Assembly: GCF_032444005.1 (NCBI RefSeq)
Contig: NC_091289.1
Span: forward strand, 9,052,001 to 9,116,000
Origin: Ranitomeya imitator
Lineage: Eukaryota
Reading direction: 5' to 3'
Length of the DNA: 64,000 nucleotides
Shown here: one piece after another, positions 1-64,000 of the stretch
Numbering within the stretch: position 1 is the first letter of the stretch
How the letters are laid out: every line of letters starts with the position of its first letter
Notes under the pieces: model-generated
What the model saw: only the letters and a program-made list of their open reading frames with translations
Told to the model about the DNA's origin: nothing
Databases searched by the model: none
Program-made: the position numbers and the translations under genes

Positions 1-556
1 CTACACAGCACTCTATCCAGCTCTGTACATAGCACTCTATACAGCTCTGTAATTAGCATTCTACACAGCACTCTATACAGCTCTGTAATTAGCACTCTAC
101 ATAGCACTCTATACAGCTCTGTAATTAGCATTCTACACAGCACTCAATACAGCTCTGTACTTAGCACTCTACACAGCACTCAATACAGCTCTGTACTTAG
201 CACTCTATACAGCTCTGTAATTAGCACTCTACACAGCACTCAATACAGCTCTGTAATTAGCACTCTACCCTGCTCTCAATACAGCTCTGTACTTAGCACT
301 CTATACAGCTCTGTAATTAGCACTCTACACAGCACTCAATACAGCTCTGTAATTAGCACTCTACACAGCACTCAATACAGCTCTGTACTTAGCACTCTAC
401 CCTGCACTCTATACAGCTCTGTATTTAGCACTCTACACAACACTCTACACAGCTCTGTATTTAGCACTCTACCCTGCTCTCAATACAGCTCTGTACTTAG
501 CACTCTACACAGCTCTGTATTTAGCACTCTACCCTGCTCTCAATACAGCATTCTAC
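1..556. repeat. Tandem minisatellite (about 24-bp unit AGCACTCTATACAGCTCTGTAATT interleaved with 11-12-bp sub-units), truncated by window start
   Basis: Directly visible reiteration of ACAGCTCTGTA(A/C/T)TTAGCACTCT. Confidence 0.9.
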
Positions 557-852
557 TGGAGCTAGAAGTCCACACTGACATAACTTGTATTACTGTTTGT
601 ATGAATGCAATCTGGGGACGGCATAATCTTTGAGGCCACGTGAGACCCCCACCTCCAGGCTTTGTTGGCCTACCCTCATCGCCCCTATAAGTTGGGTCTG
701 TTCATGTCTACAGCAATATACAGACTTTCTGCCTATATCTGAGACTCAGAGAGCCGAGTGCCAACCAGTGTGTGAGCTATAATGTCGCCATATTGGTTGT
801 CAGCCATATAGATAAGAGCTCCAAACAACCTCATATAGGAGAAGAGCCCTAA

Positions 853-1214
853 GGCTATATTCACACTTTGCGGATTTTGCTGCGGATCCGCAGCGGATTT
901 GACCGCTGCGGATCCGCAGCAGTTTCCCATGAGTTTACATTTCAATGTAAACCTATGGGAAACAAAAAACGCTGTGCACATGCTGCAGAAAAATCCGCGC
1001 GGAAACGCTGCGGATTACATTCCGCAGCATGTCACTTCTTTTCTGCGGATTTTCAGCTGCTCCAATAGAAAACTGCAGTTGAAAATCCGCAGAAGAAAAC
1101 GCAGTAAAAACCGCGATAAATCCGCAGTAAAAACCGCGATGGGTTTTCACTGCGGATTTTGCAATTCCGCTGCGGAAAAATCCGCAGTGGAATCTGCAAA
1201 GTGTGCACATAGCC
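853..1214. mobile_element. MITE, PIF/Harbinger-like
   Basis: TIRs GGCTATATTCACACTTTGC / GCAAAGTGTGCACATAGCC; flanks TAA and TGA; interior rich in (A)ATCCGCAG repeats; no ORF. Confidence 0.75.
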
Positions 1215-3065
1215 TGAATGTTACAGACCCCGTCTGGGAAAAACAGAGTGGGGGCGATTGTGCCACATTCTTGGTCCATTATCCTCTGTACCGTGTTCTC
1301 TCCGGGCCGGATATTAGAGATGGCAGAGCTTCGGCCCCCGCTCTATCCATAATCCTCGCCGTCGCACATTCTCCTCTCCGAAATCTAGGAAAGGATTTGC
1401 ATATTTAGCGTCGCTGTTCAAAGCGTTGCGATGCCGGATCTGATCTGCGCAGTAAGAGCAGACCTCAGTGATGCTCCACAAGGGGGGACAATAGGAGCCG
1501 TCCGCATTCTCCCCCCAGTCCTGGAGTAAAATCCCATTCTGGGAAAGCTGGGTGAGAAGCAATATGGCCGCCCATGGGTCTCACAGGGGTCATCACCAAA
1601 CAGCACAATCACCCCTTGCTGGGGTCCTTGTACACAAGCAGACCCCCGCTCCGCACTCACGTCTCCATTTACCCTATTGCCTTGTGCCCTGTAGATATTT
1701 CCCGCTGCCATATATGAGCTTTTATAGGACTAGAAGCCCCATGAAGATTCCACAGCGCAAGTGATCAATTAGGGGGCTGGGAAGATGGCGACTGTAACAG
1801 GGGCCCTCCGCTGGGCCCCATAAAGAGGCTCTCCTGTCCTGTCCTGTCAGTCTTAGTCTGGTTGGGCTGTTCCTCTCCTATTCCTCCTGGAAATGACTAA
1901 AACTGACAACCGGGAGCTACTATTCTTTCTGTCAAATGGGTCCCAGCACATTCTATCAAGTGGAAGTAGAAGCGTCTACAATAAATAACTCCATATGCTG
2001 TCAGCAAGCAGAGATCTTGAAACCAGTGAGGAATTGTATCACAGAAAACCCGAATCATTGTAGCATTTGCACCTTTTTTGTGAAGTCCTGGGAGTTTTTC
2101 GCTTCTTTTTATTCACCTGTGAATTTTTCTCTCTTTTTCTGTTATTGTGGGTAGGGATTGGGGTTTCCAGATATTTTCGGCTGAGTCATCAATTTTGACC
2201 TTTTAAAATGTCGCAAAAAAAAAAAGCCCTCTAGTGCTGAAATAGGTTTTCGTACTTTTTTTCCTGTAAAATTTGATACATTTTAGTGGAAAGTGACTTA
2301 TTACACTAAAATGTTGCAAACAAGGTTAAAGACAAAACTAAAAAGTATTATGGATTTTGTGCAATATTCATGAACCCGCGTGCGCTATGATGAAGAATTT
2401 GGCACAAAAATAACAAAAAAACACGAGAAGCGACTTTAAAAAAAAAAAAAAACACGAATGATATATTTGGACAAAGTTGCAGAACTTTTCTTTAGAGATT
2501 CATTTCCATAAACCCAGAAATCCTCGTTAATGATCTTCTGGTCACAGAAAGGAACCGACAGATGGACAAGGACAACTCTCCCCACCATTGTCTGCCAGCT
2601 CAGGAGGGGGAGGGGAGGCATCCATAGGTGCTGGGACCGTATTCAGGGGAGACAGGGGAAGAATTTCTAATCTCCAAATTCCGACATAAAGTTCAGATCC
2701 CAGCTGTGAACTTTCTTCATAACTCGGGGGGCTCAGATGAGGGGAGATCTTATTGTAGCCACTAATGAAGCTCCTCAGAACGTGCAGCAGCGATCACTGG
2801 GGGTCCGCTCATCAATGATCCAACACGCCGCGTTACCCAGTCAACCGGAGAAACTTTCTGTCACCATAGCGACTCCGTAATGAGGGTCCTGAAGCTGAAA
2901 GTCCATGGAAAGTTTTTCTAATATTCTATTCAGCCATGTCCAGGGTATATTGGCGGGTTGACAGCCCCCACAGCCCACTTCTGAGCAGATAGAAAATACA
3001 CTGTGACACAAAGTGACATCATCCTGCATTAGGTGTCAGTCATTACTGCAGTGCCGGTGTAAGAG

Positions 3066-6000
3066 GCCAGAATATACCCCGTCCCAGACTATGCCCGGGG
3101 TTAATGTGGCCTAGGCCAGAGTATACCCCTCCAGGCCAGAATATACCCCATCCCAGTCTATACCCGGGGTTAATGTGGCCTAGGCCAGGATATACCCCTC
3201 CAGGCCAAAATATACCCCGTCCCAGTCTATGCCCGGGGTTAATGTGGCCTAGGCCAGAATATACCCCTCCAGGCCAGAATATACCCCGTCCCAGTCTATG
3301 CCCCGGGTTAATGTGGCCTAGGTCAGAGTATACCCCTCCAGGCCAGAATATACCCCGTCCCAGTCTATGCCCGGGGTTAATGTGGCCTAGGCCAGAATAT
3401 ACCCCTCCAGGCCAGAATATACCCCGTCCCAGTCTATGCCCGGGGTTAATGTGGCCTAGGCCAGAATATACCCCTCCAGGCCAGAATATACCTCGTCCCA
3501 GTCTATGCGCGGGGTTAATGTGGCCTAGGCCAGAGTATACCCATCAGGCCAGAATATCCCCCGTCCCAGACTATGCCCGGGGTTAATGTGGCCTACGTCA
3601 GAATATACCCCGTCCCAGACTATGCCCGGGGTTAATGTGGCCTAGGTCAGAGTATACCCCTCCAGGCCAGAATATCCCCCGTCCCAGTCTATGCCCGGGG
3701 TTAATGTGGCCTAGGCCAGAGTATACCCCTCCAGGCCAGAATATGCCCCGTCCCAGACTATGCCCGGGGTTAATGTGGCCTAGGTCAGAGTATACCCCTC
3801 CAGGCCAGAATATACCCCGTCCCAGACTATGCCTGGGGTTAATGTGGTCTAGGCCAGAATATACCCCTTCAGGCCAGAATAGACCCCGTCTCAGTCTATG
3901 CCCGGGGTTAATGTGGCCTAGGCCAGAATATACCCCTCCAGGCCAGAATATACCTCGTCCCAGCCTATGCCGGGGTTAATGTGGCCTAGGCCAGAGTATA
4001 CCCCTCCAGGCCAAAATATACCCCGTCCCAGTCTATGCCCGGGGTTAATGTGGCCTAGGCCAGAGTATACTCCTCCAGGCCAGAATATACCCCGTTCCAG
4101 ACTATGCCCGGGGTTAATGTGGCCTAGGCCAGAGTATACCCCTCCAGGCCAGAATATACCCTGTCCCAGACTATGCCCGGGGTTAATGTGGCCTAGGCCA
4201 GAGTATACCCCTCCAGGCCAAAATATACCCCATCCCAGTCTATGCCCGGGGTTAATGTGGCTTAGGCCAGAGTATACTCCTCCAGGCCAGAATATACCCC
4301 ATCCCAGACTGTGCCCGGGGTTAATGTGGCCTAGGCCAGAGTATACCCCTCCAGACCAGAATATACCCCATCCCAGACTATGCCCGGGGTTAATGTGGCC
4401 TAGGCCAGAGTATACTCCTCCAGGCCAGAATATACCCCATCCCAGACTATGCCCGGGGTTAATGTGGCCTAGGCCAGAGTATACTCCTCCAGGCCAGAAT
4501 ATACCCCATCCCAGACTGTGCCTGGGGTTAATGTGGCCTAGGCCAGAGTATACCCCTCCAGGCCAGAATATACCCCATCCCAGTCTATGCCCGGGGTTAA
4601 TGCGGCCTAGGCCAGAGTATACCCATCAGGCCAGAATATACCCTGTCCCAGTGTATACCCGGGGTTAATGTGGCCTAGGCCAGAGTATACCCATCAGGCC
4701 AGAATATACCCCGTCCCAGACTATGCCCGGGGTTAATGTGGCCTACGTCAGAGTATACCCCTCCAGGCCAGAATATACCCCGTCCCAGACTATGCCCGGG
4801 GTTAATGTGGCCTAGTTCAGAGTATACCCCTCCAGGCCAGAATATCCCCCGTCCCAGTCTATGCCCGGGGTTAATGTGGCCTAGGCCACAGTATACCCCT
4901 CCAGGCCAGAATATGCCCCGTCCCAGACTATGCCCGGGGTTAATGTGGCCTAGGCCAGAGTATACCCCTTCAGGCCAGAATAGACCCCGTCCCAGTCTAT
5001 GCCCGGGGTTAATGTGGCCTAGGCCAGAATATACCCCTCCAGGCCATAATATACCTCGTCCCAGCCTATGCCGGGGTTAATGTGGCCTAGGCCAGAATGT
5101 ACCCCTCCAGGCCAGGATATACCCCGTCCCAGACTATGCCCGGGGTTAATGTGGCCTAGGTCAGAGTATACCCCTCCAGGCCAGAATATACCCCGTCCCA
5201 GTCTATGCCCGGGGTTAATGTGGCCTAGGCCAGGATATACCCCTCCAGGCCAAAATATACCCCGTCCCAGTCTATGCCCGGGGTTAATGTGGCCTAGGCC
5301 AGAGTATACCCCTCCAGGCCAAAATATACCCCGTCCCAGTCTATGCCCGGGGTTAATGTGGCCTAGGCCAGAGTATACTCCTCCAGGCCAGAATATACCC
5401 CGTTCCAGACTATGCCCGGGGTTAATGTGGCCTAGGCCAGAGTATACCCCTCCAGGCCAGAATATACCCCGTCCCAGACTATGCCCGGGGTTAATGTGGC
5501 CTAGGTCAGAGTATACCCCTCCAGGCCAGAATATCCCCTGTCCCAGTCTATGCCCGGGGTTAATGTGGCCTAGGCCAGAGTATACCCCTCCAGGCCAGAA
5601 TATGCCCCGTCCCAGACTATGCCCGGGGTTAATGTGGCCTAGGTCAGAGTATACCCCTCCAGGCCAGAATATACCCCGTCCCAGACTATGCCCGGGGTTA
5701 ATGTGGCCTAGGCCAGAATATACCCCTTCAGGCCAGAATAGACCCCGTCCCAGTCTATGCCCGGGGTTAATGTGGCCTAGGCCAGAATATACCCCTCCAG
5801 GCCAGAATATACCTCGTCCCAGCCTATGCCGGGGTTAATGTGGCCTAGGCCAGAATGTACCCCTCCAGGCCAGGATATACCCCGTCCCAGACTATGCCCG
5901 GGGTTAATGTGGCCTAGGTCAGAGTATACCCCTCCAGGCCAGAATATACCCCGTCCCAGTCTATGCCCGGGGTTAATGTGGCCTAGGCCAGGATATACCC

Positions 6001-6829
6001 CTCCAGGCCAAAATATACCCCGTCCCAGTCTATGCCCGGGGTTAATGTGGCCTAGGCCAGGATATACCCCTCCAGGCCAAAATATACCCCGTCCCAGTCT
6101 ATGCCCGGGGTTAATGTGGCCTAGGCCAGAGTATACCCCTCCAGGCCAAAATATACCCCGTCCCAGTCTATGCCCGGGGTTAATGTGGCCTAGGCCAGAG
6201 TATACTCCTCCAGGCCAGAATATACCCCGTTCCAGACTATGCCCGGGGTTAATGTGGCCTAGGCCAGAGTATACCCCTCCAGGCCAAAATATACCCCGTC
6301 CCAGTCTATGCCCGGGGTTAATGTGGCCTAGGCCAGAGTATACTCCTCCAGGCCAGAATATACCCCATCCCAGACTGTGCCCGGGGTTAATGTGGCCTAG
6401 GCCAGAGTATACCCCTCCAGACCAGAATATACCCCATCCCAGACTATGCCCGGGGTTAATGTGGCCTAGGCCAGAGTATACTCCTCCAGGCCAGAATATA
6501 CCCCATCACAGACTGTGCCCGGGGTTAATGTGGCCTAGGCCAGAATATACCCCATCCCAGTCTATGCCCGGGGTTAATGTGGCCTAGGCCAGAGTATACC
6601 CATCAGGCCAGAATATACCCTGTGCCAGTGTATACCCGGGGTTAATGTGGCCTAGGCCAGGATATACCCCTCCAGGCCAAAATATACCCCGTCCCAGTCT
6701 ATGCCCGGGGTTAATGTGGCCTAGGCCAGGATATACCCCTCCAGGCCAAAATATACCCCGTCCCAGTCTATGCCCGGGGTTAATGTGGCTTAGGCCAGAG
6801 TATACCCCTCCAGGCCAGAATATACCCCC
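3066..6829 (+). repeat. 69-bp minisatellite, about 55 copies
   Basis: Unit CCAGGCCAGAATATACCCCGTCCCAGTCTATGCCCGGGGTTAATGTGGCCTAGGCCAGAGTATACCCCT; period 69 checked (3241 to 3310). Confidence 0.97.
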
Positions 6830-6832
6830 CTT

Positions 6833-7225
6833 GGACAACCATGGCGTACATATAAAACCAAAGGTGATGGGAACTGCTACTTCCGGGCCATCAGCTACAT
6901 CCTGACAGAACAGAGGACAATCACTCCCTTCTCAGAGATAAAGTCATCCACCGCATGAAAACTGCCATGACAAAAAAGACAGGACTACTTGAGTCAAGAT
7001 GTGACTGAATCTGTGAACACCTCTGGCATCTCTCGTAATGGAGTCTGGGCAACTGATGCAGAGATCATGGCCACAGCGAATCTGTTGAATTGCGACATTG
7101 TCATCCACACAAATGTCGGTGACTCCATGGATTGGTTGACATCCCGCAAACTTTAATCTGCAGTCAACAACAGAGCAGGCACTTTATCCTGAAAATAAGC
7201 AGGATCATATTAATGTATCAGTGTT
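6833..7225 (+). pseudogene. Frameshifted OTU-family cysteine protease domain fragment (transposon-derived)
   Basis: Translation across about 3 frameshifts: GQPWRTYKTKGDGNCYFRAISYILT / TEDNHSLLRDKVI...GVWATDAEIMATANLLNCDIVIHT...ALYPENKQDHINV. Shows OTU motifs GDGNCxFRAIS (Cys codon 6875-6877), W-x-T-D-x-E-I-x-A and terminal His (7206-7208). Confidence 0.75.
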
Positions 7226-7392
7226 TGCCTTTAACCGTTTATATTGTAGCAAGGACTTGCTAGTCTACAGTAAGGCCATGGATAAAAAGTCGCATGCAAC
7301 AAGTCGCCGTGTGTCCCTGCCCTAAAGGTCCCAATACACCGGGCAACTATTATGTGATTTGGGTGGGTGATCAGGAAAAACACCAAAATTTG

Positions 7393-8479
7393 GGCCTGGA
7401 GGGGTATACTCTGGCCTAGGACACTTTAACACCGGGCATAGTCTGGGACGGGGTATATTCTGGTCTGGAGGGATATATTCTGGCCTAGGACACTTTAACC
7501 CCGGGCATAGTCTGGGACGGGGTATATTCTGGCCTGGAGGGATATATTCTGGCCTAGGACACTTTAACCCTGGGCATAGTCTGGGACGGGGTATATTCTG
7601 GCCTGGAGGGGTATATTCTGGCCTAGGACACTTTAACCCCGGGCATAGTCTGGGACAGGGTATATTCTGGTCTGGAGGGATATATTCTGGCCTAGGACAC
7701 TTTAACCCCGGGCATAGTCTGGGACGGGGTATATTCTGGCCTGGAGGGGTATAATGTGGTCCAGGACACTTTAACCCCGGGCATAGTCTGGGACGGGGTA
7801 TATTCTGGCCTGGAGGGGTATATTCTGGCCTAGGACACTTTAACCCCGGGCATAGTCTGGGACGGGGTATATTCTGGCCTAGGACACTTTAACACCGGGC
7901 ATAGTCTGGGACGGGGTATATTCTGGCCTGGAGGGATATATTCTGGCCTAGGACACTTTAACACCGGGCATAGTCTGGGACGGGGTATATTCTGGCCTGG
8001 AGGGGTATCATGTGGTCCAGGACACTTTAACCCCAGGCATAGTCTGGGACGGGGTATATTCTGGCCTGGAGGGGTATATTCTGGCCTAGGACACTTTAAC
8101 ACCGGGCATAGTCTGGGACGGGGTATATTCTGGCCTGGAGGGGTATCATGTGGTCCAGGACACTTTAACACCGGGCATAGTCTGGGACGGGGTATATTCT
8201 GGCCTGGAGGGGTATATTCTGGCCTAGGACACTTTAACCCCGGGCATAGTCTGGGACGGGGTATAGTCTGGCCTGGAGGGGTATAATGTGGTCCAGGACA
8301 CTTTAACCCCGGGCATAGTCTGGGACGGGGTATAGTCTGGCCTGGAGGGGTATAATGTGGTCCAGGACACTTTAACCCCGGGCATAGTCTGGGACGGGGT
8401 ATAGTCTGGCCTGGAGGGGTATAATGTGGTCCAGGACACTTTAACCCCGGGCATAGTCTGGGACGGGGTATATTCTGGC
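7393..8479 (-). repeat. Inverted variant of the 69-bp minisatellite, about 16 copies
   Basis: Reverse complement matches the 3066-6829 unit except GTTAAAGTGTCCT instead of GTTAATGTGGCCT; period 69 (7441 to 7510). Confidence 0.95.
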
Positions 8480-8882
8480 AGCGGCATTACATTCATGAGC
8501 CATGCAATAAGTTTGGGATGCAGAAGAGGGGATGTCATGACCATAGATCAAAATATATCTAGGAAACAGGGCTCCATGGAGGTAACAAGTCACCCAGTAT
8601 CTCCTTCTCCCCAACCCGGGAAATGGGACTAAAGACTATAATATTAGGAGATGTCTCCGGAAGGAAATGTCCGCGGCAGGTAAGACGTTCAATACCGCAA
8701 TACAGAGCAAAATGGAGGACGGGGGAGAAGAGCGCGCCGCTACATGAGATACAGGATAACATCTGCTCGCTGCTGGGAAAGAACAGAGACATTCTGCAGA
8801 AAAATGGAAAATCCCCAGGAAATAATATTCTTCACCAGCCCCCAGAATTCCCACCTGGCAGTAGAAGAGACCCCTAGATTAA

Positions 8883-9258
8883 GGCTATGTGCACACGTTG
8901 CAGATTTGACTGGAATTTTCTGTGGAGATTCTGAATTTCTTGGCAGAAAACGCAGGTCAGAATCTGCGCCTTTTTTTTGGTCTGTGCACACGTTGCAGAT
9001 TTTTGAGCAGATTTCTTTCTTTTTTCCCCCCTGCAGATTTCTATTATGGAATGGGTGCAGAAACGCAGCAGATCTGCACAAAGAATTGACGTGGTCCTTT
9101 TTTGAATCTGCTGCGTTTTCTGTGCGGATTTTTCCACACCATCGCAACATTTTTTTTTTTTGCCATTGATTTACATTGTACTGTAAAACGCTTGCAGAGT
9201 TTCTGAGCGGAAAAAAAGCTGCAGTTCTGCAGGAAATCTGCAACGTGTGCACATACCC
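8883..9258. mobile_element. MITE, PIF/Harbinger-like (same terminal family as 853-1214)
   Basis: TIRs GGCTATGTGCACACGTTGCAGATT / ATCTGCAACGTGTGCACATACCC; flanks TAA and TTA. Confidence 0.8.
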
Positions 9259-10334
9259 TTATACTTACGGGGAATGGTATAACTTCATGGAGCGATACCC
9301 CACAGTACTGTCCCCCATACATTGTCCAAAATTCAAGCAGTGCTGCAGAGTAAAGTAAGGGGGAGGGAAAAAAGTATACACATCAATCCATGGTGTATAA
9401 ATTCTAGTGCGACTATTCCCTCTCCCCTATACTTTACACTGCAGTACTGCATGTAAGCAAATCAGTAGATGAGCTGCTAACCTGAAGAAGCTGTACTGAA
9501 GGGTAAAGTATAGGGGAATGAGAATATCACCTCATCTACTGAATTTTTGCTTATATGCAGCAGCCAATCTAAACAAGCAGCACTGCGGTGTAAAGTATCG
9601 GGGAGAGGGAATAGTCGGCTAATCTGCTGTACTAGAATGTATACACCGCAGCCCACCAGGACAATTAGTGAGAGAAATGTCTGCGGACCTTATGCCTATC
9701 CATAGCAGCCAGTTGGAACAGGCAGTGCTGCACTATAAAGCATGGCAGCACAAAACAGTTGCATATTATTTATTATATACAGCTAATAATCCAGACTCTG
9801 ACAATCTGCACCTGTCTGGATCCATTGATGCCGCATTTTTTTTTTTTTGCAGTAGAGACACCAAGGCCTTCTGCTGCCATATAAAAGCTAAACCTGTATC
9901 TGCGGCCCCCTCCTCCCGGGCAGAGACCATCAACTAAAAGCGGAATTATTCGTCCCTCGGGCTCCAGCTCTGGAGATACATACAAATGAATCAGCCGCCA
10001 ACGAGAGCGTCCTGCAGATTGTCCACAGGCTGCGCTAATGCGTCTGGCCCGCGCCTCATTAGTATTGATTAAGCCACAAAATAGCTGCATGCCCCCTGGA
10101 CCAGGGACGGGGCCCCCCTCTAATGTTTGAGAGCCCCCACAATCCAGAGAATGAGGGGATCCCCAGGGTTTGGGGAGAGACGCACCAAACCTCCATATTC
10201 AGGTGGCTGGAAGGTGTAAGAACCTCTGGTCTGAACACGGCTTCTCCCATCCCGAAGCGACGATGATGTCGGCTCTGTCTTATAAAGCTTCTGGGCCAAG
10301 ACTGAAATTCTCACCGAGACTGATGACAAGTTAA

Positions 10335-10546
10335 AGGGGCTGTCTGGTGCCTGGAGCCCCTTTCAGGTGATGTTTGGAGGGGCTGAGATGTCAGCCCAGT
10401 TCTGGAACACTACATGTGCCAGGCAATGCATGGTGTGAACACTCACTGATAATAATGGATGACACTGTCGGTCATCGCTCCCAATACTCCCACCACAAGC
10501 AGTGATCGCATAGGATAAGGGTCTATGTGATGATATAGCGCCCCCT
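10335..10546. mobile_element. T2-type (TTAA-target) MITE
   Basis: TTAA|AGGGG ... CCCCT|TTAA; short termini only. Confidence 0.5.
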
Positions 10547-11228
10547 TTAATGGAACCATTAGACGTATAAATATCTGCGTAGTTTGTGTCCAAACAGACC
10601 AAAAACTTGTGTGTAAATGGTAAAAGGAGTCCGTCAGCGCAAACTGAGCATATACACTAAGCACCCAGACGTGTAGGGGACATTGCCCCCATAAGAATCG
10701 CTCCAATCACTGCCTCCTCTGCAGAATCTGAAGGTCAGTCACTTATGCTAATTAGGTGCCCAGTGCAATCTGGGTGTGTCCGAGGAGTTCTGCACCATTC
10801 GTCCCCGCCTCCGTTACGTATGATTGACAGCACCAGATTTTCTGCACACAAAAAAGGCGACACTACATGGACCGCGGCCTAATACTGTGTTCCCACGATG
10901 AATTTTTGGTGACGTTTTTACATCAAGAACTCACCAACAGCTCATCATGGGGACATTGTGTTATTAGGCGTCGAGTCAAGATTCGCTGATTATCGGCACG
11001 TGGGAAAACACTCGTTCATTGAGCGCTTGGATCGTTCCTGCCTGCATTAAAATCATTGTTCTTGGCAGCACATTGCCCTGTGTAATCTGGAGATGTGCTG
11101 CCGATTACATGATGTTCCCGGCGGGCGGAACTAACGTATTCCTGATCTTTCTGTGCACAGAGAGCTCTGGTCTGAACAGGTGCCAGAAGATCGGCAGTCG
11201 TTCAATGGCTGCAGTCAGGACCGACTAA

Positions 11229-11535
11229 GGCTACGTTCACATTAGCGTTGCGCCGCTGTTGCGTCGGCGACGCAGCGGCGACGCGCCCCTATGTTTAACA
11301 TAGGGGACGCGTGCGTTTTTTGGGTGGCGTTTTTCGCCACGTGCGTCGTTTCCGACGCTAGCATCGGACGCAAGAAAATGCAACAAGTTGCATTTTCTGT
11401 GCGTCCGATTTTCGTCAAAAACGACGCACGCGTCGCAAAACGCGCGCGTTTTTGCGCGCGTTTGCGCGCGTTTTAACATGCGTCGCGCGTTGCGTCGCCG
11501 ACGCAGGGCGGCGCAACGCTAATGTGAACGTAGCC
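11229..11535. mobile_element. CpG-rich palindromic MITE, PIF/Harbinger-like
   Basis: TIR GGCTACGTTCACATTAGCGTTGCGCCGC continuing imperfectly to about 45 bp; exact TAA TSD on both sides (11226-11228, 11536-11538). Confidence 0.9.
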
Positions 11536-14105
11536 TAAATGGGCCCAAACTCGGGCCAATGTCAGCACTTGTGAGACTGGTCCAGACCAATCCGATTGGT
11601 CTGAGACCTGTGTGTGTTCCCATTATAAGACTATAAGGTCGGGGGAGCGCCGCTCATGCATGACATTGGAATATAGTGCGCTAACATAACACACTTCTTA
11701 CAAAGCACGGTCACTAGATGCCCTGTAATAACTTGTAGCTATGCAGCAAAATCCCTTCAATTCAGCATCTAATCATCCCACGTCCTCATACACCCAGGTG
11801 GTCCAGGGTCTGCCACCCGCCTCGGGGGCTCAGCCCTTCTACAAATCTGGGTTTGTTGTCAGACACCAGCCCGGGTTGAGAATAGCGAAGTCGGCACCAG
11901 ACGATATTAGATCAATCTTATTTCACAGCACAAGGTAAAATTCCAAACACAATGACCGTTCCTGGAGCAAACGTCCTTCTACGTGATAGAGGCACTAGTG
12001 GGGGGCTTATCTGGGCCAGTATTCATGGGGGTCTGGAGGTGCAATGACGATTCACAGGGGAAGGCCTGGACCCCTCCTCGGACTCCCTCCTTCTCACATT
12101 GTATTCCGTCTTTGCTTCTTGGCGAGTCGCTTCTCTTTCCTAGAGCCGTTGTAGTTTCATCTGCCAATTTCTGCCCACGCATGTGACCGCTGCGCTGTAT
12201 CATTTAGATGTTACTCAGGAAGAACTAATGATAGAGAGACAACCGGGGGAAAAAAAACCACCCCGAACCCCCCAAACATATCCTTTCCGGAATCATCAGC
12301 TTCTGACAATATTTAGTCATATACGACTCTGTATAAACTGTGTGACAACCAATATAACCGCGATATGGATTCTGTGGAGGTTGTCACTCGCCTGTGGAGG
12401 TTGTCACTCGCTTCTCTGGCGATCTGAACGACAGATACATCACAGATCCATTCATCGCTCTTATCGAGGGACATCAGAACATGCAGGGGACAATCTCTGA
12501 GGACCTGACCCGGCTTCTGTTTCTCTTATCCTAATTTTTATGTTACACTTCATAAGAGCCTCAATAACAAAGGTAGATGAGTTACTAGATAGCAGCTTTA
12601 AATGCAAAGATTTTGCTCAATTTAGAATCAAGATTCGTTTCAAGTCTTCAGATTCCCCAGCAGACGGCAATGGGACTGGTCACACCCAATTTCCATTGAC
12701 CTCCATGGAGTATGACGGTCATGGTCACGCGGTCGGCAGATTTCCATTGGAGCACCAGTGTTGCAACGCAGCTCTGGCATTGTAAGAGTTAACACTCAGC
12801 TGGTGCAAAACGCGCGTCGGGGTCTCGCAGTTTGCACTGGAACAGTAAGTGACCTATAAGGGAGAGATTCGCTGCATCGTCTTTATCTTCTATGAGCAGT
12901 TACTTATCTGTATCAGTAAGTGGTTATGTTATAGGTTCATGTACTGAAATTATGTAACACCTATAGATCTATTTATTTATTCACTGTTCAGTAAATATTT
13001 ACTCAATTACTTCTCTACTTGCACCTAATGTTTCATTGCCCGTTGTGATTCCTACACTGCCTTTGTGGTGCTGTACAATGTTCAGCTTTTTTTCTGAATC
13101 ATTATTGATAGATATAATACGATTTATTAAAGATTGATCATATTTTCACTTTTCGCCTCACTGACAGGAGTAGTTAACACTAGTCTGTCTGTGTTTGGGC
13201 CTACAGAGAATCAAGTGCTGTCAGGAATCCATATAAGACATTTCATCTATGACACCTTCATGTGATACATTGTATCACCCTGCAGGTCACATGACACAGC
13301 ACTGCAGGCATGGGAACAAGTAGCAGAAATACACAGAAATGAGTAAAGTATTCGCCTGCAGCCATGGTCAGATGATGTTCCCTCCATACTGACTGTGAAT
13401 AACAGGCAGTGCACGGGTGTGGCGTCAAATATTGTGCTGCACACAAGTCTGGGGATAGTGTTACACTGTGACATGTTCCCAGCTGATGTATATACAGGAG
13501 ATATAGGATACACAGAACCAGGGATACAATGCAGACTGGGGATGGGCGCTAAGATGGCACTGCCTAGCTCTGTAACATGACCCAACTGCCTGAGCAAGGG
13601 AAGGTGCCTAGCTCCTCCATAAGGCACACACAATATACAATAAAGGTGGGCAGGAGGTTATAGGCTGGGGTGGAGGAGGGGGCTTCTGTGGGGTTGGAGG
13701 GGGAGCAGGGAAAGTTTGTGGTCTGGAGCTGAGCCAAGTTGAGGGAATAATAGCAGAGGTGGAGGGATGAGCAGGCACCAGACATTATAATAATAATCTT
13801 TATTATAGGGTCTGTACAGGGCTGCTGGACAATGACCATACAGGCTATTACTGCTGCAGCTGCGCCTGCCCTGGGTGCACACTGGATTCTGCAGCCTTTT
13901 TTATGGCACTGACCTCCTAGTTTGCTGCATTGCAGCCCAGACTCAGACATCACAAGTGCAATGGCACAGGGATGCCCAAACCTGACTGCTGGGGGCTGGC
14001 GATGGACCCAGAGTAACAGCGCAGGGAGGGTGGCACTGGCTGCAGGGAGGGTGGCACTGGCTGCAGGGATGGGAACGCTGCCCGGGCAGAGCAGGGAGCA
14101 CTCAC

Positions 14106-14163
14106 CTTTCACCTGGTTCTCATAGTCAGCGATGATCTCCTTGTCCTTCTTGAACCTGGACAT
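14106..14163 (-). CDS. SRGAP3: SLIT-ROBO Rho GTPase-activating protein 3, first coding exon only (F-BAR N-terminus)
   Basis: ATG at 14163 gives MSRFKKDKEIIADYENQVK + 1 nt, then donor G|GTGAG. Matches the srGAP N-terminus FKKDKEIIAEYEAQIK and its phase-1 first intron. Paralogue assigned by adjacency to THUMPD3. Exon 2 not found, so intron 1 exceeds 14 kb. Confidence 0.85.
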
Positions 14164-14489
14164 GATGCTGCCCGGCTGGGTGCCCGGTGCCCAGTGTTGG
14201 CTCCCTGAGAATCAGTGCACTGGATCCCCGGGAGATCCCCCTCCACCCAGCTGGGGAGATCACCTGCAGAGCCGCCCGGCACACATGGGGCTCAGCATCG
14301 CTCTGCACCGGGCTCTGCACGGATTGTTTTCCTTTTCGCCTTCTTTCTTTTCTTGCTGCTGCTGCAGGGTTGAATTGAGGCTGCACGTCAGCGGCTCCTC
14401 CCAGCTCCTCCACAACAGATCTGCTGCTGCTGCTGGACACCCAGTGCACACTCCCAGCAGCCTGCCAGACACTGCATTGCCCTGCCTGA

Positions 14490-16020
14490 TCACTGCATCA
14501 TCATCACCACTGCATGCAAATAGTGCATCATTAGCTCCATCACTGCATCATCTCCATCACTGCATCATTATCTCCATCACTGCATGCATTTACTGCATCA
14601 TCATCTCCATCACTGCATCATCATCTCCATCACTGCATCATTATCTCCATCACTGCATCATTATCTCCACTGCATACAATTACTGCATCATTATCTCCAT
14701 CACTGCATGCAAATACTGCATCATCTCCATCAATTTACTGCATCATTATCTCCATCACTGCATACAATTACTGCATCATTAGGCTACTTTCACACTGGCG
14801 TTTTTTTTTTATACGTCACAATGCATCGTTTAGGGGAAAAAACACATCCTGCAAAGTTGTTTGCAGGATGCGTTTTTGCCCCATAGAGTTACATTACCGA
14901 CGCATTGCGACGTATTGACACACGTCGCAACCATCTTGCGTCGGTTGCGCTGTGTTGTGGCGGACCGCCAGGAGCAAAAAACGTTAAATGTAACGTTTTT
15001 TGCAGCCGACGGACCGCTTTTTCTGACCACGCATGCGCGGCCGGAACTCCGCCCCCACCTCCCCGCACCTCACAATGGGGCAGCGGATGCGCCGGAGAAA
15101 TGCATCCGCTGCACCCGTTGTGCGGCACAACAAACGCTAGCGTCGGAATCTCGTCCAGACGCACTGCGACGGGCCGAATCCAACGCTAGTGTGAAAGTAG
15201 CCTTAGCTCCATTACTGCATCATTAGCTCCATCACTGCATCATCTCCATCACTGCATCATTATCTCCATCACTGCATACAATTACTGCATCATTATCTCC
15301 ATCAATTTACGGCATCATTTGCTCCATCTCTGCATGCAAATTACTGCATCATTATCTCCATCACTGCATACAATTACTGCATCATTAGCTCCGTCACTGC
15401 ATCATCTCCATCACTGCATGCATTTACTGCATCATTATCTACATCAGTGCATACAATTACTGCATCATTATCTCCATCACTGCATGCATTTACAGCATCA
15501 TTATCTCCATCACTGCATCATTATCTCCATCACTGCATCATCTCCATCACTGCATGCTTACTGCATCATCATCTACATCACTGCATCATTATCTCCATCA
15601 CTGCATGCATTTACTGCATCATCATCTACATCACTGCATCATCATCTACATCACTGCATCATCATCTACATCACTGCATCATTATCTCCATCACTGCATC
15701 ATCTCCATCACTGCATGCTTACTGCATCATCATCTACATCACTGCATCATTATCTCCATCACTGCATGCATTTACTGCATCATCATCTACATCACTGCAT
15801 AATTATCTCCATCACTGCATGCATTTACTGCATCATTATCTCCATCACTGCATCATTATCTCCATTACTGCATACAATTACTGCATCATTATCTCCATCA
15901 CTGCATGCAATTGCTGCATCATTATTTCCACCACTTGATCCTGTTACTGCATTATTTCCATCACTGCATCATCATCTGATTCCCTGCTTACAGTTACTGC
16001 ATCATTCTCTCAGTCACTGC
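14490..16020. repeat. Degenerate CATCACTG / CATCATTATCTC minisatellite just upstream of SRGAP3
   Basis: Reiterated CTGCATCATTATCTCCATCA units; source of the His/Ile/Ser pseudo-ORFs. Confidence 0.9.
14782..15202. mobile_element. MITE, PIF/Harbinger-like, inserted in the CAT minisatellite
   Basis: TIR GGCTACTTTCACACT; exact TTA TSD; removing it restores the repeat unit CTGCATCATTAGCTCC. Confidence 0.9.
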
Positions 16021-17064
16021 ATGTAGCCAACTCTCCCATCTATCCAGTCACCTCATGCTCTTCTGCTTTGTCATCTCCAGTCGCTGCATCCTTTTTCATG
16101 GTCAGTGGTTCCCTCACTCCTCTGCATGGATTGCATGTAAACCTGTAGTCAGTGCATGCTTATGTGCATCCTGTTCTCCCATACCTCCTCTTACTGCATG
16201 CAGTTTCTGCATCCTTCTGCAGTTGCCCCAGCCTCCTCTCCTCTATAACAATGCCTTCTCATCTCCAGCATTTATTGCATCATCCCTAATTATTGCATCC
16301 TTTTCTGCCATCACTGCTTTCCTCACTCATTCACTACATTTTCCTTCTCACTCACTGCATGCATTTACTGCATCCACATCTCCAACACTGCATCCAGTCC
16401 TTGTAGTTCCCCCCTTTATGTGCAGTCACTGCATTCTCCTCTCCAGTGACTGCATGCACCCCCCTGGTCACTGCACTTATATGCAGCCTGTGCTCCCCAT
16501 TCTCCACCCCCACTGCTTCCTTCTATGCAGCAGCTCCTGGCAGACACTGCAGCCCCCATCTGGACCACCTGCAGTCACTGCTTTCTTTCCTCCTATACCT
16601 CAGTCCTGTCTGCTCCTCAGTCATTTGCAGCAATGTTGTTACTGGCACAACCCACCACACAGCAACTGTGAATCTGGCAGCACTGGGAGTAGTATGAATC
16701 AGGCCCAATTTGGCAGCATCACCAGCCTTGTGTTGCCTGATATTTCTGTCACTGTGAAGTTTTATTGACTAAACTTCCCAGACCAGAAGGTTTCTCTGCC
16801 TCTGGGTGCAAACAACATCATTCACTGACAGCAAACTGAGACCTAGAAACCTATCACAGTGAATGTGAACATATACCAATAATTATTGCTAATTCATTAG
16901 ATAATCGGTGATGCACAGTTTCTGACACACAGCTCCAAATCCCCTGCTCCTTTCATACAGCCAAAATGTACCTAGCATTTTTCTACCTATATTCTCCTGT
17001 AGGGGGAGCTGATTGCATATGGGTTTATTATTGAAGTCTGCGACTTGCTTGAATCTATATAAAT

Positions 17065-18687
17065 GGAGCTCCCCCTAGTGGTGGCTGCAGACAGAATATT
17101 ATCATGTATCTCTGTATACAGGGAGCTCCCCCTAGTGGTGACTGCAGACAGAATCTTATCATGTAACTCTGTATACAGGGAGCTCCCCCTAGTGGTGACT
17201 GCAGACAGGATCTTATCATGTATCTCTGTATACAGGGAGCTCCCCCTAGTGGTGACTGCAGACAGGATCTTATCATGTATCTCTGTATACAGGGAGCTCC
17301 CCCTAGTGGTGGCTGCAGACAGGATCTTATCATGTATCTCTGTATACAGGGAGCTCCCCCTAGTGGTGACTGCAGACAGAATCTTATCATGTATCTCTGT
17401 ATACAGGGAGCTCCCCCTAGTGGTGACTGCAGACAGGATCTTATCATGTAACTCTGTATACAGGGAGCTCCCCCTAGTGGTGACTGCAGACAGGATCTTA
17501 TCATGTATCTCTGTATACAGGGAGCTCCTCCTAGTGGTGACTGCAGACAGAATCTTATCATGTATCTCTGTATACAGGGAGCTCCCCCTAGTGGTGACTG
17601 AAGACAGGATCTTATCATGTATCTCTGTATACAGGGAGCTCCCCCTAGTGGTGGCTGCAGACAGAATCTTATCATGTATCTCGTACACAGGGAGCTCCCC
17701 CTAGTGGTGACTGCAGACAGGATCTTATCATGTATCTCTGTAGACAGGGAGCTCCCCCTAGTGGTGACAGCAGACAGGATCTTATCATGTATCTCTGTAT
17801 ACAGGGAGCTCCCCCTAGTGGTGACTGCAGACAGAATCTTATCATGTATCTCTGTATACAGGGAGCTCCCCCTAGTGGTGACTGCAGACAGAATCTTATC
17901 ATGTATCTCTGTATACAGGGAGCTCCCCCTAGTGATGGCTGCAGACAGGATCTTATCATGTATCTCTGTATACAGGGAGCTCCCCCTAGTGGTGGCTGCA
18001 GACAGGATCTTATCATGTATCTCTGTATACAGGGAGCTCCCCCTAGTGGTGACTGCAGACAGGATCTTATCATGTATCTCTGTATACAGGGAGCTCCCCC
18101 TAGTGGTGACTGCAGACAGGATCTTATCATGTATCTCTGTATACAGGGAGCTCCTCCTAGTGGTGACTGCAGACAGGATCTTATCATGTATCTCTGTATA
18201 CAGGGAGCTCCCCCTAGTGGTGGCTGCAGACAGAATCTTATCATGTATCTCTGTATACAGGGAGCTCCTCCTAGTGGTGACTGCAGACAGGATCTTATTA
18301 TGTATCTCTGTATACAGGGAGCTCCCCCTAGTGGTGACTGCAGACAGAATCTTATCATGTATCTCTGTATACAGGGAGCTCCCCCTAGTGGTGACTGCAG
18401 ACAGAATCTTATCATGTATCTCTGTACACAGGGAGCTCCCCCTAGTGGTGACTGCAGACAGAATCTTATCATGTATCTCTGTACACAGGGAGCTCCCCCT
18501 AGTGGTGACTGCAGACAGAATCTTATCATGTATCTCTGTATACAGGGAGCTCCCCCTAGTGGTGGCTGCAGACAGGATCTTATCATGTATCTCTGTATAC
18601 AGGGAGCTCCCCCTAGTGGTGACTGCAGACAGAATCTTATCATGTATCTCTGTACACAGGGAGCTCCCCCTAGTGGTGGCTGCAGAC
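17065..18687. repeat. 57-bp minisatellite, about 28 copies
   Basis: Unit GGGAGCTCCCCCTAGTGGTGACTGCAGACAGGATCTTATCATGTATCTCTGTATACA. Confidence 0.97.
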
Positions 18688-20856
18688 TGACAGCATTTAG
18701 TCATATATCTTTATGGCTATTTGAAGAAAATAAGTGTTCCCGCTCTGGAGCTTCTTTATCTGTATATCATTATAGGTGGTGAACATTACGCATGTACATT
18801 GGTACCATGTGTTACGCTGTGCTGTTCCACTGTTTCAGTGGATGGTGCACGTCAGCCGTGTGACCCAAGCTGTTTATTTTGGACGCTCGGCGAGCTCAGG
18901 ATTTCACTGGAATACGTTGAGCGTAAAGTGGAATTTACAGCAGAGCCAGTGAATGAGCCGAGACCCATCCAAAGGTTGCAGATGTTTCCTGGGGTTTCGG
19001 AATTTAGGTCGGGCCTGGAGACGGATCCGAGTGAGTGAAGCAGCGATATTGGCTGCATCCCGAGAGCATGGAGAAAAGCAGAATAATGCGGGGTAATAAG
19101 TGCAAGTGGCTCCCTGGAGGGCTGACGGGATGGTGAATGTCCACAAGAATAGGACTGTGACGTAGCCGAACACTCCACACCTGTAGGCCTGCTGAGCCAC
19201 TGTATCTAAGCCATTATCTGTGATACGGTCTGTGTACCTCAGCTTATCATATGTGCTAATAAGCCTGTATGTCTAAGCGTATCTAAGCCTTGGTGAGTGA
19301 TACAGTCTGGAGATCCCCGCAGCACTACAGCCCCCATCATGTGCTGTTACTGATGGTCAGACGTCCCGGGAAGCTTGCTGTCAGTGAATGGAGTCATGAA
19401 TGAGTTTAATTGTTTCCTCATTTTGATGCTGGATGATGCATCGTGCGGTGAGAAATAAATGCTGAGAACACCAACACAAAGTGCTCATTCTGTGCCGGGG
19501 ACTGGCTCAGCCAGGCCCGCAATAATAAGTCATTGAGGCAACAGACAAGGAACTGGGGATGCATGCTAATGTCATGGCTCAGGAGCGAGGAGACGACGCA
19601 GGGCCCAGATCCCTGCGCTGTGATCTACTATGGAGGGATCTATAGGGTTTTATGTAATGGGGTATTCCTATTGTATAAAGTCTTGATCAATCACCACATA
19701 TTTTGGGGGGTCCTCCACCCGTCTGTACGTAAAGGAGCTGCAGCATCGGCTGCATTCACTGCGTTTCCTTCCCAGCAGCGCTCCGTCCACCCGCAGTGCA
19801 GAAAACTGCAGAAACAGCAATGATAATCCGGGGCCTATGTGTCCATAACTGTTTCAATATCTCTGCTTGCTGTCAAGTGGGGAATATTTTCCAGAGGCTG
19901 AAAACATCTGCATAGAGTGAGAGCTGAGAGTTTCTTACACTTGCACCCAGTCTGGATAATCATGGACTTCAGACTGATACATTGTTCCTGCACTGATACA
20001 CTGTAACAAAATATCAGCACAGGAGGGATTTGTACTGTTGATGTGTTTCTCTCACAGAGGATTGTACCACCGACTCAGGGACGGGTCTGTGCAAGTTTCC
20101 GCCGGTAGATAAGAACGCTCCCACTGACAGCAAGCAGAGATCCGGGCAATGGTGACAATTTAAAGCACAAGAATTAGTAGAATCTTGCAGAATTTTTTTA
20201 TTATGTTCCTACAGATAGAAACTTCACGTTATCAGTCAGTGTGGGGGATGGGTTATAAAGGTTTGTGCATTACTCTATGGGTCCGGATCGCCCCTTTCGC
20301 AGTCACGTCTCTGATTTCGGCAGTTTGTCGGTTTCCTCCTCCAGGGTTCATACGACTCATTCTCTATAGCTGGACCCCGGCTGTGAGACCATTATGTAAT
20401 CTGTTTGAGGGTCATTGCCCCCCGATATGGGGTCTGAAGCCAGCTCCCCCCTTGTCTGGCGGCCCCGGTCACTTCTCTGCTTTTCACAGAGACTTTCCCT
20501 TTCCTCCAGCTTCCAGCAATGACCGTGATTGAGGGCAAATCGGAGAAAGTGGAGTTAAAGGGGAATCAAATACATTCATTTTGATGGATGTTCCCTTCCC
20601 AGATCAGTCCCCTCTGCCTTTATTATCCAGATCTTATTTTTTACTGCATGTTATGCCACATATATGGGGCTGACAACCAATATGGCTGCTAGTACAGAGC
20701 AACTGCAGGTTGTCATCCAGCTTTTCATCCTGATGATGGTAATTCTGACTTTATACACCCAGATCACGGGAAATCAAAGCACATTTGTTCTTCAGGTCCT
20801 GGTAAGACGCATGACAGCATGGCAATCATAGGAGGAAGGGGAGAGGCCGAGCTGAT

Positions 20857-21190
20857 GGCTCGGTTCACATTGCGTTTTAATGTGAGCGCTAGCGGACAGC
20901 GTTGCACGGCGAAATTAACGCCGTGCAACGCGTCCGTTAGCGCTCCCATTGCCCGCAATGTTAAAGCGCATTGCTAGCGCGTGTCATTTTCGGCACGCGC
21001 TAGCGATGTGCTGTTCTTTTGTAGCGCGCCTCGGACGTTGCTTGCAGCGTCCGCGGCGGGCCCGAGGTCCGTTCCGTTCGGGGATCTGCGAGAGCGGGGA
21101 CGTTTAACGCGACCCCGAAAAAGACATTGCGTTAGCGCAACCCGCTAGCGCTTAGCGCTAAACGGGTTGCACTAACGCAGTGTGACCCCA
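20857..21190. mobile_element. Degenerate CpG-rich MITE (Harbinger-like termini)
   Basis: GGCTCGGTTCACATTGCGTT ... AACGCAGTGTGACCCC imperfect TIRs; TSD not clear. Confidence 0.5.
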
Positions 21191-21199
21191 AAGTCTGAT

Positions 21200-21570
21200 C
21201 TGGGGTGGGGTCTTATTATATAGGGCCTGGTCTGGAGTCTGAATTAATTTAGGGGTCTGGTTTGGGGGTCTTATTATATAGGGCCTGGTCTGGAGTCTGA
21301 ATTAATTTAGGGGTCTGGTCTGGAGTCTGAATTAATTTAGGGGTCTGGTCTGGAGTCTGAATTAATTTAGGGGTCTGGTTTGGGGGTCTTATTATATAGG
21401 GTCTGGTCTGGAGTCTGAATTAATTTAGGGGTCTGGTCTGGAGTCTGAATTAATTTAGGGGTCTGGTCTGGAGTCTGAATTAATTTAGGGGTCTGGTCTG
21501 GAGTCTGAATTAATTTAGGGGTCTGGTTTGGGGGTCTGAATTAATTTAGGGGTCTGGTTTGGGGTCTGAA
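21200..21570. repeat. About 30-bp minisatellite GGGGTCTGGTCTGGAGTCTGAATTAATTTA with a TTATTATATA variant
   Basis: Direct reiteration, about 12 units. Confidence 0.9.
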
Positions 21571-23904
21571 TTAAAGCGGCTGCACCAAGGATATTTACTA
21601 TAGATATGATAGTGGATAACTATATCTGGGGATCCAATTGCTGAGACCCCCAATGATTGTGAAAATCAGTGTCCCGTAGTAATGGAGCGGAGGTCCAGCA
21701 CTCTGTTGTCTAAGGTACGGTCATGAATTGCCAAGTCACATTGTTGGGGTCAGGGGGGTCCCAACAATCGGCTCCCCGAGCAATCAATCATTTATTCCCT
21801 ACCCCCCTATTCTTTGGGGTTATCCTATATACTTGCTACATCCCCATTAATGTAGGGGTCTCGTTTAGGGTCTGCATTAGTTAGAAGTCTGGTCTGATGT
21901 CATAATTTAAGGGTCTGAGCCCATGACCTAATCTGCCATTGCTGACAACCCCGGTGTGGTCTGTCCCGGCAGTATAGATGGTTGTCACCGAGCTTTTCCT
22001 GGAGCAGATACAAATAACATTCTATTATTTCTGGAAAGTGAAGGATGTGGAAGCTTCAGATATGGCCGGCACCTGCTCCATATCCAGTGCACCCAGCTTG
22101 CCCCCCACCCTGTCCTTCGCCCGCTGCCCCCTCCTCACGCTCGCCCTCATTGATCTGCCTCCGGGCCATGGCAGGGGCCTGGGAAGTTGTGATTGTGCAG
22201 TACTGAGCACATAGTGTCCCCATTGTCCGGCAGCAGCAGTAATTCAGCGCTGCTTCTATCTCCCCCCCCCCCCGGTCGCCCCCATTATAACTGGGCATTC
22301 AGAGGAATCGCAGTCCCATAGGGTGGGGCGGGGGGCTAAGCCTTTTCTGTATAGGGAATCATTCAAGTGTTAGAGCCCCTTCTCCACCCAGCAGCTGAGA
22401 TGCTCTGTAGTATCACGGGGTGTGATGGAGTTTTGCAGGGGGGCTGCGTACACGGCCCCTTCCCAATTAAACAAAGCCCCCCCTCCGCTGTTTAGAATTC
22501 TTAAAGGGGCTGATCAGGGCAGAAGAGCATAATCCTTGTATAATGGAAAGCCCTGCAACTTTCTACTATGCTACGTGTTTCAATCCATCACCATTTTCAA
22601 GACCTCTGCTTGCTGTGAGGGATATGGTAACATTAACCGTTCCCAAATCTGAAAACTGATTCTCTGAGCTGAAAACGGAGGCACAAATCTTCTGTCCTAT
22701 ATTTACCTACACTGATACATTGTAACAAATCTCAGCTGACACGTGACCATAGCTGATACAGTCCTGCATTAGATAGTAAGGACGGCTGGACAACGACTGT
22801 ATCTGGGGTGGGTCTATCGGGCCGCGGTCACACCGATCCAGTATATTTGACTCCTGCCCAATGTAATGGCCAAATAACACCGTGCAATAAGCGTCATATA
22901 ACGGATGGATCCACCTTGTGGCCACTGCAGGTATTACATGTATTGTAAGGTGATCAAAATGTGACTATTCCCAGAACTGAAAGTTATCCCCTACCTATAG
23001 TATAGGACTTAGTAATCATAAGGGATCTGCCCGCTGGGACCCTGAGTAGTAGGAAGTGGTCCCTTTAAGAGCCACAAGGACCCTTTACAGTGGCATAACT
23101 TGAAACTCATGGGCCCCGATGCGAAAGCTCCAACGGGACCCCCGAATATTTTAAATCTTTAATAGCAATAGTCTTTTTCTATAGATCAAAGTGACTTTTA
23201 GGGCCCCCTAGGCTCCAGGGCCCGGGTGCGATTGCAGAGGCAGGGTAGCGGCTCTGACGAGAAAATGCGGTGCTGGAGCATCAAAAGGGCCGTGTCCCGA
23301 ATGTGCGGACCTGCCCCTGGGTATCCCCTAAGCCCCAGCGGTGGCCACACACCGGCCACGTGCCTGCTCTGCTTTACTTCTTCCTGCTAAAATGTCAAAC
23401 AGCCAAATGGACCCCAATACAGACAATAAGGTCTGTTTGGGTTCATCGTGGGACAGAATCAATAACGGCACAGAAACTCCAGTGTGAAGGCAAACTCTGC
23501 AAAGAGCAGATATTAACCATGAGGGATGGAAACGGTTAACAGTATTTGCTGCAGACGAATTTGTGATCTTTTACGAGCAAAGTGTGGCTGTCTACGATTT
23601 ATCGATGGAGGAGGAAAAAAAGGGAAATGTGGATCTAACGTGAAGGGCAGTAATAAAAAAAAAAAATCAGGACAAAAATCTGTTTACAGCTGGACGCACC
23701 TCAAAATGAGTCAGCCCCCAATATGATCGCTGGTGCAATGTGAAGATCCTGGACCCCTATGCAAAATCTGCAAGAGACCCCTACGGTGCCAGGCCAGGGG
23801 GGACACAGCGACTTCCTCCCCTCTGGAAGAAAAATGGACATGGAAGAAAACGTCTGCGTTCTCGTCTTGGGATAATGGAGAGTTCTCCAAGGAGAGGGAC
23901 CGGT

Positions 23905-25685
23905 GAGGGGATGAAAGAAGCGGAGTCAAGGGAAGCGGGGTCGAGGGGATGAGAGAAGTGGGATCCAGGGGCGGGGATGAGAGAAGCGGGATCCAGGGGC
24001 GGGGATGAAAGAAGCGGGGTCAAGGGAAGCAGGGTCGAGGGGATGAGAGAAGCGGGATCCAGGGGCGGGGATGAAAGAAGCGGAGTCAAGGGAAGCGGGG
24101 CCGAGGGGATGAGAGAAGCGGGATCCAGGGGCGGGGATGAAAGAAGCGGGGTCAAGGGAAGCGGGGTCGAGGGGATGAGAGAAGCGGGATCCAGGGGCGG
24201 GAATGAAAGAAGCGGGGTCGAGGGGATGAAAGAAGCGGGGTCGAGGGAAGCGGGGCCGAGGGGATGAGAGAAGCGGGATCCAGGGGCGGGGATGAAAGAA
24301 GCGGGGTCAAGGGAAGTGGGGTCGAGGGGATGAGAGAAGCGGGATCCAGGGGCGGGGATGAAAGAAGCGGGGTCAAGGGAAGCGGGGTCGAGGGGATGAG
24401 AGAAGCGGGATTTAGGGGCGGGGATGAAAGAAGCGGGGTCAAGGGAAGCGGGGATGAGAGAAGCGGGATCCAGGGGCGGGGATGAAAGAAGCGGAGTCAA
24501 GGGAAGCGGGGCCGAGGGGATGAGAGAAGCGGGATCCAGGGGCGGGGATGAAAGAAGCGGGGTCAAGGGAAGCGGGGTCGAGGGGATGAGAGAAGCGGGA
24601 TCCAGGGGCGGGGATGAAAGAAGCGGGGTCAAGGGAAGCGGGGTCGAGGGGATGAGAGAAGCGGGATCCAGGGGCGGGGATGAAAGAAGCGGGGTCAAGG
24701 GAAGCGGGGTCGAGGGGATGAGAGAAGCGGGATCCAGGGGCGGGAATGAAAGAAGCGGGGTCGAGGGGATGAAAGAAGCGGGGTCGAGGGGATGAGAGAA
24801 GCGGGATCCAGGGGCGGGGATGAAAGAAGCGGGGTCGAGGGGATGAAAGAAGCGGGGTCGAGGGGATGAGAGAAGCGGGATCCAGGGGCAGGGATGAAAG
24901 AAGCGGGGTCGAGGGGATGAAAGAAGCGGGGTCGAGGGGATGAGAGAAGCGGGATCCAGGGGCGGGGATGAAAGAAGCGGGGTCGAGGGGATGAAAGAAG
25001 CGGGGTCGAGGGGATGAGAGAAGCGGGATGAAAGAAGCGGGGTCGAGGGGATGAGAGAAGCGGGATCCAGGGGCAGGGATGAAAGAAGCGGGGTCGAGGG
25101 GATGAGAGAAGCGGGATCCAGGGGCGGGGATGAAAGAAGCGGGGTCGAGGGAAGCGGGGATGAGAGAAGTGGGGTCGAGGGGTGCGGGGATGAGAGAAGT
25201 GGGGTCGAGGGGAGCGGGGATGAGAGAAGTGGGGTCGAGGGGAGCGGGGATGAGAGAAGTGGGGTCGAGGGAAGCGGGGATGAGAGAAGTGGGGGTCCAG
25301 GGGAGTGGAATGAGAAAAGAGGGGTAGACGGGAGCGGGGATGAGAGAAGTGGGGTCGAGGGGAGCGGGGATGAGAGAAGTGGGGTCGAGGGGAGCGGGGA
25401 TGAGAGAAGTGGGGTCGAGGGGAGCGGGGATGAGAGAAGTGGGGTCGAGGGAAGCGGGGATGAGAGAAGTGGGGGTCCAGGGGAGTGGAATGAGAAAAGA
25501 GGGGTAGACGGGAGCGGGGATGAGAGAAGTGGGGGTCCAGGGGAGTGGGGATGAAAGAATTGGGGTCAAGGACAGCGAGCTCAAGGGGATGAGAGAAGTG
25601 AGGTCGAGGGGAGCGGGAATGAGAGAAGCGGGGGTTAAGGGGAGTGGGGATGAGAGAAGCGGGGTCCAGGGGAGCGGGATGATAG
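23905..25685. repeat. G/A-rich composite minisatellite (GAAGCGGG-based, switching to a 30-bp unit after about 25150)
   Basis: Units such as GAGAGAAGCGGGATCCAGGGGCGGGGATGAAAGAAGCGGGGTC and GAGAGAAGTGGGGTCGAGGGGAGCGGGGAT. Confidence 0.95.
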
Positions 25686-28068
25686 AGGCACGCCCCCGAG
25701 TCTGACTATGGACTTTTCCCAAGTGAATCCATCCTCTCATTATGAGACACATCTGCTCCACATCTGCTCCGTTTTACAACCTCTCCAGGTGAATGTTGCC
25801 GCATGTTCTCACCGACCGACCGCTGCGGGTGTAGGAATGTGGTATGGAAAGCAGCACAATACACGACTGTACACAGCACACATGCACCTCTTCAAGGACA
25901 GCGGGGCCCAGCTCAGAGTATAGTGTGCACTGGATACAAGGTAGCAAACTCTCAGCTGTGATAAGTATTAGTGTAAGAAAAATGTTTCCATTCAAGAAGA
26001 GATCTTGAAAATCATAGGAAAGGGCCTCAGTCATTATTGCATTTCTGACTTTTTTTTTTCCCTACGTTTTTGGTGTTTTACGCCAGTTTTTCATTTGTGC
26101 CTAATTTTTCTTTTAATTTGCGCCTTTTTTAAAGTCACTTTTTAAATTGCTCTCCTTTTTTTGTACGTACGCCATTGTGGGTGAAGCTTGGGGTTGCCAG
26201 ATGTTTTTGGCTGATTCATCATCTAAGACTTTTCAAAAAGTTTCTCATTTTTGCCCATAAATCCTCCAGTCCCCATCGTCCTCCCAGAGTGATTTTATGT
26301 AGGACAGAAATTCTAGTACAATTTTTGCACTAATAAAAATTACAACGACAAAAATAAATATGACTTTTACTCTTTGCAAGACCCAAGAGCCGCGTACGCT
26401 TTTGAAGAATTAAAACACAAAAAAAAAATAATGCAAAACTAAAAAGAAAAGTGACCAAAAAAAATGGAAATGATGAATCGGAGCCAGAAAGTTTATAAAA
26501 CTTTAATATGTTCCACGATTTAACACTTGGGGTGCGTTCAAACAGCGGTTTGTTTTTCTTAGATTTTGGAACATACCTGCATTTAAAAAAAAAAAAAAAA
26601 TCCAAAAATTTGTAAAAAAAAACAAACATCTCAAAAGAAGCGAGTTTTATTTTTCCATCTGGCTGCCGAATTTTTGGTTTAAAAAAAAAAAAGGAAAAAA
26701 ACCCACCAGGAAGGTCTCAGCTTTATAAACTTGCAATGTGAATCTGCTCTTAGAATTTTGTTTGTGTTTTTTACTTACATTTTTTGGCAATTTGTGTCCA
26801 GATGTTAGGCGGAGGTCTTCAGTGCAGTATAAAGCACGCGACATATAATGGAGGACACCTTTGATTGGCGCCGCGCCGTTGTACTGGTAGTATAATGCCA
26901 TATTTTTATGTAAACCAGGCTTTTTGCCTCTTTTCTATCGGCCTCGCCAGTTTTCTGACAATTGGGTGGGGTTTACCAGGAGGGCGGAGCCTCCATGTAC
27001 AGACACATGTACTGTCATTGACACCGTGTAATGGAAATGTGCGCCAACTCTGATTTCTGAAGAGGTTTGGGCTTTTCAATCCCAGGTTGGGGCGATCGGA
27101 CCCCCAATCTGCCCCTCACCAGGGGGGTCAGCATCATTAAGAGTGGTTGCTATGGAGGCGAATAATTCGGCACATACCAGACGACCCCTGTAAGCCCGTA
27201 TCTCAGTGTTACCCCTATGACACGGGGTGTGCGTCACGGTCATTAGTGGTCTCCGCATTCCTTCCATTACTGGTCCCCCCCTTCTCGAGCTCGATGACGG
27301 TCATAGAGCCATCTGGAATAATGGCGGCATTGTCACCGCCGCTCATTACCACATTCCAGCTGGGTGGTTAAAGAAAACCCTCGTCACGCAGAGAGGGTCT
27401 CGCGTCCCACACAAATGTCTGTCATGTAATCTGAGGTGCCGTGATGGGGCGGCCATTGTTACAAGAAATTAAATGGAGGTATGACAAGTGTGACCCGGTC
27501 GTGGGGGTCCGCCATGCGAAGTACAGGCCTTGTGACCCTCGGTGACCAATCAGGGCTCAGCTTTCATTTTCTAAACTGCAGTGTTAGGCCTTCTTCTGAC
27601 TGGTTGCTAAGGGCAACAATCTCCTGGCAGACATCTTGGATCCCCGAGGCCTGAGATGTCGTCAGTGATTTCAGCCATTCTCTTAGAAGACAATGAACCC
27701 GAGAGTCTCCAGGTTTAGGGAGAAACCATAGAACAATAGCACACGGCAAATTCATAATAAAAACAACTCTCAAAGTACAAAGGTCGCCATCTTTACCGAC
27801 AACATGGCCGAAATGATAGAACAAGTTGCCACAGTTGGGATTGAGAGCGTCCCCCAGCCTCAAAACATGGCGGCCTCCTGCAACTAATAAAAATATAGCT
27901 GGAAAGCACATACACGTGGCGAGTTATAGAGGACGGGGTTAACACTGACAACCGACAACCCTTCAGCTCAAAATGGTGTTCAAAATAGTTGTCACTTCCC
28001 TTCCCTCACATTCAGAGGTAGTCACCCGGCTACTCCATTATCTGTTGCTAGGCAACAGAATATAAATC

Positions 28069-29373
28069 CTCTAAGGGCCGGGCCCTAAATGTCTTGATAC
28101 ATGAGGGCCCCGTCTTCCACTCTAAGGGCCGGGCCCTAAATGTCTTGATACACGAGGGCCCCGTCTTCCACTCTAAGGGCCGGGCCCTAAATGTCTGATA
28201 CACGAGGGCCCCGTCTTCCACTCTAAGGGCCGGGCCCTAATTGTCTGATACATGAGGGCCCCGTCTTCCACTCTAAGGGCCGGGCCCTAATTGTCTGATA
28301 CATGAGGGCCCCGTCTTCAACTCTAAGGGCCGGGCCCTAAATGTCTGATACATGAGGGCCCCGTCTTCCACTCTAAGGGACGGGCCCTAAATGTCTGATA
28401 CATGAGGGCCCCGTCTTCCACTCTAAGGGCCGGGCCCTAAATGTCTGATACACGAGGGCCCCGTCTTCCACTCTAAGGGCCGGGCCCTAAATGTCTGATA
28501 CACGAGGGCCCCGTCTTCCACTCTAATGGCCGGGCCCTAAATGTCTGATACATGAGGGCCCTGTCTTCCACTCTAAGGGCCGGGCCCTAAATGTCTGATA
28601 CACGAGGGCCCCGTCTTCCACTCTAAGGGCCGGGCCCTGAATGTCTGACACACGAGGGCCCCGTCTTCCACTCTAAGGGCCGGGCCCTAAATGTCTGATA
28701 CACGAGGGCCCCGTCTTCCACTCTAAGGGCCGGGCCCTAAATGTCTGATACACGAGGGCCCCGTCTTCCACTCTAAGGGCCGGGCCCTAATTGTCTGATA
28801 CATGAGGGCCCCGTCTTCCACTCTAAGGGCCGGGCCCTAAATGTCTGATACACGAGGGCCCCGTCTTCCACTCTAAGGGCTGGGCCCTAAATGTCTGATA
28901 CACGAGGGCCCCGTCTTCCACTCTAAGGGCCGGGCCCTGAATGTCTGATACATGAGGGCCCCGTCTTCCACTCTAAGGGCCGGGCCCTAAATGTCTGATA
29001 CATGAGGGCCCCGTCTTCCACTCTAAGGGCCGGGCCCTAAATGTCTGATACATGAGGGCCCCGTCTTCCACTCTAAGGGCCGGGCCCTAAATGTCTGATA
29101 CATGAGGGCCCCGTCTTCCACTCTAAGGGCCGGGCCCTAAATGTCTGATATACGAGGGCCCCGTCTTCCACTCTAAGGGCCGGGCCCTAAATGTCTGATA
29201 CATGAGGGCCCCGTCTTCCACTCTAAGGGCCGGGCCCTAATTGTCTGATACATGAGGGCCCCGTCTTCCACTCTAAGGGCCGGGCCCTAATTGTCTGATA
29301 CATGAGGGCCCCGTCTTCCACTCTAAGGGCCGGGCCCTAAATGTCTGATATACGAGGGCCCCGTCTTCGACTC
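28069..29373. repeat. 50-bp minisatellite, about 26 copies
   Basis: Unit CTCTAAGGGCCGGGCCCTAAATGTCTGATACATGAGGGCCCCGTCTTCCA. Confidence 0.97.
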
Positions 29374-29399
29374 CCCTTATTCCTTTGCATGCGACCTTC

Positions 29400-30240
29400 A
29401 GATTTTGTCGAACATTTTTCTAGACCCCGAAACAAGTGACTGGAGAAAGATGTGTAAGATGGCCGACACGGGGGTCACTGAAGCCGTCGTTAGCACGGGG
29501 CGCCGCTCACCTCTCAGCATTCATCCGGCATTACTGCATCGTGGAAACTCTAGACCGATGTCTGGGAGCAGCGGGAAGCGATGGCCGCACTTAGTCACCA
29601 TGGCAACCAAAAGATGCTGCAAAGGCCAGAAATCGTCAGTAACACCGTCCTCGCTGCTCCTGAGCGGCCCACAGTGATCACGACCAGATAACGAATCTTG
29701 GCCGCAGCCATGTTCAGTCATTCCGGAGTGTGGGAAAGCTGTGTACTAACCGCAGGCCGCAGAGGTCATCGGCGGCTCCAGAAGACAACATGGCGGCTCT
29801 TCCTGGTCACTTTGTGGTGCGTCATCCTGACTATATAATGACGCGTTCTCCCTTCTCCGCACCAATGATAAATCGCCCACGATATGAGACCGGGAAAATG
29901 TAGAGGTGATTCAGGCGCCAACTGGGCACATAATACAACATGGCGGCTTAGGTTGCTACGGGCGACGCATTGCTCCTGGCTGCGATACAGCAACGATCCC
30001 GCTCCGTCTCTACCTCCCCGTGTCATGGAAATAATGACAGAACACAAATCACAGACTGACCAGATCGCTGCCAACGCGGAGCGACATTATCAGCACAAAC
30101 CGCCGGACCGTCAGAGCGACGGCGGCCATGATACCGGAGACTGCATGTACCCAACAATATGGCTGCCGGGGACTCCGAGACCTCACAGGAGAAGACACAG
30201 AGCCCGAAATCCAGGAATTATCTCTAGGAATGTCTCACAC
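29400..30240. promoter_or_regulatory. CpG-rich promoter-like segment with YY1 and RFX motifs, no recognised CDS
   Basis: AAGATGGCCG 29456, AACATGGCGGC 29787 and 29937, X-box GTCACCATGGCAAC 29594-29607, elevated CpG. Confidence 0.4.
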
Positions 30241-30249
30241 ATGACAGGC

Positions 30250-33200
30250 TGAGATACACAGCTCAGCAGTATCACACATGATAGGATTAGATACACAGCT
30301 CAGCAGACAGTATCACACAGGAGAGGATTAGATACACAGCTCAGCAGACAGTATCACACAGGATGGGATTAGATACACGGCTCAGCAGACAGTATCACAC
30401 AGGATAGGATTAGATACACAGCTCAGCAGACAGTATCACACAGGAGAGGATTAGATACAAGGCTCAGCAGACAGTATCATACAGGAGAGGATTAGATACA
30501 CAGCTCAGCAGACAGTATCACACAGGAGAGGATTAGATACACGGCTCAGCAGACGGTATCACACAGGATAGGATTAGATACACGGTTCAGCAGTCAGTAT
30601 CACACAGGATATGATTAGATACACGGCTCAGCAGTCAGTATCACACAGGATATGATTAGATACACAGCTCAGCAGTCCTTATCACACAGGAGAGGATTAG
30701 ATACACGGTTCAGCAGTCAGTATCACACAGGATAGGATTAGATACACGGCTCAGCAGACGGTATCACACAGGATAGGATTAGATACACGGTTCAGCAGTC
30801 AGTATCACACAGGAGAGGATTAGATACACGGTTCAGCAGTCAGTATCACACAGGAGAGGATTAGATACACAGCTCAGCAGACGGTATCACACAGGATAGG
30901 ATTAGATATACGGCTCAGCAGACAGTATCGCACAGGATAGGATTAGATACACGGCTCAGCAGACAGTATCGCACAGGATAGGATTAGATACACGGCTCAG
31001 CAGACAGTATCACACAGGATAGGATTAGATACACGGCTCAGCAGTCAGTATCACACAGGAGAGGATTAGATACACGGCTCAGCAGTCAGTATCACACAGG
31101 ATAGGATTAGATACACGTCTCAGCAGTCAGTATCACACAGGATATGATTAGATACACGGCTCAGCAGTCAGTATCACACAGGAGAGGATTAGATACACGG
31201 TTCAGCAGACAGTATCACACAGGAGAGGATTAGATACACGGCTCAGCAGTCAGTATCACACAGGATAGGATTAGATACACAGCTCAGCAGTCCTTATCAC
31301 ACAGGAGAGGATTAGATACACGGTTCAGCAGTCAATATCACACAGGAGAGGATTAGATACACGGTTCAGCAGTCAGTATCACACAGGAGAGGATTAGATA
31401 CACGGTTCAGCAGTCAGTATCACACAGGAGAGGATTAGATACACGGCTCAGCAGACAGTATCACACAGGAGAGGATTAGATACACAGCTCAGCAGTCAGT
31501 ATCATACAGGAGAGGATTAGATACACGGTTCAGCAGTCAGTATCACACAGGATATGATTAGATACACAGCTCAGCAGTCCTTATCACACAGGAGAGGATT
31601 AGATACACGGCTCAGCAGACGGTATCACACAGGATAGGATTAGATACACGGTTCAGCAGTCAGTATCACACAGGATATGATTAGATACACGGCTCAGCAG
31701 TCAGTATCACACAGGATATGATTAGATACACAGCTCAGCAGTCCTTATCACACAGGAGAGGATTAGATACACGGTTCAGCAGTCAGTATCACACAGGATA
31801 GGATTAGATACACGGCTCAGCAGACGGTATCACACAGGATAGGATTAGATACACGGTTCAGCAGTCAGTATCACACAGGAGAGGATTAGATACACGGTTC
31901 AGCAGTCAGTATCACACAGGAGAGGATTAGATACACAGCTCAGCAGACGGTATCACACAGGATAGGATTAGATATACGGCTCAGCAGACAGTATCGCACA
32001 GGATAGGATTAGATACACGTCTCAGCAGTCAGTATCACACAGGATATGATTAGATACACGGCTCAGCAGTCAGTATCACACAGGAGAGGATTAGATACAC
32101 GGTTCAGCAGACAGTATCACACAGGAGAGGATTAGATACACGGCTCAGCAGTCAGTATCACACAGGATAGGATTAGATACACAGCTCAGCAGTCCTTATC
32201 ACACAGGAGAGGATTAGATACACGGTTCAGCAGTCAGTATCACACAGGAGAGGATTAGATACACGGTTCAGCAGTCAGTATCACACAGGAGAGGATTAGA
32301 TACACGGTTCAGCAGTCAGTATCACACAGGAGAGGATTAGATACACGGCTCAGCAGACAGTATCACACAGGAGAGGATTAGATACACAGCTCAGCAGTCA
32401 GTATCATACAGGAGAGGATTAGATACACGGTTCAGCAGTCAGTATCACACAGGATATGATTAGATACACAGCTCAGCAGTCCTTATCACACAGGAGAGGA
32501 TTAGATACACGGCTCAGCAGACGGTATCACACAGGATAGGATTAGAAACACGGCTCAGCAGTCAGTATCACACAGGATATGATTAGATACACAGCTCAGC
32601 AGTCCTTATCACACAGGAGAGGATTAGATACACGGTTCAGCAGTCAGTATCACACAGGATAGGATTAGATACACGGCTCAGCAGACGGTATCACACAGGA
32701 TAGGATTAGATACACGGTTCAGCAGTCAGTATCACACAGGAGAGGATTAGATACACGGTTCAGCAGTCAGTATCACACAGGAGAGGATTAGATACACGGC
32801 TCAGCAGACGGTATCACACAGGATAGGATTAGATACACAGCTCAGCAGATAGTATCATACAGGAGAGGATTAGATACACAGCTCAGCAGACAGTATCACA
32901 CAGGAGAGGATTAGATACACGGCTCAGCAGTCAGTATCACACAGGATATGATTAGATACACGGCTCAGCAGTCAGTATCACACAGGATAGGATTAGATAC
33001 ACAGCTCAGCAGTCCTTATCACACAGGAGAAGATTAGATACACGGTTCAGCAGTCAGTATCACACAGGAGAGGATTAGATACACGGCTCAGCAGACAGTA
33101 TCACACAGGAGAGGATTAGATACACAGCTCAGCAGTCAGTATCATACAGGAGAGGATTAGATACACGGCTCAGCAGTCAGTATCACACAGGATATGATTA

Positions 33201-35175
33201 GATACACAGCTCAGCAGTCCTTATCACACAGGAGAGGATTAGATACACGGTTCAGCAGTCAGTATCACACAGGATAGGATTAGATACACGGCTCAGCAGA
33301 CGGTATCACACAGGATAGGATTAGATACACGGTTCAGCAGTCAGTATCACACAGGAGAGGATTAGATACACGGTTCAGCAGTCAGTATCACACAGGAGAG
33401 GATTAGATACACAGCTCAGCAGACGGTATCACACAGGATAGGATTAGATATACGGCTCAGCAGACAGTATCGCACAGGATAGGATTAGATACACGGCTCA
33501 GCAGACAGTATCACACAGTATAGGATTAGATATACGGCTCAGCAGACAGTATCGCACAGGATAGGATTAGATACACGGCTCAGCAGTCAGTATCACACAG
33601 GAGAGGATTAGATACACGGCTCAGCAGTCAGTATCACACAGGATAGGATTAGATACACGTCTCAGCAGTCAGTATCACACAGGATATGATTAGATACACG
33701 GCTCAGCAGTCAGTATCACACAGGAGAGGATTAGATACACGGTTCAGCAGACAGTATCACACAGGAGAGGATTAGATACACGGCTCAGCAGTCAGTATCA
33801 CACAGGATAGGATTAGATACACAGCTCAGCAGTCCTTATCACACAGGAGAGGATTAGATACACGGCTCAGCAGACGGTATCACACAGGATAGGATTAGAT
33901 ACATGGTTCAGCAGTCAGTATCACACAGGATATGATTAGATACACGGCTCAGCAGTCAGTATCACACAGGATATGATTAGATACACAGCTCAGCAGTCCT
34001 TATCACAAGGAGAGGATTAGATACAAGGTTCAGCAGTCAGTATCACACAGGATAGGATTAGATACACGGCTCAGAAGACGGTATCACACAGGATAGGATT
34101 AGATACACGGTTCAGCAGTCAGTATCACACAGGAGAGGATTAGATACACGGCTCAGCAGTCAGTATCACACAGGAGAGGATTAGATACACAGCTCAGCAG
34201 ACAGTATCACACAGGATAGGATTAGATACACGGTTCAGCAGTCAGTATCACACAGGAGAGGATTAGATACACGGCTCAGCAGACGGTATCACACAGGAGA
34301 GGATTAGATACACAGCTGAGCAGTCAGTATCACACAGGAGAGGATTGGATACACGGCTCAGCAGACAGTATCATGCAGGATAGGATTAGATACACAGCTC
34401 AGCAGTCAGTATCACACAGGAGAGGATTAGATACACAGCTCAGCAGACAGTATCACGCAGGATAGGATTAGATACACAACTCAGCAGACAGTATCATGCA
34501 GGATAGGATTAGATACACAGCTCAGCAGACAGTATCACACAGGAGAGGATTAGATACACGGCTCAGCAGTCAGTATCACACAGGAGAGGATTAGATACAT
34601 AGCTCAGCAGACAGTATCACACAGGAGAGGATTAGATACACGGCTCAGCAGACAGTATCACACAGGAGAGGATTAGATACACGGCTCAGCAGTCAGTATC
34701 ACACAGGAGAGGATTAGATACACGGCTCAGCAGACAGTATCATACAGGAGAGGATTAGATACACAGCTCAGCAGACAGTATCACGCAGGATAGGATTAGA
34801 TACACAGCTCAGCAGTCAGTATCACACAGGAGAGGATTAGATACATAGCTCAGCAGACAGTATCACACAGGAGAGGATTAGATACACGGCTCAGCAGTCA
34901 GTATCACACAGGAGAGGATTAGATACACGGCTCAGCAGTCAGTATCACACAGGAGAGGATTAGATACACAGCTCAGCAGACAGTATCATACAGGAGAGGA
35001 TTAGATACACAGCTCAGCAGACAGTAGCACGCAGGATAGGATTAGATACACAGCTCAGCAGACAGTATCACACAGGAGAGGATTAGATACACGGCTCAGC
35101 AGTCAGTATCACACAGGATAGGATTAGATACACAGCTCAGCAGTCAGTATCACACAGGAGAGGATTAGATACACT
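30250..35175. repeat. 41-bp minisatellite, about 120 copies with higher-order block duplications
   Basis: Unit GA(T/G)AGGATTAGATACAC(A/G)GCTCAGCAG(A/T)CAGTATCACACAG; period 41 (30301 to 30342). Confidence 0.97.
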
Positions 35176-35183
35176 GTCCCTGA

Positions 35184-35605
35184 GGCCGGCGTCACACTAG
35201 CGACTTAAACGGACGAGTGCAATGTGATAACAGAATCTCATTGCACTCGGACCAATGTTACACTATGGGGCAGATCCCATCAGCCGATTTTGTCGGCCGT
35301 TTTCCTCGGTCAGCATGCAGCATTCTGCGATTGTCACGGACACTCGGCCGACTCTCGGCTCACGCGCTCCCATATAAGCCTATGATGTGAGTGAGACAGC
35401 GCACACCACTGGGATATCATCAGAGTGATGTGCGATATACGCTGACCCCGGCAATGGAGGAGATGGAGAATTTAATTTCTCCGCAGCTGTGCTCGGATCC
35501 GCTCTGTGTGAGAGGCTCGCAGTGCAGACGCAGGACGCTGGTACAGAGCAGGAGCAGAGGGCAATTATCGCATCCGATGCTCGTGCGTATTGTGTGACGC
35601 CGGCC
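35184..35605. mobile_element. MITE, PIF/Harbinger-like
   Basis: TIR GGCCGGCGTCACAC / GTGTGACGCCGGCC; flanks TGA and GGA. Confidence 0.75.
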
Positions 35606-35661
35606 GGAGGATGATACTTAAACGCAGTCTCTGCAGTGATCTCTCTAGTGTAGTTACATCA

Positions 35662-35806
35662 GCGCCATCTGGTGGTCACACCCGTACAGGACACTAAGTG
35701 TACAGAACAGCGCCACCTGGCGTCCGACCTCTTCCACTGCCTCCGTATTCCCCAGTCCTGGCGTCGATCGCCGAATCATCGATGTGTCATGTCCGCCTCC
35801 TAGTGC
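35662..35806 (-). promoter_or_regulatory. Cluster of three co-oriented CTCF-type motifs
   Basis: Minus strand CCACCAGATGGCGC (35662-35675, full consensus), ACGCCAGGTGGCGC (35710-35723), GCACTAGGAGGCGG (35793-35806). Confidence 0.6.
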
Positions 35807-36109
35807 GCACGCCGGGAGCTCCGCGGAGTCCGTGTCCGGTAATTGCAGGGGTATGATCCTCAGTTACACGTTATCTGTACTTTGTGCATGTAGTGGGGAG
35901 GATGCCGGGTCACCCCGGGGCCTGTACTTGGGGTGGCGGTGACCCGGCTGCTGTGCGCACAGTGCGGTGACGAGGGTTTTCACTCCCCATCATTGCACTC
36001 CGCTCTTTATTGATGACTTTTCTCTTCTCTCCGGGACTTTTATTTGCATTTTCCTGTCGGTGGCGAGAAATTGCATCATGTGACACAGGTCTACAATTAC
36101 ATCCTCCGT

Positions 36110-36310
36110 GGCAGCCAATCATAGCGCAGCTTTCATTTCTGAAGTGTCTCAGAGGACATGAAAGCTGCACTGTGATTGGTCGCTGCAAGGTTCCCGGTGA
36201 TTGGAGGAGGCTGTGATTCTGGTCATGTGACTGGAGAGTCGCCATCGGCTGTTACCGTGACGCCGTTACCAGTGACATCGTTACGGCCGACGCGTCATCG
36301 TCTGATGTAA
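36110..36310 (+). promoter_or_regulatory. Probable THUMPD3 promoter / non-coding first exon region
   Basis: CCAAT 36115, ATTGG 36175 and 36200, GTCATGTGAC E-box 36222-36231, CpG-rich; the first coding exon is preceded by an acceptor (CAG| at 36443). Confidence 0.5.
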
Positions 36311-36466
36311 TGTGCGGGGTTTAGTCCCCTCTCCCACACGTCCACTGGTTTCACCACTTTATTACAGCCTATGAGAGAGTTAAAGGGGATGTCTTCTGTC
36401 CACCACATCCCCTTTAACTATAGCTTGTCCCTTTTTCCCTCAGAGTTTGTCGTCTGCGCTGCCATC

Positions 36467-39400
36467 ATGTCTGAGGTGGAGGTCGTGGCGGAGATCCTGA
36501 CGGAGGTGACCCTGGATGACCCCGCTGCCAGCGACGCGGCATCCTCCGCCATCTCCCTGGTGACGGTCGGGGCCACTGTGCCCACCGGCTTCGAGTTCAC
36601 GGCGGCCGCGGAGGTAGAAGAGAAGCTGGGACGTCCCTGCAGAATCAGCAAAGACCGCGGCAAAATCTACTTTGACATCGGCCTGGACGCGTTGGCGCAG
36701 GTGCGAGTACGGAAAACGCGTCGGGAGACGTTCACCTCCGGGTCTTAAAGTGACGCCGCTCTGTTTATGTCGCAGGTTCATCGGTTGCGGTCGGTCGACA
36801 ACCTCTTCGTGGTCGTTCAAGAATTCACAGATTTCCCTTTCAAGGATGCGAAGGTGAGTTCATATGGAAAAGATGGCCGCCTGGGGTAAGGAGTAGCCAA
36901 AAGTATTCGGATTGCTTAAAGGGGAACTCCACTATTGAGTTTCTGTGTTAGAAATCAGATTTCCCTGCACTTTATGCTGAGCAGCTAATATGAACGAGTG
37001 GAGCTGCAGTGTAAAGTATGGAGGAGGGATAACGAAGCAGCCTTGGCCTCTGAGCCATTCCTTCCACTGCTCCTTGCCCCCTACACATGCGTGATCTGTC
37101 CGATCGAGCGTGCAGGTGTTCTGGACATGAGTAGTAAGCCGCTGCCAGACTGATCCGGGAGAAGCTCATCTCCCCTGAGAACAGAAGGGTTGGGCATATT
37201 GTAATCCAGCAGCCCAATCCTTTCACATTTCTGAGAGAAGTCTAGAGACCCCATAAACATTGGTTCCCACTTATTCTAATGTGTGCGGACCAATATACTA
37301 ATCACTAATGGAGCAGAAGGAAAGGGTAAAGTATGGGGGGAAGAAGAGCAGCGGCTGGAGATTTCGGCCCCCAGTAGACTGTACGGCCAAGCTGGAGTCC
37401 GTGATCACGACGGTGCTGTAATGAAGCAGAGCTGCAGGGTAAAGTAGGAGGGTCAGCGCAGCAGCTGAAACAGCTGACAAGACAGGGATGGAGCCTCAAA
37501 TAAAGGTTAAGCTGCTAGACCTCAGAATTAAAGGGGTTGTCCACGATTGCAAAACATGGCTGCTTTCTTTGTGAAACAGCGCCCGCCCTAATCCATCTAA
37601 TATTCTCCTGTGTCTCTATAGGAAGCCGCGCTTCAGGATTTCCAGGAATTGGCTGCAAAACTGTCCTGGGAAAAAGCTCTGAAGACGTGGGAGCTAAACA
37701 ACAACCTGAAGAAGAAAAAGAAGAGAAAGAAAACCGGTGGCTGCAGCAAAGAGAGAAAGACAACGGCAGCATCGGGCGCGGAGGAGTCAGAAGGAGGCGG
37801 TGCAGCAGAGGAGCAGCCAACGGCAGCATCGGGCGCGGAGAAATCCACAGGGGGCGGTGCAGAACAGGAGCAGCCGGCGGTGGCATCTGGCGCAGAGGGT
37901 TCAGCAGGAGGCGCTACAGCAGAGGAGCAGCCGGCGAAGGCTTTGGATGCAGAGGGTTCAGCAGGAGGCGGTACAGCAGAGGAGCAGTCAGCAATGGCAG
38001 TGGGTTCAGTAGCAGGCGGTACAGAAGAGGAGCAGCCAGCGATGGCATCGGGCGCAGAGGGTTCAGCAGGAGGCGGTACAGCAGAGGAGCAGTCGGCAAT
38101 GGCAGAGGGTTCAGCAGGAGGCGGTACAGCAGAGGAGCAGTCGGCAATGGCAGAGGGTTCAGCAGGAGGCGGTGCAGAAGAGGAGCAGCCAGCAGTGGCA
38201 TTGGGCGCAGAGGGGTCAGCAGTAGGCGGTGCAGCAGAGGAGCAGTCGGCGCCACCTGCAGGGCAAGAGAAGTGCAAGACCCCGCAGAGTCAGGCAGAGG
38301 ACAGCGCAGAGTTTTCGACTCCCTGCTTCAATGTCTTGCATGAAAATGACACGAGCGACGATGCGGAGAGTAACGATTCCTCTCCCGATGTTAGTAACAT
38401 CCTGAAATTCCGCGTTACCTGCAATCGGGCCGGAGACAAACACAGCTTCACATCCAACGAGGCCGCCAGGGACTTCGGCGGAGCCGTGCAGGAGCACTTC
38501 CTGTGGAAGGCAGATATGACCAACTTTGATGTGGAGGTGAGCGCCCCTCGTCCCCTGCACGTATCTGTGTGTATATATATTATACTGTACATACCGTCAT
38601 CTCCCGATTTGTCACCAGGTTCTCCTGAACATCAGCTACAATGAAATGTTGGTGGGCATCGCGCTGACCGAGGAGAGTCTGCACCGCAGGAACATCACCC
38701 ATTTTGGCCCCACTACGCTCCGCTCCACTCTGGCTTACGGGATGCTCAGGTGACCCCGGCTCTCACCGTCCATCTATCAGTAAGGCGGAGTGCACACTGC
38801 TTGTCCGCACCGTATATGGCCCCGCTCCTCGTTGGTCAGACGGCGGCCAGCAGTGAGGCTTCTTGGCTAGTGCCGTACAGCATACTGTGGTCGCCGTCTG
38901 ACCTGTTCCTCAGGAGTGAATTCACCTGTCGTGTCTGCGAACACTGTGTGCACAAGGCCTAATATTCTATTAAAGGGGGTGTTTAGCATTAGAAAAAATG
39001 GCTGTGATGTTCCAAAATCGGCTCTTCTCCTGTTCGCCGGTCGTATGGGGTGAAGTTCGTCCCTTTTGACTTCTGCGCAGTGGATCTGTAATGTCCACAC
39101 TACGTGCGGTCAGGGGAGCAGCTGTTTCCAGAAAAAGCCTCCATGTTGTTCTCTGTCTTTTGTATCTTCTTTGCCAAGGATGAGTGGGACCCGGAGCTGC
39201 CAGGTTATCAGACTTTCTGGATTAGATCGGAGCTGTCGTTTTCTTACACTGCTCTTATCCTGGCTCTTTGTTTTTCAGACTCTGTGACCTGGAGCCGTCA
39301 GATGTCGTCATTGATCCAATGTGCGGGACCGGAGCCATCCCTATAGAGGTAAACGGGAGACACAGAGGAGGCGCCCGCTGTTAGAGAGGTCGGGCTCAGA

Positions 39401-41678
39401 GTTGGACCTACATTCTAACTTATGTTTTTTTATATGCGATAGTCCATGGAAACTCCGGCAGATCTGTGGGGTCCGGGTCCCGAGACCCCCATGGATTGCT
39501 TAAAACACTTGTAAGGATTGTGCTGCACTGAGACAGAAGCGTTCATCTCAGGCCTCGCACCCAACACACCATCCATGGGGGTCTCAGAGCCCGGACCCCT
39601 CAGATAAGCCGGACATTTCAGTGCCTGTAACTTATTTAAAAACTTATAATGTAGGTACTGTTAAATGGCTTCTGTGTAGAACGCTGAAGACCAATCCTCA
39701 GCCGTCCTGCTCACACAGTGGGAGGTGTGTTACAGGTTATCGGGGGCTTCAGGCAGCAGTAGCAGAAATCTCTCACCAGACCCCACACTCCACATATGGC
39801 CGAAATGCCGCCCGCTGCGATGAATAATTGCCGCACTGCTTTGTTCCACACTTGCGCAGTCGTTGACCCCCGTGTGTGAGCAGAGCTTCGTCCTCTCTGC
39901 TGCTGCACCCGAATATCCCTTACCTGCACCGATGTGAGATTCCGCTGTGTGAGCAGGACAAAGTGGTGAAGCCCTGGAGCACATCAGACGGCCGATGGCT
40001 CCAGAAGAAAGTGACGTATTCCCGTCTTCCTGCAGGGCGTCAGCGAGTGGCCCGGGTGTTTCTTCATCGCTGGTGATAACAACACGAACGCAGTGAACAG
40101 AACCTCCAGCAACATCGGCTCCTTACTGCGGAGGCAGCACAGCGCGGACAGGTGACAACCTCTATGGGAACTGGTGGTGATGGTTGTCACCCAGCTTTCC
40201 CAGGTGCAGAAATAGCAGAGTTCCATGATTGTTTCCAGTTGCTCACTTTCTTGCTTCATGTCTGCACAGCGCCCCCCAGGGGCTTCAGATAGACCCCATT
40301 CACTGGGACATTTCTCGCTTGCCTCTGAGGAGTGGGAGCGTGGATGTTATTATCACAGATATGCCATTTGGGAAGAGGTGAGAGGCAGCTGCGACCTCCG
40401 AGAGGAGCCCGGGTCACCACTCAGCTGCTACATGAACTGTTTTCTGTCATCCACATAGAATTGGATCAAAGAAGAGAAACTGGGACCTATACCCGGCCTG
40501 CCTCCGAGAGATGAGCCGCGTGTGCCGGGCCGGAACAGGACGGGCCGTCCTCCTGACCCATGATAGGAAATGCTTCATCAAGGTGCAGAAGTCCCACCTG
40601 TCCCCTCTGCCTCCATACCCGGCCTCCCCATCCCCTCTGTTTCTCCACTGGACTCTTCTGGCCTCCTCCGTCTGCTCCCACAGCCTCCCCAGTGCCATTC
40701 CGCGGCCTTGCCCGTCTCCGCCCACGGTCTTACTCGTCCCCCACCGTCTCCACCCGCGACATCCCTTGTCCCCTCCGTGTCTGCCCGCGGCCTCCCTTGT
40801 CCCCTCTGTTCTACTCGCGGCCTCCTCCATCTCTGCCCGCGGCCTCCTCCGTCTATGCCCCTTGGCCTCCCCGTCTCTGCTCCTTGGCCTCCTCCGTCTA
40901 TGCCCCTTGGCCTCCTCCGTCACTGCTCCTTGGCCTCCCCGTCTCTGCCCCTTGGCCTCCTCCGTCTATGCCCCTTGGCCTCCTCCGTCACTGCTCCTTG
41001 GCCTCCCCGTCTCTGCCCCTTGGCCTCCTCCGTCTCTGCCCCTTGGCCTCCCTGTCTCTGCCCCTTGGCCTTCTCCGTCTATGCCCCTTGGCCTCCCCGT
41101 CTCCGCTCCTTGGCCTCCTCCGTCTCTGCCCCTTGGCCTCCTCCGTCTATGCCCCTTGGCTTCCCCGTCTCTGCTCCTTGGCCTCCTCCGTCTCTGCCCC
41201 TTGGCCTCCTCCGTCTCTGCCCCTTGGCCTCTCTGTCTCTGCTCCTTGGCCTCCTCCGTCTATGCCCCTTGGCCTCCCAGTCTATGCTCCTTGACCTCCT
41301 CCGTCTCTGCCCCTTGGCCTCCTCCGTCTCTGCCCCTTGGCCTCCTCCGTCTCTGCCCCTTGGCCTCCCAGTCTCTGCTCCTTGGCCTCCTCTATCTTTG
41401 CCCCTTGGCCTCCCCTGTCTCGCTCCTCCCCTGTCCCCTCATCATATAGTGCACATTTACGTTTATTAGTTAGAACTTTCCCCATTTGTCTCTTTCAGGC
41501 TCTGGCTAAAGCCGGGCACCTGTGGAGGAAGATGCACACGGTGTGGGTGAATATAGGCGGCCTGCACGCCGGCGTCTACCTTCTGAAGAGAACTGTCCTG
41601 GACTTCTTCGACAGCTCCAGCCAGAGACTGGAGGAGAACAAGCCCCTGAGCCCCAGCTCACCTGCCAAAGAAGAGTAA
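36467..41678 (+). CDS. THUMPD3: THUMP domain-containing protein 3 (tRNA m2G6/7 methyltransferase), 651 aa
   Basis: Exons 36467-36700, 36776-36853, 37622-38536, 38619-38749, 39279-39348, 40036-40151, 40270-40377, 40459-40582, 41499-41678; all GT-AG, phases consistent, 1956 nt. Motifs VGATVPTGFE, LRSVDNLFVVV, LKFRVTCNRAGDKHSFTSNEAARDFGGAVQ, DPMCGTGAIPIEG (SAM-binding), TDMPFGKR, NWDLYPACLREMSRVC. Confidence 0.96.
40770..41430. repeat. Pyrimidine-rich 21/23-bp minisatellite in the last THUMPD3 intron
   Basis: Unit CCCCTTGGCCTCCTCCGTCTCTG and variants. Confidence 0.92.
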
Positions 41679-42064
41679 GAAGTGCCGCAGCAGCAGTGCC
41701 CGCCGTACTGATCCCAACATCCCCTGCATCCACCATGCTGGTGAATCACATAAATAATAACTTCAGGTCCTGAGTCGTCGTCTTTTTCAGCCATTTCTGT
41801 TATTTCCGTCAGAAGCTGGGCTGCAGTATAGAGATTTCAGCTCCTGCTGCACTTGTCTTTCCCCAGTTTTCCCAATCTCCTCAATGACGGCTATAAGTGA
41901 GGGGATGTAACTGTGCAAAACCCACCACATCTGACATCCACAAGACCCTTGTGCTGGTGACCAGTTTCCCCCAAACCAGTATAACTTCAGAGACTCCAGG
42001 ACTTGGGTGTGTTCAGGATTTTCAGGGCGCCTGCTCGTTGTTTGTGTGTTTACTTTTGCCTTAA

Positions 42065-42361
42065 AGGGGCTGTCCCATAAACAACATGTCACCTGTACCC
42101 CCCAGTATAGGAGATACATGTGTGACCGCTGGGGGTCTGAATGCCAGGACACCCACCAATCACAAGAACACAGGGGTCCCAAACTGCTCTATGCCTGGTC
42201 AGTGGTGAGCGTGTGCGACCGCTGCATTGTCTGTATGAGTGGTGGTCGCACACGCTCAGTACACACAGGTGACTTATGTTCACTGCAGTCGGACCCCCCA
42301 GCGGCCATTCATTTTATCATGCTGTGGATCGGTCATAAATATTATTTTTGGGACAAAACCT
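42065..42361. mobile_element. T2-type (TTAA-target) MITE
   Basis: TTAA|AGGGGCTGTCCCA ... TGGGACAAAACCT|TTAA. Confidence 0.7.
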
Positions 42362-43310
42362 TTAAGGAAATTTATAAGTTTTAGGCAAGGTTGTAATGTT
42401 TTATTTTGCAAACTAAAAACGGATGCCTGGTCCAGTAGTTACTGTGGTTTCCGAAAAACAAGTGCGCCGATGGCCAGAATCTTTACGTTGTCCCTTTTTT
42501 ATTTTATTTACAAGGTTAATAAATGGTTTTCCTAAGCAATCTGTAGGCTTTTACTTACAAACAGCAAAGTGCAAAACCCGAGACGCCCTCACACATAAAA
42601 TACACTAAATACTCGACAATACTGACATTCTGTTCATCAACCAGGAAGCTCAGGATGAGCAGAGCCCTGATGGGCAGGTGACACCGTGCACGTCGGGAGG
42701 AGTTTGTGCCACAATTAATGGCCCGTTGGTGTCGGTGTAACCTGCGGCAGACTCCTACATCTTACAGACCCTGGAAACACATAATTAAGCGATAGAGGAT
42801 CGGGCACAAATTAATGCAAATCCGGATCCACCACCGCAATTAATGTCCCATCTGATGCTGTAACGAGATAATGAGGCTTTTCCTGCAGGAAATAATATAA
42901 ATATAATCAGGGACATAATTAGCGTTTACATGGAAATCTCTGTATGATGTAAGTAACAACCATCTCCGACCAAGACCTTTACCCAACGGGGCAGCGGTGT
43001 GTGACAGCCCCTGCTGTGGAACCACAAGTACCAGCGTGTCAGTCAAGGCTGCACACTGACATAATATGCTAAGGCTTAGGCTATGTGCCCACGTTGCGCA
43101 TTCGTGTGCAGGCTTTTCCGTAGGTAAAACGCACTGCACATGTGCACACACCCTACAGACTGCATGGTGTCGCTGCTACATCCCAGCACAATACAAGTGA
43201 AGGAAGTGGCGGTGTGACCCCGAGGATAAAGCCACAAGAAGTCCGACCGCAGCTGATTTATTTCAGACCCTCACTGGTATCGTGCTGCAATGTAGCATCA
43301 ACGCCTGGAA

Positions 43311-43496
43311 CTGAGGTCTCAAACTGCATTCCTCGCGGGCCGCAAACAGGTCGTGTGTTCAGGATTTCCTTGTATTGCACAGGTGATAATTTAACCACCT
43401 GCACAGACAACGATTCCAGCACCTTGTGCAATGCTAAGGAAATCTTGAAAACACGCATGGTTTGCGGCCCTCGGAAAATACAGTTTGAGACCCCCG
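43311..43496. mobile_element. hAT (Charlie-like) MITE
   Basis: Long imperfect TIRs beginning GGTCTCAAACTG; 8-bp TSD GCCTGGAA / GCCTAGAA (one mismatch). Confidence 0.75.
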
Positions 43497-43582
43497 GCCT
43501 AGAAGGTGCATTACTGGTGCTGCATCCAAAACTGTCAACTACCGCCAATCTTCTCATTGCATAAACACGTGTCAATCTGCTG

Positions 43583-43849
43583 CAGGAAAGAAGGGAAATC
43601 CAGCTCCGGAAGTAAAATCAGAAATTCTGTAATTCAACATTTTAAAAACAAAAAAGAAGAAAGGAAAAACGGCAGCTGGACATGAGCCCGGTCCTCTGAG
43701 GACTAAGAACACTACACGTGTATTCTCCTCCGGTAATCACCAGGCTCATGTCCAGCTGCCGTTTTTCCTTTCTTCTTTTTTTGTTTTTAAAATTTTGAAT
43801 TACAGAATTTTTGATTTTACTTCCGGAGCTGGATTTCTCTTCTTTCCTG
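43583..43849. repeat. About 110-bp inverted repeat with a 46-bp spacer
   Basis: 43583-43692 is a near-perfect reverse complement of 43739-43849. Confidence 0.88.
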
Positions 43850-43971
43850 TTATGGCATTCAGCGTGTAGCAGAGACGCTTGTCCGAGCAAGGACTATGAA
43901 AGCAACAAAAGGGCTGAGCTGAATTTTCCTTTTTTCTCACACAGCCTTAATCTACTTACTAAAGCAACAAA

Positions 43972-45352
43972 CTGTGTACTCCAGAGCTGCACTCACTATT
44001 CTGCTGGTGCAGTCACTGTGTGCATACATTACATTACTGATCCTGAGTTACATCCTGTATTATACTCCAGAGCTGCACTCACTATTCTGCTGGTGCAGTC
44101 ACTGTGTACATACATTACATTACTAATCCAGAGTTACACCCTGTATTATACCCCAGAGCTGCACTCACTATTCTGCTGGTGCAGTCACTGTGTACATACA
44201 TTACTGATCCTGAGTTACCTCCTGTATTATACCCCAGAGCTGCACTCACTATTCTGCTGGTGCAGTCACTGTGTACATACATTACATTACTAATCCAGAG
44301 TTACACCCTGTATTATACCCCAGAGCTGCACTCACTATTCTCCTGGTGCAGTCACTGTGTACATACATTACTGATCCTGAGTTACATCCTGTATTATACC
44401 CCAGAGCTGCACTCACTATTCTGCTGGTGCAGTCACTGTGTACATACATTACTGATCCTGAGTTACATCCTGTATTATACTCCAGAGCTGCACTCACTAT
44501 TCTGCTGGTGCAGTCACTGTGCACATACAATACATTACTGATCCTGAGTTACATCCTGTATTATACCCCAGAGCTGCACTCACTATTCTGCTGGTGCAGT
44601 CACTGTGTATATACATTACATTACTGATCCTGAGTTACATCCTGTATTATACTCCAGAGCTGCACTCACTATTCTGCTGGTGCAGTCACTGTGCACATAC
44701 AATACATTACTGATCCTGAGTTACATCCTGTATTATACTCCAGAGCTGCACTCACTATTCTGCTGCTGCAGTCACTGTGCACATACATTACATTACTGAT
44801 CCTGAGTTACCTCCTGTATTATACCCCAGAGCTGCACTCATTATTCTGCTGGTGCTTTCACTGTGTACATACATTACTGATCCTGAGTTACATCCTGTAT
44901 TATACTCCAGAGCTGCACTCACTATTCTGCTGGTGCAGTCACTGTGTACATACATTACATTACTGATCCTGAGTTACATCCTGTATTATACCCCAGAGCT
45001 GCACTCACTATTCTGCTGGTGCAGTCACTGTGTACATACATTACATTACTGATCCTGAGTTACATCCTGTATTATACTCCAGAGCTGCACTCACTATTCT
45101 GCTGGTGCAGTCACTGTGTACATACATTACATTACTGATCCTGAGTTACCTCCTGTATTATACTCCAGAGCTGCACTCACTATTCTGCTGGTGCAGTCAC
45201 TGTGTACATACATTACATTACTGATCCTGAGTTATCTCCTGTTTTATACTCCAGAGCTGCACTCACTATTCTGCTGGTGCAGTCACTGTGTACATACATT
45301 ACATTACTGATCCGGAGTTACATCCTGTTTTATACTCCAGAGCTGCGCTCAG
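43972..45352 (+). repeat. 86/81-bp dispersed satellite, locus 1
   Basis: Unit CCAGAGCTGCACTCACTATTCTGCTGGTGCAGTCACTGTGTACATACATTACATTACTGATCCTGAGTTACATCCTGTATTATACT. Confidence 0.95.
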
Positions 45353-46894
45353 TATTTCTCATTATTTTTACATTTATGACTTTTAGATCCGGATTTGGAA
45401 ATATTCTCGGAAGTAGAGAGATTCCGGTTCGTTACTGAATATTTTCCGGGAAGTTGCCGGACTGGTTTTCTGGGATTCGGTGCTTTCCTGTAATGTTGGG
45501 ATCTCCCAGGATATCAGGAGAATAAAACTTGGAAAAAAAACATCCGTGGGTTTTCTCTTCACATTTCCCTGCTCAGTGAGGGTGGGTCAGCCTGTACAGG
45601 CGGCTGTGTCCCTCCACTACACATCACAGGAGGCACAAGGACTACAGGAATGTAAATCATGGTGTGAGTGCTGGAGAAATGGTGCAGACAAGCACAGGAC
45701 AGGGTGGATGGGAAAAGAAAAGCAAGGGCTTCCTATTGTTAACCCTTAAGTGCCCCCAGACTGCCAGCATTAGTGTTACACCTTCCTTCAGTGCTGGAGT
45801 CAGGATCTGAGTTACCCTAGTCCCAAATAAAGCTACACTGGCTTCATTCATGGCATATACTGTATATAGTGTGTATAGGAGGAGGACTCGGCATACTGGC
45901 CTCATCCATGACATTATATACTGTGTATAGTGTGTATAGGAGGAGGACTCAGCAGATTGTTTGGTTTCATAGTATTAGGACTGAGGAGGATTCAGGACAG
46001 GAACATACAGGGGGGAGGATGGATCAGTTGTTGCTGCTGAGGGGAATAAAAAGTGATTTTAGGCGGAACCTGTGGCGAGATCTAGCACAGCTCCAATCAT
46101 ATAGAGTTACGCTGGTTTCACACTTGCATATTTTGCAATCTGTGCGACAATGGCTGCACACGGATCCGTTTTCGTCTCCATTGACTTTCAGTGGTGACAG
46201 ATGGAACCTGTGTGTGCATCCAGTTGTCACCGTTTTCCCACGGATCCGTGTATCTGCATATGTTACCAGACGAACAAAAACGCAACTTGTTGTGGTTTTG
46301 TGTCGTCTGAAAAACACACAGAAACACAGACGGATCCGTGGCTGCACATCTGGAATTACCATGGAGCACAGATCTAGGACACATGCGTGCTTCCATGTGC
46401 ATGGATCCGTTATGTGGGACTGAGCATGCTCAGAAGCAAGGGATGTGCTGTATGGGACCGTGATGAAACTGTGTGGGAACAGTGTGCAGACATAATGTAG
46501 ACTGTCATAGCTGCTAATGTTAATACAATGTATTGGGAGCCTGTATATAACGGGGGCTCCTGGTTAGGGGCTGCACGGGTGGCTCTGCCTTCACACTAGA
46601 GCTTTGGGACGGTGCGTTGTGTAGCAATCCTGATGTATCCCGATCCAGATTACATCCCTATACTTAACATGGGGACGCATGGAGCTGCGTTTGCGTCAGG
46701 ATTTTTCATGTGCTCCCAAAACGCAGCTTGTTGCGAATTTTGGGTGTTAAAAAATCTGCAGACATCCTGATACTTGGCAGCGCGTCCAAAAATCATCTGA
46801 TTGTCAATGTAGACGCCCCGAATCAGGATGCTGCGTCCAGTCTACAGGTGTATGTCATCCTGCGCAGGCGCCCAGACCCATTTTTTTCACCAGT

Positions 46895-47195
46895 CTCTCT
46901 CCTCTCCCCTCTTCTCTCCTCCCCCCTCCTCTCCTCTCCCCTCTCCTCTTCCCTCCCCCCTCCTCCCCTCCTCTCTACCCCCCCCCTCCTCTCTTCTCCC
47001 CTCTCCCCTCCTCTCTACCCCCCCTCCTCCTCTCCTCTCCTCTACCCCCCCTCCTCTCCTCCCCTCCTATCCCCTCCCCCCTCCCCCCTCCTCTCTACCC
47101 CCCCCTCCTCTCTTCTCCCCTCTCCCCTCCTCTCTACCCCCCCTCCTCCTCTCCTCTCCTCTACCCCCCCTCCTCTCCTCCCACCCTCTCTCATT
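46895..47195. repeat. Polypyrimidine (CCT/CT) low-complexity tract just upstream of VHL
   Basis: About 300 nt almost entirely C/T. Confidence 0.9.
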
Positions 47196-47258
47196 CCACT
47201 GATACATTGTCCAATAATTGGGTGTAATGAATGAATGTCTGAAGACATCTGTGTTAAA

Positions 47259-47345
47259 ACTACAACTCCCACAATGCCTTTCAGCTGCCAGCGGCCTCTG
47301 AGGCTGCGCACAGTGCGTGACGTCAGAGTTTGGTTGCTAGGTGAC
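47259..47345 (+). promoter_or_regulatory. VHL core promoter motifs
   Basis: ZNF143/SBS-type ACTACAACTCCCACAATGC 47259-47277, CRE TGACGTCA 47318-47325, X-box-like GTTGCTAGGTGAC 47333-47345, all within 125 nt of the ATG. Confidence 0.6.
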
Positions 47346-47381
47346 TGGTCGCGGCCTAGCGGATTGTTTGGAAGCCTCGGG

Positions 47382-49194
47382 ATGCTGCGGCAGATTGAGC
47401 CGGGGTTCGGGCCTCCTCGGCTCCGGTCCTTTAACAGCCGGCAGCAGGCGCAGGTCCTGTTCTGTAACCGCAGCTCCCGCACCGTGCAGCCCATCTGGGT
47501 GAACTTCCAGGGGAACCCGGAGCCGTACCCGGTCCTGCTCCCCGGCACCGGCCGCAGGATTTACACCTACCACGGTACGTCAGCTGCGGCTCTGTCCGCT
47601 GGTGAGAACCGTCCTGGTGATTGTACAGCAGCTGTAACCAGGCACGGCCCATTCACTGACGGCAAGCAGAGGGGTGAAGTGTCATGGCGGCTTGTGTCTC
47701 CTCTCACAGGTCACATCTGGTTGTTTCGCGAAGTCAACACGGACGTGGCGCTGACCGTGGACAAGAGGGAGATCTACATCGCCCCGGCCGACGACAACGG
47801 CCAGCAGCAGCCGGTGATGGTGAACATCTGCCTGCCAGGTGACCGCCCGCGACTGGCACCGGATCAGCACGCTCACCGCTGTGCGCACCACCGCTCTATC
47901 CCCCCCCCCAGTGACCCCGCGCCGCCACTCTGTCCCCCCCAGTGACCCCGCGCCGCTCTCTCCCCCCCAGTGACCCCGCACCGCCACTCTCTCCCCCCCA
48001 GTGACCCCGCGCCGCTCTCTCCCCCCCCCAGTGACCCCGCGCCGCTCTCTCCCCCCCAGTGACTTCGTGCCGCCACTCTCTACCCCCCAGTGACCCCGCA
48101 CCGCCACTCTCTCCCCCCCAGTGACCCCGCGCCGCTCTCTCCCCCCCAGTGACCCCGCGCCGCTCTCTCCCCCCCAGTGACTTCGTGCCGCCACTCTCTC
48201 CCCCCCAGTGACTTCGTGCCGCCACTCTCTACCCCCCAGTGACCCCGCACCGCCACTCTCTCCCCCCCAGTGACCCCGCGCCGCTCTCTCCCCCCCAGTG
48301 ACCCCGCACCGCTCTCTCCCCCCCAGTGACTTCGTGCCGCTACTCTCTACCCCCCAGTGGCCCATGCCAGCTGTGCTTTGGCTTCTATGACCCGCCGCTC
48401 TCTCCCCCCCAGTGACCCCGCGCCGCTCTCTCCCCCCCAGTGACCCCGCGCCGCTCTCTCCCCCCCAGTGACCCCGCGCCGCTCTCTCCCCCCCAGTGAC
48501 TTCGTGCCGCTACTCTCTACCCCCCAGTCGCCCATGCCAGCTGTGCTCTGGCTTCTATGACCCGCCGCTCTCTCCCCCAGTGACCCCATGCTGCAGACGC
48601 GCTCTCCCCCCAGTGATCCACGCCGCCAGCGTTCTGGTCCCTGTGACCCTGCACCGTAGCCTCTTCCCCGTGCCACCGCCACTCAGGCCCCTGTGACCCA
48701 TGCCAGCTGCGTTCTGGCATCTGTGACACGCCTCTCTCTCCCCGTGTGACCCTGTGCAATCTTGCCTTGTGCAGGCGTGTACTACGGAGGACAGAGAATG
48801 AACTTCAATCCAATATTGCAGCCAGCGGGTAAGGAAAGGGTGAATCAAAAACACAAAAACCCCACCTCCATGGCTGAAGATTGTTCCCTCCAAATTCAGG
48901 TGACAGTGTCCCTTTAATGGAGATGTAGAAAATATCTCAAACAAGGTGACACTTGTATCATCATCACATTCAGATCCCCCTATAAGGACCCGCTTGTGTT
49001 TCTCTGTTACAGTCTTCACATTGAAGGATTGCTGCCTTCAGGTGATCAGGAATCTGGTGAAGCCGGAAGATTACAGAAAGCTGGAGATCGTGACCTCCCT
49101 GTACGACGATCTGGAGAACCGACCCAACGTCCAGAAGGATCTGCAGCGCCTGGCCCTCAGCATCTGGAATCAGGCGCCCCAAGAAGACTCGTAA
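47382..49194 (+). CDS. VHL: von Hippel-Lindau tumour suppressor (pVHL19-like, 167 aa)
   Basis: Exons 47382-47574, 47710-47838, 49013-49194 (phase 1/1, 504 nt). [55 protein letters not shown] and BC-box [31 protein letters not shown] match pVHL beta and alpha domains. Confidence 0.97.
47885..48600. repeat. About 29-30-bp C-rich minisatellite in VHL intron 2
   Basis: Unit CCCCCCCAGTGACCCCGCGCCGCTCTCT. Confidence 0.93.
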
Positions 49195-49700
49195 TCTGGA
49201 TATGGATCCGGACGGAGACGTCGATCATTGTAGATAATGGCGAAGAATAAGACTGATTCATCGGCGGCGGATGTTCTCACCGCTCCCACCGTACGGATGG
49301 ACACGTGTAACATAAAGCAGTAAAATGACGAGTTCAGAAAAAGACTGACTTTTGTAAAGCTTGTATATAGTTAACGACCAATTGCACTGTCCCATATCGT
49401 GCGATTATCGCAGCCCACAATGGAAATCCTCAGCAGCGGCAAACTGCAACTTGTCAGTAGACTGGAGCCCTGCGGCCGTTCACTGTGTGTTCTGCAGGTG
49501 CTGTTATTCCCTGTTATCAGCCGTGTCAGCCTGCAGGTTATCTGACCGTAACACTGATAAATATCAACCGTTGCATTCAGTTCTTCAGCGGGATGAGTGA
49601 CGAGTAGTGTAGATCACCAGGATTACTTCTTGTCACGAATCTCGGGTGCATCTCATCAGGGTGTTGGGGGAGGGAGGGGTTGGACATATTGTATTTCTAC

Positions 49701-49896
49701 GGCCGCGATCACACATGCGAGAAAGTCGTTCGAGTCTCGCATGTTAATACCCGGCCCTGCCACCTGCACTCCGGAGCGGAGCGTGCGGCTCCTTGTATTG
49801 CTATGTGGCCGCATGCTCCGTTCCGGACTGCAGGCGGTATGGCCGGGTATTAACATGCGAGACTCGGCCGACTTTCTCGCATGTGTGATCCCGGCC
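49701..49896. mobile_element. 196-bp palindromic MITE downstream of the VHL stop
   Basis: GGCCGCGATCACACATGCGAGAAAGTCG... mirrored by ...CGACTTTCTCGCATGTGTGATCCCGGCC; flanks TAC and TAA. Confidence 0.85.
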
Positions 49897-51544
49897 TAAG
49901 CCTCATTCTTTTAGCTTCTGATGATAATCAGCTGCCAGAGGAGTCTGTAGGCGACATAGAAATATGACAAGAACGCTCCGTAGAGCTGAGCATGCACGTG
50001 TATGGGGGGATGGGCGGGAGATATAGCTGTTTAACACTGTGTATGTGCACTGTATTATTGGAAGAGCCGTATTACAAGCAGCGCTCTGACACTGGTCCGT
50101 ATGCACTGAGGCATTAGAAAGAAAAGCTGTGCATCAAGCTTTTTTAGGGGAAAAAAAACAAATGGCTGCGTTAAAAGAAACCGAGATCGTTTAGCGATTT
50201 GCACAGATTCCCGCAAGATCCTTCTGCAATGAAGGTGAACGTTCCAGTCACACGGGCCGCGCACCATTTATCAGTCATCTGCCTCTGGGTGCAGCAATAC
50301 CGCAGCGTAACCTTATATCACATCTGTAATTCTCCACGGGGTCGAGAAATCGGGACCTTTTCACTGCCAGTCGCGTGTATCGTGTGCCACTTGTACAGAT
50401 CTTATGCACGGAGATGTAGATTTCTATCTGATCTGTGAACCACAACGTTATTTTATCTATATTTTTTTCAATAAAAAGGATTCTGTCATCCCTTATAAAG
50501 TGACCGAGTCTGAATACGGCAGAAAATGGTGTTAATTGTGTCCTGATTAAAGGGAAGGTTCCCTTTAACGCTAAGTTCACACAGGTCAAATGTGAAGCAA
50601 ATTCTCCAGATATAAAATCAGCTGAGAGTTGCAGCATTGGAGATGGTATTTCGGCCAAATCCCATCCATGGTGCGCTGAAAACCTGCAGATTTACCAATG
50701 CAGCTGGTGAAATCTGGACAGTTTGTGCTAGGACTGATTCCGCAGCGAACAGATCTCCAAAGAGTGCGGATTATTGCACAAGATGTGTGCAGCTGAGAAT
50801 CCACTCCGGAATTGTGCACGCGGTTGTTCCTGTACCAGATGCAGGGATTTTAGCAAGTTCTGTCGGGGGAATAGGAAAATCGCAGAAATGTATTTCTGAT
50901 GGCTCCGAATTGTGGCTTGTGGCATTCACAAGAGAGAAAACCGGGACGTCATGGGAACACTCGTCTTATTTATGATTGTGCTGGAGAGTCGCATCAAATT
51001 TACAAGGCAGCTCGGTAACCGGCACCAAATTACCAAAATTCACAACAATTTGAAGTGTTTTTCCTGCAGCATTACTGATAGCGACTCCCTAATGACTCAC
51101 TACAACCCCAACCATCCATCAGGGCGGTTTGGAAAAATAACGCTGGCGTCTGGGTTCTGTGCTCTGTAAGCACCGTAGCAGATAGTGTGACGCTTCGTGT
51201 CATTTTCCATTTAAAAGGAATGTATGGCTGAAAAAAAAATAATTCTGCTCTAAGTGGTAAGTGATGCATCTTACTAATATGGTTGACGCTTTGAAGGTGC
51301 CTCTGTCTTCACTCACGTGCTCCAGTCCTGCCTGTATCAAACATGGGTCAGCACGTCATCAATGCTGTGTGTGAAGGGGGCTGGCTGACTGCTCACTCCC
51401 ATAGCTAGACCGGACCCCTTCTGTCTGTTCATCAGCTGTGACAAAGAAGGGAGTTGCGTTATAGAAATGATCCAGACAGACAGCCCCCTCTGACAACATG
51501 CTGGCACAAGGAGCGGACCATCGGGCTCTTTCACATGTTAGACA

Positions 51545-52912
51545 CAGGTGCATCTCACAAAATTAGAATATCATCTAAAAGATCATTTATTTCAGTTCTT
51601 CAATACAAAAAGTGAATCTCATGTATTCTACAGAGTCATTACACACAGAGTGAGCTATTTCACGTGTTTATTTCTGTTAATGATTATGGCTTACAGCCAA
51701 TGAAAACCAAAAAAATCATTATCTCAATAAATTAGAATACTTTCTAACACCAGGTTGAAAAAATGACTTTAAAATCTGAAATGTTCCCTACTGAAATGTA
51801 TATTCAGTAAATGCACTTAATACTTGTCCGGGCTTCTTTTGCATCAATTACTGCATCAATGCGGCGTGGCATGGAGGCGATCAGCCTGTGGCGCTGCTGA
51901 GGGGTTATGGAAGCCCAGGTTGCTTTGATAGCAGCCTTCAGCTCATCTGCATTGTTGGGTCTGGTGTCTCATCTTCCTCTTGACGAAACTCCATAGATTC
52001 TACCTGGTAGGCGGCTGCGCTGACTTTGGTCTTGATAAAACGCAGTGGACCTACACCAGCAGATGACATGGCTCCCCAAACCATCACTGATTGTGGAGAC
52101 TTCACACCTGACCTCCAGCAGCTTGGATTGTGGCCTCCACTCTTCCTCCAGACTCTGGGACCTGGATTTCTAAGGTCAGTTGTGAAGTCTCCACAATCAG
52201 TGATGGTTTGGGGAGCCATGTCATCTGCTGGTGTAGGTCCACTGTCTTTTATCAAGACCAAAGTCAGCGCAGCCGTCTACCAGGACATTTTAGAGCACTT
52301 CATGCTTCCCTCTGCTGACAAGCTTTTTGGAGATGGAAATGTCATTCTCCAGCAGGACTTGGCCCCTGTCCACACTGACGAAAGTACCAATACCTGGTGT
52401 AAAAACAACAGTATCACTGGGCTTGATTGGCAGCAAACTCTCCTGACCTTAACCCCATAGAGAATCTATGGAGTATTGTCAAGAGGAAGATGAGACACCA
52501 GACCCAACAATGCAGACGAGCTGAAGGCTGCTATCAAAGCAACCTGGGCTTCCATAACCCCTCAGCAGTGCCACAGGCTGATCACCTCCATGCCACGCAG
52601 CATTGATGCAGTAATTGATGCAGAAGGAGCCCGGCCAAGCATTGAGTGCATTTACTGAACATACACTTCGGTAGGTCAATGTCTTGGATTTTAAAATAAT
52701 TTATCAAGCTGGTGTTATAAAGTATTCTAATTTACTGAGATAATGACTTTTTGGTTTTCATTGGCTGTAAGCCATAATCATCAACATTAACATGGAATAG
52801 ATCACTCTGTGTGTAATGACTCTATCTAATATATGAGATTCACTTTTTGTATTGCAGAACTGAAATAAATTCACTTTTTGATGATCTTCTATTTTTTTGT
52901 GAGATGCACCTG
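51545..52912. mobile_element. Tc1/mariner non-autonomous fold-back derivative with transposase C-terminal remnants on both strands
   Basis: Termini CAGGTGCATCTCACAAAA ... GTGAGATGCACCTG|TA; remnants VMVWGAMSSAGVGPL..QQDLAPVH and frameshifted DLNPIENLW (DD34E second D and E regions). Confidence 0.92.
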
Positions 52913-54539
52913 TATATTAGTTCATGTGATAAATTTAATTTTTTTTTTTAACTTGAGATCCTTTTTTTTCAGCGTCCCGCTGTTACGCCTGACGACTTCT
53001 CGGCAGCTTTTTCTCCTGTTTGACTGACAGCTCAGTCCAGCAGCGTAATGGCGGCTCTGATCTGAACGTGCAGCTGATGGTGATCGTGGTCCCCACAGAG
53101 CTGGACCGGGGCGGTGCGCAGCGCTGCACAGGAGCTCCTGGGTCTCTGCCCGTGTCCGGTCTATACTTCTCACCAGGTTAGGAGCTGCACTTGCTCAGCG
53201 ACTGCTTCCAGACCGCAGCGGTGGACGGTCTCCTTGGCAATGAGCTGTAAACAAAAAGGTATCTAATAAGTTGCGTCTTTTACCAGTCCCTGCACAGGCC
53301 CTTTTACAAAGATGGGAAGAACCCTTTAAGCTCATCTAACAGTTTATTTTAGATGGAAAATCCCTTTAAGCCCTAATAAAAATGTCCCTGCTCCCAATCC
53401 GTTCAGCACTTTCTGTTTCAGGATGGCAGAAGTCATGGCCGTCATTACAGGTCGTACTGTAGTGCTCACCCAGCTTTCTAGGAGTCCTGAGGAGCAGCAC
53501 AGAGGATGTAAGCATCCAGCTTTACTAGAGTTCTGAAGGAGACATGCTGCAGATTTGCTGTTCAGGAGCCTGGGAAAGCTGAATTATTGTTGTGCTTCAA
53601 TTCTTTAGCATGTTGAACATCTCTGCTTGCTGAGATTGGGGATATTCTCACTCACCCCTTCCCAAAGGCTTAAAACACTGCCAATACTTGTCACAGCTGA
53701 GTGTTTGCCACACTTGTATCCTGTCTTAAAGGGGTTGTCTATACAAAAAGATGCTTGTTATCTTCAGGTTGGGTTCTATAAGAAAATAAGTCTTACCTGC
53801 TGTCGACGTTCTGGCCGGAGCATTGGCCGCTCTCCGCTGTATGATCTGCCCCGGAGGCGATGGCGTCGCCATACAGCCAGCCAGAGGACCGCTGCCGTTT
53901 GTGATGGGCTGCAGCAATCCGGTGACTTGAGCTGGAGGTTTTTCTGATAATGTGTGGGGTTCAAGTCAACTGACCGCTGCAGCCAATCACTAGACCGCTG
54001 CGTCATCGATAGGAGCGGTGACAGCAGCCGAGGATGATTTATTTTGGTATTTTTACTAATTCAACCCCCGAGATAATTGAACAGCTTTTCCCCCTTGAAT
54101 GTTCATCATCTAAGCTGAGTGATACATTGTAGCAAACGATCAGAAGCAGAGTTGTGCTGTGAAGTGTTTTGCTCACAGAGGATTGCCCGGCTGGATACAA
54201 ATGTAAAACTTTGTAGTGTTTTGGGTTTTTTTTTTATCCACTGAATGTTAACATCCACCGACAGCAAGCGGAGATAGTGAAAATAATCAGGAATCGAAGC
54301 CCAGCCTACATAGTGACTGGTGATTATTTACATGGGACTGCAGCGCCAGCAGTATTGCTCACCTGTGTAGTCACAGATCGCCCCCTCCTTCTTCCCGCAT
54401 CGGAGGTTTGCTGCACTTCCTGCTCTACTGGTTGTATAGCATTTTCGGGCCTCGTCCCTCACCTCCCCCCGCACAACTCGCTACGAGGAAGTTCTGCAGT
54501 AGATGACGTCTGCGCCAACAGGTGACTGACAGGAAGGAA

Positions 54540-54705
54540 TGAGGGGATCCCTGCGTGATTTGGGGGGTTGTCCCCCACAGTGCCGCCCCTCCCAGTATAT
54601 AAAGCAGAACTCGGGCTCCCGGGGCCAGACGCAGCCATCGCTCACTGGGATCTGTAGTAGAAAACCCTGCAGCTTCCGATTCCTAGTCCGGCCCGGCAGC
54701 ACCAA
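54540..54705 (+). promoter_or_regulatory. Probable IRAK2 promoter and non-coding exon 1
   Basis: NF-kB-like GGGGATCCC (54543) and GGGGTTGTCCCC (about 54564), TATATAAAG 54596-54604, strong donor CAA|GTAAGT at 54705/54706; acceptor TTTCTGCAG| at 55519 upstream of the ATG. Confidence 0.65.
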
Positions 54706-54850
54706 GTAAGTGACGAGACGCCGTGCGTGAAATCTGGAACACGGAGCCGACTCTCATCCCTGAGGATCTCACCCATCGGCCATGTTCACACACACGTTTG
54801 TTCCGCTCACTTTCTATTCATTCTTATGGGATTTTGTGTTCGTACCAGAA

Positions 54851-54881
<31 letters not shown>

Positions 54882-55542
54882 ATTGCTGAAGGTCTTGAAA
54901 AATATAAATGATGGTGCAAAAAAAAAAGTGCCGATAACTTCTTGGAAGCAGATCCTGACGGAAACTGCTCCAAACTAGGCTGCAAAGAAGAGTCCAGGAG
55001 CCACCTGCACCTGTGAGCTCAGGATGTGTTCTGCCTCCCGCACGCCATCTTCATGGTCTCCTCTCGCTGAGACTTCAGGGGAACAATTCCTGATTTTTTC
55101 ATTCTAAAGGCTACAAAAAAACCCTAAAGCTGAGAGTTTGTTACCATCGTATCCAGCTCTGCGAGCTAAAGACATCAGAACCGCCAACCTCTCCCATCTA
55201 CTGATCGGTTGGCGCAATGTATCAGCCTGGAGTTGGGATTGTAAGATCTTGGGGGATTTAGACTGGATGTAAATGTAGCAAAACCTCAGCTGTGAGAAGT
55301 CGAGTAAACAGGAATGTTCCCAATCACTGACAGCAAAAAGGCTAAAAAAATCCATCCACAAAGTCTATTAAAAGTACTGAAAGTTTTCATCATAAAAGGA
55401 TTACACGTTATTACAAAAATAGAAATTCCCTTTAAGATATTGCGTAGCACGCACTGATGCCTGGTGTCCGTCCTGTCAGCGCCGTGCGTAAGTCGTGACG
55501 CTATTTATTATTTCTGCAGGTACAACAGGAGAAAAGACAACT

Positions 55543-58500
55543 ATGGCGCATTCACAGAATGGCGGGAGTTCATCCCCCCTGATCATTGACGTCCCACCCA
55601 GAGTTCTGGACGACTTCTGCCGCTGTGTCGACAGCTTGAATGACTGGGAGTGGATGCGGTTTGGTAAGAAGGATTCATTCTCTGCTGTTACTTCTGACAA
55701 CTAAAGGGATAGTAATCACGTGTAATGTATGGAGTGCACCAGCAGAACAGTGAGCGCAGCTCTGGAGTATAGTACAGGATCAGTAATGTAATGTATGTAC
55801 ACAGTGACTGCACCAGCAGAATAGTGAGTGCAGCTCTGGAGTATAATACAGGATGTAACTCAGGATCAGTAATGTAATGTATGTACACAGTGACTGCACC
55901 AGCAGAATAGTGAGTGCAGCTCTGGGTATAATACAGGATATAACTCAGGATCAGTAATGTAATGTGTGTACACAGTGACTGCACCAGCAGAATAGTGAGT
56001 GCAGCTCTGGAGTATAATACAGGATGTAACTCAGGATCAGTAATGTAATGTATGTACACAGTGACTGCACCAGCAGAATAGTGAGTGCAGCTCTGGGGTA
56101 TAATACAGGATGTAACTCAGGATCAGTAATGTAATGTATGTACACAGTGACTGCACCAGCAGAATAGTGAGTGCAGCTCTGGGGTATAATACAGGATGTA
56201 ACTCAGGATCAGTAATGTAATGTATGTACACAGTGACTGCACCAGCAGAATAGTGAGTGCAGCTCTGGGGTATAATACAGGATGTAACTTAGGATCAGTA
56301 ATGTAATGTATGTACACAGTGACTGCAGCAGCAGAATAGTGAGTGCAGCTCTGGGGTATAATACAGGATGTAACTCAGGATCAGTAATGTATGTACACAG
56401 TGACTGCACCAGCAGAATAGTGAGTGCAGCTCTGGAGTATAATACAGGATGTAACTCAGGATCAGTAATGTAATGTATGTACACAGTGACTGCACCAGCA
56501 GAATAGTGAGTGCAGCTCTGGGATATAATACAGGATGTAACTCAGGATCAGTAATGTAATGTATGTACACAGTGACTGCACCAGCAGAATAGTGAGTGCA
56601 GCTCTGGAGTATAATACAGGATGTAACTCAGGATCAGTAATGTAATGTATGTACACAGTGACTGCACCAGCAGAATAGTGAGTGCAGCTCTGGGATATAA
56701 TACAGGATGTAACTCAGGATCAGTAATGTAATGTATGTACACAGTGACTGCACCAGCAGAATAGTGAGTGCAGCTCTGGAGTATAATACAGGATGTAACT
56801 CAGGATCAGTAATGTAATGTATGTACACAGTGACTGCACCAGCAGAATAGTGAGTGCAGCTCTGGAGTATAATACAGGATGTAACTCAGGATCAGTAATG
56901 TAATGGATGTACACAGTGACTGCACCAGCAGAATAGTGAGTGCAGCTCTGGATTATAATACATTGTGTAACTCAGGATCAGTACAGAATAAGTAAGTTAA
57001 TGTACTGTATATCACAAAAGTGAGTATATGCTGCGTGCTCGAATAATAAATCTGATTCTCCTCGCCTGCAGGTCTCACGGCTAGAACACATGCAGGTGAG
57101 GAGAATCGGACATATTCGAGCACAGAAGACACTGGTTTGGCACCTGAGCGCATGACCTGATAACACTTTATCTGAGCACATTCGCTCGTCACTTGTGGCC
57201 ACACAAAATATCAACACTTTGGGAACAATTTGTCCGTTTTCCCTTAGGGGTGTACTCACTTTTGCTACCAGTGGATTAGACCTGTTATTTACACATTTAC
57301 ACTGTGATACGAGCCGGGCACCGACTGCTGCACATTGTATCACAGTCAGATCTGCAGCGTTGTCCCATGAACAGATATAATAAAATATCTACGACATGTC
57401 GGGGGTGTACTCTCTTTTGTGATGTGCTGTATTTGCACAGTGATTCACAGTTAGACTTTATTCTCTGCGCCGGCCACGTATCTGATTGGCTGGCTCAGTA
57501 TCAGTCTCGGTGGTAATTGGTCGTTACCGTTGTGATTAATTAGCAGCTGATCTTAATATCAATTTGTAAATCTCCTTCAGCTTTAGTAATAGAGGAAGGC
57601 CGGGCTGATAAGGGCCCTGCACTTCCTCTACCGTGGCCTCGCCGCAGCTTGTGGGGTGATCTATGATGATGGGACAAGCGGGGGCCGGATACTGCGAGCC
57701 CCATATGACGCACCTGGATACTAGTGACATACACGGCGGAATATGGAAATGTGACAAGTTCTGCTGCTTTGTAACATCCTTCGTTACAATGTGTCAGTGT
57801 GCATCTGCTGTCAAAGGCTGAGAGCCTGTAAACATAGTAACATAGTAACATAGTAACATAGTTAGTAAGGCCGAAAAAAGCCATTTGTCCATCCAGTTCA
57901 GCCTATATTCCATCATAATAAATACCCAGATCTACGTCCTTCTACAGAACCTAATAATTGTATGATACAATATTGTTCTGCTCCAGGAAGACATCCAGGC
58001 CTCTCTTGAACCCCTCGACTGAGTTCGCCATCACCACCTCCTCAGGCAAGCAATTCCAGATTCTCACTGCCCTAACAGTAAAGAATCCTCTTCTATGTTG
58101 GTGGAAAAACCTTCTCTCCTCCAGACGCAAAGAATGCCCCCTTGTGCCCGTCACCTTCCTTGGTATAAACAGATCCTCAGCGAGATATTTGTATTGTCCC
58201 CTTATATACTTACTAGATTGTGGCCCGATTCTAACGCATCGGGTATTCTAGAATATGCATGTCCCCGTAGTATATGGACAATGATGATTCCAGAATTCGC
58301 AGCAGACTGTGCCCGTCGCTGATTGGTCGAGGCAACCTTTATGACATCATCGTCGCCATGGCAACCATTATGACATCATCGTCGCTGTGCCCGTTGCTGA
58401 TTGGTCGAGGCCTGGCGGCCTCGACCAATCAGAGACGTTGGATTTCTACGTCGATGCTGTGCCGGTCTCTGATTGGTCGAGGCCTGGCGGGATTTCCAGG

Positions 58501-61500
58501 ACAGACAGACAGACAGAAAGACAGACAGACAGACAGACGGAAAAACCCTTAGGCAATTATATATATAGATACATGGTTATTAGATCGCCCCTCAGTCGTC
58601 TTTTTTTAGATCGCCCCTCAGTCGTCTTTTTTCTAGACTAAATGATCCTAATTTCGCTGATCTGTCTGGGTATTGTAGTTCTCCCATCCCCTTTATTAAT
58701 TTTGTTGCCCTCCTTTGTACTCTCTCTAGTTCCATTATATCCTTCCTGAGCACCGGTGCCCAAAACTGGACACAGTACTCCATGTGCAGTCTAACTAGGG
58801 ATTTGTACAGAGGCAGTATAATGCTCTCATCATGTGTATCCAGACCTCTTTTAATGCACCCCATGATCCTGTTTGCCTTGGCAGCTGCTGCCTGGCACTG
58901 GCTGCTCCAGGTAAGTTTATCATTAACTAGGATCCCCAAGTCCTTCTCCCTGTCAGATTTACCCAGTGGTTTCCCATTCAGTGTGTAATGGTGATATTGA
59001 TTCCTTCTTCCCATGTGTATAACCTTACATTTATCATTGTTAAACCTCATCTGCCACCTTTCAGCCCAAGTTTCCAACTTATCCAGATCCATCTGTAGCA
59101 GAATACTATCTTCTCTTGTATTAACTGCTTTACATAGTTTTGTATCATCTGCAAATATCGATATTTTACTGTGTAAACCTTCTACCAGATCATTAATGAA
59201 TATGTTGAAGAGAACAGGTCCCAATACTGACCCCTGCGGTACCCCACTGGTCACAGCGACCCAGTTAGAGACTATACCATTTATAACCACCCTCTGCTTT
59301 CTATCACTAAGCCAGTTACTAACCCATTTACACACATTTTCCCCCAGACCAAGCATTCTCATTTTGTGTACCAACCTCTTGTGCGGCACGGTATCAAACG
59401 CTTTGGAAAAAAGAACTGTTCATCGCACAGCTGAGGGTTTGTTACAGTTCTATCCCGTCCAGACCATCCTCTGTGGACTCCAGACTGATACATTGTAACA
59501 AAACAGGCGACGGATTTGTGATGTGGAGGATGCAATTGTGACAAACATTCAGCTGTGAGAAGTTTTCAGCACAGAAGGAAAAATCTACATGATAAAAGTA
59601 AAAGCTGGCTCCTTGTGTAACCTCTCACGTGTGTTCTCTGACAGTGAATGAGAGAAGGTTTTAACTCCCTGTATAAAAAAAACCCGTTCATTGACAGCAA
59701 GCGGAGATCTGTAAAATGTCTTTATTTTTCTTCTTCAGCGTCACATATTGTGAACGACCAGACGACCATCCAGCGCTTCTACATGAGGCGGCGGTGGGGC
59801 GACTGCGTCACCGGGGAGCTGCTGTGGAGCTGGGGGCAGAAGCTGGCCACCGTCCACGACCTGGAGCTCGTCCTGCAGAAGCTGGAGCTCTACCGGGCCC
59901 TAGAAATCCTCCAGCAGTGTAAGGGTTACTCTCCATTCTGGCCCCCCCGGGGGAGGGGGTCCCCCAGACTTCAGTGCCCCCCGGGATCCCATATCATGCT
60001 GCACTGGCTCCATCTCTTGCACTGCGCTGCCTGTGTCAGTCTTTACTGCGGCTCTGGCATTATATTCCTGAGCCATGTCCTGCAGCGCTTGGACTCTGCG
60101 CAGGGTGTGATGAGCAGATTACGAATGTGATTTATTACACAGACCCCTGTAGTCCGGCGATGTCCCCCGTGACTTGTGAGAAAAGGAAAGGAGCAGCACA
60201 ATCCTCTGAAGAAGCAGAAAGGCACTGCAGCAGCGTTACGAAAATGGTGTCAGGTAAAGACTACAGGACGGTATAACACGGGCTGTGAGGAGGGAAGACA
60301 TGGAGGCAATCATTGTATCATCCTCTGTGTTCTAGAATCCAAAGTACCACCACTCCCATCACCACCACAACCCCCATCAGAGCTGCTGAGGTCCATGGGG
60401 ACAGAATCCTATTCAGACCAGGTGTCCAGCACAGATCAGGTATGTGAGATACTGGTATAACCTGGGCATCTCATGTGTATAATTATAGATATACAGCCGG
60501 TATAACCTGGGTATCTCCTGTATATAATTATATATGTACAGCCGGTATAACCTGGGCATCTCCTGTATATAATTATATATGTACAGCCGGTATAACCTGG
60601 GCATCTCCTGTATATCATTATATTTGTACAGCTGGTATAACCTGGGCATCTCCTGTATATAATTATAGATATACAGCTGGTATAACCTGGGCATCTCCTG
60701 TATATAATTATATATGTACAGCCGGTATAACCTGGGCATCTCCTGTATATAATTATATATGTACAGCCGGTATAACATGGGCGTCTCCGGTATATAATTA
60801 TATATGTACAGCCGGTATAGCCTGGGCATCTCCTGTGTATACCTGTACATGTCCCTCTGGTATAACCTGGGTATCTCCTGTATATAATTATAGGTGTACA
60901 GCCGGTATAACATGGGCGTCTTCGGTATATAATTATATATGTACAGCCGGTATAACCTGGGTGTCTCCGGGATGTCCCCGTATGTGGTGGTGTGGACCCC
61001 CGGCTGTCCGGTAACGCTCCTCCCCCCCCCCCCCCCAGGCATTACGTGCCCCCCAGCAGGAGATCAGCGGCTCCCTGAACACCACGTGTCAGCACTGGAC
61101 CAGGCGGCAGCTGGAGGAGGCTACAGACGGCTTCAGTGTGAACAGGCGGCTGCACAGCGGACAGTCTGCGGACATCTTTGTGGGATGCAGAGGAGACAAT
61201 GTTTATGCTGTGAAGAGGCTGAAGGAGGTAATGCGTGGTTCCGGGGGTCTGCTCCATTCCGGGGGTCTGCTCCATTCCGGGGGTCTGCTCCGGGGGGCTT
61301 TACATCTCTGGCAGGTGTCGGGGTGTGACCGGGTCATGTCTGCACTTTCTTTAGGGGCAGTCGGAGAGGATGAATTCCTTCTGTGAGACGGAGGCTCAGA
61401 TCGGTTTTCGGTAAGCGAGGACCCTCTGTCCCATCACTGTATATGGCGGACGTTCTGCAGCGTCTCAGTGCTGCAATGTGTTACTATTGTCGAGAACTCC

Positions 61501-63827
61501 GCTGCCTGTCAGTGAATAGAATAACAAGTCCTAGAGACCCGTATGACGAGCGTCTGACATGTGTGAATGCTGCAGCTGTAGCTCTAAACAGTGAATAATG
61601 CCGAGGTGTGAATGTGTCTGTACTTAATACTGCAAACAGCTGAGGGTTTGTTACAGTTGTATCTAGTCAGTAAAATCCTCTGCCCTGACCAGCCTGTTCT
61701 CCAGACTGACACATTGTAACAAACTGTCAGGAGAGGAGAGAGATTGCTGCTGCTGATGGGGTTTATCTCACAGATAATTGTCCAGATTGTATACAATTGT
61801 AACAAACCCTCAGCTGTGTAAAGTTAATTTACCCCAATGGTGTAATTGTGGCCTTTGTAGCTCTTCTGTCTCGTGTCTTGTACAGATGTCATCACCCCAA
61901 TCTCCTGAAGCTGCTCGGCTTCTGTGTGGAGAGCGGCCTGCACTGTCTCATCCACCGTCTCATGAGCGAGGGGTCTCTGGATGTCGCCTTACAGAAAGTG
62001 AGTCCTGGAGGAAGTAACCGTCCCCCCCTCCTATATGGACGGATAAAGCCTTAATTATCTATAGGTGACACATGTATATAGCTACATACACATATACTGT
62101 CATATATACATATTCTATACACAGCACCTCTCCTGTAGCCGATGATTATTCCATAGGTGATGGCAGCTCTACCCGTGTCTCTGTCACATCCCTGCGTCCT
62201 TCCTGTTTCTTTCATCTCTGCTCTTCCCCCAGTCTCTGGAGTTACTGCCGCTTCATAGACTTTCCATTACAGGGTCGTGGCCCTTTCCTGAATTTCACTT
62301 CCTAGAATTCTCAACATCTGGAGGCCTGGAAATATCTGCACTAGAAAGTTGTCCATATAAATAAATGTACCATTGTTTCACTCTTCACTACTAATATATA
62401 AACTTTAATGATATACATATTATATATACATACATTATACTGTTACATCCTGTATTATACTCCAGAGCTGCACTCACTATTCTGCTGGTGGAGTCACTGT
62501 GTACATATATTACATTACTGATCCTGAGTTACATCCTGTATTATACCCCAGAGCTGCACTCACTATTCTGCTGATGCAGTCACTGTGTACACACATTACA
62601 TTACTGATCCTGAGTTACATCCTGTATTATACTCCAGAGCTGCACTCACTATTCTGCTGGTGCAGTCACTGTGTACATACATTACTGATCCGGAGTTACC
62701 TCCTGTATTATACCCCAGAGCTGCACTCACTATTCTGCTGGTGCAGTCACTGTGTACATACATTACATTACTGATCCTGAGTTACATCCTGTATTATACC
62801 CCAGAGCTGCGCTCACTATTCTGCTTGTGGATCTTCTGTGTATTTTTCAGGCTGGATCTGTCCTGGGCTGGGAGAGGCGGCTGGCTGTCGCTGTAGGTCT
62901 GTTACATGGTGTCGGTCACTTGCACAATGCTGGGATTTTTCATGGTAATATTAAGAGGTGAGACACTTGGGGGGAAATGAGCCCTTTAAGACATAGTTGC
63001 AACTCGCAATTGCTCAAAAATGTTGCAACTTCGGGAGGTTTTTTTCGAGCTCCAACACCTAGTATAACACATATGCAGCGGTGCCGGTGTGGTCCGTTCC
63101 CGCTGTGCCGGCGGTGGTCCGTTCCCCGCTGTGCCGGCGGTGGTCCGTTCCCCGCTGTGCCGGCGGTGGTCCATTCCCCGCTGTGCCGGCGATGATCTCT
63201 CTGTATCCCGTCGCCGGTCGTTGGCCTCAGCTGCCGCACTGTCTTCTCACTTCTCTACCTGCAGGATATCGCCGTGCGCACATCCGCCGCTGACTCCGGA
63301 GGTTTCCACATTTTCACTTCTTACATCCTGCGCCTCCATTATTGCTTCCTCATTTTTGTTTCCTTTATGATTAACCCTTTCATGGTTAGGTATTGGAATC
63401 CCTGATGTCCGAGCCCCCTCCAATTAGATACCACCAGTGACTATGGCGCGCTGCACAGAATCCGCTTCACAACAGAATTGATGCCCTGCGGCTCCTTCAT
63501 TCCCGGGCACTGCCACCACTAACTCTGTAAACTGCTGGGAGTTGTAGTTCCAATAATGAGAAGGGGTCACATGCTGTGCGCTAATACAAGGTGATACATT
63601 CCTAGTTAACCCCTTGTTCTCTTCACTTTTTTAGCTCCAACGTCTTCCTGGACGAGGATTTCACTGCGCGGTTAGGCCACGCTGGGACGCGATTCCGTCC
63701 TGATCGATCGGCCAATTACACTAATGTGAAGACGCAGGAGCTGCAGAGGTTCCAGCCTTACCTGCCCGACGTGTACCTGCGGAGCGGCCAGCTGAGCGCA
63801 CAGACGGACATCTTCTCCTGCGGGATA
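55543..63827 (+). CDS. IRAK2: Interleukin-1 receptor-associated kinase 2 (death domain + pseudokinase), 5' partial, 391 codons seen
   Basis: Exons 55543-55663, 59739-59918, 60143-60253, 60336-60439, 61039-61227, 61355-61410, 61886-61997, 62851-62957, 63635-63827; GT-AG and phase-consistent. Death domain VLDDFCR..LNDWEWMRFAS..TGELLWSWG..LELYRA; kinase YAVKRL, HPNLLKLLGFC, HGNIKSSNVFLD (no catalytic Asp), LGH for DFG, DIFSCGI. Adjacent to VHL. The two linker exons (60143, 60336) are less certain. Confidence 0.93.
55725..56995 (-). repeat. 86/81-bp dispersed satellite, locus 2 (inverted), IRAK2 intron
   Basis: Reverse complement of the 43972-45352 unit. Confidence 0.95.
57831..59410 (-). mobile_element. 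5'-truncated CR1 LINE (RT C-terminal half plus 3' tail), interrupted by a Helitron
   Basis: ORF 58592-59389 with KAFDTVPH, GVPQGSVLGPVLFNIFINDL, FADDTKL, LERVQRRATK; continuation TRGHSLRL..RGFFTVRAVRIWN at 57951-58154; 3' 8-bp microsatellite (AACATAGT)x4 at 57831-57862. Confidence 0.95.
58213..58569 (-). mobile_element. Non-autonomous Helitron, 357 bp
   Basis: Minus strand starts TCTATATATAT and ends CTAG; subterminal hairpin CCCGAT-N8-ATCGGG; inserted between A and T with no TSD; removal restores the CR1 reading LITMYKYIRG. Confidence 0.85.
60452..60965. repeat. 45-bp minisatellite in IRAK2 intron, about 11 copies
   Basis: Unit GCCGGTATAACCTGGGCATCTCCTGTATATAATTATATATGTACA. Confidence 0.93.
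62440..62825 (+). repeat. 86/81-bp dispersed satellite, locus 3, abutting an IRAK2 acceptor
   Basis: Same unit as 43972-45352; ends about 25 nt before exon 62851. Confidence 0.93.
63085..63190. repeat. About 26-bp CpG-rich tandem repeat, about 4 copies
   Basis: GGTCCGTTCCCCGCTGTGCCGGCGGT reiterated. Confidence 0.85.
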
Positions 63828-64000
63828 GTAAGTGCCTATGCTGCTCTATGGCACAGGGGTCCTCCAGTGGTGGCCGAGGAGGCGAGGGAATAAAAAGTCC
63901 TGCACCCTTCCTATGTGCCTTGGGGCAGAGACTGGAGTCCAAAAAAAAAAAAGCAAAAATAGCAGTCGATCAATAAAATGTAAAACTTGTTTTCATCTGG

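Follow-up and report, generated by a model that had tools for sequence, protein, structure and literature searches.

The window analysed here, a 64,000-nucleotide stretch from the frog Ranitomeya imitator, harbors a 5.4-kb element composed of two inverted minisatellite arms of 69-bp repeats enclosing a unique core. This layout, which the original prediction had read off the sequence, was recovered by TRF (69-bp period, plus strand at 3064–6828 and inverted at 7393–8479, 93% matches), by a 27-nt unit pattern with 65 matches against 0 expected, and by anchoring on the 69-bp unit, which gave 55 left-arm and 16 right-arm units. Read from its 5′ side, CCGG is followed from position 3058 by TGTAAGAGGCCAGAAT, and the element (3058–8491) then comprises the 55 direct units, a core of 564 bp at 6829–7392 that has no other copy within the window, and the 16 inverted units (Table 1). 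The left arm is made up of 41 units of 69 bp, seven of 68 bp, four of 49 bp, two of 89 bp and a last unit, and the arms are very unequal in length (3.77 kb versus 1.09 kb). Mean unit identity is 94% within the arms and 89% between them, and the arms are further set apart by a fixed substitution: all 16 right units carry TTAAAGTGTCC and all 55 left units TTAATGTGG, the latter variant with GGCC in 54 units and GGTC in one. Within the left arm, 4916–5356 is duplicated as 5674–6114 at 99.1% identity and 3599–3959 as 5458–5818 at 98.9%. These block duplications, spanning 0.76–1.9 kb at 99% identity, are younger than the mean divergence between units of 6%; thus, at least the last growth of the array was local.

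Table 1. Coordinates, strand and basis of the features of the element
Feature	Position	Strand	Basis
CCGG flank (Ginger1 target site, left copy)	3054–3057	.	Read directly
Left terminus TGTAAGAGG, TGTNR type	3058–3066	+	Alignment with the termini of relatives
Left arm, 55 tandem units from the terminal TIR module	3067–6828	+	TRF, pattern, anchoring
Decayed OTU protease domain, C-terminal tail of a Ginger1 transposase	6829–7224	+	Pfam on pieces, DNA identity
3′ untranslated segment between OTU and right TIR	7225–7392	+	Contigs of other copies
Right arm, 16 inverted units (15 of 69 bp, one of 49 bp)	7393–8479	-	TRF, pattern, anchoring
Irregular right end AGCGGCATTACA	8480–8491	-	TTACA at 8487–8491; misfit to the family terminus CTGTTACA

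The OTU domain of the core was traced in pieces that were searched separately, each alone scoring below the Pfam cut-off: the piece at 6971–7153 matches PF02338 positions 52–93 with an E value of 2.7e-4, the second OTU E value among the window pieces being 1.4e-3. The piece at 6794–6955 holds KGDGNCYFRAISY, with the catalytic Cys codon at 6875–6877, and that at 7140–7322 holds NKQDHINV, with the His codon at 7206–7208. The domain scores as OTU in the intact relatives L003 and L004 (47–49 bits against a cut-off of 23.3), which have 84–88% DNA identity and end in DHFDVVISV followed by a stop codon; a protein atlas likewise confirmed OTU and returned no architecture. Across seven relatives (L003, L004, L001, L005, L007, L012 and L010) the DNA identity of the core is 81–90%. 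Hence, the predicted decayed OTU domain with its Cys and His codons stands, but describing it as translating across frameshifts understates the decay, which includes at least four frameshifting deletions in alignment A2 (1 bp at about 6907, 2 bp each at about 6976 and 7139, and 4 bp at about 7211), premature stops such as that at 6956, and loss of the native stop codon. Downstream, 7216–7383 is covered by contigs of other copies in X1, X2 and X22, which enter GGAGGGGTATA at about 7383; beyond about 7265, the segment lacks homology to the 3′ region of either L003 or L004.

The assignment to Ginger1 draws on relatives from other assemblies, with further copies taken from a metagenome-contig scan; the window itself holds no integrase. 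In these relatives a Gypsy-type integrase protein with a YPxxxY motif, H2C2 finger, rve core and GPY/SH3 module terminates in the OTU domain at its C-terminus. L001 has an Integrase_H2C2 domain (27.3 bits) directly upstream of OTU, in L003 and P0004 a GPY/SH3 module precedes it by about 90 residues, and L010 runs through H2C2 (72.9 bits), rve (41.3 bits) and an SH3-like module (SH3_Tf2-1 at 25.3 bits, below its cut-off) to the start of OTU. The combination of H2C2, rve and C-terminal OTU is present at full length in P0037, P0048, P0110, P0123 and P0134, and in a 649-aa ORF of L006. Alignment A1 matches the remnants in L001 to P0037 in its YPxxxY, H2C2 and DDE-E regions, and the motifs YPQWIY/YPPCIY and WIGPY can be read directly in relatives. 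Counting L001 and L002 as independent copies was rejected, as both represent one duplicated 20-kb locus (95–99% identity) and yield no element boundaries. The Gypsy-like integrase of Ginger1 is found in relatives 85–90% identical in DNA, and the C-terminal OTU in L003, L004 and the window pieces. For this genome the full-length integrase–OTU master is a prediction, with counterparts in public data in the near-full-length L010 and the intact, more distant L006.

The boundary 6828|6829 is an internal-deletion junction, because contigs of other copies, with loose ends at 6829/6830, continue upstream at this point into linker coding sequence reading GGCACAAGAGAT. The deletion, with 2–3 nt of possible microhomology, fused the left TIR to a site 12 codons upstream of the catalytic Cys and removed the whole integrase. 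When contigs from sequencing runs were compared over 6700–8900 of the window, the core proved multi-copy in four runs, and a single 1,141-bp X1 contig was found to bridge the arm/OTU junction (6745–6908) at about 88% identity. This contig hints that the deleted form is present at more than one locus; the deletion, possibly along with some of the arm growth, would then be older than this insertion.

Ginger1 elements are characterized by TGTNR ends, CCGG/CCGT target-site duplications (TSDs), a Gypsy-like integrase and a C-terminal OTU or Ulp1 domain, with TIRs of 40–270 bp (Bao, Kapitonov and Jurka 2010, PMC2836005). The left end of the window element, TGTAAG, is of the TGTNR type and aligns with TGTAACAGG, the termini of L004, L007, L017, L018, L012 and L005. 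Nine of the ten termini of relatives read CCGG|TGTAA, and in alignment A3 nine of the ten have TGTAAC, the right end of L028 having TGTAAT; CCGG|TGTAAC is seen in L004, L005, L007, L012, L017, L018 and L028. CCGG occurs on both sides of the complete elements L018, L028 and L006 (the last with TGTAAC and CCACA ends) and on one side of L004, L005, L007 and L012, and L017 is flanked by CCGG and CCTG. The other copies thus have the anticipated TGTAA and TTACA ends and CCGG duplications. Their normal TIRs measure about 100–250 bp and consist of several GGCCAGAATATACCCC-like motifs; imperfection between TIRs is normal here, the left and right ends of L018 being different. Homology places the 69-bp unit at the outermost module of the TIR in its unexpanded state, which bears out the proposal that TIRs had expanded into minisatellites. 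The arms of the window element lie outside the Ginger1 size range; their surplus length comes from tandem multiplication of the terminal module and does not make these ends of another type.

The right terminus departs from this pattern: among 11 aligned termini, all others have TGTAA in register, its last 8–12 nt do not align with the family, and its flank is TTCA where CCGG would be expected. Consequently, while the predicted left CCGG, the TGTAAG start and the TTACA are present in this copy, its right terminus is degenerate and there is no matching duplication. We weighed reading it as a TTACA end with a 4-nt insertion, as an end that lost the 7 bp CTGTTAC, with GCGG remaining as a decayed TSD, as a TG-only end following the MAFFT alignment, and as a deletion across terminus and flank. 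An inverted repeat extending about 60 bp into the flanks, as of a larger element or host MITE, was rejected by Smith–Waterman comparisons, in which, for the three flank windows tried, 200, 140 and 17 of 500 shuffles scored at least as high as the real sequence. The stretch TCATGAAT common to the left-end flank of L001 and the right flank of the window element is probably a chance resemblance.

The best explanation, to which we give a probability of about 0.88, is that the element is what remains of a Ginger1 cut-and-paste DNA transposon, dead and non-autonomous, internally deleted and with its terminal modules multiplied. The integrase linkage, termini and TSDs of related copies bear out the original prediction of an internally deleted Ginger1 derivative. 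The internal deletion might have come from abortive gap repair, and the arrays of the two arms would have enlarged independently of each other, through slippage and unequal exchange and probably for the most part where the element now lies; the repeated motif is a putative transposase binding site. The element is presumably no longer mobilisable because one terminus and the target duplication have been lost.

An origin of the OTU core from a Helitron or Helentron, or from a host OTUD fragment trapped between unrelated satellite arrays, is exceedingly improbable. Helitron-type proteins that combine Helitron_like_N, PIF1 and OTU (P0070 and P0083) do appear among the distant matches at 34–37% identity, but they score 120–128 bits versus 235 for the integrase-linked P0037, and their OTU domain is N-terminal. 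As noted above, close relatives (81–90% DNA identity) have the integrase immediately upstream of a C-terminal OTU, the core is multi-copy, and the arms show homology to the TIR ends of Ginger1. No Rep/Hel was found in any long OTU relative in a scan reaching down to about 96 bits, and in the related copies the OTU is physically linked to a Gypsy-type integrase and not to Rep/helicase or a host gene. We consider it doubtful, though far less so, that two Ginger1 copies were joined by ectopic exchange, or that the right terminus, its CCGG and some flank were deleted, either of which would account for the missing duplication. The mismatched flanks, the sole misfit among the 11 termini and the fixed substitutions between the arms would fit such an event, as would the lack of coverage of 8492–8565 by any sequencing run and the X7 contig matching 8566–8882, which continues 1,299 nt leftwards in sequence unlike the element. 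However, TTACA is kept at the right end, imperfect TIRs are usual in the family so that arm variants need no second element, and no second partial element was found near this locus within the window.

Somewhat less unlikely, albeit still not favored, is the alternative that kilobase arms and an OTU-only core already characterized a non-autonomous subfamily that transposed in this form, with Ginger1 transposase supplied in trans; the window element would then be one of its insertions and not a copy enlarged in place. The X1 contig bridging the same arm/core junction speaks for it, as do joints in X2 and X7 contigs at which left-arm units pass directly into inverted right-arm units, which fits coreless TIR–TIR derivatives. 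Yet that bridging contig is the single one elsewhere, the window copy has no TSD, and the complete copies L017, L018 and L028 are about 0.85–1.05 kb long with unexpanded TIRs; the very unequal arms, their fixed arm-specific substitutions and the 99%-identical left-arm blocks also speak against it.

To our knowledge, Ginger1 has been defined in invertebrates and was long held to be absent from tetrapods, bar the domesticated GIN1/GIN2 genes. The locus and the related copies together give a full description of one vertebrate-associated Ginger1 family, with its termini and CCGG duplications, motif-built TIRs, near-complete integrase–OTU gene and series of deletion derivatives, and offer a clear example outside Drosophila of a transposon terminal module grown into inverted minisatellites of kilobase size. 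To the host gene the element would add 5.4 kb of GC-rich, potentially hairpin-forming DNA within a putative intron, intron 1 of SRGAP3 according to the original prediction; we found no sign of function for the 5.4-kb element. The use of these results lies in the repeat annotation of frog genomes, and they are not surprising: Ginger1 relics in frog and the growth of TIRs into satellites, as in Tetris, were already known, and the window element is another instance. A protein of the skink Lerista edwardsae is 57–75% identical to the related copies. More speculatively, a Ginger1 lineage might have been properly active in frogs during the past tens of millions of years or so, as its ends, CCGG duplications and many deletion derivatives could suggest, and it is perhaps shared with squamates; the 69-bp module might then be a genome-wide seed of inverted minisatellite arrays, and an intact integrase–OTU master might still reside in the frog. 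We regard this scenario as rather unlikely; were the sharing with squamates true, the lineage would be a candidate for horizontal transfer among tetrapods.

In comparison with known systems, the family is closest to Ginger1 elements such as Ginger1-1_HM, with which it shares TGTNR termini, the CCGG duplication, and a Gypsy-like integrase (YPYY-like, H2C2, DDE, GPY/F) with C-terminal OTU; Hydra proteins are among the named OTU relatives at 42–43% identity. It differs in its frog host and in that the window copy is without integrase, has one terminus and the TSD no longer intact, and bears TIRs of kilobase tandem units in place of the published sizes. Helitrons and Helentrons resemble it in the related OTU domain, and Bao et al. 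aligned the Ginger1 and Helitron OTU domains (PMC2836005); unlike them, however, it has TIRs and a TSD, and its OTU is C-terminal to an integrase and not linked to Rep/helicase. Degraded Ginger1 protein relics have been reported in alligator, turtle and coelacanth, with "many in frog" (Frith 2022, PMC9004415), which qualifies the original remark that no description of this architecture in amphibians was known; the window element is such a relic, with ends, TSDs, TIR structure and near-full-length copies defined here beyond protein fossils. The long inverted arms of tandem subrepeats and the lack of coding capacity recall foldback-type elements (FB and Tetris-like). In Tetris and other foldback-like elements, satellite arrays originate from tandem repeats within the TIRs (Dias et al. 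2014, PMC4079207); Tetris too is non-autonomous, its TIRs contain tandem repeats that grow to kilobase arrays, and it has modular rearranged forms, but it belongs to another superfamily (its transposase source is unknown, here it is Ginger1) and its unit is about 220 bp, as against 69 bp here.

The element under study (window 3058-8491) is a well-delimited, non-autonomous Ginger1 relic whose terminal inverted repeats (TIRs) have given rise to satellite-like growth; the observation made in the original prediction is confirmed and its Ginger1 interpretation supported. The expected layout, with 55 direct and 16 inverted copies of a 69-bp unit around a unique core, was recovered by Tandem Repeats Finder (~93% matches), by a count of units anchored on the unit itself, and by a 27-nt unit pattern with 65 matches in the window against 0 expected, all of them within the two repeat blocks. 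The spacing of the left-arm units is 69 bp in 41 instances, 68 bp in seven, 49 bp in four and 89 bp in two, while in the right arm 15 units measure 69 bp and the remaining one 49 bp.

Features of the element and of the neighbouring repeats, in window coordinates
Feature	Coordinates	Details
Left boundary	3054-3057	CCGG, then TGTAAGAGGCCAGAAT
Left arm	3064-6828	69-bp period; 55 units
Core	6829-7392	single occurrence within the window
OTU Cys codon	6875-6877	in KGDGNCYFRAISY
OTU His codon	7206-7208	in NKQDHINV
Right arm	7393-8479	69-bp period, inverted; 16 units
End of right block	8491	...ATTCTGGCAGCGGCATTACA, then TTCATGAG
MITE-like structure	8880-9261	28-nt arms (TAAGGCTATGTGCACACGTTGCAGATTT), 96% complementary, 326 nt apart
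Inverted repeat	9410-9617	45-nt arms, 91% complementarity, 118 nt between arms

Besides the two motifs with the catalytic codons, the frame pieces of the core hold WATDAEIMATANLLNCDIVIH. Searched separately, these pieces matched PF02338 OTU (E 2.7e-4) and Peptidase_C65, which is of the same clan as OTU (E 1.4e-3), both below the curated cut-off. A 61-aa piece used as a word-search query retrieved three proteins that are 79-84% identical, and in their contigs, L003 and L004, the OTU reading frames are intact (47-49 bits; cut-off 23.3). In an alignment with these frames, the window copy lacks 1 bp near 6907, 2 bp near both 6976 and 7139, and 4 bp near 7211, all by deletion, and has lost the native stop codon; its translation also contains premature stops. 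The OTU gene in the window is dead, although the catalytic codons remain. The Pfam matches and the intact relatives bear out the proposal of a decayed OTU domain that has kept its Cys and His codons. As an aside, L003:1-60 translates like an Illumina adaptor, and this start of the contig (~60 bases) probably arose in assembly as an artefact.

Judged by its relatives, the window OTU belongs to a Gypsy-type integrase protein. In the related locus L001, the OTU is immediately preceded by remnants of a Gypsy-type integrase, including ...ACHDNPISGDHFG..., RYYWKGMKNDIHQHVKASQKC and SSAYYPQTNDQWERDN, with an Integrase_H2C2 match of 27.3 bits (cut-off 25.5), and a WIGPY module (GPY/F, SH3_Tf2-1-like) is found ~90 residues upstream of the OTU in L003 and in the related proteins P0004, P0010, P0012 and P0016. 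A GenBank WGS contig, L010, which is 87.5% identical to the window across their overlap, carries a near-complete gene with YPPCIY, H2C2 (72.9 bits), rve (41.3 bits), an SH3-like module and then the OTU start, broken by a stop and a frameshift. With P0004 as the query, an exhaustive profile-free search yielded 2,790 relatives, among which long proteins of 650-850 aa (P0037, P0048, P0110, P0123 and P0134) combine H2C2 and rve with a C-terminal OTU; aligned to P0037, the L001 remnants fall along its YPxxxY, H2C2 and DDE-E regions. A Helitron origin of the OTU was considered and rejected, the Helitron proteins with an N-terminal OTU (P0070, P0083) being weaker hits of this search at 120-128 bits versus 235 for P0037. 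It is the integrase with a C-terminal OTU that defines the Ginger1 transposase (Bao et al. 2010, PMC2836005), and the integrase-linked relatives with this architecture sustain the proposed assignment.

Certain side observations on these relatives deserve mention. A hypothetical protein of the skink Lerista edwardsae (P0042, KAJ6665934.1) shares the H2C2 and GPY/SH3 parts of this integrase, with 75% identity to P0004 and 57-72% to L010, L005 and L003. This is high for a frog and a squamate under vertical inheritance, and may reflect either horizontal transfer or lineages that survived separately. L001 and L002 represent the same 20-kb locus in duplicate (95-99% identity), and a tandem array with a 30-bp period precedes the Ginger1 remnant by a few kb in both (L001:6385-6851; L002:2992-4688), being longer in L002, where it is called as a 608-aa ORF.

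Scanning metagenome contigs with P0004 gave 24 loci, whose termini were considered together with L004. L018 shows CCGG followed by TGTAAC... at both ends, L007, L012 and L017 show it at the left end, and L004 and L005 at the right; in L028 the right end reads TGTAAT after CCGG, and its left end, which is not in the terminus alignment, has a CCGG flank too. Complete short derivatives are flanked by CCGG/CCGG in L018 and L028 and by CCGG/CCTG in L017. A more distant relative in a JGI metagenome contig (L006, element 2322-4967, with flanks 2318-4971) is intact, with an uninterrupted 649-aa H2C2 + rve + OTU ORF between TGTAAC...CCACA ends, and is flanked by CCGG left and right; this element looks potentially autonomous. 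The left end of the window element, CCGG followed by TGTAAGAGGCCAGAATATACCCC, agrees with the family consensus. Its right end is the sole misfit of 11 aligned termini, with the last 8-12 nt unaligned and TTCA next, instead of CCGG. The family thus has the Ginger1 target-site duplication, and no duplication is visible at the window copy; the predicted ends and CCGG duplication stand for the relatives, and the window copy shows the expected terminus with CCGG at its left end but not at its degenerate right end. That end may be the outcome of point and indel decay, of a deletion across terminus and flank, or of a recombinant origin.

Contigs from four public sequencing runs (X1, X2, X7, X22) were compared with window 6700-8900, a span to the right of the left flank. 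No contig in any of the four covers the 74 bases directly outside the right end (8492-8565), which may be part of the insertion, filler DNA or a lineage-specific stretch; from 8566 the right flank is covered at single-copy depth, and an X7 contig matches 8566-8882 and continues with 1,299 nt unlike the element. A candidate inverted similarity of the outer flanks was rejected, as it did not rise above shuffled controls. Further right stands the MITE-like structure, whose arm has a third copy at 8979-9002 and related pieces ~7 kb upstream (850-877, 1177-1219); the neighbouring inverted repeat is nested with more copies, both inverted and direct, of a motif reading CAAGCAGTGCTGCAG...GTAAAGTA.

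Within the element, core and units are both high-copy in these contigs, and an X22 contig matches the window without a difference across 7118-7363. At 6829/6830, loose-end contigs of other copies run leftwards into ...GGCACAAGAGAT, the linker coding sequence (...GRTRDL GQP...) also present in L003 and L004; hence the boundary between 6828 and 6829 is an internal-deletion junction at which the integrase was removed. The stretch 6745-6908 is spanned by a single X1 contig (~88% identity, single-copy depth), which suggests that another locus may have the same deleted form. The 3' segment 7216-7383 and the transition into the right TIR are common to other copies, and the right-hand side is therefore native. 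In some contigs left-type units are joined straight to inverted units, as would be expected of coreless TIR-TIR derivatives.

The arms can be traced to the termini of unexpanded relatives, whose TIRs of ~100-250 bp are built of successive GGCCAGnnTATACCCC-like motifs in either orientation (the repeated TIR motif GGCCAGAATATACCCC is a candidate transposase binding site). The 69-bp unit aligns to the outermost TIR module, ~7-75 from the terminus; the arms are thus tandem multiplications of this module, vindicating the proposal of expanded TIRs. TTAAAGTGTCC is present in all 16 right units and TTAATGTGG at the same place in all 55 left units, and unit identity is 94% inside an arm against 89% between arms, indicating that the arrays were separately built or homogenised. 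The left arm also displays block duplications of 440 bp (99.1%, shift 758 bp), 360 bp (98.9%, shift 1,859 bp) and 350 bp (98.9%, shift 827 bp). These are young, and point to multi-unit unequal exchange that would have come later than an older unit-level growth.

Ginger1 and its features were described by Bao et al. 2010 (PMC2836005), and its relics have been reported from alligator, turtle and coelacanth, with 'many in frog' (Frith 2022, PMC9004415). In the foldback element Tetris, TIR-internal tandem repeats grow to kb arrays (Dias et al. 2014, PMC4079207). Ginger1 relics in frog and TIR-derived array growth are each already known, and the window element is a new example.
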